Shown one piece after another: positions 1-53,457 of a DNA stretch of 53,457 bases. Positions within the stretch are counted from its first letter, which is position 1. Each line of letters opens with the position of its first letter. Source of the DNA: a virus. The DNA is taken from the IMG/VR virus record IMGVR_UViG_3300017971_000064. The stretch is one strand, 5' to 3'. Under the pieces are notes generated by a model. That model made no database searches. It was not told the DNA's origin and saw nothing but the letters and a program-made list of their open reading frames with translations. The translations under genes were made by a program, and so were the position numbers.

Positions 1-123
1 AAAATGAGATCGACGATTTAGTTGATTCTAAGTCTTAGGCTTATTGTGATTGATAGGTTATATACGGTTATAAAGGTGCGTTTTAAGACTGTGAAATATG
101 CGGTTAAGATGAGCACAGTTAAA
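1..123. repeat. Terminal direct repeat copy A, identical to 53335..53457; implies a closed circular or terminally redundant genome of 53,334 unique bp
   Basis: Compared base by base: the first 123 nt equal the last 123 nt. Bases 1..38 duplicate the 3' end (ENEIDDLVDSKS stop) of the CDS ending at 53372. Confidence 0.95.
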
Positions 124-144
124 AGTCGGTTTTACGCTAAGTGT

Positions 145-172
145 TTGACGGTTAGGGTAGGGCAGGTAGCAT
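145..172 (+). promoter_or_regulatory. Possible sigma70 promoter, TTGACG-16 nt-TAGCAT
   Basis: -35 at 145..150 and -10 at 167..172, in the 228-nt non-coding gap upstream of the CDS at 267. No extended -10 TG, so weaker than the other promoters in this genome. Confidence 0.3.
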
Positions 173-266
173 GGCATGTGTTGTTTTGGCGAAAAGGTTG
201 AGCCTGGTTTATAGCATGCGTGCGCTATTTTTGAGAGGATAGTTTCGGATTTAAAAGGAGACCAAT

Positions 267-548
267 GTGAGTGAGTTTAAGACAGATAGACAGGGAGCAA
301 AGATTAGGACCTACGAATTTTCTAAGATGTATGTAAATATTGCGGAGGTTCAGTGTATAGAATCGTCGACTGATCAGAGTTGTTATATCCATCTAAAGAG
401 CGGTGATTATTATGAGGTTATCGGAGACTCGGTTACTGTGATGGAGAGCATGCGCGAGGCTTTTGGAGACGGTACGCGATTGGCGTTTTACGGGGCTGAG
501 GCTATCGTTAGCCACTTTGACCGTGATGTTAGGGCGGAGAAGGAGTAG
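267..548 (+). CDS. Hypothetical early protein (93 aa)
   Basis: GTG start with AAGGAG 6 nt upstream (255..260). No recognisable motif. Confidence 0.6.
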   Translation: MSEFKTDRQGAKIRTYEFSKMYVNIAEVQCIESSTDQSCYIHLKSGDYYEVIGDSVTVMESMREAFGDGTRLAFYGAEAIVSHFDRDVRAEKE

Positions 549-551
549 AAT

Positions 552-665
552 ATGAGTTTTTGGGAAATAGTATTGTTGTTAGCGATTATATTTGGAATCA
601 TAGGTTGTGATGTTAACCTGGGTCCTGATGTAGATACGTCTTCGGGAATATCGTATGAAAATTGA
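552..665 (+). CDS. Tiny lipoprotein-like peptide (37 aa, MSFWEIVLLLAIIFGIIGC...)
   Basis: ATG 3 nt after the previous stop. Hydrophobic N-terminus ends in an I-I-G-C lipobox-like motif. Not in the ORF track (under 60 aa). Its 3' end overlaps the next start by 11 nt. Confidence 0.4.
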   Translation: MSFWEIVLLLAIIFGIIGCDVNLGPDVDTSSGISYEN

Positions 666-909
666 GATAATACCGGTTGAGAATGGTTATATCCTTACTC
701 AGACTCGTGAGGGTGTGGTTAGCAGCATGGTGTTTGAGGATGAAGGGTCCGAAATTAGTTCGGCTAGAAGTCTTTTACAGCATATGCTGTATGTGCTAGG
801 TAAGGACGGGAGTAGGCATGATGAGGAACGGTTGTACGTTATTGCTGCACCTGGAGATAAGCATGTTGCCTTTACCCGAGAGCATTCGGACGTGATTTAT
901 GGCAGATAG
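655..909 (+). CDS. Hypothetical early protein (84 aa)
   Basis: ORF packed in a co-directional operon. No motif recognised. Confidence 0.55.
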   Translation: MKIEIIPVENGYILTQTREGVVSSMVFEDEGSEISSARSLLQHMLYVLGKDGSRHDEERLYVIAAPGDKHVAFTREHSDVIYGR

Positions 910-1120
910 AGATGTTACGAATCAGATACGCTTTATGTTGAAGACAAGTTTTGCTTGGTCAGATGATAAGGTAGAAGCATGGTTTAGTAAGCCTTGTTTG
1001 ATATTAGGCGAATGTGTGTGGGGCGGAAAGTGGGAAACTAACCAGGATATTATTGATATAGGTCGTGGGGAGGAGCTTTTGCAGCTTATTTACGAGTGCT
1101 TAGGAAATGGCAATTATTAG
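899..1120 (+). CDS. Hypothetical early protein, paralog family sharing the C-terminal module ...IIDxGRGEELLQxxYECLGNxNY
   Basis: The last ~25 aa and the underlying DNA (about 1040..1120) are repeated at 52260..52340. Confidence 0.6.
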   Translation: MADRDVTNQIRFMLKTSFAWSDDKVEAWFSKPCLILGECVWGGKWETNQDIIDIGRGEELLQLIYECLGNGNY

Positions 1121-1123
1121 GAC

Positions 1124-1152
1124 TTGACAAGGCTTGTTTGGCGTGTTAAGAT
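1124..1152 (+). promoter_or_regulatory. Sigma70 promoter with extended -10: TTGACA-17 nt-(TGT)TAAGAT
   Basis: -35 at 1124..1129, -10 at 1147..1152 with TG at -15/-14. It lies in the motif TTAGGACTTGAC, which recurs at 51566 and 52866. Confidence 0.7.
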
Positions 1153-1185
1153 TAGTTATTAGCATAATATCTGTAGGAGGGTAGC

Positions 1186-1521
1186 ATGTTTTACGATCCT
1201 GAAAGCCCGTATTACCAGTGGCAGTGTATCGAGGAATACTTTGCATTTAGTGTACATAAAATATTTTTAGAATTTATAAGATCATACGATAAATATTCAG
1301 ATGGAACTCCGGCTGAGGACTTACTAATATCATTGTTTAATGAGGACGATGACGTGCCTCCTTATGCTGCTATAGGGCTATTAGATGCTTTTAAGTGTTA
1401 TAGTGTAGAGGAGTTTCTACCGCACTTTTTAGAGCTGAAAGGGTTTGATAAGGAAATCTGGGATTACTACTGGGAGCACGGTCTGGATGAGCAGTTTAAG
1501 CCTGAATACTGTATTAATTAG
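1186..1521 (+). CDS. Hypothetical early protein (111 aa), N-terminal module MxYDP(E/D)SxYY..QC shared with the CDS at 52723
   Basis: GGAGG RBS upstream. The 5' UTR plus first ~25 codons (1155..1260) are repeated at 52691..52790. Confidence 0.6.
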   Translation: MFYDPESPYYQWQCIEEYFAFSVHKIFLEFIRSYDKYSDGTPAEDLLISLFNEDDDVPPYAAIGLLDAFKCYSVEEFLPHFLELKGFDKEIWDYYWEHGLDEQFKPEYCIN

Positions 1522-1579
1522 TCTGCCTTTTTTGTTAATATGGGTAGCTTTATCAACAATATTTATAGGAGCAGTGTAT

Positions 1580-1771
1580 ATGACTATAGCAAATTTAAGT
1601 AAACAAAAGTTTTTTTCTTCGTGGCAATATCGGATGAAGGTGCAAAAAGAGCTCGGAAAAATGCCCGGGGGAAGGTATAAGGAACTTAAGAAATTATTTT
1701 ATAATTTTAGAGCTGACTCTTCTGTTCCCTTTGGGAAGGTTTTGCCTTTTAAGAAAAAGGAGACTAAATAA
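1580..1771 (+). CDS. Hypothetical basic protein (63 aa); start uncertain (the ORF track opens at 1445)
   Basis: ATG at 1580 has AGGAG 8 nt upstream. The longer 1445 start would overlap the previous CDS by 77 nt. Confidence 0.4.
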   Translation: MTIANLSKQKFFSSWQYRMKVQKELGKMPGGRYKELKKLFYNFRADSSVPFGKVLPFKKKETK

Positions 1772-1962
1772 TGTTTATTTTATTGTCTATTGCTTTAAGA
1801 GCATGCGTGGCGGTGTCTATATATCATCATGCTCCGTATCTTGGTCTAGCATGTGGGTTCTATTACTTACACGAAGTGTATCTACAACATATTACCTATA
1901 TTAGACAGGTAGAGTACTTAAAAAGTATAAAGGATAAGTTTACTAAGATGGATAAAGATTAG
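1771..1962 (+). CDS. Small membrane protein (63 aa, two hydrophobic segments)
   Basis: ATG overlaps the previous stop (TAATG). Hydrophobic stretches FILLSIALRACVAVSI and LGLACGFYYL. Confidence 0.5.
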   Translation: MFILLSIALRACVAVSIYHHAPYLGLACGFYYLHEVYLQHITYIRQVEYLKSIKDKFTKMDKD

Positions 1963-1963
1963 C

Positions 1964-2155
1964 ATGATGTTTATTTTACTACACAAAACTGCAGACGTTT
2001 GGATATTTAGTAGAGGTTTAGAAGATTTAGTTGTTATAAAAAAGATTTATGGAGGATGGGGAGTGAAGATAGACGGTGTTTTAGTCTATTTCGATACTTT
2101 GCTAGATGCGCTGCTAACTTTTTCCCTGCAGTTTTCAGAAAGGATTGTTCATTGA
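1964..2155 (+). CDS. Hypothetical protein (63 aa)
   Basis: Starts 2 nt after the previous stop. No motif recognised. Confidence 0.45.
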   Translation: MMFILLHKTADVWIFSRGLEDLVVIKKIYGGWGVKIDGVLVYFDTLLDALLTFSLQFSERIVH

Positions 2156-2285
2156 GGGTTATAATATGGCGTTCAAGGCGTTTTGCAGTTCTACCCGACT
2201 CTAGGTATGGGTCTTGGTGTCAAAATGGCTACACGGATCTATTAGGGGCTTTAAATGGGATTTTATTTTATCTGTGTCAAAGTAT

Positions 2286-2560
2286 AAGCCGCATTGCTAG
2301 CCGCAGTTCGTTCAACAACAATAAATATTTAGAATTATTGCAAGCCGCAGAAGCCGCAGGGGTTTTCTTAAGTCCAGAAAAACGGCTTTGTAAAAAATGT
2401 ATATATAAGGTAGAAAAATATAATATAGCGGCTCCCTGTTATGGGCTCTGTGGCTGCCCGACTTGGAAAAAAGCTGCGGCTTCTGCGGCTATGAACAATA
2501 TTAAATACTTAAGTGTGTTTTTTAGCTGCGGCTTGGGGGTGCGCCGGGCTGAAGCCGCAG
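2286..2560. repeat. Iteron cluster: 9-mer AAGCCGCAG and its complement CTGCGGCTT, at least 8 copies in both orientations flanking an AT-rich core; candidate replication origin
   Basis: Forward copies at 2286 (8/9), 2298 (8/9), 2342, 2351 and 2552. Reverse copies at 2474, 2483 (8/9) and 2526. The tandem pair 2342..2359 is an inverted repeat of 2474..2491 across an AT-rich spacer (aaaaatgtatatataaggtagaaaaatataatata). The cluster sits just upstream of the primase-polymerase gene. Confidence 0.6.
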
Positions 2561-2570
2561 CTGTTTTTTG
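2524..2570 (+). terminator. Terminator-like hairpin made from two inverted iterons, followed by a T-run
   Basis: AGCTGCGGCTT (2524..2534) pairs with AAGCCGCAGCT (2552..2562) across a 17-nt loop, then TTTTTT at 2564..2569. It could equally be an origin structure. Confidence 0.4.
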
Positions 2571-2600
2571 CTGTTTTTAAATAAGATTTGTGGAGACATT

Positions 2601-3545
2601 ATGAACTTAGTTAATTTTTATGAAATGCTTTTTGATCCTGACGAATACACTACTGTGGGTAATATGTTTGAAAATAAAGTTTGTTTAGTCCACGGTGAGC
2701 ATAGGGCTGGCGAGTTCTTTTGCATTAATCCGTTAGATGGTGCTAGAGATCACGGGTTTTTTGTAAACGAAAAATATTCAGAGGAAATTCCTCGACGTGC
2801 AGACTTGAATGTTATTAAATATAGAAATTTTTTATTTGAGATAGATTGTCTTAGTTTAGAGGATCAATTAAAATTATTTAGCGCTTCTGGAATTCCGTTT
2901 ACTACTTTGGTTTATTCCGGAGGAAAATCTTATCATGCTATACTATCGCTAGCTGAGCCTTTGGATCTAGAGCCTCATTTGCCAGAATCTGTAGCTGCTT
3001 ACAAGCATGTGTGGAAACGATTGGCTGCTAAGATTGACCTAGCTGGGAGAAAGTTAGGTTTTGAGTATTCTGTTGGAGAGAGTTCTTTTGTCGATCCTGC
3101 TTGTAAGAACCCTTCTAGATTTAGTAGGCGTCCTGGGGAGCAGGGGGAAGGTAGGAAGTTGCAGGAATTGCTGTTTATTAAAAATCGAATAAGTGCGGAT
3201 AACTTCGTTTCTTTATTGTCGAGTTGTCCCGAAGTATTTGAGGCTAAAAAAGTTGAATTTGCCAAACCCGTTCAAGAAATATATACTGTAGACCAGTTGA
3301 GAGCTGCTCTTCCTGTTGGGCTTAGACGTTTTTTTGAAGACGTTGAGTGGGCAGCGCCAGCTGGGTTGTATTCTTTAATTTATAAAAACGTTTTATGGGC
3401 TATAGATGAGACGGGCGTTTCTAAGGAACTTTTGAGTAATTATTTGGAAAAATATACTTTTCCTATATTAGTAGCTTCTGGGTATCCAGCACATAAGATT
3501 ATGGTTCCTGTAGAGCATGCTTACGGCTACAAGAGGAGGGCATAG
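2601..3545 (+). CDS. Archaeo-eukaryotic-type (AEP) DNA primase-polymerase
   Basis: AEP-like motifs: FLFEID (acidic motif I), YSGGKSYHA (motif II sGxxxH), VDPACKNPSRFSRRPG (motif III). ATG at 2601 has GGAG 5 nt upstream; the ORF-track TTG start at 2568 lies inside the hairpin. Directly upstream of the helicase. Confidence 0.7.
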   Translation: MNLVNFYEMLFDPDEYTTVGNMFENKVCLVHGEHRAGEFFCINPLDGARDHGFFVNEKYSEEIPRRADLNVIKYRNFLFEIDCLSLEDQLKLFSASGIPFTTLVYSGGKSYHAILSLAEPLDLEPHLPESVAAYKHVWKRLAAKIDLAGRKLGFEYSVGESSFVDPACKNPSRFSRRPGEQGEGRKLQELLFIKNRISADNFVSLLSSCPEVFEAKKVEFAKPVQEIYTVDQLRAALPVGLRRFFEDVEWAAPAGLYSLIYKNVLWAIDETGVSKELLSNYLEKYTFPILVASGYPAHKIMVPVEHAYGYKRRA

Positions 3546-4918
3546 TGTCGGCGCATTTTGCTGTTAAAAAGTCAATAAAAAAGCTTATCCGATTTGGGCT
3601 GAACAAAGAACAAATTTTATCTTCTTTAAAATCTAGCCCGGAGTGTAAAGATATTCGAGAACCTATTTTGGCGGCTTTAGTATCTCAAACTTGTTCTGAA
3701 TATCCTGACTACGAGAGCATCCAGGAGTTGCTCCGCTCTAAAATAATTATCGATAGGATGGCGGAAGATAATCATATTATCTTGGTGGATCCTTTACGTA
3801 GAACGGTAGAAAAATACGATAAGAGTCGGGCTTTTCAAATGTTAGATCCTAAGGTAGACCTTAGAGATCGTATTTATACTTGTAAGTTAGACTATAATCC
3901 TCTAAAATCTTCTTTTCTTTATAGAGAAAATAGGGTTTGGAAATATAATAACTACGTTCCTCCTGAATGGAAGCGGGATCATTTTTATAGCTGTGGCGAA
4001 GTTCCTGTAGTAAAAACTTCTGAGATTCCTTCTTTATATCGTAAGTTTCTAATGCATTTAGTAAATAATCATGTTGGATCTTTTAATTATATATTAGACT
4101 GGTTGGCTAATGCTATACAAGCTAGGAATTACTGTATTCTTACTACTATTGGAAAGCAAGGTATCGGTAAGGGAATGCTCGGTGAGATTATGAAGCTTAT
4201 AGTAGGCAACGAGAACTATGCTAAGACGGATAATCGACTTTTGGATAAAGAGTTCAACTCTCAGATTAATAACAAGGTAATTGTTTATTTGGATGAGATT
4301 GAGGTCAGGAAAACTTCGCAAGAGAATAAGTTAAAAGACTTAATAAATAATCATATCGAGGTTGAGAAGAAGGGCGTTGATGCTAAAATGACTAAAAATT
4401 ATGCTAGTTTTTATCTTTCTTCTAATAACTTAGATGCTATAAAGATTCCTGCTGACGACCGTCGATTTTCTATAGTAGAGTTAACTTCTTCTAAGCTATA
4501 TACTGTTATGACTTCGGCTGAGATTTCTTCTCTGTTGGATCCGAGCAATGTGGCGGAATTTGCTAGATTTTTATATTATAGAAAAGTGGATCCTGAAAAG
4601 ATGCTCCGAGTTTTTAAAACTACTAGATCGATAGAGCTTAGATTAAATAATTTAAAAGGCTGGCAAGAGTGGTTTATTGAAGATTACTGTTTTGATCATG
4701 CTGGAGAGGATATTCTTATCGACGACGTTAAGCAAATTATACAGGAGAAATTTGGTTTTTCTATTGCTCCCGGGAGACCTGCATTTCAGAAACTGGAGAC
4801 GCTGTTTCCGGAAAGATTTAGGGTTAAGTCTCGAAAGTTTGAGGATCGGGAAAACCCAGATAAGAAGAAAACTAGATATTTTTTACAGATTCAGCCCTGG
4901 GAGGACTTAAATGTGTGA
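3545..4918 (+). CDS. SF3 (D5/P4-type) replicative helicase / NTPase
   Basis: Walker A GKQGIGKG and Walker B VIVYLDEIE, with downstream SSNN and DRRF motifs typical of P4/D5-family primase-associated NTPases. The GTG start overlaps the primase stop. Confidence 0.8.
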   Translation: MSAHFAVKKSIKKLIRFGLNKEQILSSLKSSPECKDIREPILAALVSQTCSEYPDYESIQELLRSKIIIDRMAEDNHIILVDPLRRTVEKYDKSRAFQMLDPKVDLRDRIYTCKLDYNPLKSSFLYRENRVWKYNNYVPPEWKRDHFYSCGEVPVVKTSEIPSLYRKFLMHLVNNHVGSFNYILDWLANAIQARNYCILTTIGKQGIGKGMLGEIMKLIVGNENYAKTDNRLLDKEFNSQINNKVIVYLDEIEVRKTSQENKLKDLINNHIEVEKKGVDAKMTKNYASFYLSSNNLDAIKIPADDRRFSIVELTSSKLYTVMTSAEISSLLDPSNVAEFARFLYYRKVDPEKMLRVFKTTRSIELRLNNLKGWQEWFIEDYCFDHAGEDILIDDVKQIIQEKFGFSIAPGRPAFQKLETLFPERFRVKSRKFEDRENPDKKKTRYFLQIQPWEDLNV

Positions 4919-5093
4919 CAATAAATGCGAATCTTGCGGAAAGGATTCTGAAGAGTTAGTGACTAGATTGGGATTTAAACAAACTTTTTGGTGCGAGTTT
5001 GTTTGTACCGATTGTTTTTTTGAAAAAGAAGGGAAGACTTTTGAGGAGTACTCTGCTTCTGACTATTATGGAGAACTAAATGAACAAGCTTAA
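4911..5093 (+). CDS. Small zinc-ribbon protein (60 aa)
   Basis: Two Cys pairs, CESCG and CTDC. Overlaps both neighbours (operon coupling). Confidence 0.6.
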   Translation: MCDNKCESCGKDSEELVTRLGFKQTFWCEFVCTDCFFEKEGKTFEEYSASDYYGELNEQA

Positions 5094-5892
5094 GCCTGGG
5101 TTAAATGACATTTCTAACTCTGATTACCATGCGGATAAAAGTTACTTGAGCTCAACTAGCTTAAAAAAACTTTTGAAAGATCCCGAGGTTTTTTATAAGG
5201 AACATTTTCTCGGTGAAGGAGAGAATAAGTCTAGTAATGCTTTTGACGAAGGAAGCTATGCACATACTCTTATTTTAGAGCCTCATATGGTAAAGGAAGA
5301 GTACGCTTTCTTTGAGGGCTGGCGGAAATACGGGAAGGATTGGGATGCTTTTTTGACTAAGCATGGTGATTCTGGAAAAATATTGCTTTCTAAGCCTCAA
5401 AGAGTTCGTGTTGAAAAACTTATAGATGTATATGATCAAATGGAGGTTGCCAAAGAGCTTATTTCTGGAGGATTTCCTGAGCAAACTGTAGCTGGTACTC
5501 TGTCTGACGTTCCTATTAAAGTTCGTGCTGACTATATTAATGTCGATAGGGGTTATATTGCGGATGTTAAGACTACTGGCAGAGCTGGTGATTTAGATTC
5601 GTTTAAATATACTATTTCGGACTATTCTTATCAGTTATCCGGTGCTTTGTATAGCATGATGTTTGAGAAATTTTACGGTAAGCCTTTCGATTTTTACTTC
5701 ATCGTTCTTTCTAAAAAGGAAGTCACTTGCGATGTTTATAAGATGAGTTCTGATACTATGGCGGAAGGTAAAGCTATGGTTATTGAAGGACTTTCTCTCT
5801 ATAAAAAATGTTTAAAGACTGGTCTCTGGACATCTAGAAAAAAATGTGCTAATATGGCTTTAAATGATAAATATGAGATTGAGGAGGTATGA
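5080..5892 (+). CDS. PD-(D/E)XK exonuclease (RecE / exonuclease VIII-like recombination nuclease)
   Basis: N-terminal ISNSDYHADKSYLSSTSLKKLL signature and RADYIN..GYIADVKT (D...D-x-K) catalytic core, as I recall for the PDDEXK DUF3799 / exonuclease VIII-like family. Confidence 0.7.
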   Translation: MNKLKPGLNDISNSDYHADKSYLSSTSLKKLLKDPEVFYKEHFLGEGENKSSNAFDEGSYAHTLILEPHMVKEEYAFFEGWRKYGKDWDAFLTKHGDSGKILLSKPQRVRVEKLIDVYDQMEVAKELISGGFPEQTVAGTLSDVPIKVRADYINVDRGYIADVKTTGRAGDLDSFKYTISDYSYQLSGALYSMMFEKFYGKPFDFYFIVLSKKEVTCDVYKMSSDTMAEGKAMVIEGLSLYKKCLKTGLWTSRKKCANMALNDKYEIEEV

Positions 5893-6233
5893 TGAAAGTT
5901 GATGGAAGCGGTCTTCGAGATAATAAAGGTAAGGTTCCTTTAGAGTTAGTTCCTCCTAGTTTAGTATTTGCGGTTGGGGAAGTTTTGAAGGTTGGTGCAG
6001 CTAAATACGCTCCTAGAAATTGGGAGTCGGGGATGCCTTGGTCTACTGTTTCTGGATGCGCTTTAAGACATTTTTTTAAGTGGCTATCTCCACTTCACTC
6101 TGATCTAGATGAGGAGACGGGGCTCAATCATTTGTGGCATGTTGCTTGTAATATTGCCATGTTGATTGAATATGATTATACTTGTAAAGATTTAGACGAT
6201 AGACCTAAATATGATCTAGGCGATGGTGCCTAA
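5889..6233 (+). CDS. Stand-alone DUF5664-like domain protein (N-terminal domain of dATP/dGTP diphosphohydrolases)
   Basis: Motif DNKGKVPLELVPPSL...VLKVGAAKYAPRNWESG matches my recollection of that family. There is no attached MazG/DUF550-like catalytic half. Confidence 0.5.
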   Translation: MMKVDGSGLRDNKGKVPLELVPPSLVFAVGEVLKVGAAKYAPRNWESGMPWSTVSGCALRHFFKWLSPLHSDLDEETGLNHLWHVACNIAMLIEYDYTCKDLDDRPKYDLGDGA

Positions 6234-6252
6234 TTTACTTAAAGGAGTTTTT

Positions 6253-6603
6253 ATGACAGATAAGACTTTTGTGCGTCCTGGTCAAGAAAGTCAGCCTAAC
6301 ATTTCTTTTGTTAGACCTGCTGAATTGGCTAAAGAGGGCATTACTGGAGTTATTGTGGAGGGCGAATTTGTAGAGTCTCTGCCTAATCATTTTGATGAGG
6401 AAAAGAGCGACTATAAATTTGTTAGAGAAAATGGCGATGTGGTAGTTATCAACCATACAGGATCTTTGGCTTACAGGATGAAGAAAGTGTCCCCTGGGGA
6501 CTTTTGTCAAGTATCTTATAATGGTAAAACTACTATTGAGAACGGAAAGATGAAGGGCAAGCAGGCTCATGATTTTGAAGTTCTAGTTGCTAGAGAAATG
6601 TAA
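6253..6603 (+). CDS. Hypothetical replication-module protein (116 aa), possible OB-fold or ssDNA-binding role
   Basis: ATG at 6253 has AAAGGAG upstream. It sits between the nuclease and the DNA polymerase and is followed by a strong terminator. Function is inferred only from position. Confidence 0.5.
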   Translation: MTDKTFVRPGQESQPNISFVRPAELAKEGITGVIVEGEFVESLPNHFDEEKSDYKFVRENGDVVVINHTGSLAYRMKKVSPGDFCQVSYNGKTTIENGKMKGKQAHDFEVLVAREM

Positions 6604-6606
6604 TCT

Positions 6607-6638
6607 AAATAGGGAGGCAGAATTGTCTCCCTATTTTA
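6607..6638 (+). terminator. Rho-independent terminator
   Basis: A 10-bp stem, AAATAGGGAG (6607..6616) with CTCCCTATTT (6627..6636), and a 10-nt loop, running into T residues. Confidence 0.65.
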
Positions 6639-6654
6639 CCTGTTGGAGGGTACC

Positions 6655-6816
6655 ATGCGTGTTTTATTAATTTTGCTATTATTGTCATCTTGTAGTAGTC
6701 CCAGTACCTATCGAGAGTTTGCTAGAGAATGCCATTCTTATTATCTAGATAAGGGTTTGACGGCAGATCAAGTTCTAAAACTTTGTTTTGCTGAAAAAAG
6801 TAGGGAAAACAAATGA
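6655..6816 (+). CDS. Small lipoprotein (53 aa, MRVLLILLLLSSC...)
   Basis: Canonical signal: basic N-terminus, Leu-rich core, L-S-S-C lipobox. GGAGG RBS upstream. ATGA overlap with the polymerase start. Not in the ORF track. Confidence 0.6.
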   Translation: MRVLLILLLLSSCSSPSTYREFARECHSYYLDKGLTADQVLKLCFAEKSRENK

Positions 6817-9101
6817 AAAGTTATCGAGTACTCTCTGAGCTGTCCGAATTATCGGAGTTAGAGACTTATTTGAAATCTTGTGAGTATGTGGCTTTTGATA
6901 CAGAGACTACGGGGCTGAATCCTCGTAAAGATAAGGTAATTGGTTTTTCGGTTACTGGGATTGAGGGTACCGGATACTATGTTCCTTTTTATAATTTTAA
7001 TGTAGATAGTGCAGAGTTAGAGTCTTTAGAGTTTTTAGACTCTTGCCAAACAGTTTTTGAGCTTTTATTGACTAAAAAATTGATCATGCATAACGCTTCT
7101 TTCGATTGTCGAATGATGCGTGCTAATTTTAACTTGAATTTAATCCCGGCATTGTATTGCGATACTATTGTTCTTAAGCACACTGTCGATGAAGATATGC
7201 CTTTTGGGCTTAAAGATATTGCTAAGAGAATCCAAAATGAGATTGGTTTAGATGTTACTAAGGCTGCTAATGAGGAGCAGGTGGCGATGGTGGCGTCTAT
7301 AAAACAAAATGGTGGATCTATTACTAAGGATAAGTATGAGCTCTATAAAGCAGACCTTAAGTTAATCGGCGAATATGCTTGTGCAGATACTGATTTAACT
7401 TTAAGAATTTTTAATTATTATTCTACTATTTTAAAGAGAGAGGGTTTAGAGAGATTCTTTTATAAGGATGAGGTAATGCCTTTGCTTAAGGAAGTTACGA
7501 TTCCTATGGAGGAGCGCGGTGTTCCTGTTGACGTATCTGCTTTGCAGTGTGCGCAAGAAGAAATTATTTTAGATATTGCTAAGCTAGAAAAAAATATATT
7601 GGATAAGATTTCTCCCTATTTACCAGATTTTGAACGCTGGTATCTTGGGAAGAATTACCCTCCTAGAAGGTCAGGCGAGTTTGCTCAGAAATTAGCTGAG
7701 TATGCTCGCCTTCCTTTGCCCAAGACCAAGAGTGGACGATTAAGTTTATCTAAGTCTGCTTTAGAGTCTTGTCTTCCCAATAAGTATGCGGAGTATCTAT
7801 TGGGCGGGGAGTACTTGGATGACCACGAGGTTTTGGCTGTATCTAAACTGTGCTGGCAGGATTCGGGATCTCCAGCTATTATAAACCTATTATCTAAGCA
7901 TCATTTAAAACGTTTATTTTTTAAGATATTAAACGAGAAGTCGATTAATAAAACTCCTACAGGGCAGCCTCAGGCAGATACTGTTTTTTTAGAATCTGTT
8001 AGGAGTAAATATGATTTTGTACCTTTACTTATGGATTTTAATAAGTTAAATAAGCTAAAATCTGCTTATATAGATCGTTTTTTGTCTGAGCAGGATTCTG
8101 GTATATTTTATCCTAGGTTTCAGCAACATAGAACGGTTTCTGGGCGCTATGGCGGTGACTTAATGCAATTGCCTAGACCTTTAGAGCCCGGGCAAGCTTC
8201 TGAAGTAGTTACTAAGTATACTAATATGATTAGAAAATTTTTTATTTCTGGCTCAGGTTATAAATTTATTGATGCTGATTATGAGTCTTTAGAGCCTCAT
8301 GTTTTTGCGCATGTTAGCGGGGATGAGGGTCTTAAGGATATTTTTAGATCAGGAAAAGATTTTTATTCGTCTATTGCGATTGCTACTGAAAATTTAAATG
8401 GAGTTAGTGCAGATAAGAAGTCCGATAATTATTTAGGTAAGGTTGACAAACCTCTGCGTCAAAAGGCAAAAGCTTATTGTCTTGGGGTACCTTATGGGCT
8501 AGAGGCATTTAAGCTTTCTACTATGTTGAATAATAGTCCTGAGGAGTGTGAGGAACTCATTGATAATTACTTGTCTGCTTATCCTAAACTTAAGTCTTGG
8601 ATGGAAGTAAGTAATGAGCAATGTAAGAAATTTGGCACTGTTCGGTCTGAGGCTGGGCGAGTTCGTCACATGAAAAAGGCTGCTGCTTTTTACCATCAAG
8701 ACCGAGGTATTTATGCTCTTTTTGATAGTAAGGGTAATCTTTACGATGCGCTAACTTTGTGGAAAAAGCACCATAAAAATGAATCTAGTTATAAAAATAT
8801 GAAGTGGAAGCGGAAGCAGATGAAGAACTATCTTAATAATGCTAAAAACTTCCAAATTCAAAGTTTAGCAGCATCTATTACCAATAGAGCTTGTATCGCT
8901 ATTTCTAGAGAATTACGTAGGCAGGGAATAGATGGATATGTTTGCTGTCAGATTCATGATCAAATTATTGTTAGGCTTCCTGAGCAAGAGTCGGTACGGT
9001 TCTCGAAGACAATGCAGTACCTTATGGAGAATGTCTATAAAATTTCTTTACCGCTCTCGGCTCCTGCTCAAATAGCTTCTGACTTTTACGAGGGGCATTA
9101 A
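6813..9101 (+). CDS. Family A DNA polymerase with 3'-5' proofreading exonuclease domain
   Basis: Exo motifs VAFDTETTGL, HNASFDCRMM and YACADTDL. Pol motif A DADYESLEPHV, motif B RQKAKAYCLGVPYG and motif C CCQIHDQIIV. Confidence 0.92.
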   Translation: MKSYRVLSELSELSELETYLKSCEYVAFDTETTGLNPRKDKVIGFSVTGIEGTGYYVPFYNFNVDSAELESLEFLDSCQTVFELLLTKKLIMHNASFDCRMMRANFNLNLIPALYCDTIVLKHTVDEDMPFGLKDIAKRIQNEIGLDVTKAANEEQVAMVASIKQNGGSITKDKYELYKADLKLIGEYACADTDLTLRIFNYYSTILKREGLERFFYKDEVMPLLKEVTIPMEERGVPVDVSALQCAQEEIILDIAKLEKNILDKISPYLPDFERWYLGKNYPPRRSGEFAQKLAEYARLPLPKTKSGRLSLSKSALESCLPNKYAEYLLGGEYLDDHEVLAVSKLCWQDSGSPAIINLLSKHHLKRLFFKILNEKSINKTPTGQPQADTVFLESVRSKYDFVPLLMDFNKLNKLKSAYIDRFLSEQDSGIFYPRFQQHRTVSGRYGGDLMQLPRPLEPGQASEVVTKYTNMIRKFFISGSGYKFIDADYESLEPHVFAHVSGDEGLKDIFRSGKDFYSSIAIATENLNGVSADKKSDNYLGKVDKPLRQKAKAYCLGVPYGLEAFKLSTMLNNSPEECEELIDNYLSAYPKLKSWMEVSNEQCKKFGTVRSEAGRVRHMKKAAAFYHQDRGIYALFDSKGNLYDALTLWKKHHKNESSYKNMKWKRKQMKNYLNNAKNFQIQSLAASITNRACIAISRELRRQGIDGYVCCQIHDQIIVRLPEQESVRFSKTMQYLMENVYKISLPLSAPAQIASDFYEGH

Positions 9102-9102
9102 T

Positions 9103-9486
9103 ATGTGGACAAAAATGTCAGACTATGAGATAATGAGTGAATATGGAGATATTTATATGGGTAAGACTAAAAAAGCGCATCCTCTAGATCGAAACGATTT
9201 GGTTAGAGTGAAGAAATCTAACGAGCGTGCTCGTATTGCGGAGTACCACGGTACTAATAAGTGGGGTCTTTGTGAGTATTATATAGAGCATTGTGTTCCG
9301 TCTATTCCTGGAACTTATGTTGAGGAGCATGAGATTGAGGTTTTGGAGTTTATCGAGGTTGCTGAGAAGATTGCTTGTCCCGCAGAGTCGGTAACTCCCC
9401 CGTGCCATCATCCTGATAAGTATCTTAATGTATTATCTGCAAATTTAAAGTTTTGGGTTTGCCCTGATTGTAAAAAGGAACTATGA
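9103..9486 (+). CDS. Hypothetical protein with C-terminal Cys/His zinc-binding-like motif
   Basis: CPAES...PPCHHP...CPDCKK near the C-terminus. Starts 2 nt after the polymerase stop. Confidence 0.55.
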   Translation: MWTKMSDYEIMSEYGDIYMGKTKKAHPLDRNDLVRVKKSNERARIAEYHGTNKWGLCEYYIEHCVPSIPGTYVEEHEIEVLEFIEVAEKIACPAESVTPPCHHPDKYLNVLSANLKFWVCPDCKKEL

Positions 9487-9695
9487 TAAATTATATTGTT
9501 AAACTGATTGTGAAATATTTTAAAGAAGCTATTCAAAATTTCATGAAGGCTTCGGAGTTAAAAAAACTTAGGCAAGATTCTAAGCAAAAAAAGAAGGTAT
9601 CGGATGAAGAAGTTAAAAGCGCTGAGCGTGATTATGATGATTTTATGGACTTGTATGAGTCCTATAGGCGCCAAGGACGACAGGACAAGGACTAG
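9483..9695 (+). CDS. Hypothetical charged protein (70 aa)
   Basis: ATGA overlap with the previous stop. Lys/Glu/Asp-rich. Its 3' part overlaps the next ORF in another frame. Confidence 0.45.
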   Translation: MINYIVKLIVKYFKEAIQNFMKASELKKLRQDSKQKKKVSDEEVKSAERDYDDFMDLYESYRRQGRQDKD

Positions 9696-9909
9696 TTTAG
9701 TTTCTTGCGATACTGTTTTAAAGAAATGTGCTAAAACTGTGCAATCTCAAAAATCGGCAATTGAGTCTCAAAAAAAGACGATAGAATCTTTCGAAAAATC
9801 TGAGGGCAAGCATGCGAAGGAGGTCGCCAGGCTTCACCGTAAAAATAATGTAGTTTCTGCTGTAGGGGTTGTCGTTAATGTAGTTCTTCTATTAATTATG
9901 GTACTGTAA
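9604..9909 (+). CDS. Bitopic envelope protein: N-terminal signal or anchor, coiled-coil middle, C-terminal TM; unimolecular-spanin-like architecture
   Basis: MKKLKALSVIMMILWTC at the N-terminus, VVSAVGVVVNVVLLLIMVL at the C-terminus. No in-frame start exists downstream of 9655, so it must overlap 9483..9695. TAATG coupling to the next gene. Confidence 0.45.
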   Translation: MKKLKALSVIMMILWTCMSPIGAKDDRTRTSLVSCDTVLKKCAKTVQSQKSAIESQKKTIESFEKSEGKHAKEVARLHRKNNVVSAVGVVVNVVLLLIMVL

Positions 9910-10187
9910 TGAACTTATCTCCTGAACTTAGTTTTATTCTTGGATTTATTGTCGGGGCTGGTGTAGTTGGTAGCAGTGTGCAGCGTACTATTAGTGTATC
10001 GAAGGGCAGGCTACTTAGTACCTTCTTTTCATCTAACTTAAACTCTTTGTTTTATTTTTTCTCAATTACATTTGTGGCTAAAGAGAATTTTGTTGCCTAT
10101 CTTGGTACTTGTGTTGGCAGTTGGGCTATATGTCAGTATTTAGCTTTTTCTGCTAAGAAGAATTTGGAAAAATACGATGTTAAATGA
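9909..10187 (+). CDS. Three-TM small membrane protein (92 aa), holin-like topology
   Basis: Hydrophobic segments LSFILGFIVGAGVVGSSV, LFYFFSITFVA and YLGTCVGSWAICQYLAF. Confidence 0.45.
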   Translation: MNLSPELSFILGFIVGAGVVGSSVQRTISVSKGRLLSTFFSSNLNSLFYFFSITFVAKENFVAYLGTCVGSWAICQYLAFSAKKNLEKYDVK

Positions 10188-10908
10188 TCGGTGGTTTGAT
10201 GTTGACGGTATCATGAGCCCTGGTGGAGAGAATGGGTTTTTGTTTACTTCTCAGTTTATTTTACTTTCTGATGGCGAGTACTGTAGTGATATTTCTAGTA
10301 GAGCCTTATCTAAGATTAGCATTGGGCTAGGCGAGTTTGGCTTAGACCCTTTAGAACCTTGGAGTCACGATAATCATACGGGGTTAGTTTGTTTTTCTAA
10401 AGTTCTAAACTTAGATATCCATAGAAAAATATACCTTAAGCATTGGTATGCTATGTTACACCCGAAAGATTTTATTTTTCATATGTGGGCTGCAGGCGGT
10501 TGGCGAGCCGCTTTAGTTTTCCCCTTTTTGTGGATTTTAAGTATTTCTATGATTTTAACTTGTGCTCAGGATTTTAAAATAAGACCTACTTTTAGAGAAA
10601 GACTGAAACTTAGATGGTTTTTTGGCAAGAAAGTGCGGAGCGAGCGTATAAATGATACTCTTACTTTAGATTATTATATTAAAAATTCTGGGCAAGAATA
10701 TGTTTTGAGACGGTTTTTGAAGACTGATGGTAAGATTTTAGCTTGGATGCGGCTTAAGGCTTTTAGAATGCCGATTACATCTTTTTTTTGTAATTTAGCT
10801 ATTAGTAAAAATAAAGAGTTTGGAACTTGGAAGCGATGTTTTGAATTATACTTTAAGCATCCTTCACATCCTAATAGAAGCTTCCCCGATTCTAATTATG
10901 AGGTTTAA
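10177..10908 (+). CDS. Hypothetical membrane-associated protein (243 aa)
   Basis: Central hydrophobic stretch WRAALVFPFLWILSISMILTC. No catalytic motif recognised. Confidence 0.5.
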   Translation: MLNDRWFDVDGIMSPGGENGFLFTSQFILLSDGEYCSDISSRALSKISIGLGEFGLDPLEPWSHDNHTGLVCFSKVLNLDIHRKIYLKHWYAMLHPKDFIFHMWAAGGWRAALVFPFLWILSISMILTCAQDFKIRPTFRERLKLRWFFGKKVRSERINDTLTLDYYIKNSGQEYVLRRFLKTDGKILAWMRLKAFRMPITSFFCNLAISKNKEFGTWKRCFELYFKHPSHPNRSFPDSNYEV

Positions 10909-11460
10909 ATGAGAGATACTATTAAAATATCTAACTATTACTTTGATAAGTGTAAGAAATTTGCTGAAAGTCAATTATCTACAAGTGCTGACTTATACTT
11001 TTATAGAGGTGAGCGCAATAAGGCAAAGATGTTTGAGGACATCGTTGTTGGAAAAATGGCGGAGATTGCATCTTATAAATATCTTAAAGGGTTAGGGTAC
11101 GAAGTTAAAAAGCCCGATTTTACAATTTACGAGCGAAGAAATAAATCGTTTGATGCGGATCTGTCTACTAAGTGTGGGTTATCTTTTCATGTTAAGTCTC
11201 AGCATACTAAGAGTGTGTTTAGATATGGACATTCTTGGCTTTTGCAAAAAAGCGATAAGCTCGTTAAGGAGCCTTCTAAGCAGGAATTTTTTATTTTTAC
11301 TCAAGTTCGTTCATACTATGTGGATATTTTAGGCATTGCTAGAGCTACAGACGTAGTTCCTCATCTGCAGGATCCTGTGGTTCCCAGGTATAGGTCTACG
11401 AAAAAGGCTTTGTATCTAGATTATTTGAAGGAAAAAAGAATTAATTTAAAGAGATTTTAA
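10909..11460 (+). CDS. Putative PD-(D/E)XK-like nuclease (183 aa)
   Basis: GKMAEIA...FDADL-x11-HVKSQ resembles an E...D...(D/E/H)xK restriction-endonuclease-like core. Last gene of the plus arm. Confidence 0.35.
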   Translation: MRDTIKISNYYFDKCKKFAESQLSTSADLYFYRGERNKAKMFEDIVVGKMAEIASYKYLKGLGYEVKKPDFTIYERRNKSFDADLSTKCGLSFHVKSQHTKSVFRYGHSWLLQKSDKLVKEPSKQEFFIFTQVRSYYVDILGIARATDVVPHLQDPVVPRYRSTKKALYLDYLKEKRINLKRF

Positions 11461-11910
11461 GTCTATAATTTCTATGGTCGCTTCTATATAGAAATCGTCC
11501 GTTTTGGATACTGTTTTTTTAGAGGTCATCTGTCCTATGTACCGATCATCCATCTCTAAGTTTTCGCACCCATATGGGGGTTTTTTTTGTATATGTTTGG
11601 GTAGGAATATTAAGTCAATTAGAGGTTTTTCCCAGTTTGATAAGTCTATAGATCTTGCTGAGAGCTGTCCTTTAGCGGTTATTATTTGTTTTTCGGGATA
11701 AAATGCGGTCAGCTCTACTCTATAGAAATTATTGAATGGATTGAAATTTTTTTTTAGAGCGAGTAGTTTTCTGTGATTGTCTTCTAGGGATAGATAGTGA
11801 AATACTTTATGGGACCACTCCCGGGCTTCTTTAGTTTTTCCAAAATTTTTACCGTAGTACATGGCGTTTATTGAAAAAGGACGTATTGGGATAGTTAGAG
11901 TTTCTTTCAT
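11446..11910 (-). CDS. RusA-like Holliday junction resolvase
   Basis: IPIRPFSINAMYY aligns by eye with RusA LPWPPSNNRYY. SIDLSNWEKPLIDLI matches the RusA DLDNLxKxxxDAL motif and DDRYI the downstream acidic motif. Confidence 0.55.
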   Translation of the reverse strand: MKETLTIPIRPFSINAMYYGKNFGKTKEAREWSHKVFHYLSLEDNHRKLLALKKNFNPFNNFYRVELTAFYPEKQIITAKGQLSARSIDLSNWEKPLIDLIFLPKHIQKKPPYGCENLEMDDRYIGQMTSKKTVSKTDDFYIEATIEIIDLKSL

Positions 11911-11923
11911 GATGTGGGGAGAG

Positions 11924-11947
11924 AAGGGAGGTTTAGACCCCTCCCTT
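11924..11947. other. Perfect 8-bp stem-loop (AAGGGAGG / CCTCCCTT, 8-nt loop) between the lysis-like genes and the resolvase gene
   Basis: Read directly from the sequence. No flanking U-run on either strand, so not a classical terminator. Confidence 0.4.
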
Positions 11948-11973
11948 GAGAATTATACCTCTCTCCTGGAAGG

Positions 11974-12162
11974 TTATTTAGCCTCTTCTTCAGAGACTTT
12001 TAAAGCTTTTTTAACTTTTGCAACTAGTTCGTCGTCGAGTTTGTTGTCAGTTCTTTCTACTAATTTTTCTAATAAAAATATAATGATTTCTTTTAGAAAT
12101 GCTTCCGTTAGTAGTGCTGAGAGTAGGGCTTTTCCTACAGATTTTAAAATTTCAAGTACCAT
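11974..12162 (-). CDS. Small amphipathic or membrane-active protein (62 aa), holin-like candidate
   Basis: GGGAGG RBS upstream. Hydrophobic or amphipathic N-half, then a charged tail with TDNKLDDELV. Sits at the distal end of the late operon next to an amidase-like gene. Confidence 0.4.
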   Translation of the reverse strand: MVLEILKSVGKALLSALLTEAFLKEIIIFLLEKLVERTDNKLDDELVAKVKKALKVSEEEAK

Positions 12163-12202
12163 AATAACCTCCCTATGGTTTCTACTTATGTTTTTTTGTT
12201 TT

Positions 12203-12502
12203 CTAACAGTCCCATTTTCTTAAAGCTTTGTTTATTCGACTATTTGGATCTCTAGCAGTTTCTGCACTTGTTAGCCTTTTTTTCATTCCTTTCATTCGTG
12301 CGCAAAAGGATTTTCTTCTTTTTGCTTTTGCTTTAGATTTTAAGGCTGCTTTTGCGGATACTGGTGGTTTTAGATTACTTCCGGTACTTTTGTTATAGGC
12401 ATTCCGTCCTTTTTGAGTTAGCCCTCCTGTATCGGCTTTGTGTTCTTTTTTCCATTTAAAGTATTTTTGTTTAAGTACTGATTTATAGGACTTAGAGCTC
12501 AT
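12203..12502 (-). CDS. Conserved-looking basic protein (99 aa)
   Basis: GGLTQKGRNAYN...LKPPV...RRKSFCARMKGM...DPNSRINKALRKWDC. I recall similar motifs in a viral DUF family but cannot verify this. Confidence 0.5.
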   Translation of the reverse strand: MSSKSYKSVLKQKYFKWKKEHKADTGGLTQKGRNAYNKSTGSNLKPPVSAKAALKSKAKAKRRKSFCARMKGMKKRLTSAETARDPNSRINKALRKWDC

Positions 12503-13019
12503 TTTTATAGCCTTTTTTAATTAAAATATCTTCTATATGATGCGGCTTTATTGTGTCCGGATTGTAGTTTAGTTCTAGAAACAATTTTTTTAAAACTTTT
12601 TCATATACAATTTCAGAGCAGTTTTTTCCTTTTTTCCAAGGATTTTTTAGCTTATTTCCTGTAAAAAAACTTACTATGTCTAGTATAACTATTCCAAGAT
12701 TTTGCATCAGAGCGTATGAATTTCCTGCTTCTTGGTAGCATGCTTTTTTTACTTCTATGTCTAGCTCTTTTGGTACATGTATTATATACTTTTTTACTAT
12801 TTTATGTTTTTTAAGAAAAAATTTTTCGTACTCGTAATTAACTTTTCCTTCATTTGCTTGGTAGTATCTTTTCCCCCAATCTCGAATTTCCACTGCATGA
12901 GCTACGTGACTATAAGGTTTTTGAGTCCACAGTCTAATTGCCCAGCTTCCTATTGGCATAAATAGTTTAGATTTAGTAAACACAATTTCAATAGATTTCC
13001 AATTTTTTAAAGATTTCAT
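12492..13019 (-). CDS. Putative permuted papain-like (NlpC/P60-superfamily, YiiX/C92-like) amidase; endolysin candidate
   Basis: His-first, Cys-second order: KPYSHVAHAV early and KGKNCSEIVYEKV late. Located at the end of the late operon. Confidence 0.4.
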   Translation of the reverse strand: MKSLKNWKSIEIVFTKSKLFMPIGSWAIRLWTQKPYSHVAHAVEIRDWGKRYYQANEGKVNYEYEKFFLKKHKIVKKYIIHVPKELDIEVKKACYQEAGNSYALMQNLGIVILDIVSFFTGNKLKNPWKKGKNCSEIVYEKVLKKLFLELNYNPDTIKPHHIEDILIKKGYKNEL

Positions 13020-13777
13020 GCTCGAAAGTATTCTACTACTACCATTAGTTTATGCTGAAACCCTACTGGATGTCGGAGTATGTATTGTAGTTTATTCGTG
13101 GGAGTGGGTACGCCTTCTGTTGTTAAATTTAATCTTGCTGAGGCTCGCCCGTCTGTTTCTAACTGATCTCCTTCTGGCAAAAGTTTTAGATTTATGCCTC
13201 CGATAAATTCTGTAACCGTTCCTGGAAGATGTTTTAAATCGGTTGCTCCGGCTATTACCCAAATTCTTAGATCTTGCGTAGGCGGAGTTGATTGGTGAAC
13301 ATTTCCTCCTATAATGTCGTAATCATATGAAGGTGCTATGGTAAGTACCGTTTCTACACAGTTTAGATTCAATTCTAGCTGAGTTCCTGCTACTAGTTCT
13401 GTTCCATTTGAATCAAAAAATTGTAACGTACATCCTGGGCGAGTAGTGCCGATGTAGTCTTCGCAAAAAAGACTATTTAGTGTGCTTGTTTCGACTTCTA
13501 CAGGGTGCGCTAAATATCTCCATCCTTTGTATGTAGTTGCCGATTTTGTAACTTGCCTTCCGTCACTATCTATTTCTGTTAAATTTTTATTGGCAGAGGG
13601 CAGGTAATTTGTTTCAAAATCTGTTGCGTCTTCTATTTCTAATTTACAGAAGAAACTCAGGTTTCCATCAAAAGCATATATATGGTACTGATTTCCTTTA
13701 GTAAAATATTGAATGGATAGTTTTTTAGAGTCGACTATCCCTTTAATTTCTGTCCAAGTTAGTTCTATTCTTTCCAT
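13016..13777 (-). CDS. Virion or fibre-associated structural protein (253 aa)
   Basis: Last member of the fibre gene block. Beta-rich composition. No enzymatic motif. Confidence 0.45.
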   Translation of the reverse strand: MERIELTWTEIKGIVDSKKLSIQYFTKGNQYHIYAFDGNLSFFCKLEIEDATDFETNYLPSANKNLTEIDSDGRQVTKSATTYKGWRYLAHPVEVETSTLNSLFCEDYIGTTRPGCTLQFFDSNGTELVAGTQLELNLNCVETVLTIAPSYDYDIIGGNVHQSTPPTQDLRIWVIAGATDLKHLPGTVTEFIGGINLKLLPEGDQLETDGRASARLNLTTEGVPTPTNKLQYILRHPVGFQHKLMVVVEYFRA

Positions 13778-13780
13778 CTA

Positions 13781-14458
13781 TTAACCTTTTGAAATATATA
13801 TTAAGTAACCTTCCACATCTCTGGATGAGGAGTTGGAATTAGCTTTGCTTAGAAGTTTGATAGAAGTGGAGTATGGGATCGGGGCAGGCGGGTTGAAAAC
13901 AAGCACATTCTTATTGGAGTCAAAGCTTAGTGGAAGACGAGCTGAGGCAGCTATTTTTCCAGCATTTCCCGAAAATATTCTGTCTAAGTCATCGCAATCA
14001 ATATCTAGAATATCTGTTCCATCTATTTCTATTTTTTGAAAAATATTGTCTGAGTTATATTTTATTACTGCTCCATAAAATTTTCCTGCACCTGTATAAT
14101 TATATATTTCTGTAAAATTTCCTGTTTGTGGATTTAATGATTGATTAGAAAAATTGGCTTCTACTGTGAATGTATTTTCAATAGAGGTGGTAGGTAGTGA
14201 GGATGCGGATTCTATAGTTACCTTACTTATTCCTGATCTTAGATAGTTTATTTGATCTGCTACTGTACTAAAATATTCTGTCCCATTTCCAACTCTTAAG
14301 GTTCCATCTGATATTCTGGTTAAAATAGAACTGTCTTCTGAGGCTCTAATTCTTCTATTATGAGGGATTATGTACGTTTCATTCTGTGCTAGTATTACCC
14401 CAAGAACGGACTCTTCTGTTGTATTTATATTTTGAATTACGCATGTGTTAAATGACAT
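13781..14458 (-). CDS. Fibre or receptor-binding-like structural protein (225 aa)
   Basis: Ser/Thr/Asn-rich, beta-type sequence inside the fibre block. Confidence 0.45.
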   Translation of the reverse strand: MSFNTCVIQNINTTEESVLGVILAQNETYIIPHNRRIRASEDSSILTRISDGTLRVGNGTEYFSTVADQINYLRSGISKVTIESASSLPTTSIENTFTVEANFSNQSLNPQTGNFTEIYNYTGAGKFYGAVIKYNSDNIFQKIEIDGTDILDIDCDDLDRIFSGNAGKIAASARLPLSFDSNKNVLVFNPPAPIPYSTSIKLLSKANSNSSSRDVEGYLIYISKG

Positions 14459-14467
14459 TTAGTACTC

Positions 14468-15157
14468 CTAAGGAACTGCTCTAAAGATTAAAACTATCCC
14501 GGCATCTGCTGCGTTAGTTCCATCATCTATATATTTGATAAAAATTGTATCTCCTTGATTAAAGGACTCGTTTATGCCCGTTTCTACAAAAGTTTGCGTA
14601 TTTGTCTTAGAAACAGTGTTAAATACTATTGCCGTTGTAGAGTTTTTTCTTAATTCTATAGTATAATCTGCGGTAGACCTAGAGTTAGAAAAAGTATATT
14701 CTTCCATTACACAGTCTATTGGGATAACTATGGGAGTAACGTCGCCTGGTAACAGGTTAGAGTATCCTATAAATTCATTATTTGATAAAGTTCCATTATA
14801 GACTAAGGGTATAGAGAATCTTGGAGTATTTAGAGCTGTGGAGACTCCTGCTCCGATTGCTTCTTGTACAGTATTTTCTGATATTTCGGTAGTAGGGGTA
14901 AACACAATGTTTGTCGCAGAGTCTGGATATTTTAAAAATGCTATAGCTTCCGATGCAGGAGATAGATCGTTAGTTCCGTCATTTGCTACTACATCTCCAG
15001 AATTTATTAAGGTAGTTAATTCTAAAATAACGTCGTCTGTAGATAGAAGTAAATACTTTTGAAATGGAACTTCATACTGACCAGATGCCGGTATTTCAAC
15101 AGCTAACTCATCTAATGTTATTATAGATCCTGTTGTGTTTTTTAGTATTTTAGCCAT
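14468..15157 (-). CDS. Fibre or receptor-binding-like structural protein (229 aa)
   Basis: Same composition and context as its neighbours. Coupled to the upstream gene. Confidence 0.45.
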   Translation of the reverse strand: MAKILKNTTGSIITLDELAVEIPASGQYEVPFQKYLLLSTDDVILELTTLINSGDVVANDGTNDLSPASEAIAFLKYPDSATNIVFTPTTEISENTVQEAIGAGVSTALNTPRFSIPLVYNGTLSNNEFIGYSNLLPGDVTPIVIPIDCVMEEYTFSNSRSTADYTIELRKNSTTAIVFNTVSKTNTQTFVETGINESFNQGDTIFIKYIDDGTNAADAGIVLIFRAVP

Positions 15158-15744
15158 TAGATAACGTCCCCCCCTAGAATGCAGGTGATAACTCCATTTT
15201 TTACTGATCCTGAACTAACTTTAGCAGCTAATTCTTTACCTTGTGTTAGGGAAATGGGAGATAATAATACTGTTGTAGTTCCTCTAGCAGCAGTTACAGA
15301 TACTGTTGTAATTAAAGTAAATGTGGTGCCATCATGTTCATATACTTCAATACTATATGTATTTGGGTCTGTTTCGTTGTAGACTGCTACTGCCGTAAGT
15401 TCTGGATTATTTTGAAGTATTGGAATTCCTGTTCGATTCGAAGGTACCCCGGAGCCTACGTCTGCCCATGAGCCTGAAGGATTGTTCCCGGGTAGAGTAA
15501 GGAGAAACCCGGGGGAAGCAGATGATACTAGTTCTTGAAGAGATACTTCTGTAGTTACGTCTGTATCTTTAAACTTCATAACTCCGGAATCTCCCTGAAT
15601 GGTAGTATTGTCGGAGTTTTCAAATGCAATGCCTTTTGAAGCAACGTAATCTTCTGTCGGATCTGCCTCTTTGGGCATCATGTCCAAGTCACTGCCACTT
15701 GTTGTATCTTCAATTTTAAGAGGCTTTACTTTGTCGATAGGCAT
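15157..15744 (-). CDS. Fibre-like structural protein (195 aa)
   Basis: The N-terminus KPLKIEDTTSGSDLDMMPKEADPTEDY looks like a fibre attachment region, followed by a Thr/Ser-rich beta domain. Confidence 0.45.
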   Translation of the reverse strand: MPIDKVKPLKIEDTTSGSDLDMMPKEADPTEDYVASKGIAFENSDNTTIQGDSGVMKFKDTDVTTEVSLQELVSSASPGFLLTLPGNNPSGSWADVGSGVPSNRTGIPILQNNPELTAVAVYNETDPNTYSIEVYEHDGTTFTLITTVSVTAARGTTTVLLSPISLTQGKELAAKVSSGSVKNGVITCILGGDVI

Positions 15745-23341: not shown

Positions 23342-25699
23342 TTACTCCCTGGTTGCTATTTTTTCTGTTTCTGACATGTTATCTTCTGCTAAACTTAACT
23401 CTTTTAGTCCTCCTACTGTCGGATTTACTGCTGCAGTTGTATTGTCTTTTCCATTTCCTGCTACAAATTGTCTTTGTAGGGCAGCTATGTTTTCCGGGAT
23501 GAGGCTAATGTCGCTGGGAATGTCTAGTAATATTCCTAACTGTATTCTTTTTTTATAAGGAACGTCTTCTCCTTGTTTAGCTAATGCGTCCATAGTTTTT
23601 TCTTGTATTTGTTGATATAGTTGAGGATAGACTGCTTGTACTGCTTCTACCTTTTCCCTAGTTAGACTGTTTGTTTCTAGGTCTTTTAGTATACTTAGGG
23701 GCTCCTCTATCGCCTCTAAATATCTCTCGAATTTAGCTACTTCTAGGCTTGAGGGTACGTATTTAGGTTTTAATATGTCTAATGCTCCTCTATTTGAAAC
23801 TTGTCTAGGTAGTTTTGACTGTAAAAAGTTAGATGCGGCTGTAGCTACCTGTTGAATATAAGCTGCAGTTTGTGGGGCAGCTTTAGAGAATCTTAAAGTA
23901 TTTATTGTTATTCTTTCTAGCATCTTTTCAGGATTGCCAGAAAGTTCTTCTAGATTTGTGTACAAGTTTTGAATGGCTTCTTTTTTGTCTTTAGGTTTCT
24001 TTTTAAGATCTTTTTTTGCAAACGTAGACTTTGCAAGTATATTAAAAGAAGTAGGTTTAGCTGCGGCTCTCGTCTTTTCGGACATGAACTTGGCTATCGA
24101 GGATCCTATATTTTTTGATACCTTTTGATTAGCTTTTTCTACGGAGCTTAGTACTTGAAGTTTTCTTCGTAAATCAGATTCTAAGAACTTTTTAGCTCCT
24201 ATTAAGGCTGCCCCTTTTGTAAGTACATTTCCTGCTCCCATTGCTCCGGCGGTTCCTAGAATAACGTCTGCAAATAGATAGTCTTTTAAGCTTCCAAAAG
24301 TTTGTTTTGCAGCCTCTCTGGCGGATTTTTTTTCTAAAAACTTAGTCATTTCTACGGCAGTTCCGTAGTCTAGATTGGCTTTTTTAAGAGCGGAGGATAG
24401 TTCTTTATTTATCGGGTCTAGATTGTCTGCTACGTTAAATAGTTCGTTTCTAAAGGACTTAGAAAGCTCTCTATTTATTTCATTTTCAAATGGGAGTGCT
24501 CCTCCGTATCCGTATTTAGAGTTTTTTTGAAATTCTGTTTTAAATCTTCTAAGATCTTTTGCTGTAATTCTGCCTTCTTGTTTTCCAAACTCTTGGAGCA
24601 TGCGGACTTGACGATCTAGCAAGCTTTTGTTTCTTTTTGATGTGAGTGAGATGCTGTCAGACGGGATTAGCTCATCTAGTTGACGTACCATGCGTTGTGA
24701 AAATTCTTGTTTAGTTGGGAGCGCGGCTACATAATCTTCTGCTACGTCATCTATTTTAGAGACAATGTTGTCTATCTCTTCGCCTATGCTAGTAATTTGA
24801 TCTTTTGACTTTGAGTATACTTCCTCTATTCCGTCAGTTACTTTTATCCCTGCACGCTTTTGAAGAAAATTGGCTCCGTTTTCGTATACTTCTGGACGAA
24901 GATTTTTTATTTTTCCTCTAGCTACTGGAGTACTTCCTGCGAGTGTCCACGCGGCTTCATTGGGATTGGAAAACTCTTTAATTTTTTTCTTTGCGTATCC
25001 TACTACCTTTCCTTTCTTTACTACCGGAACGAGTGCTCCTGCAGTTCCGATAGCTCCTCCTACAGCTCCTGCTAATATGGCTCCAGGTCCTAGGGTTGCA
25101 ATTAGATTTTCTGCATTAAAGTCGGCTTCTCCTAAAGCATCCTCGCTAATAAGCTGACCTGTAGTATAGAAGGTAGACTCTACTGCGGCACCTGCTGCCT
25201 GGGGGACGGATTTTTCTAAGATTTTTTTAGCTAAAGACTTGGATGCGCCTTCTTTTAGTAACTTTGATACGCCTTTTGCTGCCAGATTTTCTGCTACTCG
25301 ACCGGTTGCTCCAGCTGCTCTTATTCCGGCACCTGCTGCTCCGGTGATTCCACCGCTGAGTAGAGCAGAACCGGCTATAGCGCCTAGCTCTCCAGCTACT
25401 GAAGCTTCTGGGTTTCTATTTTTTAATTCTCGTAAAGTTTTTTCTTCTACTAGTCCACTTTTTGTCAAAGCTTGGTCTGATACTCCAAATGTTAAACCTC
25501 TTGCTGCACCGGCTGCTGCTGCTGTTAGAGGACTGTCTCCGTATTCTTGCTCGTTTAAAGCTTCTTCTGAGGCTAATGCGGCTTCTTCGTCTGTTAATAT
25601 TCCGGAGTTTGGATTATTTTCATCTAAATCTGAGATAGGTTCTTCTAGTCCCTCTAGATTTAATTTGGAAATGTCTATGGATTTATCTTTTTCCGCCAT
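23342..25699 (-). CDS. Large internal virion or ejection-type protein (785 aa) with Gly/Ala zipper segments
   Basis: Membrane-active-looking stretches GELGAIAGSALLSGGITGAAGAGIRAAGATG and LGPGAILAGAVGGAIGTAGALVPVV. Its position after the nozzle candidate parallels T7 gp14-16. Confidence 0.5.
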   Translation of the reverse strand: MAEKDKSIDISKLNLEGLEEPISDLDENNPNSGILTDEEAALASEEALNEQEYGDSPLTAAAAGAARGLTFGVSDQALTKSGLVEEKTLRELKNRNPEASVAGELGAIAGSALLSGGITGAAGAGIRAAGATGRVAENLAAKGVSKLLKEGASKSLAKKILEKSVPQAAGAAVESTFYTTGQLISEDALGEADFNAENLIATLGPGAILAGAVGGAIGTAGALVPVVKKGKVVGYAKKKIKEFSNPNEAAWTLAGSTPVARGKIKNLRPEVYENGANFLQKRAGIKVTDGIEEVYSKSKDQITSIGEEIDNIVSKIDDVAEDYVAALPTKQEFSQRMVRQLDELIPSDSISLTSKRNKSLLDRQVRMLQEFGKQEGRITAKDLRRFKTEFQKNSKYGYGGALPFENEINRELSKSFRNELFNVADNLDPINKELSSALKKANLDYGTAVEMTKFLEKKSAREAAKQTFGSLKDYLFADVILGTAGAMGAGNVLTKGAALIGAKKFLESDLRRKLQVLSSVEKANQKVSKNIGSSIAKFMSEKTRAAAKPTSFNILAKSTFAKKDLKKKPKDKKEAIQNLYTNLEELSGNPEKMLERITINTLRFSKAAPQTAAYIQQVATAASNFLQSKLPRQVSNRGALDILKPKYVPSSLEVAKFERYLEAIEEPLSILKDLETNSLTREKVEAVQAVYPQLYQQIQEKTMDALAKQGEDVPYKKRIQLGILLDIPSDISLIPENIAALQRQFVAGNGKDNTTAAVNPTVGGLKELSLAEDNMSETEKIATRE

Positions 25700-25709
25700 T
25701 TTTCCGCCG

Positions 25710-27317
25710 CTATTCCGCCCACTTTCCTAGCTGTTTCAGAGCTCTTTCTGCACTTTGCTTGGATAGTTTTGGGTTATTTTGAATTAATTTTTGAATATTT
25801 CTTTCGTTAACACTGTCTGCACTTGAGGCTTGTAGTACTTTATCTCCTTGCATTATTGGAGGTCTGATTCCAGCATTCTTATACCGTTGATTAATTCTCC
25901 CTTGTAAGTTTTTCATTAGGGAGTTAATTTTTTTAACTTCAGTGTCCTTGAAGATCATTTTGTTAGGATTGCCGATAGTTTCTTTGATGATTTCTAGTTC
26001 TTTTTCTGTTAATGCGCCTGGACCTACGAGGGATAATCGTAATTGACCAATTAGTTGTTGCCTCTGTTGATCAATTAATGCTCTATCTCTTGGATCTAGC
26101 CTGGAGAACTCGCCTGATTTAGCCATAGTGGCTAGTTTGTCTAAATTATCAATGGCTGGCTGAGTCTCGTTTACAAATTTTCTAACATCGACAGCCGCTG
26201 TTTTATTGTCTGCCAGTTGAATACTTCCGTTGGGGAGCCTTACTATACGCTCTCGCTCGTCATCTGAGAGCATGCTTGGATCTATCTGTCCTGTGGCTTG
26301 TTGTCTAAGAATCGCTGCTCTTCGAATTTCTTGCAATTCTGCTTGCTGAAGCATTTGTCGGCGTTGTAGCCGTTGTTGTTCTAGCTGTTCTTTTAATAAT
26401 AATCCTTTTTGCTGCATTTGCTCATTTTTAGATCGGGCTAGCATTTGATCGATTTTTAGTTGAGCTGCTTTAAAGGCATTGTTGGCTACTTGAAGCTTTT
26501 GTTTGTTGTTTAGTTTTTGAGACTCAATGTCTCTGTCAATGGCGCCTTGGATAATGTTTAGGGCATTGTTTTGTCCTCTGCCCATTCCTCCTAGGAATAC
26601 TGCTATCCCTGCCAATATTTTTTCTCCAGTAGACTTATTCTTCCAAAATCGGTCTGGATCTATTTTTGATTGAGATAGTTCGGCTTGTTCTACTCTTTTA
26701 GCTGCTTCTAGTTGCTGTTGTTGAAGATCCTCTAGGTCTTCTTCTTGTACTTTTTGTTGAGCTGCTACCTGAGCATTTTGTGTCTTTATCTGCTCGGCTT
26801 CTCTTTCTACATCTGCTACAGATGGAGTGGTTTGCTCTTGTAGAGTTTCCATGTTTACCGGAATATTTTCTTTTACTGCCTGCTCTTCTGTAGTTTGTGC
26901 TTCCTGTAGTAAAGCTTCTTTTTCCGGATCTGTAGGTAGGGAGATTCCAAGCGCCTCTGCTCGGTTCTTTCTTTGGATGTATTCTCCAAGACTTTCTTGA
27001 GCGGCTGCCCTTTGATCTTCTTGTTTTTCTAGTTCTTTTTCTTGCTTTCTTTGGGCTTCTAGTTTTTCATTTTCTAATGCCTGTATAGCGGCTTCCTCAG
27101 CAATTCCTTCTGCATCTCTATTTCCTGGAATAGACTTTAATCTCTTTAAATTTTGTTTTTTAAGTTTTTCAAACTTCTTTTGTTCTTCTGTAGGCTCAAG
27201 AGCAGCTTGGGTTTCTAATTGAGCTTCTTCCGTAGACGGAAGTGGAACTTGCTGCTGCTGTCCTAAAACATCGTCGGCAATGTTTTTCGCCGGATTATTA
27301 TTATTTTCTTCCGCCAT
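25710..27317 (-). CDS. Gln/Glu-rich coiled-coil internal virion or ejection-type protein (535 aa)
   Basis: Long Q/E/A/K heptad regions plus one hydrophobic segment, KILAGIAVFLGGMG. Assigned by context. Confidence 0.45.
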   Translation of the reverse strand: MAEENNNNPAKNIADDVLGQQQQVPLPSTEEAQLETQAALEPTEEQKKFEKLKKQNLKRLKSIPGNRDAEGIAEEAAIQALENEKLEAQRKQEKELEKQEDQRAAAQESLGEYIQRKNRAEALGISLPTDPEKEALLQEAQTTEEQAVKENIPVNMETLQEQTTPSVADVEREAEQIKTQNAQVAAQQKVQEEDLEDLQQQQLEAAKRVEQAELSQSKIDPDRFWKNKSTGEKILAGIAVFLGGMGRGQNNALNIIQGAIDRDIESQKLNNKQKLQVANNAFKAAQLKIDQMLARSKNEQMQQKGLLLKEQLEQQRLQRRQMLQQAELQEIRRAAILRQQATGQIDPSMLSDDERERIVRLPNGSIQLADNKTAAVDVRKFVNETQPAIDNLDKLATMAKSGEFSRLDPRDRALIDQQRQQLIGQLRLSLVGPGALTEKELEIIKETIGNPNKMIFKDTEVKKINSLMKNLQGRINQRYKNAGIRPPIMQGDKVLQASSADSVNERNIQKLIQNNPKLSKQSAERALKQLGKWAE

Positions 27318-27326
27318 ATGTCCGTC

Positions 27327-28574
27327 CTATTTTTTCTTTTTTTCAAGTTTATTTAATCGTTCATTTAACAAAGCTTGTGCTGCTAATATGGCACCAAATC
27401 CTTTCCCGTAGTCTACTATTTTAGTTCCGGATTCATCTTCGTTTACCATGGATTTTCCAATTGGTCCTGCTTTTTCTAGATCTTGTGCCATTACGGATAC
27501 GTGCTTTCCTTTTCCTGCAAAGGGGTGGTCTTTAAATTCGTCTTTATATTCGTACTCATAAGCAGTCAGCTTATCTAAAAATTCTTTTTTTAGTTTAGAC
27601 TTGTCTTTTTTACTCATACTGTCGGAAAGCGCTGCTGCAAGACCTGCTAAAGAACTAGCATCTGGTCCAGAGCTTTTGTTGTCTTTTTTACCCTCTTCTA
27701 CTTTTTTACTAGCTTGCTCTAAAAATTTACTCGGATCTATGCTGTTAGAAGAGCTTAATTCTTTTTTATCTTTTTTAGTTTCTTCACTAGATAGAGCCTT
27801 TGCCATAGATTTGCTGGAAGCTTTTTTTATTTTAGTCTTAGAATTTTTGTCAGAACGCATGAGGGCAATGGCAGATCCAAGACCTTGACCTGCTTGTCCG
27901 ATCATCCCTTGTCTTCTCTGTGCTGCGCCTTCGAAACCGGATGCGGAAAGACCTTGAACGGCTAGATGTTGTTGGGTTTTTGCAGTTTCTAAATCTTGTT
28001 GTGCCTGTTGCCTTGCTTGTTGTATATTAAAGCCCATGTTCATGTACTGTGCAACGGCGTTGTTATATAGTTGAGTATCTGCTTGAGTTGCTTGAGCTAG
28101 CATTTGTTGAGCTTGTTGTTGTTCTTGTATTCTAGCCTGACCGGCTTCTTGAGCAATTTGTTGTCCTGAGGCAGCTTGTTGTTGAGCTAATTGTCGTGCT
28201 AATGCCGCTTGATTTCCCCCTCTGCGCTGTTGGGCAGCGGCTAGTTGCTGTGCGAGAGATCTGTCTTGGGCTGCTTTCATTTGAGCTTCTGCTAGTGATG
28301 GACCCTCGCCTCTAGATTGTTCTTCAAGTTGAGTAATTAGTCGAGATCTTTGTTCGGCGGCTTGTTTAGATCTGGATCTAGCTAGGGCTTCTTCTTTTCC
28401 TGCTCTCTTTGCTGCAGATTTTGCTCCTTCAATTTGGAAGGCTCCGCTTCTAATATTTCTTCCCGAGCCTTGAAATCGTCCAGTTCCGAGTGCTCCGGGA
28501 CTTCCTCCGCCTCCTAAAAATGTTCCAGCTACTTTTTTAGCGGCTCCGGTAACCTTTTTTACTGCTGATCCCAT
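27327..28574 (-). CDS. Gln/Ala-rich coiled-coil protein (415 aa) ending in an S74-type intramolecular chaperone (auto-cleaving) domain
   Basis: The C-terminus LSDSMSKKDKSKLKKEFLDKLTAYEYEYKDEF...HVSVMAQDLEKAGPIGKSMVNEDESGTKIVDYGKGFGAILAAQALLNERLNKLE fits the endosialidase-chaperone pattern (SD..K..I..L....Y.Y......iG.iAQ....P..V....dG...vdY..l......A.qeL). Confidence 0.6.
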   Translation of the reverse strand: MGSAVKKVTGAAKKVAGTFLGGGGSPGALGTGRFQGSGRNIRSGAFQIEGAKSAAKRAGKEEALARSRSKQAAEQRSRLITQLEEQSRGEGPSLAEAQMKAAQDRSLAQQLAAAQQRRGGNQAALARQLAQQQAASGQQIAQEAGQARIQEQQQAQQMLAQATQADTQLYNNAVAQYMNMGFNIQQARQQAQQDLETAKTQQHLAVQGLSASGFEGAAQRRQGMIGQAGQGLGSAIALMRSDKNSKTKIKKASSKSMAKALSSEETKKDKKELSSSNSIDPSKFLEQASKKVEEGKKDNKSSGPDASSLAGLAAALSDSMSKKDKSKLKKEFLDKLTAYEYEYKDEFKDHPFAGKGKHVSVMAQDLEKAGPIGKSMVNEDESGTKIVDYGKGFGAILAAQALLNERLNKLEKKKK

Positions 28575-28906
28575 TATTTGATCTCCTTAATAAAGTATAT
28601 CATATTTTCCTCGCAATGACTAAGCTTAAATCCATATGCTAGTAGCACTTTTACACTTGCTGTTGCACCTTTGGCTTCGGTACATACTGATCCATATAAT
28701 TTATTTAGTCCTCTTTCTTTCGCCATTAACGCTATTTTGTCCGCGTATTTACTGGCATGACCTTCTTTTCGTTTTTCCTTGACTACGAAAATTTCATCTA
28801 TGTAGGCATGGTCATCTCCGAAGATACAGCTGGCGAATCCGTATTCGTCTTCTATTACAGCTGCTCCTTCTCTTTCTTCTCTATATTGGGCATAAAGAGA
28901 TTTCAT
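28574..28906 (-). CDS. Minimal GNAT-family N-acetyltransferase (110 aa) embedded in the structural operon
   Basis: Acetyl-CoA motif A region IFVVKEKRKEGHASKYADKIALMAKERG. TAATG overlap couples it to the downstream 415-aa gene. Confidence 0.6.
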   Translation of the reverse strand: MKSLYAQYREEREGAAVIEDEYGFASCIFGDDHAYIDEIFVVKEKRKEGHASKYADKIALMAKERGLNKLYGSVCTEAKGATASVKVLLAYGFKLSHCEENMIYFIKEIK

Positions 28907-28914
28907 TTACTCTC

Positions 28915-31863
28915 CTAGTTGGTTCCGTAGTGTCTTCCTACGTCTAACTTATTTAATGTGTCTTTTAGTCCAACTTCGAATGCGATGTTAGATAGGGACA
29001 GTCCTTCTCCAACTTCCGAATCCTGAATTTCTTGGATTTGTATTTTTATAGCTTGACACTTTTGCCTCTTAAAGTCAATTCTAAATTGGTATAAATTTCC
29101 GTCTCCTCCAAATGGAGATCCTGAACCATAGGGGCTGTTTTCGCCATATTTAGTGTCATCTGTAAAATCTGCTGTATTTATAATATATTCATCTACAAAG
29201 GCTTCTTTAAAGTCGTAGGCTACTCTTATTCTTAACTTATGCGGACTTTTATACTCTCCGAGTCCTAGCATTTTATAAACTCTCTGGAAGCCTTGGACTC
29301 CTGCTAGAGATATCCAACTGGTCTCTACTAGTAGATTTACAGCGGATCCGTTATCGTCAAACCTAGAGGTATTTTCTTTATACAGAATGCCATCGGGGCG
29401 CAGGTAATAATATTCTGAGTCTATTATTGTTGCAGATAGAGCTCTAAAGTTTGAAAAGGTTGCCCATTGTTGGGTGTAATAATTAAATACTAAACAATTA
29501 TTGTTTCTTGTTGTGAATCGTACTTGGTTATCGTCAGGGATTACTATAGCGGAGGTCACTTCTTCGTCGTTAAATTCTTCTACGTTTGAGCCTAAGTAAG
29601 TGAGACCTAGCCCTCTTGATAGCAAATAAATTCCTTTCTTTGATTTGAACATGATGCCGTCAGGGGTCAGTACCGTACTGTTTGGATCTACGCACCCTAT
29701 TTCAGAACTTATGAGCTGAGGAATAATAAAAGTGTCTTGTTGTCCTAAATTATTGGGACCGTCTCCTGATAGGTAGAAACATGCGTCATCTTTAAAGACC
29801 ACTAGCTTGTCGTCCATTTTTTTGAGTGCGGTTATTCCTCCGCCTACTGAGTCTACTCTGATTGTTAGAATATCGCTAAATTCTACGGGCGCTCCCGAGA
29901 ATCTTATCTTGGAATACTGCAACTTATTGGCGTCTTCTAGCCCTGCAAGAAAGATTCGGTCTTGAAATCCTTCAATAATGCTTGAGGACTCTGCAGCAAT
30001 GTTATCTAATAATCCTCCAGTAGTATAGAGGATTTCATTGGAGATTAGACTTGTATCCGATATTGTTACTTCTATGTCTTGAGTATCTACGGAGCTATCG
30101 TTATACGTGGGCGAGGTTGTGCTTGTTATTTTGTAAAATACTGTTCCTGCGGCTTCTGTTCCGTATAGTTCAATAATAACATCTGATTTTTGAGACAGTC
30201 GTAGTGTTGGAACAGTGATCGTGGCTTTTTGAGTAGCTGTTCCTGCTGAGAACACTGCGGTCTCTGCTACTGAAGGAGCTGATCGATGGATGTTCCCTTT
30301 ATTATCGGTCCATGCGTATACCGCAACGTATTGTCGCTGTCCGTCAGATATATTTCCTCCTGTTGAAGCTGAAGATGAGGATAGGTCTTCTGGAAATACG
30401 TGAAATCCATGTTCTACTACTTGAAGTCCGTCGTACATTTTTAAAATCCCACCAGAGATTAGTAAATTATCTCCTAGTTGAGTATTTTGGTACGGTCGAC
30501 TTAGTTCAAAATTTAGATCTGTAGAATTTACTCCTAAGAGAGAGTAAAATTCTTCCTCTTCTACGGTGTTAGTTCCTTTTATTTGACTTGCTAATAGGAA
30601 GGAAGTTGAGGACTTTGCGGGAGTTTTTGGTAGTCCATTATCTGTTATGTGTCCCCCTCCTAGATTTGGACTTATTTTGGATAAGATGTCCGTATTTTCG
30701 TCTAAAAGGAAGTATCCATTTTGCAATGTACTGGTGTGGACTGCAATTACATAGGCTGTATTATCGTATGTAAATGCTTTTGATGCTAGACCTACACTTC
30801 TTTTCACTTCGGACGCAGTGCCTGTAGTTCCTGCAACGTCAATAGTATTTTTTCTTACAAGATGGTCTTTGTCTGAAGCTGCTGAAACTTGGTAAAATAC
30901 TGTATAATTTCCCGCTGAAGTTTCTGTGGGAGTAATGTTAATTACGTTTGCAATAGTTTCTAAGGAAGTAGCTGCCAAAACTGTTGCTGCTAATGTGAAT
31001 GTTCTTATTAGGAATTTAGCGTCGGTTCCGTCTGAATAAGATACTACAACTCTTTTGGAGCTGTCTAGGTATACTGTTAGAGCATCGGTTGGCGATTCTC
31101 CGGTAATAGTGACTGCTGAGGTAGTCGTTCCGTCTTCTAGTAATGCTAGTAATTTTAATGTTCCGCCTGAGGTAGAGGAGTTATAGCCTATTACTACTTT
31201 AAGATCGGAGCCGTCTACGTCATATTTTTTGTTTGTTCCGTCTAGGTCTGAAAGAACTGTTTGTTCTGCTTCTATTGTAGTTGGAAATAAGGTGTTTATT
31301 TTTCTATATTTAATATCTGTGCCGTCTACGAAGAATATAAATACATCGTTTAGGATATTTGAAACTTTTGGTAAGGAGCCTGCTGCTGAGATTAGTTCGT
31401 TAGATAGGAGCATGTGTCCGTTGACGGAGTCCCTGATAGATACTCTAACTCCAGTTGAGTCTTCGTAGGTGTAAACTTCCAGTCCTTCTACATACAAGCA
31501 GTCTAAGTTTGACTGTTCTCTATCATTACGTAGAATTTTTCTGGATGTGGGATATACTGAAAATACTTTTCCTTTATTAGTCCAGGCATTTACTGACTCG
31601 GAGTATGTGTGAAAAGCGTCGTCTGTGAATAATCCTAGCTCGTTGTTGTAGTTGGTTAAGAATTCTGCGCCTGATATGCTGCTTCCTTCTAAGGTTTTTA
31701 TATCTACACTTTCGAAGCCGGTTCTCTTAAGAAGTTGTCTGGGAGAGTCGAATACTGCGTTTTCTAGGCGCTCTATGCTTCCTACTTCTTCCTGTTTACC
31801 ATCTGTTTTGGTGTCTATGCCTCTGACAAACGGTACAGATAATTTTGATTTAACTAAAGCCAC
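28915..31863 (-). CDS. Large tail or nozzle protein (982 aa), tail tubular protein B-like by position
   Basis: Largest structural ORF. It lies between adaptor or fibre-like genes and the ejection proteins, as in T7-type gene order. No motif verified. Confidence 0.45.
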   Translation of the reverse strand: MALVKSKLSVPFVRGIDTKTDGKQEEVGSIERLENAVFDSPRQLLKRTGFESVDIKTLEGSSISGAEFLTNYNNELGLFTDDAFHTYSESVNAWTNKGKVFSVYPTSRKILRNDREQSNLDCLYVEGLEVYTYEDSTGVRVSIRDSVNGHMLLSNELISAAGSLPKVSNILNDVFIFFVDGTDIKYRKINTLFPTTIEAEQTVLSDLDGTNKKYDVDGSDLKVVIGYNSSTSGGTLKLLALLEDGTTTSAVTITGESPTDALTVYLDSSKRVVVSYSDGTDAKFLIRTFTLAATVLAATSLETIANVINITPTETSAGNYTVFYQVSAASDKDHLVRKNTIDVAGTTGTASEVKRSVGLASKAFTYDNTAYVIAVHTSTLQNGYFLLDENTDILSKISPNLGGGHITDNGLPKTPAKSSTSFLLASQIKGTNTVEEEEFYSLLGVNSTDLNFELSRPYQNTQLGDNLLISGGILKMYDGLQVVEHGFHVFPEDLSSSSASTGGNISDGQRQYVAVYAWTDNKGNIHRSAPSVAETAVFSAGTATQKATITVPTLRLSQKSDVIIELYGTEAAGTVFYKITSTTSPTYNDSSVDTQDIEVTISDTSLISNEILYTTGGLLDNIAAESSSIIEGFQDRIFLAGLEDANKLQYSKIRFSGAPVEFSDILTIRVDSVGGGITALKKMDDKLVVFKDDACFYLSGDGPNNLGQQDTFIIPQLISSEIGCVDPNSTVLTPDGIMFKSKKGIYLLSRGLGLTYLGSNVEEFNDEEVTSAIVIPDDNQVRFTTRNNNCLVFNYYTQQWATFSNFRALSATIIDSEYYYLRPDGILYKENTSRFDDNGSAVNLLVETSWISLAGVQGFQRVYKMLGLGEYKSPHKLRIRVAYDFKEAFVDEYIINTADFTDDTKYGENSPYGSGSPFGGDGNLYQFRIDFKRQKCQAIKIQIQEIQDSEVGEGLSLSNIAFEVGLKDTLNKLDVGRHYGTN

Positions 31864-31872
31864 GATGTGTCC

Positions 31873-32541
31873 TTAAGATATGTACCATGCGGAGTTTCCA
31901 TCTCCGATTATGGTCCATGATCCGTAGTCTGAGTCTAGAACTTGGGAGCTTCCTCCGTCTACAGTATCTGATCCTTGGGTAACTACGGTAATATTGTTTG
32001 AATTTGCCTGCCCGTCTTTGTCTTTTACTATATAAATTCGTCCCGCTGAGACTCCGCTGGCTAGTGGTAGAGTAATTTGTCTAGAGGCGGTAGTGTCTAT
32101 TGTCATATATACAAAAGTATCTGCTGGAGCGATTATCAGATCTGCTGATACGTCTTGGAGCTCAAATATTTGGGCATTGCCTGGAGAAGAAACGATTGAG
32201 CCGCCGCTTGTTAGCTGTATCGCGGTTCCAGATCCATTAGTGAAGTATAGGTTGCCGTTAAATACGGAAACTCCTCTGGCATACGTAGCTCCGGTTGGAG
32301 AGGATGTTCTGTTTACGAATGTGACTGCTTCTAGGGTGGTGGCTTGATTTGAGTTAAAACTTAGGCTAGCATCTATATTTAGCCCGGCTGTTGGGATTTG
32401 TTTACCCTTGCCTGAGGTGTGGTCGTGTGCATCAATTGTTTCAAATGCTGTTACAATGTCCGATGCCCATGTTGGACCTAGCCGGACTGTTGGGACGGGT
32501 AGGGTTAGGTTTATGAAAGTAGTGGTAGTAGTTTCTGCCAT
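31873..32541 (-). CDS. Tail fibre-like protein (222 aa) with the same C-terminal knob as 21090..22172
   Basis: N-terminus W...IDAHDHTSGKG...GLNI. C-terminus ITLPLASGVSAGRIYIVKDKDGQANSNNITVV...VDGGSSQVLDSDYGSWTIIGDGNSAWYIS. Confidence 0.6.
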   Translation of the reverse strand: MAETTTTTFINLTLPVPTVRLGPTWASDIVTAFETIDAHDHTSGKGKQIPTAGLNIDASLSFNSNQATTLEAVTFVNRTSSPTGATYARGVSVFNGNLYFTNGSGTAIQLTSGGSIVSSPGNAQIFELQDVSADLIIAPADTFVYMTIDTTASRQITLPLASGVSAGRIYIVKDKDGQANSNNITVVTQGSDTVDGGSSQVLDSDYGSWTIIGDGNSAWYIS

Positions 32542-32550
32542 GTTATATCC

Positions 32551-32871
32551 TTAAAAAATCCATAAATCTACGGTTATTGCGTGTGATGCTACTAGGGCTA
32601 GTGTGGTAGTCGGATTTTGGTTGCTGTTTTGAACATCCCAAATTCTGGCGTCCGCGGGTTTTCTTACTACTATCCATCCTAATGGCTTTCTTCCTAGTTT
32701 ATGCTGCACTAGAGTCACTGTTGTGGGGTCTAGGCAGGCATCTTTTATTAATACTCCGTCGACTATGGGCGAGTTTATTATCGGATTTATTGCTTGCTCG
32801 ACGTTCTTTTGTACTTGATTTAGATCATTGTCTTTGGTCAAGATTTTTTTGAATCTAGCCAGATATCCCAT
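32551..32871 (-). CDS. Small tail-associated protein (106 aa)
   Basis: Motif VQHKLGRKPLGWIVV. Always adjacent to the fibre-like gene here. Assigned by context only. Confidence 0.45.
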   Translation of the reverse strand: MGYLARFKKILTKDNDLNQVQKNVEQAINPIINSPIVDGVLIKDACLDPTTVTLVQHKLGRKPLGWIVVRKPADARIWDVQNSNQNPTTTLALVASHAITVDLWIF

Positions 32872-32873
32872 CG

Positions 32874-33584
32874 TTAGCTTCTAGTTCTGCCATAGAAGAA
32901 ATCGGAATTTTCTATGTAAATATCTCTAATAGATTCTGAATTTCCTGCGTCTCTATTTTTTGAAGCTTCTTCGATCCGGGTTTTAAGAAAGAGAATTTCG
33001 TTATCTAAGGCAGAGGTGTTGCTTTCTTCTTTTAACATGGCTCGGCGAGCAGCAGAGGCTACTACGTAGTCACTGTAGCCGTTAATGTCATCAAAAGTAT
33101 CGGCGTCTAAAGTCAGTTTCGTAAAGTTCGGAATGTACCATAGGCGTACCGATATTGCTGAATCTGGGGCTGGAGAGAATTTTAATGTTGAGCCTATAAT
33201 GTTATAGCGAACATTTGTAATTCCTACGTAGTCCCAGACTCCAAAATTTTGAAACCGGTTTCTTTCGTTAAAGTTGAAGCGGTGTAGGGTAAAGTAGTCG
33301 TCTCCATTTAGCTGAGCGTCTACCCCCCTCATTTTGTAAAAATTTCCTGCCGGAATTATTGTAGATAGATCGTATGAATCTGTTCCGCCGGTGGTGGTGA
33401 AGGTTACGCTTGTTGTGTAGTAATCTTCGCCATAGGATTGGATTAGAATATCATGGAGCTCTTGAAGAGCTGAATTTACGTAATAGTTAAATTCGTCGTC
33501 ATCGACAAAATTACTATTTTCCATATCTGCTCGCTGTCTCGCTCTTAAACGTAATTCGGATAGTGTCATTGAAGCCACGAGCAC
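32874..33584 (-). CDS. Head-tail adaptor or tail tubular protein A-like (236 aa)
   Basis: Lies between the capsid genes and the nozzle candidate. N-terminus LSELRLRARQRADMENSNFVDDDEFNYYVNSALQELHD. Position-based call. Confidence 0.35.
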   Translation of the reverse strand: MLVASMTLSELRLRARQRADMENSNFVDDDEFNYYVNSALQELHDILIQSYGEDYYTTSVTFTTTGGTDSYDLSTIIPAGNFYKMRGVDAQLNGDDYFTLHRFNFNERNRFQNFGVWDYVGITNVRYNIIGSTLKFSPAPDSAISVRLWYIPNFTKLTLDADTFDDINGYSDYVVASAARRAMLKEESNTSALDNEILFLKTRIEEASKNRDAGNSESIRDIYIENSDFFYGRTRS

Positions 33585-33606
33585 TCCTTATTTATGTGTT
33601 AAATTT

Positions 33607-33885
33607 TTAGTCTTGTTCGTGCAAGCACATTTCAATAAATGATTTTAGTGCCACTTTCAGTGCTTTAGGATCTTTTGCTTCAAAGGCACGAACCATTTCT
33701 TCTGAAGCGCTGTCTAGACCCATGGAGTATTCTTGCTCGGCTCCGTCTTTCATTGGCTTTTCTTCTAGTCTTTCTGAGATATTTTCATTATCTTCTTTCA
33801 TTTTATCGTAGGAGGATCCGCCGCTCATTTTTTTAAGGATGAGTGCGACCATTCCTTTTTTTCTACCCTCGTCTTTCATCAACAT
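33607..33885 (-). CDS. Small acidic head-associated protein (92 aa)
   Basis: GGAGA RBS upstream. Follows the terminator after the decoration-like gene. Confidence 0.45.
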   Translation of the reverse strand: MLMKDEGRKKGMVALILKKMSGGSSYDKMKEDNENISERLEEKPMKDGAEQEYSMGLDSASEEMVRAFEAKDPKALKVALKSFIEMCLHEQD

Positions 33886-33902
33886 GCTGGGTATCTCCTT
33901 TA

Positions 33903-33932
33903 TTAAAAAGCCCCGTCCGAAGACAGGGCTTT
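33903..33932 (-). terminator. Rho-independent terminator (minus strand) with UUCG tetraloop
   Basis: Minus-strand RNA reads AAAGCCCUGUC-UUCG-GACGGGGCUUU-UUAAU. The one irregular pair is G-U in this orientation but C-A on the other strand. Confidence 0.8.
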
Positions 33933-33936
33933 AAAA

Positions 33937-34290
33937 TTATCTAGCTACGCTAGTGTTTTTAAGAGCAACTTTGATTAGTAGAGTTGATCCGTTTGAAGGA
34001 TCGGTTTCTACTGCAGCAGCTTTACACTGAAACTGAATAGTTTTAGCACTAGCTACGCTTTCTGACTCGATTTGAAAAGTCAAGTCTTCTGCTGAAGCGG
34101 CTAGTTGCATAACGCTAAAGTCTACTAGTGAGTTATAAGCGTCGTCTAAGGTTAGGATGTAAACTCCTGCGCTGTCTCTGGTGATGCTAGCTACGCCAAC
34201 GCTGATGTCTGAATCAAGAGTTGGGGCACCTGAGGCGCCGATTGCTACTTTAGCGTGAAGGTGTTTTACTTCCCTTGTTAGGGCTTGCAT
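33937..34290 (-). CDS. Putative capsid decoration or cement protein (117 aa)
   Basis: Beta-rich small protein in the capsid gene neighbourhood, bracketed by terminators (high-expression unit). Function inferred. Confidence 0.35.
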   Translation of the reverse strand: MQALTREVKHLHAKVAIGASGAPTLDSDISVGVASITRDSAGVYILTLDDAYNSLVDFSVMQLAASAEDLTFQIESESVASAKTIQFQCKAAAVETDPSNGSTLLIKVALKNTSVAR

Positions 34291-34300
34291 TCTTTGAAAT

Positions 34301-34834
34301 CTACGGTTTGCGATAAAAGTCTCCTTTGTTAATCTCGGCGCTTTCGTCCTTTGAGATTTTGTAGTTTATGAACTTAAATTTTTTACCTTTATAGGAATTT
34401 CTCTGACCTGCAGCTACTCTTCCTATTGTTCCTCTTCCAGCGTTGTAAAAATCTTCTGCTTCTATTACTGAAAAAAAGCAAATCTGATCGTCAATACATT
34501 CTATTTTTTTCTTTTGTATCTCTGATATCTTTTTTCTTGTAGAAGCTGCTAATCTTGAATTTTTCCCCCCTGGTTGAATATTGTACCTGGGGTTGTATTT
34601 TTTGATTAGCTCGATTTCTAAACTATTTAACTCTTCTTGAGTACTTGCTGTCTTAAGAACTCTCCAAGTAAAGGCGCTTTTACCGTATTTTGCTATAGAT
34701 CTTATTAATGGCATGTTTGAATCTTTTTTATTCTTTGCCATATTAAAATGCTTGTAAATTCGGTCTTCTATTTTTAAAATAGTTTGCCCTATGTATACTA
34801 GCTTAAAATCTTTATAAAATCCGTAAATGGTCAC
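34301..34834 (-). CDS. GIY-YIG homing endonuclease (free-standing)
   Basis: IYGFY...LVYIGQT, R..KH, and ELIKKYNPRYN motifs. GTG start with AAAGGAGA RBS. AT-rich insert between the capsid protein and decoration-like genes. Confidence 0.85.
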   Translation of the reverse strand: MTIYGFYKDFKLVYIGQTILKIEDRIYKHFNMAKNKKDSNMPLIRSIAKYGKSAFTWRVLKTASTQEELNSLEIELIKKYNPRYNIQPGGKNSRLAASTRKKISEIQKKKIECIDDQICFFSVIEAEDFYNAGRGTIGRVAAGQRNSYKGKKFKFINYKISKDESAEINKGDFYRKP

Positions 34835-34879
34835 CTTATCTCCTTTTGGTCAATTTAGTCTCTGGAGGTTACCCGGAGC

Positions 34880-34910
34880 AAAATATAGAGCGGGAGGTGA
34901 GCCCCGCTCT
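34880..34910 (-). terminator. Stem-loop terminator or attenuator after the major capsid gene
   Basis: 8-bp stem AGAGCGGG / CCCGCTCT (34887..34910) with an 8-nt loop, followed on the minus strand by AUAUUUUG. Confidence 0.55.
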
Positions 34911-34925
34911 ACGTTACGTTAATTA

Positions 34926-36131
34926 CTAGAGGCTAATACGAGCATTAAATCCCGGAGCCCGTGACCCTAGTTGCGCATAATAGCCCACGCGTACTTCAAC
35001 AGCGTCAGCGTTAGACTCTCTCAACATTTTCAATCCGTCAGAATCGAGGATTTTAGGAGCCTTACCTAGAGAGTAAAGTTTCCAGTGTTGAAGAGAAAGC
35101 ATAAAGGCAACGTCTTGAGGACAGTTTTGATCAGGGATAACCTTGATAGGACCACGAGGACCGTGGATCAAGATACCTCTAAAGCCAATTTCAGCGCTAA
35201 CGTGAGAGTCAACGTATTGAACTTTTGATCCAAGAGCCTTTTCAAGTTCAGAGAACTTAGAGTAGCTCATGAAGCAATGATCGGGGCGTCCGCCTTCTCT
35301 AGCTACGCGAGCAGCGGCTTCGATAAGAGCTTCTTCAATAGGAAGAGCTGAACCGTCGAAACGGATACCGGCAAGACGAGTAGCGTCAGCAGAGCGGTCA
35401 ACTCCAAAAAAGCTGTCACCAGAAGTAGGAGCTGAGGCAGGAAGCCAGGCGCTTAGACCTTTAATTTTAAGATCGTAGTCACCTTGTACGAAAACATAGT
35501 CATTAGCAGCTGCACCGGAACCGCCGTCGATAGCTGTAAGAGCGTCGACAGATACGACACCGCTGTCTCTGTTTACACCAGTAATAGTTACATTACCAGA
35601 CTTAACAGAACCGCCGCCGTCAGCAGTTGAGAAAACTAGCTCCATACCAACTTCAAAGTTAGTAACGTCTTCAACGTTAACTAATTGAAAAGAAGTACCG
35701 GTAGAAGAAGCGGAAACTTGTCCGATTGAGCCAGAACCACTACCGTAAAGAGAAATAGCAAGTGAACGAGTAGCGGACTCGATGGCACCGTCGATTTCAG
35801 TAGTAGCGGCTTCCATGAAAGCATTTGAGTTACCTTTTGAAGCTTCGATAGTTTCGTTATCAATAGAAGCCAAAGAGTAGTCTTTGTTTCTGGTCAAAAG
35901 GAAAGCTTTAAATTGAGTGTTAGTCTTGTTAGATTGAGCTGTACTAAAAGTAGCAGATCTACCTTGGGGAATTCCATATTTGATAGGAAGTTTAAGGTTT
36001 TCGCCGCCGAATTGTTCGTACTTAGGGACCATGGCTAGAAGAGGGTTATCTCTGTAAACCATGTTCTCTACTCGGTCAGTTGTGTAGTGTTGCTTAAGGG
36101 CAGCACTAAAGGATGTTAAGTCAAGAGCCAT
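34926..36131 (-). CDS. Major capsid protein (401 aa, presumably HK97 fold)
   Basis: Follows portal and scaffold. Size is typical. Locally elevated GC and codon bias suggest high expression. A terminator follows. Confidence 0.75.
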   Translation of the reverse strand: MALDLTSFSAALKQHYTTDRVENMVYRDNPLLAMVPKYEQFGGENLKLPIKYGIPQGRSATFSTAQSNKTNTQFKAFLLTRNKDYSLASIDNETIEASKGNSNAFMEAATTEIDGAIESATRSLAISLYGSGSGSIGQVSASSTGTSFQLVNVEDVTNFEVGMELVFSTADGGGSVKSGNVTITGVNRDSGVVSVDALTAIDGGSGAAANDYVFVQGDYDLKIKGLSAWLPASAPTSGDSFFGVDRSADATRLAGIRFDGSALPIEEALIEAAARVAREGGRPDHCFMSYSKFSELEKALGSKVQYVDSHVSAEIGFRGILIHGPRGPIKVIPDQNCPQDVAFMLSLQHWKLYSLGKAPKILDSDGLKMLRESNADAVEVRVGYYAQLGSRAPGFNARISL

Positions 36132-36184
36132 TGTGATTCTCCGTAATAAAGTTGAAAGTTAAAGTTTAAAATACAGTAGTTTTC

Positions 36185-37105
36185 TTAGTCGCCCCACCTA
36201 ATAAGCGATGCCGCTTTTAGTTTGGACTCGTCATCTGATAACTTTCGTTCTGCTTTTGGTGACGCGGTAGCAGCGTGCGCGTTCGACAATGTTGGTTGCG
36301 ATTGTCTTTGTTCCGATACTGGCTCTTCTTTTGGTTGTAGTAGGCTTCCTAGCTTTTTACTTGACTTCAATACCTTTTGAAGTTCTTCTTGTAAATAGGC
36401 TTCGACTTGATCGGCTGCTTCTTTTTTGTCAAGAATTCGACCACTGCTGTTATAATGTTCCTCGATGACATCGTATACAAGTTCTATGGCATCATTGGCT
36501 CTGATGAGTTCATAATCATCTCCGCCTTCTGATACGAAGTCTGTGAGTTCATTCATAAAGTTGTTAATTACTTGATTATATTTTTCTTCTTCTCTTGATT
36601 GTTTATCCGTTTCAATCTCTTCTCGAAGTTTTTTAAGTTCGTCTTCGTACTTATTCTCAAGTTCTTCTCTCATAATTTGCATCTGAATGTCTGTGGGAAG
36701 ATTCCCGTCTTCTAGTTGCATTTGAGTTAACTTGTTGTAATCCCACCCATATTTTTCAAGAGCTTTTAGAGGATTTTTTCTAAGAAGGCGATCAATAGGC
36801 TCTTCTTCGGGCTCTTTTGGCTGAGATTGTTCTTCAAGTGCCTTAAATTTAGCTTCAAGGTCTTGATATCTTTGTTCCATTTCTGCTTCTCGTGCTCTAA
36901 GTGCTTTTTCTTTTCTACTTAGGGCTGCAAATTTAGAAGCAAACTCGTCGTTTTTTTCTACTTCTTGCTGAGGCTCTTCAAGTTGTTGATTTTCCTCGGC
37001 ATTTTGACCTTCTTCAACTGCTTTTTCGTTCATTGCAGTTTCTAAGGCTTCGTTTGATACAGTATTTTCTGACGCTGCTCCGTCATTTGATGAAAACTGG
37101 TCCAT
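36185..37105 (-). CDS. Scaffolding protein (306 aa)
   Basis: Very acidic, Glu/Gln/Lys-rich coiled-coil protein between portal and capsid genes. Confidence 0.65.
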   Translation of the reverse strand: MDQFSSNDGAASENTVSNEALETAMNEKAVEEGQNAEENQQLEEPQQEVEKNDEFASKFAALSRKEKALRAREAEMEQRYQDLEAKFKALEEQSQPKEPEEEPIDRLLRKNPLKALEKYGWDYNKLTQMQLEDGNLPTDIQMQIMREELENKYEDELKKLREEIETDKQSREEEKYNQVINNFMNELTDFVSEGGDDYELIRANDAIELVYDVIEEHYNSSGRILDKKEAADQVEAYLQEELQKVLKSSKKLGSLLQPKEEPVSEQRQSQPTLSNAHAATASPKAERKLSDDESKLKAASLIRWGD

Positions 37106-37170
37106 TCATTTCTCCTATGTTATTACTCGTATGGAAACTAGGTTTCCGAACGTTATACGTCCAATTATGT

Positions 37171-39063
37171 TTACGCGTTTTCTATACCTTCTGGCAGCTC
37201 TTCTTGTGGAAGTACTTTCTGTGGCATAACTTCTGCTGGTGTTGGTGCAGTTGTTTCTGGCATAGGTGCGTTTGGTGCAATTTCTGGCATTTGTGGCTGC
37301 TGAGATCTTAGTATCAGATCGTTCGCATCTTCAATCCAACGTCTTAGAAGTTCTAATGATTCTTCTGGAGCGCTCATTGTCTTGTATTTTAAATATGCTT
37401 GTTGGCACATTTCTATTCCTAATTTAAGATTTTGGTATGGTTCAGGAGTCTCATACTCTTGCTTGTCTACCATTCGTTCAATCATGCGTTGAATGTCGTC
37501 GTACGCTGCGTTTATAAGGTTATATGCGGAGTCTAGATCTGGGAAGTCTAATAGCTTTAGCCCCTGTTCTTTTGAGATAAATCCTGCCTGAAGAAGTTCT
37601 TGGATCTCTGCTAGTCGTCCTGCTGGTGAGCTTGATAGAGCTGATGTTGGGAAGACCTGCATCATGTACTGGTCTTCGGATAAATCAACGTCTTTCCATT
37701 TAATTGTTTCTAGAAATTTTCCGCCTTTGACTTTGGTGGAAAGTTCTTTATTATTTTCGTATAGATCTCTGGCTAAGTCAACTATTATTTCTGCAGCATC
37801 TACGAAGGCTTCTTCATATCTCTGTCCGATACTCATAAAACGTTCGCTTTCAATATCGTTAAACTCTCTAAGAGCTTTACCACTTTCTAAGCCTCCTGGC
37901 TTTTTTGATTGTGCTGATAGTTGGGAAATTCCTGCTACCTCGTACGCTCTTTGGTACAATCGATCTAGGTGCATGAATAGGTCTTGGGGCACTGCGGATA
38001 CCGATTCGTAGGAGGGCTTCTGCCCGGCGTATTTGATAATTCCTCCAATTTTATTATTTAGGTGAGCACTAACTACTTTTGATCCTGCTTCTACAAATAC
38101 TTTGGGAACACTGGTCAGGTGCATAGATACTTGAATTGTTCTTAAAATCTTATTTATTTCTAATTGAATCCCTTGCAGTTGTTCGGGAAGTCCTTGTCCA
38201 AAAAATCCAATAGGTTTAGTATTCCATCTAAAAAATACAAAGGGAAAATATTTTTTATTCCAAGGTTCCGCGAATAAAGTCCTATTTGGAATAGAGATGG
38301 TGTGCATGCCGTCATGTTTTTTATTTACGTTGCCGCTGGGTAGGTGCCAAGATTCTACTACCATGATCATCTGCTTATCTCGGGTTCCTCTGGATTGGCT
38401 GTATACAGATTCTGCGTCTACGGAGGCGTCAATTTCGGCGTCGTGTCCCGGGAACATCTCTTTGAGTACGTCTTTATGAATGTACTTAACTTGGTGCATT
38501 TGCCGGGGCTTGGCATAGAAGGCTTCTGTATCGTCTACTTTGATTTCGTCTATAAGAACTCGCTCTGCTTTGATTTGACCATTAGATTCGAAAATCTTGA
38601 TGGCTCCCGTGCCAAAGATGCAGGCGTCTGTAAATGCGGTTCTGGCTTGCGCATAAAAGTCTGAACTGTAAAATACTCCCTCAACAAATTTTGTTAGGTT
38701 TTGTGCTTTTCTCTGTAGTGTAAACTCGGCTCCGTCTGTAAGAAAGGTGGGACGAGGTTTATTTTTGCCAATTTTTGAAACTACTGTGTCTACCATGGAT
38801 TGGATGATATTTAATGTTACGCGGTGGCTTACGTGGTTGCTGGTTTCTACTCTAGTGTAGCTGTAGCTGTCGAGTCCATTTAACTCATAATTTCCGTATA
38901 GCCGAGCATGTCTCAAATTATCTGCCGATTTATAGGACTGATTTTTTTCTAGGTAGCCAATGTAGGCGAATACGTCTTTGTGAAGATCTGTTTTAGAGTT
39001 CTTCCACCAGTGCATTCCATTATTTTGTATTGTAGATTCGAAGGAGTCGTAAGATATTGACAT
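37171..39063 (-). CDS. Portal protein (630 aa)
   Basis: Size and position: downstream of large terminase, upstream of scaffold and capsid. No motif independently verified. Confidence 0.7.
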   Translation of the reverse strand: MSISYDSFESTIQNNGMHWWKNSKTDLHKDVFAYIGYLEKNQSYKSADNLRHARLYGNYELNGLDSYSYTRVETSNHVSHRVTLNIIQSMVDTVVSKIGKNKPRPTFLTDGAEFTLQRKAQNLTKFVEGVFYSSDFYAQARTAFTDACIFGTGAIKIFESNGQIKAERVLIDEIKVDDTEAFYAKPRQMHQVKYIHKDVLKEMFPGHDAEIDASVDAESVYSQSRGTRDKQMIMVVESWHLPSGNVNKKHDGMHTISIPNRTLFAEPWNKKYFPFVFFRWNTKPIGFFGQGLPEQLQGIQLEINKILRTIQVSMHLTSVPKVFVEAGSKVVSAHLNNKIGGIIKYAGQKPSYESVSAVPQDLFMHLDRLYQRAYEVAGISQLSAQSKKPGGLESGKALREFNDIESERFMSIGQRYEEAFVDAAEIIVDLARDLYENNKELSTKVKGGKFLETIKWKDVDLSEDQYMMQVFPTSALSSSPAGRLAEIQELLQAGFISKEQGLKLLDFPDLDSAYNLINAAYDDIQRMIERMVDKQEYETPEPYQNLKLGIEMCQQAYLKYKTMSAPEESLELLRRWIEDANDLILRSQQPQMPEIAPNAPMPETTAPTPAEVMPQKVLPQEELPEGIENA

Positions 39064-39073
39064 ATTTTAGTTC

Positions 39074-39322
39074 CTAATTTTTAGCGCTCCAAAAAAGTAA
39101 CTCGTCTAGTTCTTCTGAGTCTTCTTCTTCGGTGTCTGCTAATGTTTCAGTATTTTCTAATTTTGTTTTTTGAGCTTGTATAGCTTGTTCTGATATGATT
39201 TGGTCTTCTACGAATGCTAATTCAGACAATTCTATCGATATGTCTTTGAAATTAAACGATTTTACCTTGGTAGACTTGCACCATATTATGAAATCCTTTA
39301 ATTCCTCTGTATTTTTAAACAT
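39074..39322 (-). CDS. Small acidic protein (82 aa) between terminase and portal; start revised
   Basis: ATG at 39322 has GGAGAG 5 nt upstream. The ORF-track start at 39418 would overlap terminase by 29 nt. Confidence 0.45.
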   Translation of the reverse strand: MFKNTEELKDFIIWCKSTKVKSFNFKDISIELSELAFVEDQIISEQAIQAQKTKLENTETLADTEEEDSEELDELLFWSAKN

Positions 39323-39389
39323 GTAGCTCTCCAGTAATGTTTCTGCGTTTTCTTTGTATATTATATTACAAGTAATATTATTGATCAAG

Positions 39390-40880
39390 TTACCAGTCGA
39401 AGTCATCGAAGCTGGCAAAATCTTTTTCTAGTTCTTGTTCAAAAGCAAAGCCGTCCGGATCTTCTTTCATTCGCTCCATGTCTTCAGCTTCTTTTGCCTC
39501 TAGTTTTTCCATATACTCGTCGGTATTTGCCTTCGGCTCGATTTCAGGACGTTCTGAGATGTAGTGTTTACATTCCCTCCAGCTGTACAAAACTGCGTCA
39601 TTGATATCGGAGTGGTAGGTATCTGAAATCTTTGGTCTATCTGGATTTCTGATCATGGAGTCTTTGTCCCAGGTGACTAGCATGCAGTCTTCGGCAAAGA
39701 GGCTTCCGGTGGGAGCTAATAGTTTTCCAGTTCGTAGATCATCATTTAGTAATTCAATAAATTCTATTTTTCGGTGCTTTTCGGCGGCTTCCATGTGCAG
39801 TCCGTGACGCTGTCTAATTTCTTCTTGTATTTTTTTCCCTAAGGCTCCGGCGTCCATTACAATTTTTACTGGCTCATATTCGGCTTTCATTCTTTTTACA
39901 ACTTTTACAAGCTCTGTAATATTTTGTTTATTTTTGACGTATTCGTCTACTATATATACTTTCTTATCCCAGGAGTTATATCCTAATACGGCTACAGCAT
40001 CACTGTCGTTGTACCCTACATCGACTCCCATAATGTAGGTCCACGTGCCTTCTTTAGGCAGTTGTTTATAGACATTTTTCTTTTTATTAAATTTAAATAC
40101 TAGAATGTCCGTGTCTTCAACCCATTTGCCGTAGGTTTCTCGAATATATGAAGGATCGTTTTTATCGATTCCCCGCATTACTCGCTCTTCTGCCAGCGTC
40201 TCCTCTAGGTCCATTCCTCTCTCTGGATCGTGCATGTGTGGATTATCAAAGGCAGTCCAGTGGTGGTTGTCCCAGTTAGGGGAGGTAGAGTATTCGTGGA
40301 AGGTTCCTGCCATTACTGGACCCGGAGTTCCTGTTAGATACAGTTCTCCTTTTAGGTCTCGCAAGGCGGGGATGATGACGTCATTTATAAGTTCTTTTAT
40401 GTAGGTTCGAAAGGATTGGGCTTCGTCGATGTAGCATTTTCTTATTTTCCAGCCTCTGTACTTTTCAATCTCCATTCGGTCTTTTGCACCGGATATATAA
40501 ATTTTGGATTTGTTAGGAAAGGTAATTATGAGCCTAGAATTGTCTGTTTTACACTCTATTTTGTACTCGTCGATCATCCTGATTAGATCGGACCAAATAA
40601 TGGCTCTAGCTGCTTGTTGAGTAATTGTTATGTATAGGAGGTTTACCGCTTCCTCTGACATGGCGGTGTCTAGCATGTCTGCTACGATTCCCAGAGTCTT
40701 GCCCGCCCTTCTTGAACAAACTGCTGTTTTAAACCTTTTATTAGAGGATCGAAAGAATTTTTGTTGCGCCGAAAATGTGAAGTCATCAAAGGAAAAAGCA
40801 GGAAGTTCTTGCCGTTCCTGCCTTTTCTTAAGCTCTTCTATAATAGCTAGTCTATTTGGTACGCTATCTTTTTTTGCCAT
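39390..40880 (-). CDS. Terminase large subunit
   Basis: ATPase motifs CSRRAGKT (Walker A-like), CYIDEAQSF (Walker B) and LTGTPG (coupling). C-terminal RNase H-like nuclease MGVDVGYNDSDAVAVLGY. Confidence 0.9.
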   Translation of the reverse strand: MAKKDSVPNRLAIIEELKKRQERQELPAFSFDDFTFSAQQKFFRSSNKRFKTAVCSRRAGKTLGIVADMLDTAMSEEAVNLLYITITQQAARAIIWSDLIRMIDEYKIECKTDNSRLIITFPNKSKIYISGAKDRMEIEKYRGWKIRKCYIDEAQSFRTYIKELINDVIIPALRDLKGELYLTGTPGPVMAGTFHEYSTSPNWDNHHWTAFDNPHMHDPERGMDLEETLAEERVMRGIDKNDPSYIRETYGKWVEDTDILVFKFNKKKNVYKQLPKEGTWTYIMGVDVGYNDSDAVAVLGYNSWDKKVYIVDEYVKNKQNITELVKVVKRMKAEYEPVKIVMDAGALGKKIQEEIRQRHGLHMEAAEKHRKIEFIELLNDDLRTGKLLAPTGSLFAEDCMLVTWDKDSMIRNPDRPKISDTYHSDINDAVLYSWRECKHYISERPEIEPKANTDEYMEKLEAKEAEDMERMKEDPDGFAFEQELEKDFASFDDFDW

Positions 40881-41182
40881 TATCTAGGTTTTTTAATCTC
40901 TGCTGCTCTAGTTTTGCTGAGTTTTTCTTTTTCTTCTTTCCTCTGAGCCTCTCTCTTTTTTTGAAGTTTTGAGTCTAGGGAGATCACAGAAATATTAGTA
41001 AGCGGTACTAAGATTCTATCGCTGTCGTTGCTAATTTCGATTACGGATAGTTCCTTTAGGATATTAATCTCTACTGGTCTTCTTCCGTTGATTTCGCTAG
41101 TAGAAAAAAAAGTTTCTACTCTTTTGTCAAAGTGTACGGCTTGGTATGTGCGCACACTTTTTACTGTTAGGTCATTAGACAT
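40880..41182 (-). CDS. Possible terminase small subunit (100 aa); start revised
   Basis: TAATG coupling to the large terminase start. ATG at 41182 is preceded by AGGAGA. Basic C-terminal tail. Function inferred from position only. Confidence 0.35.
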   Translation of the reverse strand: MSNDLTVKSVRTYQAVHFDKRVETFFSTSEINGRRPVEINILKELSVIEISNDSDRILVPLTNISVISLDSKLQKKREAQRKEEKEKLSKTRAAEIKKPR

Positions 41183-41223
41183 AGGTTCTCCTGGGTTACT
41201 TTGGCGATTTACTTTGCCGGTTA

Positions 41224-41931
41224 TTATCTTATTGGGTATGGGTAAAGCGGGCATCCGGACATGCTTACTGTCGCAGACCCGAATAATGTTCTTATTTGAG
41301 ACTTTATTTTTTTCTTTATAAGATCTTTAGAGCATTCAATGTTTACTACTCTGTCAGCCATTCCCTCTTCTACGGCACTTTTTCCGAACGCCCAATACTC
41401 GTCTTTTACTCTTTTTTGGTACTCTTCGATGCTTAGATCCATTCGGTTTGCGTTTCTTTTTTCCATAAATAGGATTACGCTTTTAATATATTTTAGTTGG
41501 GACTCGAGCTCTCCGGTACCGATTTGTCCTGATACTCCTCCTCGTGCTCGGTGTGCCATCATGGTTCCATTTTCTGCGACTAGCCGTTCGCCGGGAAGGG
41601 CTTGTGCGATGGCGTGAGCCATGGATGCGGCAAAGATGGAGATTGTTTTAACGTTCTTAAACATTTTAACAGCCTGAATAAATTGTTCCCCCGCGAATAT
41701 TGATCCTCCTGGAGAATCTAGTACTAGGTAAATAGTTTCGTTTTCATCTACTCTTTTATTTACTAGGATAGTCAACTTTTCTAAGGCATTGGCTACAGAT
41801 CCAGAATCTACTGCGCCTCTAAAGATAAATGTATTCTCTGGAGTTAAATATACTGTCTCTCTTTTTTGTGCTGACGTGGCTGCCGTGATTGCGGTTGCTG
41901 CTAGTAGTAGTCCTAGTAGTAATTTACTCAT
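41224..41931 (-). CDS. ClpP/S49-fold serine peptidase-like protein with N-terminal export signal (236 aa)
   Basis: MSKLLLGLLLAATAITAATSAQ looks like a Sec signal. LVLDSPGGSIFAG, IFAASMAHA (Ser) and MMAHRARGG (His) parallel the ClpP INSPGGSV / AASMG / IHQP motifs. AAGGAG RBS before ATG 41931. Confidence 0.6.
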   Translation of the reverse strand: MSKLLLGLLLAATAITAATSAQKRETVYLTPENTFIFRGAVDSGSVANALEKLTILVNKRVDENETIYLVLDSPGGSIFAGEQFIQAVKMFKNVKTISIFAASMAHAIAQALPGERLVAENGTMMAHRARGGVSGQIGTGELESQLKYIKSVILFMEKRNANRMDLSIEEYQKRVKDEYWAFGKSAVEEGMADRVVNIECSKDLIKKKIKSQIRTLFGSATVSMSGCPLYPYPIR

Positions 41932-42151
41932 TTTTGTCTCCTTCTTCCTTTTGTTCTTGCTCTTGTTTTTCCTCATATAGGTGTTTGGCAAGATCTTGCA
42001 TTTCTTTTAGTTTTACAGATTGTACCCATAACAATCCTATTAGATTCTTTTTAGATAAGCATTTCATCTTTTTTTTAAACTCAAAGAATGCTTCGTCGAA
42101 TTCTTTTACATATTGCTTTTGGTTTTCTGTTAGTTGCACTTTATTTTCCAT
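41924..42151 (-). CDS. Small charged coiled-coil protein (75 aa)
   Basis: Overlaps both neighbours by a few nt (coupled). Confidence 0.45.
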   Translation of the reverse strand: MENKVQLTENQKQYVKEFDEAFFEFKKKMKCLSKKNLIGLLWVQSVKLKEMQDLAKHLYEEKQEQEQKEEGDKNE

Positions 42152-42416
42152 ATTTGCTCCTGGTGTCTTTTATCTTATACGTTAATATTATGCTTAGGAA
42201 TCCTAGGTTTGCCAAGTAATTGAATATTAATGGGAGATCTTTTTTTGGGAGAACATATAGCAGCGTGAGCGCTTCCCCCAGGGTCCATAGTAAAATGAGC
42301 CCCCATGATATTCCCTTTGCATTTTTTTCTTTCCAGCATTTATAAGCTTGTGGCGCTCCACATATTGCAAAGCATGCGGCTCCGAGCCATCCTACGATTT
42401 CTAAACTATTACTCAC
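42141..42416 (-). CDS. SemiSWEET-like PQ-loop membrane protein (91 aa, 3 TM)
   Basis: TM1 IVGWLGAACFAICGAPQAYK carries the Pro-Gln motif, followed by K..NAKGIS, TM2 WGLILLWTLGEALTLLYVL, and TM3 LIFNYLANLGFLSIILTYKIK. Size and topology match bacterial SemiSWEETs. Confidence 0.55.
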   Translation of the reverse strand: MSNSLEIVGWLGAACFAICGAPQAYKCWKEKNAKGISWGLILLWTLGEALTLLYVLPKKDLPLIFNYLANLGFLSIILTYKIKDTRSKYGK

Positions 42417-42663
42417 CTTTTATTTCTTTTACTGGAGGTTCGTAGAACTTAGAATCTTGAAACTTCGCTAGCTCTTCCAGTACCTCGAACTGAACTCGCC
42501 TGAGGGCGAGTAGCGTATTACTGGTTCTACATTTTTTTATTCCGTTTTCGTTTACTGAGTGGTCATTGATTATTTTTTGAGATTCTTCGAATATGCTTTT
42601 AATCAGTACAGAATATTGAAGATGTAGTTTATAAACTAGTTCGTTAGCTTTAGATAACTTCAT
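42409..42663 (-). CDS. Hypothetical protein (84 aa)
   Basis: Coupled overlaps on both sides. No motif. Confidence 0.45.
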   Translation of the reverse strand: MKLSKANELVYKLHLQYSVLIKSIFEESQKIINDHSVNENGIKKCRTSNTLLALRRVQFEVLEELAKFQDSKFYEPPVKEIKGE

Positions 42664-43216
42664 CTACTATTCCGTGTTCTATGCATTCGTCTGCTGTTAG
42701 GTAAAAATTCTTTTTTCGGCAGATATCTCGCCAGTATTCTTTGTCGTGAGTAGAGAACTCTTCCATCCAGGTTGCCCACATATTTTCTTCTCTTTCCATT
42801 TGTTCTATTTCTTCTTTAACATCGCTGTGAGTTCCCCCTATGATGTAGGAGGCTTCATGATGCATAGCCCAAGCATATCTAGATATCCTTCTTTTGTCTC
42901 CTCCTGAGAGAAGTAGTACTGCTGCTGACATTATATGTCCGTATCCTTCCGTTATAATTTGACATTTAGATTTTTTCATCCGCCCTACCATTGCTAGAGC
43001 TTCGTATACGCTTCCTCCTGGACTATTTATTCTAATCGTGATTGCTGCTTTAGATTTTCTTTCCATTTCATTTAGCGCAGCATCTAGATAGTCAAAATCT
43101 CCTTGATCTATTACTCCAGTAACTTGTATAACTCTATCTCTGAGATTGATGCCCTTTTCGAAGCAGTATTCTAATCTCAGAACTTCTTTCTCAAAGTCTT
43201 TATTCTTTTCGCTCAT
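42650..43216 (-). CDS. ClpP/S49-fold serine peptidase-like protein, cytoplasmic (188 aa); start revised
   Basis: IRINSPGGSVYEA, GHIMSAAVLLL (Ser) and AMHHEASYIIGG (His). ATG at 43216 is preceded by GAGGAAG. No signal peptide. Confidence 0.6.
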   Translation of the reverse strand: MSEKNKDFEKEVLRLEYCFEKGINLRDRVIQVTGVIDQGDFDYLDAALNEMERKSKAAITIRINSPGGSVYEALAMVGRMKKSKCQIITEGYGHIMSAAVLLLSGGDKRRISRYAWAMHHEASYIIGGTHSDVKEEIEQMEREENMWATWMEEFSTHDKEYWRDICRKKNFYLTADECIEHGIVDEVI

Positions 43217-43685
43217 CTGCTTCCTCTTTTTGTTCAGAATTATAGTCATCTACATTTAAAATAAGGTAGGGGTGGTATACGCTATTATACTTAGCTGCTA
43301 ACCTCTCACTAATTCTGGTTGAGTGACTGTGTACGGATGCCGTCGCAGGATCATGCTGGAAGGCATTTAGCAAGACCTTGCCTACGCCTAGATTTCTGAA
43401 GCTGTGTTTAACATAGATATAGTGGATGGCAAAGATTCCGTCTACTTTTCCTGCGCAAATATAGCCGTAAACTTGGGAGGCGTCTTTCTCGTTGCATGCG
43501 ATGATGACATCGTTTGTCTTAAGTAGCCTTTCTAGGACCTTGTGGTGTTCAGTAAAATAAATAGTGCTTGTAATTTCTCTGGCGAAGCGAGAGTGTCGAT
43601 ATGACTTTAGCCATGAGTTGAAGATAAACGGGATGTCCTCTTCGGTTGCCCTCCGTAGGCGGATTGGTAACTTATTGTTGCTCAT
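43200..43685 (-). CDS. GNAT-family N-acetyltransferase (161 aa)
   Basis: Motif A YIYVKHSFRNLGVGKVLLNAF (R-x-x-G-x-G). Confidence 0.65.
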   Translation of the reverse strand: MSNNKLPIRLRRATEEDIPFIFNSWLKSYRHSRFAREITSTIYFTEHHKVLERLLKTNDVIIACNEKDASQVYGYICAGKVDGIFAIHYIYVKHSFRNLGVGKVLLNAFQHDPATASVHSHSTRISERLAAKYNSVYHPYLILNVDDYNSEQKEEADERKE

Positions 43686-43736
43686 TTGAACTTTTCTCCT
43701 GTGTTGATCTTCTTCGGATCATCTTATCAATAATTT

Positions 43737-43934
43737 TTATTTATCTTTATCTAAGCTTTCTGTAGCTTGTGACTCTACATTCAGCATTAGTGGGTGTGCG
43801 TGGTTTAGTGCTGCCGCTAGGTCTTCTAAATTTTTTATAAGCTTCTCTAGCTCTTTTTGCTTTAGGTAGGCGTCCCCTAGCTGTTGGCAAACTTTTTGAT
43901 ATTCTCTAGTTAGTATTTCTTGGGTCTTGTTCAC
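43737..43934 (-). CDS. Small coiled-coil protein (65 aa)
   Basis: Heptad-like, charged. Packed in the operon. Confidence 0.45.
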   Translation of the reverse strand: MNKTQEILTREYQKVCQQLGDAYLKQKELEKLIKNLEDLAAALNHAHPLMLNVESQATESLDKDK

Positions 43935-43948
43935 TCAAATCTCCTAAT

Positions 43949-44143
43949 TTACAGTATATTTTTTTTTATCCAGTTTAGCAAGCTTAATGTTCCTAGTGAA
44001 ATGCCTGCTCCTATTATTACTTGTTCTAACATTTTTAAATAAAATTTGTTTATCTGTTGTTCTTTAACTTTGGCTTTAGCCTTGGCTCGTGGGCTGGGCG
44101 TCTTAGAAACATGCGGTTTAAGCCTCTTATTACGCCGTCTCAC
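43949..44143 (-). CDS. Small protein with basic N-terminus and C-terminal TM (64 aa)
   Basis: MRRRNKRLK...AKAKAKVK, then VIIGAGISLGTLSLLNWI. Confidence 0.45.
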   Translation of the reverse strand: MRRRNKRLKPHVSKTPSPRAKAKAKVKEQQINKFYLKMLEQVIIGAGISLGTLSLLNWIKKNIL

Positions 44144-44505
44144 TCGTCCTCCGAGGTTTCTGGGGTCTGGGTAAGGCGTTGGCGCTGGAGGCTTCTCTCG
44201 GCTAATTTAAGGAGCTCCTCGTCGCTGAGGTTGGATAGGTCTTCTAGCTGGGCGGTTTCGCGCTCCTCTTTGCTGAGCTTTACGAGCGTGTCGAGATATC
44301 CCTGGACGGCTCGGGCTTCTTTTAGATCCAGGGTTATGCCTTTTTTGACCTTGTGCCGGTATTGCGCTAGCTCGGCTCCGATTATGGCTTTGGCGTCCGT
44401 GAGGAGAGCATCCAAAGTGGGTACGACGGTGACGTCGCTTTGCGAGACTTGGTTGGTCTTTTTGGGGAGCACGATTCTGCGCTTGGGTTTGGCGGGGTCT
44501 GTCAT
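44140..44505 (-). CDS. Hypothetical protein (121 aa) encoded in a GC-rich island
   Basis: ATGA couplings at both ends. The DNA is visibly much more GC-rich than the genome average. Confidence 0.5.
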   Translation of the reverse strand: MTDPAKPKRRIVLPKKTNQVSQSDVTVVPTLDALLTDAKAIIGAELAQYRHKVKKGITLDLKEARAVQGYLDTLVKLSKEERETAQLEDLSNLSDEELLKLAERSLQRQRLTQTPETSEDE

Positions 44506-44807
44506 GATAGGAGTCCTTGGTGTACTAGCCCTAAATAAAATTTATTTAATGCTTGGGTGGCGGCTGTGTCGCTAATTTGGGCTTGTGGAGTCCCGCGCAG
44601 AGCATAGGGGGGGAGGGCTGAGTTCTTAGTTTGGGATTTGGCGCCTTTTATGGACTTGGTGGGTCGAAGAGAGCTGGTGGCAGCAGAGGGGGCAGATGAC
44701 TGTGCGGGGGAAGAACAGAAAGAGGCGCAAAAGGATTGTTTGGGACTAGTATATATATAGTATTTACTGGGGGGGTGACCGGGTTTTTTAAATCTAGGAT
44801 TTTTCAC
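44502..44807 (-). CDS. Questionable ORF: Ser/Pro/Ala/Gln-rich low-complexity protein (101 aa)
   Basis: Fills the gap exactly, with GTGA and ATGA overlaps to both neighbours (supports coding). However, the sequence is low complexity and corresponds to G-tract-rich DNA on the plus strand. Confidence 0.3.
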   Translation of the reverse strand: MKNPRFKKPGHPPSKYYIYTSPKQSFCASFCSSPAQSSAPSAATSSLRPTKSIKGAKSQTKNSALPPYALRGTPQAQISDTAATQALNKFYLGLVHQGLLS

Positions 44808-45538
44808 GCTATGGCTCCCACCGGCTTGTTCATCTGCATAAGTTCTTCGGTAGTCAGCTCGTAGTCTTCGGCAGTCATGGTAGACTTGGCATACTCAATA
44901 CAATTTATTTTCAATGCCCCCACTCGCCTCCAAACCCAGGCAATGGAAAAGGAGTTGCTTGTAGGACTATTGTTTTGGACGAGGGTCGTTATGATTCTTT
45001 TGTGGACTAGTGGAGGCTGGGGAAGATCTCGGGAAGACTTGGTTAGACGGTTGACTGTATAGTAAGATCTGAGGAAGCGAACGATGTCTCGCAAGGACTT
45101 TCCCTGGCATAATTGGTGAGCGATTTCTGCGTCTATCTGCTTGTTGAGAGCATCGACTAAACAAATTTTATACTTCTTGAGAGCAGCCTTATAAGATTTC
45201 AAGGACTTGTACTCCCATTTGTAAGGTTTTCGAGGACTTAGGTGTATAAAATCGTCTGAATTTTGGTAATAATATTGAAGAGTTAGGTAAAAATTGAGTG
45301 TAGTTCTGACTTTCTCAGCTTTTTTTGTCTGAAAAGGCTTTTTTAGGTATGGGGAAGATTCTCCTCTGCCGGTCTTAAAATCGTGCCATTCTAAATCTTC
45401 AAAGCCAGATTCTTGTAATTTTTTATACCATTCCGACTTTAGTTTAAGAAAGTCACGACTATTAAATTTAGTGAAATTATCCGTCATATTTTGCGTATTA
45501 TTATTTGAATACCATGCTTCCAGATTATCTTTAGGCAT
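44804..45538 (-). CDS. HTH DNA-binding protein (about 244 aa), first gene of the leftward arm; regulator or small-terminase-like
   Basis: HTH-like AEIAHQLCQGKSLRDIVRFL. ATG at 45538 lies 8 nt downstream of a perfect TATAAT with no Shine-Dalgarno (leaderless candidate). The ORF-track TTG start at 45541 is an alternative. Confidence 0.5.
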   Translation of the reverse strand: MPKDNLEAWYSNNNTQNMTDNFTKFNSRDFLKLKSEWYKKLQESGFEDLEWHDFKTGRGESSPYLKKPFQTKKAEKVRTTLNFYLTLQYYYQNSDDFIHLSPRKPYKWEYKSLKSYKAALKKYKICLVDALNKQIDAEIAHQLCQGKSLRDIVRFLRSYYTVNRLTKSSRDLPQPPLVHKRIITTLVQNNSPTSNSFSIAWVWRRVGALKINCIEYAKSTMTAEDYELTTEELMQMNKPVGAIA

Positions 45539-45546
45539 CAATGAAT

Positions 45547-45576
45547 ATTATAGGTCGTTTTCGTGCAGCAATGCAA
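45547..45576 (-). promoter_or_regulatory. Leftward sigma70 promoter TTGCAT-18 nt-TATAAT
   Basis: On the minus strand, -35 is at 45576..45571 and -10 at 45552..45547. It abuts the start codon of the HTH gene. Confidence 0.6.
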
Positions 45577-45622
45577 GTTTTTTTATTTATATAATTATTT
45601 TGGATAAAATTTAAAAAAGCAC

Positions 45623-45651
45623 TTGATTTATTTTTATAGTTTTGTTAAACT
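45623..45651 (+). promoter_or_regulatory. Rightward sigma70 promoter TTGATT-17 nt-(TGT)TAAACT
   Basis: Divergent from the leftward promoter; the two -35 boxes are separated by 46 AT-rich nt. Extended -10 TG present. Confidence 0.6.
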
Positions 45652-45674
45652 TAGAGAAATGTATTGGAGGAGTT

Positions 45675-45743
45675 ATGGCAGATTTATTGAGAGCGATTGC
45701 ATTAATTATTTTTCTGTTACAAGCATGTCATTATATAAACTAA
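45675..45743 (+). CDS. Mini-ORF (22 aa, MADLLRAIALIIFLLQACHYIN): leader peptide or micro-lipoprotein
   Basis: Strong GGAGGAG RBS 4 nt upstream. L-Q-A-C lipobox-like motif leaves only 5 residues after the Cys. First ORF of the rightward transcript. Confidence 0.35.
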   Translation: MADLLRAIALIIFLLQACHYIN

Positions 45744-45752
45744 GGAGTTATT

Positions 45753-45983
45753 ATGAGAATTGTTAGAGTTAATAAGACTTATGAAGTGGTTAATGAAATA
45801 GGTCAAGTTCTTAAAAAGTTTGTGTCTTTTGACAGTGCTAGAACATTTGTATTGGGAGAAGAAAATGCAGATTTTGAAAAAGGTTCTGTTGATTTGTTTG
45901 GGACTTATGATGTTGCACCTGCAAGCCGAAGATATCGTAGGAACCGGGCAAAGTATAGAAAGATTGAAACTACAGATAAGTAA
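45753..45983 (+). CDS. Hypothetical protein (76 aa) whose 3' 119 nt overlap the SLT gene in another frame
   Basis: Strong TAAGGAG RBS. The basic C-terminal tail (RRYRRNRAKYRK) is encoded in the overlap. Confidence 0.45.
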   Translation: MRIVRVNKTYEVVNEIGQVLKKFVSFDSARTFVLGEENADFEKGSVDLFGTYDVAPASRRYRRNRAKYRKIETTDK

Positions 45984-46368
45984 GAACAATCCTAGATTAG
46001 GTACTGATTATATAGATAAATTAGCTAATGTTTTTTATAATGTTGGTCAGAAGTATAATATTCCTGCTAATATTTTGGCTGCTATTGCTAGTGTAGAATC
46101 TAATTATAAGTTAGGTGCTATTAATGGTAGAAGTGGGGATTTTGGTATCATGCAAATAAACTTGCGGGCGCATCGTAAATTTGATAAGGAAAAGTTATTG
46201 ACTGATTTGCAGTACAGTGTTGAAGCTGGAGCTCAAGTTTTTTTATGGTTTTTTAAACGATATACGTTAGAAACGGCTATAAAAAGATACAATTGCGGTA
46301 CAAAAAGAACTTGCATTAGGTGGTCTCCTGTGATAAAATATTTAGATAAAATAAGGAGAGCATGGTGA
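45865..46368 (+). CDS. Secreted soluble lytic transglycosylase (SLT domain)
   Basis: Signal peptide MQILKKVLLICLGLMMLHLQA. Catalytic region ILAAIASVESNYKLGAINGRSGDFGIMQIN. GGGAGAAG RBS before ATG 45865. Confidence 0.8.
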   Translation: MQILKKVLLICLGLMMLHLQAEDIVGTGQSIERLKLQISKNNPRLGTDYIDKLANVFYNVGQKYNIPANILAAIASVESNYKLGAINGRSGDFGIMQINLRAHRKFDKEKLLTDLQYSVEAGAQVFLWFFKRYTLETAIKRYNCGTKRTCIRWSPVIKYLDKIRRAW

Positions 46369-46568
46369 AGGGATTTATTTCGTTAATTGCAATTTATATG
46401 TTGTTTATAGCTTTTACAACTATGCGCGGAGATTTTGAAGTAGAAAAAGAATCGGTATCGTCTAGGAATAGAGAGCTATGTATTGGCAAGATTCGCACTT
46501 TTAGTTTAAACAGAGAAGATGCTAATTCGGTTTGTGAAACCATTGAAGTTCTTAAGGAAGGTAAGTAA
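46362..46568 (+). CDS. Small N-terminally anchored membrane protein (68 aa)
   Basis: TM FISLIAIYMLFIAFTT. AAGGAGAG RBS. Overlaps the SLT stop. Confidence 0.55.
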   Translation: MVKGFISLIAIYMLFIAFTTMRGDFEVEKESVSSRNRELCIGKIRTFSLNREDANSVCETIEVLKEGK

Positions 46569-46569
46569 T

Positions 46570-47121
46570 ATGAAAATGATCATGGTTGTTATTTTATTTG
46601 TAGCCGCTTCTTGCGGTCCTCGTGGAAGCACCGTTGATATAACTAGTCCTGCTTATGACGATTCTGAAGTTACTAAGAGATTAGACGACTTGGAGCGAAG
46701 AGTTAAATTATTAGAACAGGTTGAGGCTGCCCAAGATGTTTTAATTTCGGCTTTGACTCAGAATGTTGAGGAAAACGAAGATAATATTACTTATTTGCTA
46801 GATATTGCGAGTAATTTGCAGGATCAGCTAAATTCGGACTATCAAAGCTTACAGCAAAGTTTGTCTGATATATCGGACAGTGTAACTCTGTTACAAACGG
46901 CTACTGAAAAAGGCATTGCTGAGCTGATTGATCCTTGTGGAGACGGTGCAGGATACGATGAGGTAATCATGTTGCTTAATGACGGGTCCTATGTTGCGTA
47001 TTTTGAGACTGGTTCTAAACGATTTCTATCTGTGTTGGAGCAGAGTGTGAATTACCAGACTACGGACGCACAGAGATGTCGGTTTAAGATTAATGCGCTT
47101 AATGAATTAGAAGAGCTTTAA
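46570..47121 (+). CDS. Coiled-coil lipoprotein (183 aa)
   Basis: MKMIMVVILFVAASC lipobox. Long heptad region. Start moved to the ATG at 46570, which has AAGGAAGG upstream. Confidence 0.6.
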   Translation: MKMIMVVILFVAASCGPRGSTVDITSPAYDDSEVTKRLDDLERRVKLLEQVEAAQDVLISALTQNVEENEDNITYLLDIASNLQDQLNSDYQSLQQSLSDISDSVTLLQTATEKGIAELIDPCGDGAGYDEVIMLLNDGSYVAYFETGSKRFLSVLEQSVNYQTTDAQRCRFKINALNELEEL

Positions 47122-47256
47122 ATGAATTTGCAGAGCATATTTGTTATTTTATCTGACTTTAAGCTTATATTGACAATACTTGGGTTATATGGTCTAATTG
47201 TTTTAAATATAATGTCTGTTGGACTTTTTATAGCCTTTTTTGGGGGGCTTATATGA
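47122..47256 (+). CDS. Tiny two-TM membrane peptide (44 aa)
   Basis: ATG immediately follows the previous TAA. ATGA overlap with the next gene. Not in the ORF track. Confidence 0.45.
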   Translation: MNLQSIFVILSDFKLILTILGLYGLIVLNIMSVGLFIAFFGGLI

Positions 47257-47498
47257 AAAATTTTACGACTGTAGCTTCTGCTTTAGCCGCTCTTGCTATT
47301 TTATGTTATGCTTCTTGTATTGCCTATGTGGTTATAACGATCATGCGAGTATTCTGGGGCGTGGGGCAGCTTTCGCAGGATGTGCAGCAGGCGCATATTA
47401 TGGTAGAATGTCAGACGGAGCGTAAGATACTGAAGAAGTATGGGCTGCCTTTGAGCGATAAGTGTATACGATACTTTAGAGATACTGAGGCTAAATAA
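47253..47498 (+). CDS. Small membrane protein (81 aa)
   Basis: TM VASALAALAILCYASCIAYVVITIM. The alternative frame ORF 47240..47425 is rejected. Confidence 0.5.
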   Translation: MKNFTTVASALAALAILCYASCIAYVVITIMRVFWGVGQLSQDVQQAHIMVECQTERKILKKYGLPLSDKCIRYFRDTEAK

Positions 47499-47545
47499 GG
47501 CTAATTTCGGATTCTAAAGTGGGTGTAAGTTAATAGGAGGGTATT

Positions 47546-47764
47546 ATGAGTAAGATTAAGGATGCTATGATTGAGCTGGGCGAGGCTCATGCAGAGATCA
47601 TGGGTTACGAAATGAGCCAGGAAGAGTATGAGAACGCGATGGAGGAAGCTTATTGGCACAATGTTATGTGTGAGCTTACAAAACGCTTTACTCGTGAGGA
47701 AATTTTAGCTATGACGGAGCTTGAGTTTCAAAGTTTAGGTCCTAAGACCGGCAAGGTAGGCTAA
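47546..47764 (+). CDS. Hypothetical acidic protein (72 aa)
   Basis: AGGAGGG RBS upstream. Confidence 0.55.
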   Translation: MSKIKDAMIELGEAHAEIMGYEMSQEEYENAMEEAYWHNVMCELTKRFTREEILAMTELEFQSLGPKTGKVG

Positions 47765-47806
47765 GAAGGCAGATAAAGTGTCTTATAAGATACATTAAGG
47801 CTAAAT

Positions 47807-47836
47807 TTGTACATAACTTATCAAATATGATATATT
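47807..47836 (+). promoter_or_regulatory. Sigma70 promoter TTGTAC-18 nt-(TGA)TATATT
   Basis: Lies in the 93-nt gap before the acidic protein gene. Extended -10 TG present. Confidence 0.45.
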
Positions 47837-47857
47837 AAGACTAGATAAGGAGTTAAA

Positions 47858-48430
47858 ATGACTAGTAAACCAGAAGATAAGATTATTAAGGAATCATCCG
47901 TAAACGAAGCAAGGAACCTTGGCGCCCCGAATGCCGTTTTAAGCTCTTTGAAGGCTGACGAGGGTCAGGATAAGGCTTTGGGGGCTGGAGAGGCTAATTC
48001 GGGCTCTGAGGGGGCTCAAAATGAGGCTGAGAAGGCGGACGAGGCAGCTAATTCGGCTGCTCCTCAATCCCTTGCCGCAGATACTGAAGCCCTGGGTGGA
48101 GAGCATGCGCAGAGTGTTAAGCCGGGTGAGGTACATATTAAGTCCGAAACTAGTCCCGAAGAAGCGCGGGAAGAGGCTGAAGTCGGCGCTCAGGTTGAAA
48201 AGGAAGAGGACGCAGAGGCGTTGGTATTCTTTTGCCCAGTAGAAGAGATAGCCATGATTCAGCCTATTGAGAATAATGAGGATGGTGTTATAGGAACTTT
48301 TTTGCAATTGAGAGCCGGGGGAAGTGCGGCGCTTAAGATCATGCCGGAAGAGTGTGCTAAGGCTTATGCCGCGCTGAAGAAGAATGGTGTGCCGCTTTTG
48401 ACTATTAGACGAAAAGATTTATTGGCTTAG
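47858..48430 (+). CDS. Highly acidic, Ala/Glu/Gly-rich protein (190 aa) with a folded C-terminal ~60 aa
   Basis: The N-terminal ~120 aa are low complexity and strongly negative. The local DNA is GC-rich relative to its neighbours. TAAGGAG RBS. Confidence 0.55.
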   Translation: MTSKPEDKIIKESSVNEARNLGAPNAVLSSLKADEGQDKALGAGEANSGSEGAQNEAEKADEAANSAAPQSLAADTEALGGEHAQSVKPGEVHIKSETSPEEAREEAEVGAQVEKEEDAEALVFFCPVEEIAMIQPIENNEDGVIGTFLQLRAGGSAALKIMPEECAKAYAALKKNGVPLLTIRRKDLLA

Positions 48431-48442
48431 GTAGGATATATT

Positions 48443-48634
48443 ATGTGTTTGATTTGTACAGAGTTAGTTAAACAGAGAATGACGGTTAGAGAGGCTAAGA
48501 ATGCGGCTAGAGAGATTACTAGGTTTAAAGACGATGCGGATCATGAGGCTGCTCTGTGGATGGCGATTGAAGAAATGGATTTAGAAGCATTAGGTGAGCT
48601 GCTGTCAGAAGCTCCTTTGGAAGCATGCGATTAG
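48443..48634 (+). CDS. Hypothetical protein (63 aa)
   Basis: N-terminal CLIC motif. Followed by hairpins and a terminator. Confidence 0.5.
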   Translation: MCLICTELVKQRMTVREAKNAAREITRFKDDADHEAALWMAIEEMDLEALGELLSEAPLEACD

Positions 48635-48693
48635 TGGTTTGTAATTAAAGCCCCCTCCAGGATCTTTCTTTGATCCTGATTTGCCTAATATTT

Positions 48694-48732
48694 GCCTCGT
48701 ATGGTGTTCTGCTGTACGGGGCTTTTTTTTTT
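48694..48732 (+). terminator. Rho-independent terminator
   Basis: Stem GCCTCGTA / TACGGGGC (one G-U pair) followed by 10 consecutive T (48723..48732). An additional 7-bp hairpin, CAGGATC / GATCCTG, lies at 48658..48678. Confidence 0.75.
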
Positions 48733-48878
48733 GCCCAGTAAGTATGAAGTTTTCGTAGTTTATAGCTTAATTAGCTTTTTTTAGTTGAGAAAAAAATGTA
48801 ATTTGGTTATATATGGTATGTACGGATTAAATAAAAAATATTTATAGCTAATTCGGGCTCTTAATCTGAAAATAAAAC

Positions 48879-48907
48879 TTGACTTACGATCATGCTGGTG
48901 ATATGCT
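48879..48907 (+). promoter_or_regulatory. Sigma70 promoter TTGACT-17 nt-(TGA)TATGCT
   Basis: Lies in the 300-nt non-coding region downstream of the terminator. Confidence 0.65.
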
Positions 48908-48934
48908 AAGATACATTACAACTTTGGAGAGCAT

Positions 48935-49150
48935 GTGCAGATTAATAGTCGCATTGAGGTTCAGATTTTAGCGCAGGTTAAGAACAAGTTTGATCGGCTG
49001 CCTATCAAGTTTAGGCGCAAGTATTATTTTGAGAGCATGCGTTGTTGTGAGGCTGAGTCACGGGCTTCTGCGCTTTTTAAGGCTGAGGAGCTTAATGATG
49101 GTGCCGATATAGTGCGAGTTAGTTCTAGAGTTATTAGATATCATGGTTAG
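48935..49150 (+). CDS. Hypothetical protein (71 aa)
   Basis: GTG start with GGAGA upstream. Confidence 0.45.
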   Translation: MQINSRIEVQILAQVKNKFDRLPIKFRRKYYFESMRCCEAESRASALFKAEELNDGADIVRVSSRVIRYHG

Positions 49151-49160
49151 AGGAGGCGAT

Positions 49161-49640
49161 ATGAATATATTTGTTACTAGTTACTGTCCTATTGAGTCGG
49201 CAAAGTTTTTAGATGATAAGCGTGTAAATAAAATGTGTTTAGAATCTGCTCAAATGTTGTCTACGGCGTTACGAACTTTGGGATGTGAGGATGAAAGATT
49301 GTACAAAAGTACACATAAGAATCATCCAAGTTGTGTTTGGGTCAGGCAGAGTGATATGAACTTTGTATGGCTTCTTGCGCATTTTGAGGCTTTGTTGGAC
49401 GAGTATGAAAAGCGGCGGGGTAGGGAGCATGGGTGTAGTAGGCTGCTTGCAGCTTTTTATGCTAATATAGATTGGTTGCCGGTTGGGGAGCTTACGGACT
49501 TTGCAAATTGTGCGGCTAATTCGAGTTTGGGGCTGTCGTATAAGCATGTGGATGATGTACGCTTGGCATATCAGCTCTATCTGGCGGATAGATGGGAAAC
49601 CGATAAGAGGGCTCCGACTTGGTATGGCTTAGGAAGATAG
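49161..49640 (+). CDS. Conserved phage protein, possibly a T4 endonuclease V-like pyrimidine-dimer DNA glycosylase
   Basis: MNIFVTSYCPIESAKFLDDKRVNKMCLESAQMLSTA at the N-terminus. The C-terminus DKRAPTWYG resembles T4 endo V AQRPTWYKYYG. GAGGAGG RBS before ATG 49161. Family assignment is from memory and tentative. Confidence 0.35.
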   Translation: MNIFVTSYCPIESAKFLDDKRVNKMCLESAQMLSTALRTLGCEDERLYKSTHKNHPSCVWVRQSDMNFVWLLAHFEALLDEYEKRRGREHGCSRLLAAFYANIDWLPVGELTDFANCAANSSLGLSYKHVDDVRLAYQLYLADRWETDKRAPTWYGLGR

Positions 49641-49649
49641 GGAGGTTTT

Positions 49650-49817
49650 ATGAGTAATTGGAACGATTATGATTATTGTATGGCGGCTGTAAAGCAGAGT
49701 GGTTGGGCTTTAGAGTTTGTAAAAAAGCAGACTCCTGAGCTTTGTATGGCGGCTGTAACAAAGAATGGTAGGGCTTTGGAGTATGTTAGTAAAGATATTT
49801 TAAATTTAGTAAATTAA
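49650..49817 (+). CDS. Mini-protein made of two DUF4116-type repeats (55 aa)
   Basis: DYCMAAVKQSGWALEFVKKQTPE and LCMAAVTKNGRALEYVSKD. GGGAGG RBS upstream. Not in the ORF track. Confidence 0.5.
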   Translation: MSNWNDYDYCMAAVKQSGWALEFVKKQTPELCMAAVTKNGRALEYVSKDILNLVN

Positions 49818-49830
49818 AAAGGGATAAATT

Positions 49831-50118
49831 ATGGATGTTTTTAAGGTGTTTTTAAACTTTGAGCGCAAATATTTTAGGTTTACGGTAAGTTCTGATACTT
49901 GTCAGTTGTATCCTCCGAAGATGTACTTAAATTGGTACAGGCTTAAGCCTAACTTAGACGTTGTCTCTAGAGATCATGCGGCATTTGTTTTGACGATAGG
50001 CTTATTCGGGCTTGAAATTTGTTGTGAAGTGAAGTGGGGACATGTTGAGCGTACTGAGGTCGGTGTTGCGGGGAATAGGGTAAGTTTGCTAGAAAAGGGG
50101 GTAAAACGTGGATTATAA
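49831..50118 (+). CDS. Hypothetical protein (95 aa)
   Basis: ORF in the co-directional operon. Confidence 0.5.
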   Translation: MDVFKVFLNFERKYFRFTVSSDTCQLYPPKMYLNWYRLKPNLDVVSRDHAAFVLTIGLFGLEICCEVKWGHVERTEVGVAGNRVSLLEKGVKRGL

Positions 50119-50200
50119 TACCTTATTAGAATCTATATTATTGGCTATTGTTGCTGCTTGTGGTATAATGTTGTTATTACGGTTTAGAGGAGATTAGAGC

Positions 50201-50371
50201 ATGGATAGAGTTAAGGTTTTAGAGGCAGTTGTAGAGGTCTTGGAAGCTAATTTTGGCTCTTCTGAGCAGCATATTGTGTTGGCAAGTCAGATTGCCGATG
50301 CTGTTTTAGGTTCAAAGAAGGAAGTGATTATGTCTTCTATTTATAATATGGAGGAATTATATGATTCCTAG
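50201..50371 (+). CDS. Hypothetical small protein (56 aa)
   Basis: ATG with GAGGAGA upstream. Overlaps the next start by 11 nt. Not in the ORF track. Confidence 0.4.
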   Translation: MDRVKVLEAVVEVLEANFGSSEQHIVLASQIADAVLGSKKEVIMSSIYNMEELYDS

Positions 50372-50606
50372 AAATCCTAAAGCGGTTTTTGAGCCAGAAA
50401 GAGTTTATAGACATAGGTGTCCGTATGCGTCTTTGGATATGCATGTTTTGTCTGTCATTAAACTAGACGATTCTGAAGCTAAGTTACGGGTGTGCTATGT
50501 TACGCGAAATAGCATGCGAGTTCAGTACTTGGGTGTCGGTGATGAGTATATTGAGACTATTACGTTACCTAAGGAGCAGTGGGACGAATGGAGCTTGTTA
50601 CATTAG
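50361..50606 (+). CDS. Hypothetical protein (81 aa)
   Basis: GGAGGA RBS upstream. Confidence 0.55.
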   Translation: MIPRNPKAVFEPERVYRHRCPYASLDMHVLSVIKLDDSEAKLRVCYVTRNSMRVQYLGVGDEYIETITLPKEQWDEWSLLH

Positions 50607-50615
50607 GAGCTGATT

Positions 50616-50762
50616 ATGAAAGAAAAGTTTGAGTTATTTCTAGGTTTTTGTTTGGTGTTAGGATTTAGTGTGGTGATCATGGAGTTTATTATTGCGCTGC
50701 CGATGCTACGAAAATTTTTTACTGATGCGTTTGAGTTATTTTTGGAAACGGGGGTATTATGA
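50616..50762 (+). CDS. Small membrane peptide (48 aa)
   Basis: AGGAG RBS 7 nt upstream. TM LFLGFCLVLGFSVVIMEFIIAL. ATGA overlap with the next gene. Not in the ORF track. Confidence 0.45.
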   Translation: MKEKFELFLGFCLVLGFSVVIMEFIIALPMLRKFFTDAFELFLETGVL

Positions 50763-51088
50763 AATCAGAGGAGTTGCAAACATTAATGCAGGATTTATTC
50801 GATAGCTTGCCAGGTCAGAGCGTGTTTGGAAAAAAGATTTCGAAGATCCCGCTGGAGTATGGCGATATGTCTGTGCCGGTTAGAATGCTGCTTTCTAGGT
50901 TGAGATCATGGGGGCTGATGGAGGATAAGGACCTTTTGAGTCATTTGAAGTCCGAAATTAAGCGTAAAGATGAGCGGATTAAGGCTTTAGAGAGCCAAGT
51001 TGAGACTTTGGAGGCGCAGTTATCGAGTAGTGATAACACGGATGAGGATGATAAAGATAAGCCAGTGGGCTGGGTATACACGCCATAA
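50759..51088 (+). CDS. Hypothetical protein with C-terminal coiled coil (109 aa)
   Basis: ORF in the operon. Confidence 0.55.
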   Translation: MKSEELQTLMQDLFDSLPGQSVFGKKISKIPLEYGDMSVPVRMLLSRLRSWGLMEDKDLLSHLKSEIKRKDERIKALESQVETLEAQLSSSDNTDEDDKDKPVGWVYTP

Positions 51089-51103
51089 TAAGGAGCATGT
51101 TAA

Positions 51104-51364
51104 ATGAAGAGAAGTGACGCAGTTCGAATTATTCAAGTGGTATTAGATTCGTATATTACGGAGGCGGTGGAAGATTCTAACTTTATTGCTGATGTTATAC
51201 TTACTGATCTTGAAGAAATTGGAGGCATGATTCCTCCTTTTGAGTATGATAAGTTTAGAAAGAAGATGCCAGAGCATGCAAAGAATTTAGATATAATTGA
51301 GGCTGATATCGAGGCTCTGCATAAATGGGAGCGGGAGTCCTTTATTGGGGATGATAGTGAATAA
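51104..51364 (+). CDS. Hypothetical protein (86 aa), paralog of 52465..52686
   Basis: Both start MKRS(D/E), contain (I/K)(L/I)..(L/I)E(E/K)xG(G)M(I/L)PP and end in a Trp-acidic tail. Confidence 0.55.
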   Translation: MKRSDAVRIIQVVLDSYITEAVEDSNFIADVILTDLEEIGGMIPPFEYDKFRKKMPEHAKNLDIIEADIEALHKWERESFIGDDSE

Positions 51365-51569
51365 GTTAGTGTCTATTATTTGTCAAGAATTTGGGGCAGT
51401 TGTAGTTAGACAGTTTTATACGCTGACAGGGGCGCATGATTTTTTACGTGGTTATTTGTTGGAGCACCAAAGTAATGCCGATTACGTTGTATTACTGCTT
51501 GTTAAGGGGGATGTCTTGGACCATGGCGGCGATGTCTTAGTTTATCCTCCGGATATTGGGTTAGATTAG
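51297..51569 (+). CDS. Hypothetical protein ending ...LDHGGDVLVYPPDIGLD; start uncertain (an in-frame GTG at 51369 avoids the overlap)
   Basis: The C-terminal 17 aa and the downstream promoter DNA are repeated at 52816..52901. Confidence 0.4.
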   Translation: MRLISRLCINGSGSPLLGMIVNKLVSIICQEFGAVVVRQFYTLTGAHDFLRGYLLEHQSNADYVVLLLVKGDVLDHGGDVLVYPPDIGLD

Positions 51570-51601
51570 GACTTGACTTTGTCAATAGCTTGTGGTATAC
51601 T
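51516..51601 (+). repeat. 86-bp dispersed repeat (gene 3' end + TTAGGACTTGAC promoter), copy 1
   Basis: Roughly three quarters identical, by eye, to 52816..52901. The core TAGATTAGGACTTGACTTTGT is exact. Confidence 0.8.
51573..51601 (+). promoter_or_regulatory. Sigma70 promoter TTGACT-17 nt-(TGG)TATACT
   Basis: Near-consensus boxes with extended -10. Starts 4 nt after the stop codon. Confidence 0.7.
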
Positions 51602-51629
51602 GGATTAATTAGGAAATGAGAGGTTTTAA

Positions 51630-51833
51630 ATGATGGCATCGTCTGTAGCTAAAGCAATATTTAATGGAATTAAGGAAAAAAGAGAGAAGGACAAGTTAGT
51701 AACTACTTTGTCAAGTTTTAAAAGGGAGTCTCAAGAGTGCCCCCATGATTTTAAGCTCGTAGGACGCTCTTTATTTTCAAATAAACCTTGGTATGATTGT
51801 AAGCATTGTGGTAAGAAAAAAGAGGATTGTTAA
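51630..51833 (+). CDS. Small Cys/His protein (67 aa)
   Basis: CPHD...CKHCGKK motif. GAGAGG RBS upstream. Confidence 0.55.
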   Translation: MMASSVAKAIFNGIKEKREKDKLVTTLSSFKRESQECPHDFKLVGRSLFSNKPWYDCKHCGKKKEDC

Positions 51834-51834
51834 A

Positions 51835-52035
51835 ATGGCTTTAGGAAAAAAAGATAAGGAGTTTATTGGACGGATTTATAAAAGAGTGAAAAAATCTGTT
51901 CGTTTTTTTACAGATAAACTTGTTAAAAGCAATGATTTTAATTGCGTAGAGAATTTGAGTATTTCCTATTTTAAAAATATGGGGTTAAAGTCTATGTTAG
52001 ATGATATTGATTTAGAAAAAAAGAAGGAAAATTAG
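51835..52035 (+). CDS. Hypothetical basic protein (66 aa)
   Basis: ATG at 51835 lies 2 nt after the previous stop. The longer ORF-track start at 51793 overlaps the previous CDS. Confidence 0.5.
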   Translation: MALGKKDKEFIGRIYKRVKKSVRFFTDKLVKSNDFNCVENLSISYFKNMGLKSMLDDIDLEKKKEN

Positions 52036-52037
52036 GC

Positions 52038-52340
52038 ATGTACTTTTATAGTAATAGAACGCTTTGTGAGGTTCTTGAGGAAATGAGGAAGGCGGTTGAA
52101 GTTCAAGACTTTAGGCTGCTTTCGTCGCTGTATGTAGAGGCAGTGGGGTGTAGCATGCGAATGGTGGCTTTTGCTTGGTCTGAGGAGCAGTATAGAGCAT
52201 GGTTAAATAAACTTTGTTTGCTTTTGGGAGAGCCTTCGTTAACTGGAGAGTTGGAGACTAATAGGGAAATTATTGATGGTGGACGAGGGGAGGAATTGTT
52301 GCAGATTGTGTACGAATGTTTGGGCAATAGCAACTATTAA
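52038..52340 (+). CDS. Chimeric-looking early protein (100 aa)
   Basis: The N-terminal module is shared with 52929..53090. The C-terminal module ...IIDGGRGEELLQIVYECLGNSNY is shared with 899..1120. Confidence 0.6.
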   Translation: MYFYSNRTLCEVLEEMRKAVEVQDFRLLSSLYVEAVGCSMRMVAFAWSEEQYRAWLNKLCLLLGEPSLTGELETNREIIDGGRGEELLQIVYECLGNSNY

Positions 52341-52356
52341 TTTGTTAGAATATAGC

Positions 52357-52385
52357 TTGACAGGCAGAATTTAGTGTGTTAAGAT
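52357..52385 (+). promoter_or_regulatory. Sigma70 promoter TTGACA-17 nt-(TGT)TAAGAT
   Basis: Same -35 and -10 hexamers as the promoter at 1124..1152, and the same position after the ...LGNxNY stop. Confidence 0.7.
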
Positions 52386-52464
52386 GGGTTATTGGTAGTC
52401 TAAGAAAAGCAACTAATAGCTCTAGCGGTAAATTAATAGCCGATGAAGTTAATAGGAGAATGAA

Positions 52465-52686
52465 ATGAAAAGAAGTGAAATGGTATTGTTGATGTATGCT
52501 TGGATGTTGGAGCTTCCGGAAGATATTAAAAATATGAATGATGGAGGACAGCAAATGTATAGGTCAATGGATTTTATTTTAGATAAAATAGAAAAAGCCG
52601 GTATGTTGCCACCTTGCAAACCTTGGAGCGATGAGCCTGGTACTACTTGGCAAAGTGTGCATAGTTGGGAAGATGAGGATGAGTAA
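52465..52686 (+). CDS. Hypothetical protein (73 aa), paralog of 51104..51364
   Basis: See 51104..51364. AGGAGA RBS upstream. Confidence 0.55.
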   Translation: MKRSEMVLLMYAWMLELPEDIKNMNDGGQQMYRSMDFILDKIEKAGMLPPCKPWSDEPGTTWQSVHSWEDEDE

Positions 52687-52722
52687 TCGGGTTATTAGCA
52701 TAATTTGTACGGGGAGGGCACC

Positions 52723-52869
52723 ATGTACGATCCAGATAGCAAGTATTATAGATTACAGTGTTTCGAGGACTTTTACGTTGATCATCATGCGGCATTTTTA
52801 GATATAGTGCGTGGTTTGGATCATGGCGGGGATGTTATGATTTATCCGCCTGATGCTGGACTAGATTAG
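52723..52869 (+). CDS. Chimeric mini-protein (48 aa): N-terminus like 1186..1521, C-terminus like 51297..51569
   Basis: MYDPDSKYYRLQCFEDF... then ...LDHGGDVMIYPPDAGLD. GGGGAGGG RBS upstream. Not in the ORF track. Confidence 0.5.
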   Translation: MYDPDSKYYRLQCFEDFYVDHHAAFLDIVRGLDHGGDVMIYPPDAGLD

Positions 52870-52901
52870 GACTTGACTTTGTTTACAATATGTGGTAGAA
52901 T
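52816..52901 (+). repeat. 86-bp dispersed repeat, copy 2
   Basis: See 51516..51601. Confidence 0.8.
52873..52901 (+). promoter_or_regulatory. Sigma70 promoter TTGACT-17 nt-(TGG)TAGAAT
   Basis: Near-consensus with extended -10. Confidence 0.7.
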
Positions 52902-52928
52902 TGGAGAAATTGGTATATGAGGAGATTT

Positions 52929-53090
52929 ATGTCTTTTTATAATAATAGGACGCTTTGTGACGTGCTGACAGAGATGAGAAAGGCGGTTGAGGTTCAAGAT
53001 TTCAGACTGCTTTCGTCGTTATATGTAGAAGCGGTGGGCTGTAGTGTGAGGATGATCATGGGGCGGATTAGGCGCGATTTAAGTCTATAA
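52929..53090 (+). CDS. Truncated or diverged paralog (53 aa) of the N-terminal module of 52038..52340
   Basis: About 125 nt (52929..53056) look roughly 85 percent identical, by eye, to 52038..52165, and then diverge. GAGGAGA RBS. Not in the ORF track. Confidence 0.5.
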   Translation: MSFYNNRTLCDVLTEMRKAVEVQDFRLLSSLYVEAVGCSVRMIMGRIRRDLSL

Positions 53091-53105
53091 ACTTTGGAGG
53101 GCGAT

Positions 53106-53372
53106 ATGAGTTCGGTTAAGGAAAGTAGTATAGTGCAATTAATTACTGAGTTAGTGGACGTAGCTTCTTCTGTGAAAACATCTCTTAGTACTAGAGATTT
53201 TTCTGGTATTAAAGGTCAGATTGAGCGTTGGCAGACTTTAGGAAATCGGTTGGAGACTGAGCTGGAGACTCAAAGGGATATTGAGGACTATAGGAAGAAG
53301 ATTAGGAAGCTTAAGAAAGAAATTGTTAAGCTTGAAAATGAGATCGACGATTTAGTTGATTCTAAGTCTTAG
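53106..53372 (+). CDS. Coiled-coil protein (88 aa) whose 3' end lies in the terminal repeat
   Basis: ATG at 53106 with GGAGGG upstream. Heptad-rich C-terminus. The last 38 nt are duplicated at 1..38. Confidence 0.55.
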   Translation: MSSVKESSIVQLITELVDVASSVKTSLSTRDFSGIKGQIERWQTLGNRLETELETQRDIEDYRKKIRKLKKEIVKLENEIDDLVDSKS

Positions 53373-53457
53373 GCTTATTGTGATTGATAGGTTATATACG
53401 GTTATAAAGGTGCGTTTTAAGACTGTGAAATATGCGGTTAAGATGAGCACAGTTAAA
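53335..53457. repeat. Terminal direct repeat copy B (identical to 1..123)
   Basis: See the first feature. Confidence 0.95.

Follow-up and report, generated by a model that had tools for sequence, protein, structure and literature searches.

What does a tailed phage gain from a gene cluster that combines two ClpP-like serine peptidases, one of them apparently exported, with a small PQ-loop membrane protein just upstream of the terminase genes? The cluster lies on the minus strand of a 53,457-nucleotide stretch of viral DNA (IMG/VR record IMGVR_UViG_3300017971_000064, hereafter the window), which is the complete 53.3-kb genome of an uncultured SU10-like tailed phage. A preliminary description of the sequence had proposed that this combination falls outside known phage modules, and that it could be an envelope-remodelling or anti-defence unit rather than a head-maturation unit. 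The exported peptidase is here termed EXP and the cytoplasmic one CYT.

Gene content of the cluster

All features described earlier were found at their coordinates in the ORF list and the sequence (Table 1). The minus-strand run from 43685 to 40880 comprises genes for a GNAT acetyltransferase, CYT, an 84-aa protein, the PQ-loop protein, a 75-aa protein, EXP and a 100-aa protein, followed by the large terminase TerL. From the sequence, neighbouring genes overlap by 8–17 nt, and AGGAG precedes several of the starts. The earlier count of seven genes holds if the downstream 100/124-aa gene (40880–41182/41254) is included; six lie wholly within 41224–43685. The cluster is best read as a conserved accessory block that borders the packaging and head genes on their upstream side.

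Table 1. Features of the accessory cluster and the adjoining terminase region (window coordinates)
Feature	Position	Strand	Basis
GNAT acetyltransferase, 161 aa, first gene of conserved core	43200..43685	-	Acetyltransf_1 25.5 bits (cut-off 20.7)
CYT, cytoplasmic ClpP-like serine peptidase, 188 aa from ATG 43216	42650..43216	-	PF00574 2.4e-23
CYT Ser97 codon	42926-42928	-	
CYT His120 codon	42857-42859	-	
84-aa protein	42409..42663	-	ORF
PQ-loop/SemiSWEET-like three-TM membrane protein, 91 aa, GTG start	42141..42416	-	PF04193 8.7e-13 (48.3 bits, cut-off 22)
PQ-loop protein Pro22-Gln23 codons	42348-42353	-	
75-aa soluble coiled-coil protein, conserved LSK(K/N)xLI motif	41924..42151	-	ORF
EXP, exported ClpP-family serine peptidase, 235 aa	41224..41931	-	PF00574 2.2e-18
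Predicted Sec signal peptide of EXP, residues 1-21, cleavage between TSA and QK	41869..41931	-	heuristic
EXP Ser103 codon	41623-41625	-	
EXP His127 codon	41551-41553	-	
EXP Glu178 codon	41398-41400	-	
EXP Cys200 codon	41332-41334	-	
EXP Cys227 codon	41251-41253	-	
100-aa protein, candidate small terminase, ATG 41182 behind AGGAG, between EXP and TerL	40880..41182	-	
Large terminase TerL, anchor of conserved neighbourhood	39390..40880	-	Terminase_3, Terminase_6N; PHROG 2 at 1.2e-40

The GNAT protein also matches Acetyltransf_7 (27 bits) and a PHROG acetyltransferase family (2.7e-9), and it carries the acetyl-CoA motif RNLGVGK. The 84-aa protein had no match in Pfam, PHROG, NCBIfam or PADLOC. 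By phmmer it was found only in L008 among the first 82 loci (CYT-anchored loci excluded), and L008, whose EXP is 100% identical to that of the window, is a copy of the same phage. No family match in Pfam or PHROG was obtained for the 75-aa protein; proteins of 58–104 aa, homologous or analogous to it, are nevertheless encoded at position -1 of EXP throughout the loci of group A. The 100-aa protein, likewise without a family match, is by its position a candidate small terminase, its stop overlapping the TerL start. In group A, position +1 of EXP is repeatedly taken by a small gene, with one BLAST cluster accounting for 30 non-redundant loci, and direct homologs of the 100-aa protein occur in loci L001, L010, L016 and L058 and in CYT-anchored loci.

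EXP is a ClpP-fold peptidase with a predicted export signal

The motifs previously noted in the two ClpP-like proteins (xSPGGS, AASMA or MSAAV, and MAHRA or MHHEA) are all present. The two are indeed only distantly related, pairwise BLASTP aligning just 13 residues around SPGGS (E = 0.023). Foldseek searches with AF2 models, a check suggested in the preliminary description, gave canonical ClpP (MEROPS S14, PF00574) as the best match for both, with TM of ~0.8 on the target and rmsd of ~2 Å. The EXP model has a pLDDT of 93.7 and retains the handle helix, and its sequence matches solved ClpPs at ~1e-12.

Among 408 distinct EXP members, Ser103 is found in 406 and His127 in all, and neither is replaced where the column is ungapped. 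Glu178, which takes the place of the catalytic Asp of ClpP, is found in 391/408. The invariant Ser and His, the near-invariant Glu and the predicted ClpP fold support a catalytically competent enzyme. Cys200 and Cys227 are both kept in 397/408 members, and the mature part contains exactly two cysteines in 103 of 113 relatives. This pair probably forms a disulfide on the C-terminal beta extension; such pairs are typical of periplasmic proteins and unusual in cytoplasmic ones.

The N-terminus of EXP reads MSKLLLGLLLAATAITAATSA followed by QK. It has Lys3, a hydrophobic core at residues 4–18 within a hydrophobic segment spanning 1–21, and small residues at -3/-1. By these features the signal peptide described earlier is present, although it most likely ends at Ala21 rather than Gln22. 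In the AF2 model this region is a detached low-confidence helix (pLDDT ~65). Calls based on hydropathy and small -3/-1 residues were positive for 104/120 EXP relatives and 0/120 CYT relatives, none of the latter having a hydrophobic N-terminus, and 379 of 395 EXP members with an adequate N-terminus start with a signal peptide or anchor-like segment. The signal is therefore beyond chance. It is conserved as a property and not as a sequence. A long pre-core region of at least 60 residues is found in 63 of the 379; in the long forms inspected, a Pro/Ser/Thr-rich linker comes after an N-terminal anchor. Lipobox-like N-termini were seen by eye in some members. On the strength of these heuristics and the Cys pair, EXP appears to be exported, and the earlier view of it as a real exported ClpP-fold peptidase, here placed in a conserved family, is borne out.

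EXP shares with canonical ClpP the homologous Ser and His, the GG-containing strand and the handle helix, and scores well over the Pfam gathering threshold. It differs in its Sec signal peptide, in the Glu for Asp exchange and in the ~35-residue C-terminal beta extension bearing the Cys pair, and it reaches only 51 bits against the ClpP equivalog models (cut-off 308.6). In canonical ClpP, axial loops and helix A serve gating and docking of the AAA+ unfoldase. EXP lacks both, since the first core strand follows the cleavage site after only ~10 residues, and where it would act neither ATP nor AAA+ partners are available. The most likely reading of EXP is a periplasmic peptidase that works independently of ATP. 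The closest analogy in localisation is to SppA (S49) and NfeD-type proteases, ATP-free enzymes of the ClpP/crotonase fold with the catalytic domain at the membrane or periplasmic side. These use a Ser-Lys dyad instead of the Ser-His-Glu of EXP, which is moreover soluble or singly anchored and phage-encoded; EXP had no match to Peptidase_S49 and reached only 20–25 bits with the SppA domain model (cut-off 155).

The EXP family is phage-specific. It comprises ~808 clusters at 50% identity (E <= 1e-30) on metagenomic phage contigs, and a single locus was found in 185,579 species genomes versus 74 metagenome loci and >300 IMG/VR matches. EXP had no counterpart in 50,697 deposited phage records, where the best tblastn hits (~28% identity) were to prohead proteases. 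Judged from contig names, the family occurs in aquatic and sediment metagenomes.

Relation of CYT and EXP to head maturation

The ClpP-like identity of CYT was confirmed (AF2 model pLDDT 94.3), while its likely start is ATG 43216, preceded by GAGGAAG, and not 43249. All 38 relatives compared keep the Ser and the His; the third triad position is N, D or E, with Asn in the window protein.

The best-scoring phage profiles for both CYT and EXP are head-maturation proteases. Like these (NCBIfam NF045542, PHROG 94), both are short ClpP cores without ATPase-docking elements, encoded near head genes. Unlike them, their genes are neither between portal and capsid genes nor fused to a scaffold, and EXP is predicted to be exported. 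With the NCBIfam model, CYT scores 83 and EXP 59 bits, both under the cut-off of 120, so neither looks like an ordinary prohead protease. The slot between portal and major capsid protein (MCP), at 36185–37105, holds an acidic coiled-coil protein without a family match, consistent with the scaffold described earlier. Furthermore, in a T4-like lineage a PHROG 1028 prohead protease adjoins the PHROG 752 capsid gene, yet CYT and EXP are both present. Since a lineage with its own prohead protease keeps both, head maturation alone does not explain the pair.

CYT could still be the head protease of the window phage. We regard it as possible, though rather unlikely, that CYT is a scaffold-removing protease displaced upstream of the terminase, with only EXP and the PQ-loop protein acting as envelope accessories. 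CYT matches PHROG 94 at 3.6e-27 besides the NCBIfam model (Clp_rel_HeadMat), its tblastn matches reach annotated capsid maturation proteases of mycobacteriophages, and it is co-directional with TerL, four genes upstream. Among the window proteins scanned against family libraries, a set lacking many smaller ORFs, none besides CYT and EXP matched a protease, and none of the matches lies between portal and MCP. However, besides its sub-threshold score and its retention in the T4-like lineage, CYT was not found in collinear relatives with the same portal, scaffold and MCP genes, and its third triad residue varies across the family. The window capsid protein, with a separate scaffold and no delta domain, resembles those of P22/T7-type systems, which are protease-less.

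EXP, too, could have a morphogenetic role, as its gene borders head or packaging genes on their upstream side in three lineages. It is the protease most constantly found by TerL, portal, scaffold and MCP, and in the examined flanks of about half of group A and of a marine subgroup no other ClpP-like gene was detected. It also scores against prohead-protease profiles, and variable charged C-terminal tails are common among its members. A role of EXP as the prohead protease proper, with the hydrophobic N-terminus tethering or targeting it to the membrane for head assembly there, is nevertheless very improbable. The N-termini have a positive n-region and an AXA-like site, some with Pro/Ser/Thr linkers or lipoboxes, the Cys pair would be unusual in the cytoplasm, one lineage has a dedicated prohead protease besides, EXP lies among replication genes elsewhere, and anchored DegS/HtrA-like proteases can replace it.

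A predicted exported protease is retained in the slot before the terminase

The order p121-GNAT-[CYT]-p75-EXP-small-TerL-portal-scaffold-MCP, p75 being the 75-aa protein, was seen in many non-redundant loci, and in 45 of 68 informative loci TerL follows EXP within three genes. Relatives that share this order have an exported serine protease in the slot before the terminase genes wherever it was examined: one of the EXP type, a shorter ClpP-like protein that is also exported, or an HtrA/DegS-like protease anchored in the membrane. In CYT-anchored loci, the next large ORF downstream codes for a ClpP-like protein with a hydrophobic N-terminus in 41 cases; in 6 others, recognised by motif, and in L280 and L281, confirmed by Pfam, the product is Trypsin_2/HtrA-like and TM-anchored. 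In the closest relatives, a GNAT-CYT-PQ-p75-X-TerS-TerL arrangement holds at X a Trypsin_2 protease of 231–252 aa with a DegS-like N-terminal anchor and PDB matches to HhoA/DegP/HtrA. These proteases lack a PDZ domain, and their trypsin-like fold is unrelated to that of EXP. The DegS/HtrA family is periplasmic. This replacement favours envelope-side proteolysis over head maturation, and what is selected for in the slot would seem to be periplasmic-side proteolysis of a generic kind.

The other genes are less constant. In raw counts, not corrected for phylogeny, CYT is present in 21/56 EXP-anchored loci, and a GNAT ortholog lies upstream of the proteases in 27/56 EXP-anchored and 52/77 CYT-anchored loci. 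Of the EXP-bearing gene orders closest to that of the window, about half have no CYT (compared by hand, the CYT scan recovered 0/7 CYT-less versus 6/11 CYT-bearing contigs), and the marine subgroup lacks both GNAT and CYT. CYT is thus a frequent but dispensable partner of EXP, while GNAT and the 75-aa coiled-coil protein recur as conserved neighbours. The genes are syntenic in related phages as anticipated, except that the PQ-loop gene is so only in the window's nearest clade and CYT and GNAT are dispensable. Given this uneven occurrence, and the detection of the 84-aa gene only in this phage, the seven genes may not form one functional unit.

In the broader EXP family the immediate neighbours are mostly DNA-metabolism genes, with a lysozyme in 1 of 118, and give no consistent clue to a target. 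In distant relatives, further proteases of the envelope side adjoin EXP, a TM-anchored subtilase in L002 and an FtsH homolog in L198.

The PQ-loop protein and a possible salvage function

The similarity of the 91-aa protein to PQ-loop proteins was upheld by its Pfam match and by sequence matches to five solved SemiSWEETs (6.8e-9 to 1.3e-5; 9kax at 6.8e-9, 4qnc at 3.4e-7). Its hydrophobic segments span residues 4–21, 39–57 and 61–79, Pro22-Gln23 belonging to the first. The size of 91 aa, three TM segments and PQ in TM1 are as in bacterial SemiSWEETs such as that of Leptospira biflexa (PDB 4QNC). Unlike these it is phage-encoded, and it falls under the NCBIfam SemiSWEET_2 cut-off (1.5e-13, 50.7 bits, cut-off 80). 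In the HMMER alignment the sugar-binding Trp48 and Asn64 of 4QNC align with Thr51 and Tyr67, and the invariant Trp44 and Asn66 of the phage family are out of register with them. Only one other match, in a 642-kb uncultured phage, was found in the 50,697 phage records. The order CYT-PQ-p75-protease is repeated in L010 and in the HtrA-type relatives, and the gene is absent from most EXP-bearing loci.

One could imagine that EXP digests proteins of the host envelope and periplasm, that the PQ-loop carrier takes up the products and that CYT completes peptide breakdown in the cytoplasm to supply phage synthesis. We consider such salvage unlikely, and equally doubtful its picture as a lysosome-like recycling module in nutrient-poor waters. 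In its favour, cytoplasmic and exported proteases are encoded near each other in several genome architectures that are unrelated (group A, the T4-like set, L002 and L007), the protease type is interchangeable, and in the window's clade the PQ-loop gene keeps its place between CYT and whichever exported protease is present. PQ-loop relatives include lysosomal amino-acid exporters (with weak cystinosin matches), other lineages have metabolic or nucleotide genes as neighbours, as well as a FabF-like synthase, and the aquatic and sediment origin would fit. However, the restricted occurrence of the PQ-loop gene and the dispensability of CYT speak against it, the closest solved relatives carry sugars and not amino acids, an ungated ClpP-like barrel without an unfoldase is limited to peptides or unfolded chains, and no peptide-uptake genes were seen.

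Proposed role of the exported protease

As a whole, the cluster is best explained, in our view with moderate confidence, as a conserved accessory block centred on a periplasmic, ATP-independent EXP. EXP would be exported to the periplasm of a Gram-negative host through a cleavable Sec signal peptide, and would cleave unfolded or exposed envelope or periplasmic polypeptides without ATP. Most likely, its purpose would be to disable or remodel the host envelope, and the benefit could lie in release, in a block of re-adsorption or superinfection, or in removal of an envelope-located obstacle. The PQ-loop protein is probably an inner-membrane small-molecule carrier of the SemiSWEET fold. With a plausible, separate lysis cassette at 45865–47121 of the window, there is no gap in the lysis genes that EXP would have to fill.

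Of the roles first proposed, one at the envelope is partly supported, with a head role of CYT less likely, and nothing specific points to anti-defence; PADLOC gave no matches. The retention of an exported protease in this slot by the relatives indicates an envelope-directed phage function that has not been described before.

Genome context and the accessory gene cluster

The two ends of the window share an exact overlap of 123 bp (1-123 and 53335-53457), and the window is therefore a complete genome of 53,334 bp, either circularly closed or terminally redundant. Its plus-strand arm encodes a family A DNA polymerase, a DUF5906/VapE-type primase-helicase and a PDDEXK nuclease. A long minus-strand block encodes TerL, a P22/SU10-type portal, an acidic coiled-coil scaffold, an SU10-type capsid protein and the SU10 adaptor. 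No tRNA gene was found in the window. There was no DNA match among 50,697 deposited phage records (INPHARED), and TerL gave eight weak protein matches to deposited phages (23-26% identity), mostly Pelagibacter podophages. A Gram-negative, Shine-Dalgarno-using host is suggested by strong AGGAG sites, by lipobox and AXA signals, and by a candidate disulfide and an SLT enzyme. Since promoter and terminator scans gave counts no higher than the shuffled expectation, no transcription units are claimed.

The cluster upstream of TerL (see the table) includes EXP, a ClpP-like serine peptidase predicted to be exported, its cytoplasmic paralog CYT, a PQ-loop membrane protein and a GNAT acetyltransferase. 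These four genes had been proposed in a preliminary description and were confirmed by Pfam matches (CLP_protease 2.4e-23 for CYT and 2.2e-18 for EXP; PQ-loop 8.7e-13). The GNAT scored 25.5 bits against Acetyltransf_1 (cut-off 20.7) and 27 against Acetyltransf_7 (cut-off 27), and has the acetyl-CoA motif R/Q-x-x-G-x-G/A as RNLGVGK; a close solved relative of it was not found. The same description held EXP and CYT to be only distantly related, and their pairwise similarity is indeed almost confined to the SPGGS loop. It was also right that no protease lies between portal and capsid genes, where we found only a 306-aa acidic coiled-coil protein. Tight coupling of the cluster was borne out by overlaps of 8-17 nt between neighbours across the first six genes, and by AGGAG before several starts; the count of seven genes within 41224-43685 has to be lowered to six. 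The CYT gene and the EXP signal peptide were both retained, with a probable start at 43216 and a probable end at Ala21, respectively.

Coordinates of the accessory cluster, TerL, the candidate TerS and nearby features in the window
Feature	Position	Strand	Length
GNAT	43200-43685	-	161 aa
CYT, cytoplasmic ClpP-like	42650-43216	-	188 aa
Gene without assigned function	42409-42663	-	84 aa
PQ-loop protein, GTG start	42141-42416	-	91 aa
Coiled-coil protein	41924-42151	-	75 aa
EXP, predicted exported ClpP-like	41224-41931	-	235 aa
Candidate TerS	40880-41182	-	100 aa
TerL	39390-40880	-	496 aa
Ser/Pro/Ala-rich ORF, GTG start	44502-44807	-	101 aa
Candidate lysis-cassette-like trio	45865-47121	+	
TM protein of the candidate lysis trio	46362-46568	+	68 aa

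In the candidate lysis trio, the SLT transglycosylase has the signal peptide MQILKKVLLICLGLMMLHLQA|ED. It is joined by the small TM protein and by a 200-aa protein that begins with a lipobox-like sequence, contains a coiled coil and weakly matches an Rz-like spanin (E 0.001). Two conserved genes (44140-44505 and 44804-45541) are separated by 300 nt, which the Ser/Pro/Ala-rich ORF takes up; this stretch may be either a gene or non-coding.

EXP as a member of the ClpP superfamily

In textbooks ClpP is a protease of the cytoplasm that is driven by an ATPase, and phage proteins resembling it routinely carry the annotation "ATP-dependent Clp protease" or "head maturation protease". Profile and predicted fold place EXP in the ClpP superfamily. 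Both EXP (67.2 bits) and CYT (83.4 bits) scored above the cut-off of 20.2 for PF00574 (MEROPS S14). Their AlphaFold2 models (pLDDT 93.7 and 94.3) have the ClpP fold, and solved ClpPs were the top Foldseek hits of both (E 1e-15 to 1e-17, TM ~0.8 on target). Canonical ClpP ranked first for EXP in the PDB; among viral models the best match, from an uncultured phage, probably belongs to the family.

Among 408 distinct EXP members, Ser103 is conserved in 406 and His127 in all; Glu178, which aligns with the catalytic Asp of ClpP, is conserved in 391. In the CYT family Ser97 and His120 are invariant, and the third position of the triad varies between Asn, Asp and Glu, with Asn in the window protein. 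EXP is further marked by a pair of cysteines, Cys200 and Cys227, which occur together in 397 of the 408 members; 103 of 113 relatives have exactly two Cys in the mature part. In the EXP model both lie in an extra C-terminal beta unit, where they may form a disulfide. The handle helix and the Gly-rich strand of ClpP are retained, and a low-confidence N-terminal helix is detached from the rest. Because the core begins ~10 residues past the predicted cleavage site, the model lacks axial loops and helix A.

EXP lacks the defining features both of canonical ATP-dependent ClpP and of the ClpP-related head-maturation proteases. Against the equivalog model of the former (TIGR00493, cut-off 308.6), EXP and CYT reached 51-52 bits. 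EXP differs from it by the signal peptide, by having only ~10 residues before the first core strand and by the Glu in place of the triad Asp, whereas the N-terminus of CYT is modelled as a single helix instead of a hairpin. Against the head-maturation model NF045542 (cut-off 120), CYT scored 83 bits and EXP 59.1 bits, and neither gene lies between portal and MCP, as CYT is found four genes and EXP two genes upstream of TerL. That EXP is itself the prohead protease is in our judgement very improbable. Neither protein matched Pfam Peptidase_S49, and the SppA domain model gave 20-25 bits against a cut-off of 155. Both have a conserved His in place of the Lys of the SppA/S49 Ser-Lys dyad. EXP would resemble SppA and NfeD-type enzymes in localisation, but lacks their Ser-Lys chemistry and profile.

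Predicted export and distribution of EXP

The N-terminal sequences of EXP vary across the family and share the grammar of a signal peptide. A hydrophobic N-terminal core was present in 379 of the 395 members with enough N-terminal sequence. A heuristic combining hydropathy with small residues at -3/-1 (AXA), on which our assignment of n-, h- and c-regions is based, was passed by 104 of 120 EXP relatives and by none of 120 members of the CYT family; likewise, no hydrophobic segment was found at the N-terminus of CYT. In 63 EXP members the region preceding the core is at least 60 residues long, and in the long forms inspected a linker rich in Pro, Ser and Thr comes after an N-terminal anchor; a few members are lipoprotein-like. 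By the logic of its sequence, EXP would work outside the cytoplasm, and it is probably an active, exported ClpP-family peptidase.

A search of 5.8 billion proteins returned 190 EXP relatives with identities of 40-53%; every one came from a metagenome or MAG, and many from contigs of 50-60 kb. A profile search of 1.84 billion representatives returned 808 clusters (at 50% identity) with E <= 1e-30. Essentially no relatives of EXP, of its long-form subfamily or of the PQ-loop protein occur among the 50,697 deposited phage records. The only match in 185,579 species-representative genomes came from a phage-like contig of 88 kb that had been binned into a Synechococcus MAG, and a prophage or cellular origin was rejected. 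Together, the searches point to a large family restricted to phages.

In BFVD, entry A0A7D3V576 of Fadolivirus (annotated Clp protease/TepA) superimposes on the EXP model over 216 columns (TM 0.81, rmsd 1.9). As this fit is better than that of any ClpP in the PDB, an exported-type ClpP related to EXP may exist in giant viruses.

A protease slot next to the terminase

The loci of relatives, covering up to 10 kb on each side of the anchor gene, were compared from two anchors. The EXP-anchored set (74 metagenome and 80 IMG/VR loci, with clustered neighbours) contained two recurrent layouts. Genomes of ~55 kb (group A), including the window, have the order p121-small-GNAT-(CYT)-p75-like-EXP-small-TerL-small-portal-scaffold-MCP, where p121 is a conserved upstream gene and p75 the 75-aa coiled-coil protein. 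In genomes of ~40 kb (group B), whose sample names suggest a marine origin, EXP lies directly upstream of TerL-portal-383-aa protein-MCP, and neither CYT nor GNAT was detected within the flanks of up to 10 kb. As raw counts that ignore kinship among the phages, TerL lies at most three genes from EXP in 45 of 68 informative loci, and CYT and GNAT are found upstream of EXP in 21 and 27 of 56, respectively.

The long-form EXP subfamily (241 IMG/VR matches, on contigs up to 170 kb) is mostly surrounded by replication and nucleotide metabolism genes. One recurrent order is CYT-Cas4-like nuclease-small-EXP-small-PHROG 1028 head-maturation protease-280-aa protein-PHROG 752 major head protein, so that a lineage with a prohead protease of its own (PHROG 1028) keeps both CYT and EXP. 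This arrangement bears on the possibility that CYT is a displaced head protease. The best family matches of CYT are phage head-maturation proteases, under the curated cut-off, and no protease lies between the portal and capsid genes of the window; considering also the lineage that keeps CYT beside a prohead protease, we find this explanation conceivable, though doubtful.

The CYT-anchored set comprised 77 IMG/VR loci, from a pattern-based scan that recovered about half of the known CYT-bearing contigs; CYT itself has 197 relatives, on contigs up to 120 kb. From this anchor EXP seemed absent from many relatives, because divergent proteases in its place had fallen below the HMM threshold. This was overturned on inspection. 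In all CYT-anchored loci inspected, the position before the small gene and TerL, here called the slot, holds an exported-type serine protease, and these are of three kinds. The first is EXP. The second is a ClpP-like protein of 213-216 aa with a signal peptide and without the Cys pair (Pfam CLP_protease 2.8e-12), and the third a Trypsin_2 protease of 231-252 aa with an N-terminal membrane anchor, whose nearest solved relatives are HhoA/DegP/HtrA. A fragment of such a trypsin-type protease also occupies the slot in L001, the only relative obtained by a single-protein TerL scan of IMG/VR (77% TerL identity). That an unrelated fold can replace EXP and yet keep an export or anchor signal speaks most strongly for proteolysis on the periplasmic side as the function under selection.

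Several loci have additional features. TerL of L001 (996-3512) and L028 (10985-13471) is ~830 aa long, compared with 496 aa in the window; in L001 the Walker A region is interrupted by an intein-like insert with a LAGLIDADG-type motif (LAGLIDTDGSV), which the window TerL lacks. In two distant relatives, other envelope-associated proteases are encoded close to EXP. In L002 (8544-9302) this is a subtilase of 252 aa (Peptidase_S8), anchored by an N-terminal TM segment and lying two genes upstream of EXP; in L198 (6808-8607) it is a full FtsH homolog (FtsH_ext, AAA and Peptidase_M41) directly downstream of EXP. In L272 (1292-2542), and also in L276, L284 and L286, CYT is directly followed by a 416-aa beta-ketoacyl-ACP synthase (in L272, Pfam ketoacyl-synt 1.3e-39 and C-terminal domain 9.7e-37), a fatty-acid-synthesis auxiliary gene within the same accessory region.

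The PQ-loop protein

The PQ-loop protein (91 aa) has three TM segments (4-21, 39-57 and 61-79), with Pro22-Gln23 in TM1, and matched solved SemiSWEETs with E 6.8e-9 to 1.3e-5. Its proposed likeness to SemiSWEETs holds for size, topology, the PQ motif and the Pfam PQ-loop profile (48.3 bits, cut-off 22), but not for the cut-offs of MtN3_slv (17 against 23.7) and NCBIfam SemiSWEET_2 (50.7 against 80). In a pairwise alignment, the sugar-binding Trp48 and Asn64 of the Leptospira SemiSWEET (4QNC) fall on Thr51 and Tyr67. The phage PQ family has its own invariant residues (W10, W44, G47-E48, N66-Y67 and N70), of which Trp44 and Asn66 lie near the sugar site, out of register.

The window, L010 and eight loci with an HtrA-type slot protease, which represent at least four distinct genomes, share the order GNAT-CYT-PQ-p75-exported protease-small-TerL. 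An earlier view from the EXP anchor, in which the PQ gene was adjacent in just two loci, was overturned by the CYT-anchored scan and these HtrA-type neighbours. Within the EXP-bearing loci the gene occurs in roughly a dozen distinct genomes at varied positions, and its nearest database relatives are on unrelated phage-like contigs, beside IMPDH/GGACT or DnaB/primase genes. The 50,697 deposited phage records contain a single relative, at 56% identity, in the genome of an uncultured phage of 642 kb (LR756502.1, 57015-57248). Because its position is fixed in the nearest clade of the window and scattered in other EXP-bearing loci, the PQ gene is, as judged from gene order, tied to the protease slot in that clade and is not a general partner. 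The synteny expected between the peptidases and the PQ gene accordingly exists in this clade and breaks down elsewhere. We regard as unlikely a periplasm-to-cytoplasm salvage system in which the PQ-loop protein would serve as carrier.

In the ENA copy of the window's genome (L008), the GTG-initiated PQ gene (2558-2833) was missed by the source gene caller, which left an uncalled gap at 2568-2826. Small membrane genes of this type are probably under-counted in viromes.

Possible role of EXP

We propose that EXP is synthesised in the cytoplasm, its gene being part of the leftward block that also contains the packaging genes. It would then be exported by Sec and, once its signal peptide is removed, stabilised by a disulfide. 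In the periplasm it would act as an ungated, ATP-independent peptidase. Since an HtrA/DegS-like enzyme can replace it, EXP probably does not cut something that needs a ClpP barrel, but polypeptides of the envelope or periplasm that are unfolded or exposed. The purpose we favour is the disabling or remodelling of the envelope, which could aid release, block re-adsorption or superinfection, or clear an obstacle located in the envelope.

A role in a lysis cassette was not favoured, as only one lysozyme was found among 118 immediate neighbours and the window has candidate lysis genes of its own. The exception is the distant phage L085 (7739-9442). There a long-form EXP with a membrane anchor is flanked on one side by an 86-aa protein that has a TM segment at its C-terminus, and on the other by a phage lysozyme that lacks a signal peptide and whose gene starts within the end of the EXP gene, a layout like that of a lysis cassette. 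A role in defence, or in anti-defence as raised in the preliminary description, was rejected, there being no PADLOC matches.

A more far-reaching speculation unites EXP, the PQ carrier and CYT in one phage-borne host-takeover module spanning the inner membrane, which would demolish the envelope from its periplasmic side or recycle its proteins. The recycling version would be lysosome-like, with periplasmic proteolysis followed by uptake through the PQ-loop protein and peptide breakdown in the cytoplasm. We give this little credence; if true, the module would be a previously unrecognised form of host takeover in uncultured aquatic phages.

In the part of the literature covered, we came across neither an exported ClpP-like protease nor a SemiSWEET described from a phage. 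If the envelope role of EXP is confirmed, it would represent a new kind of phage envelope effector, a systematic mis-annotation in viromes would be corrected, and export, Ser103, the Cys pair and the PQ-loop partner would offer a testable entry point to how these phages handle the Gram-negative envelope. The slot beside the terminase holds some exported serine protease wherever inspected, which implies a selected periplasmic proteolytic step in infection by widespread uncultured phages.
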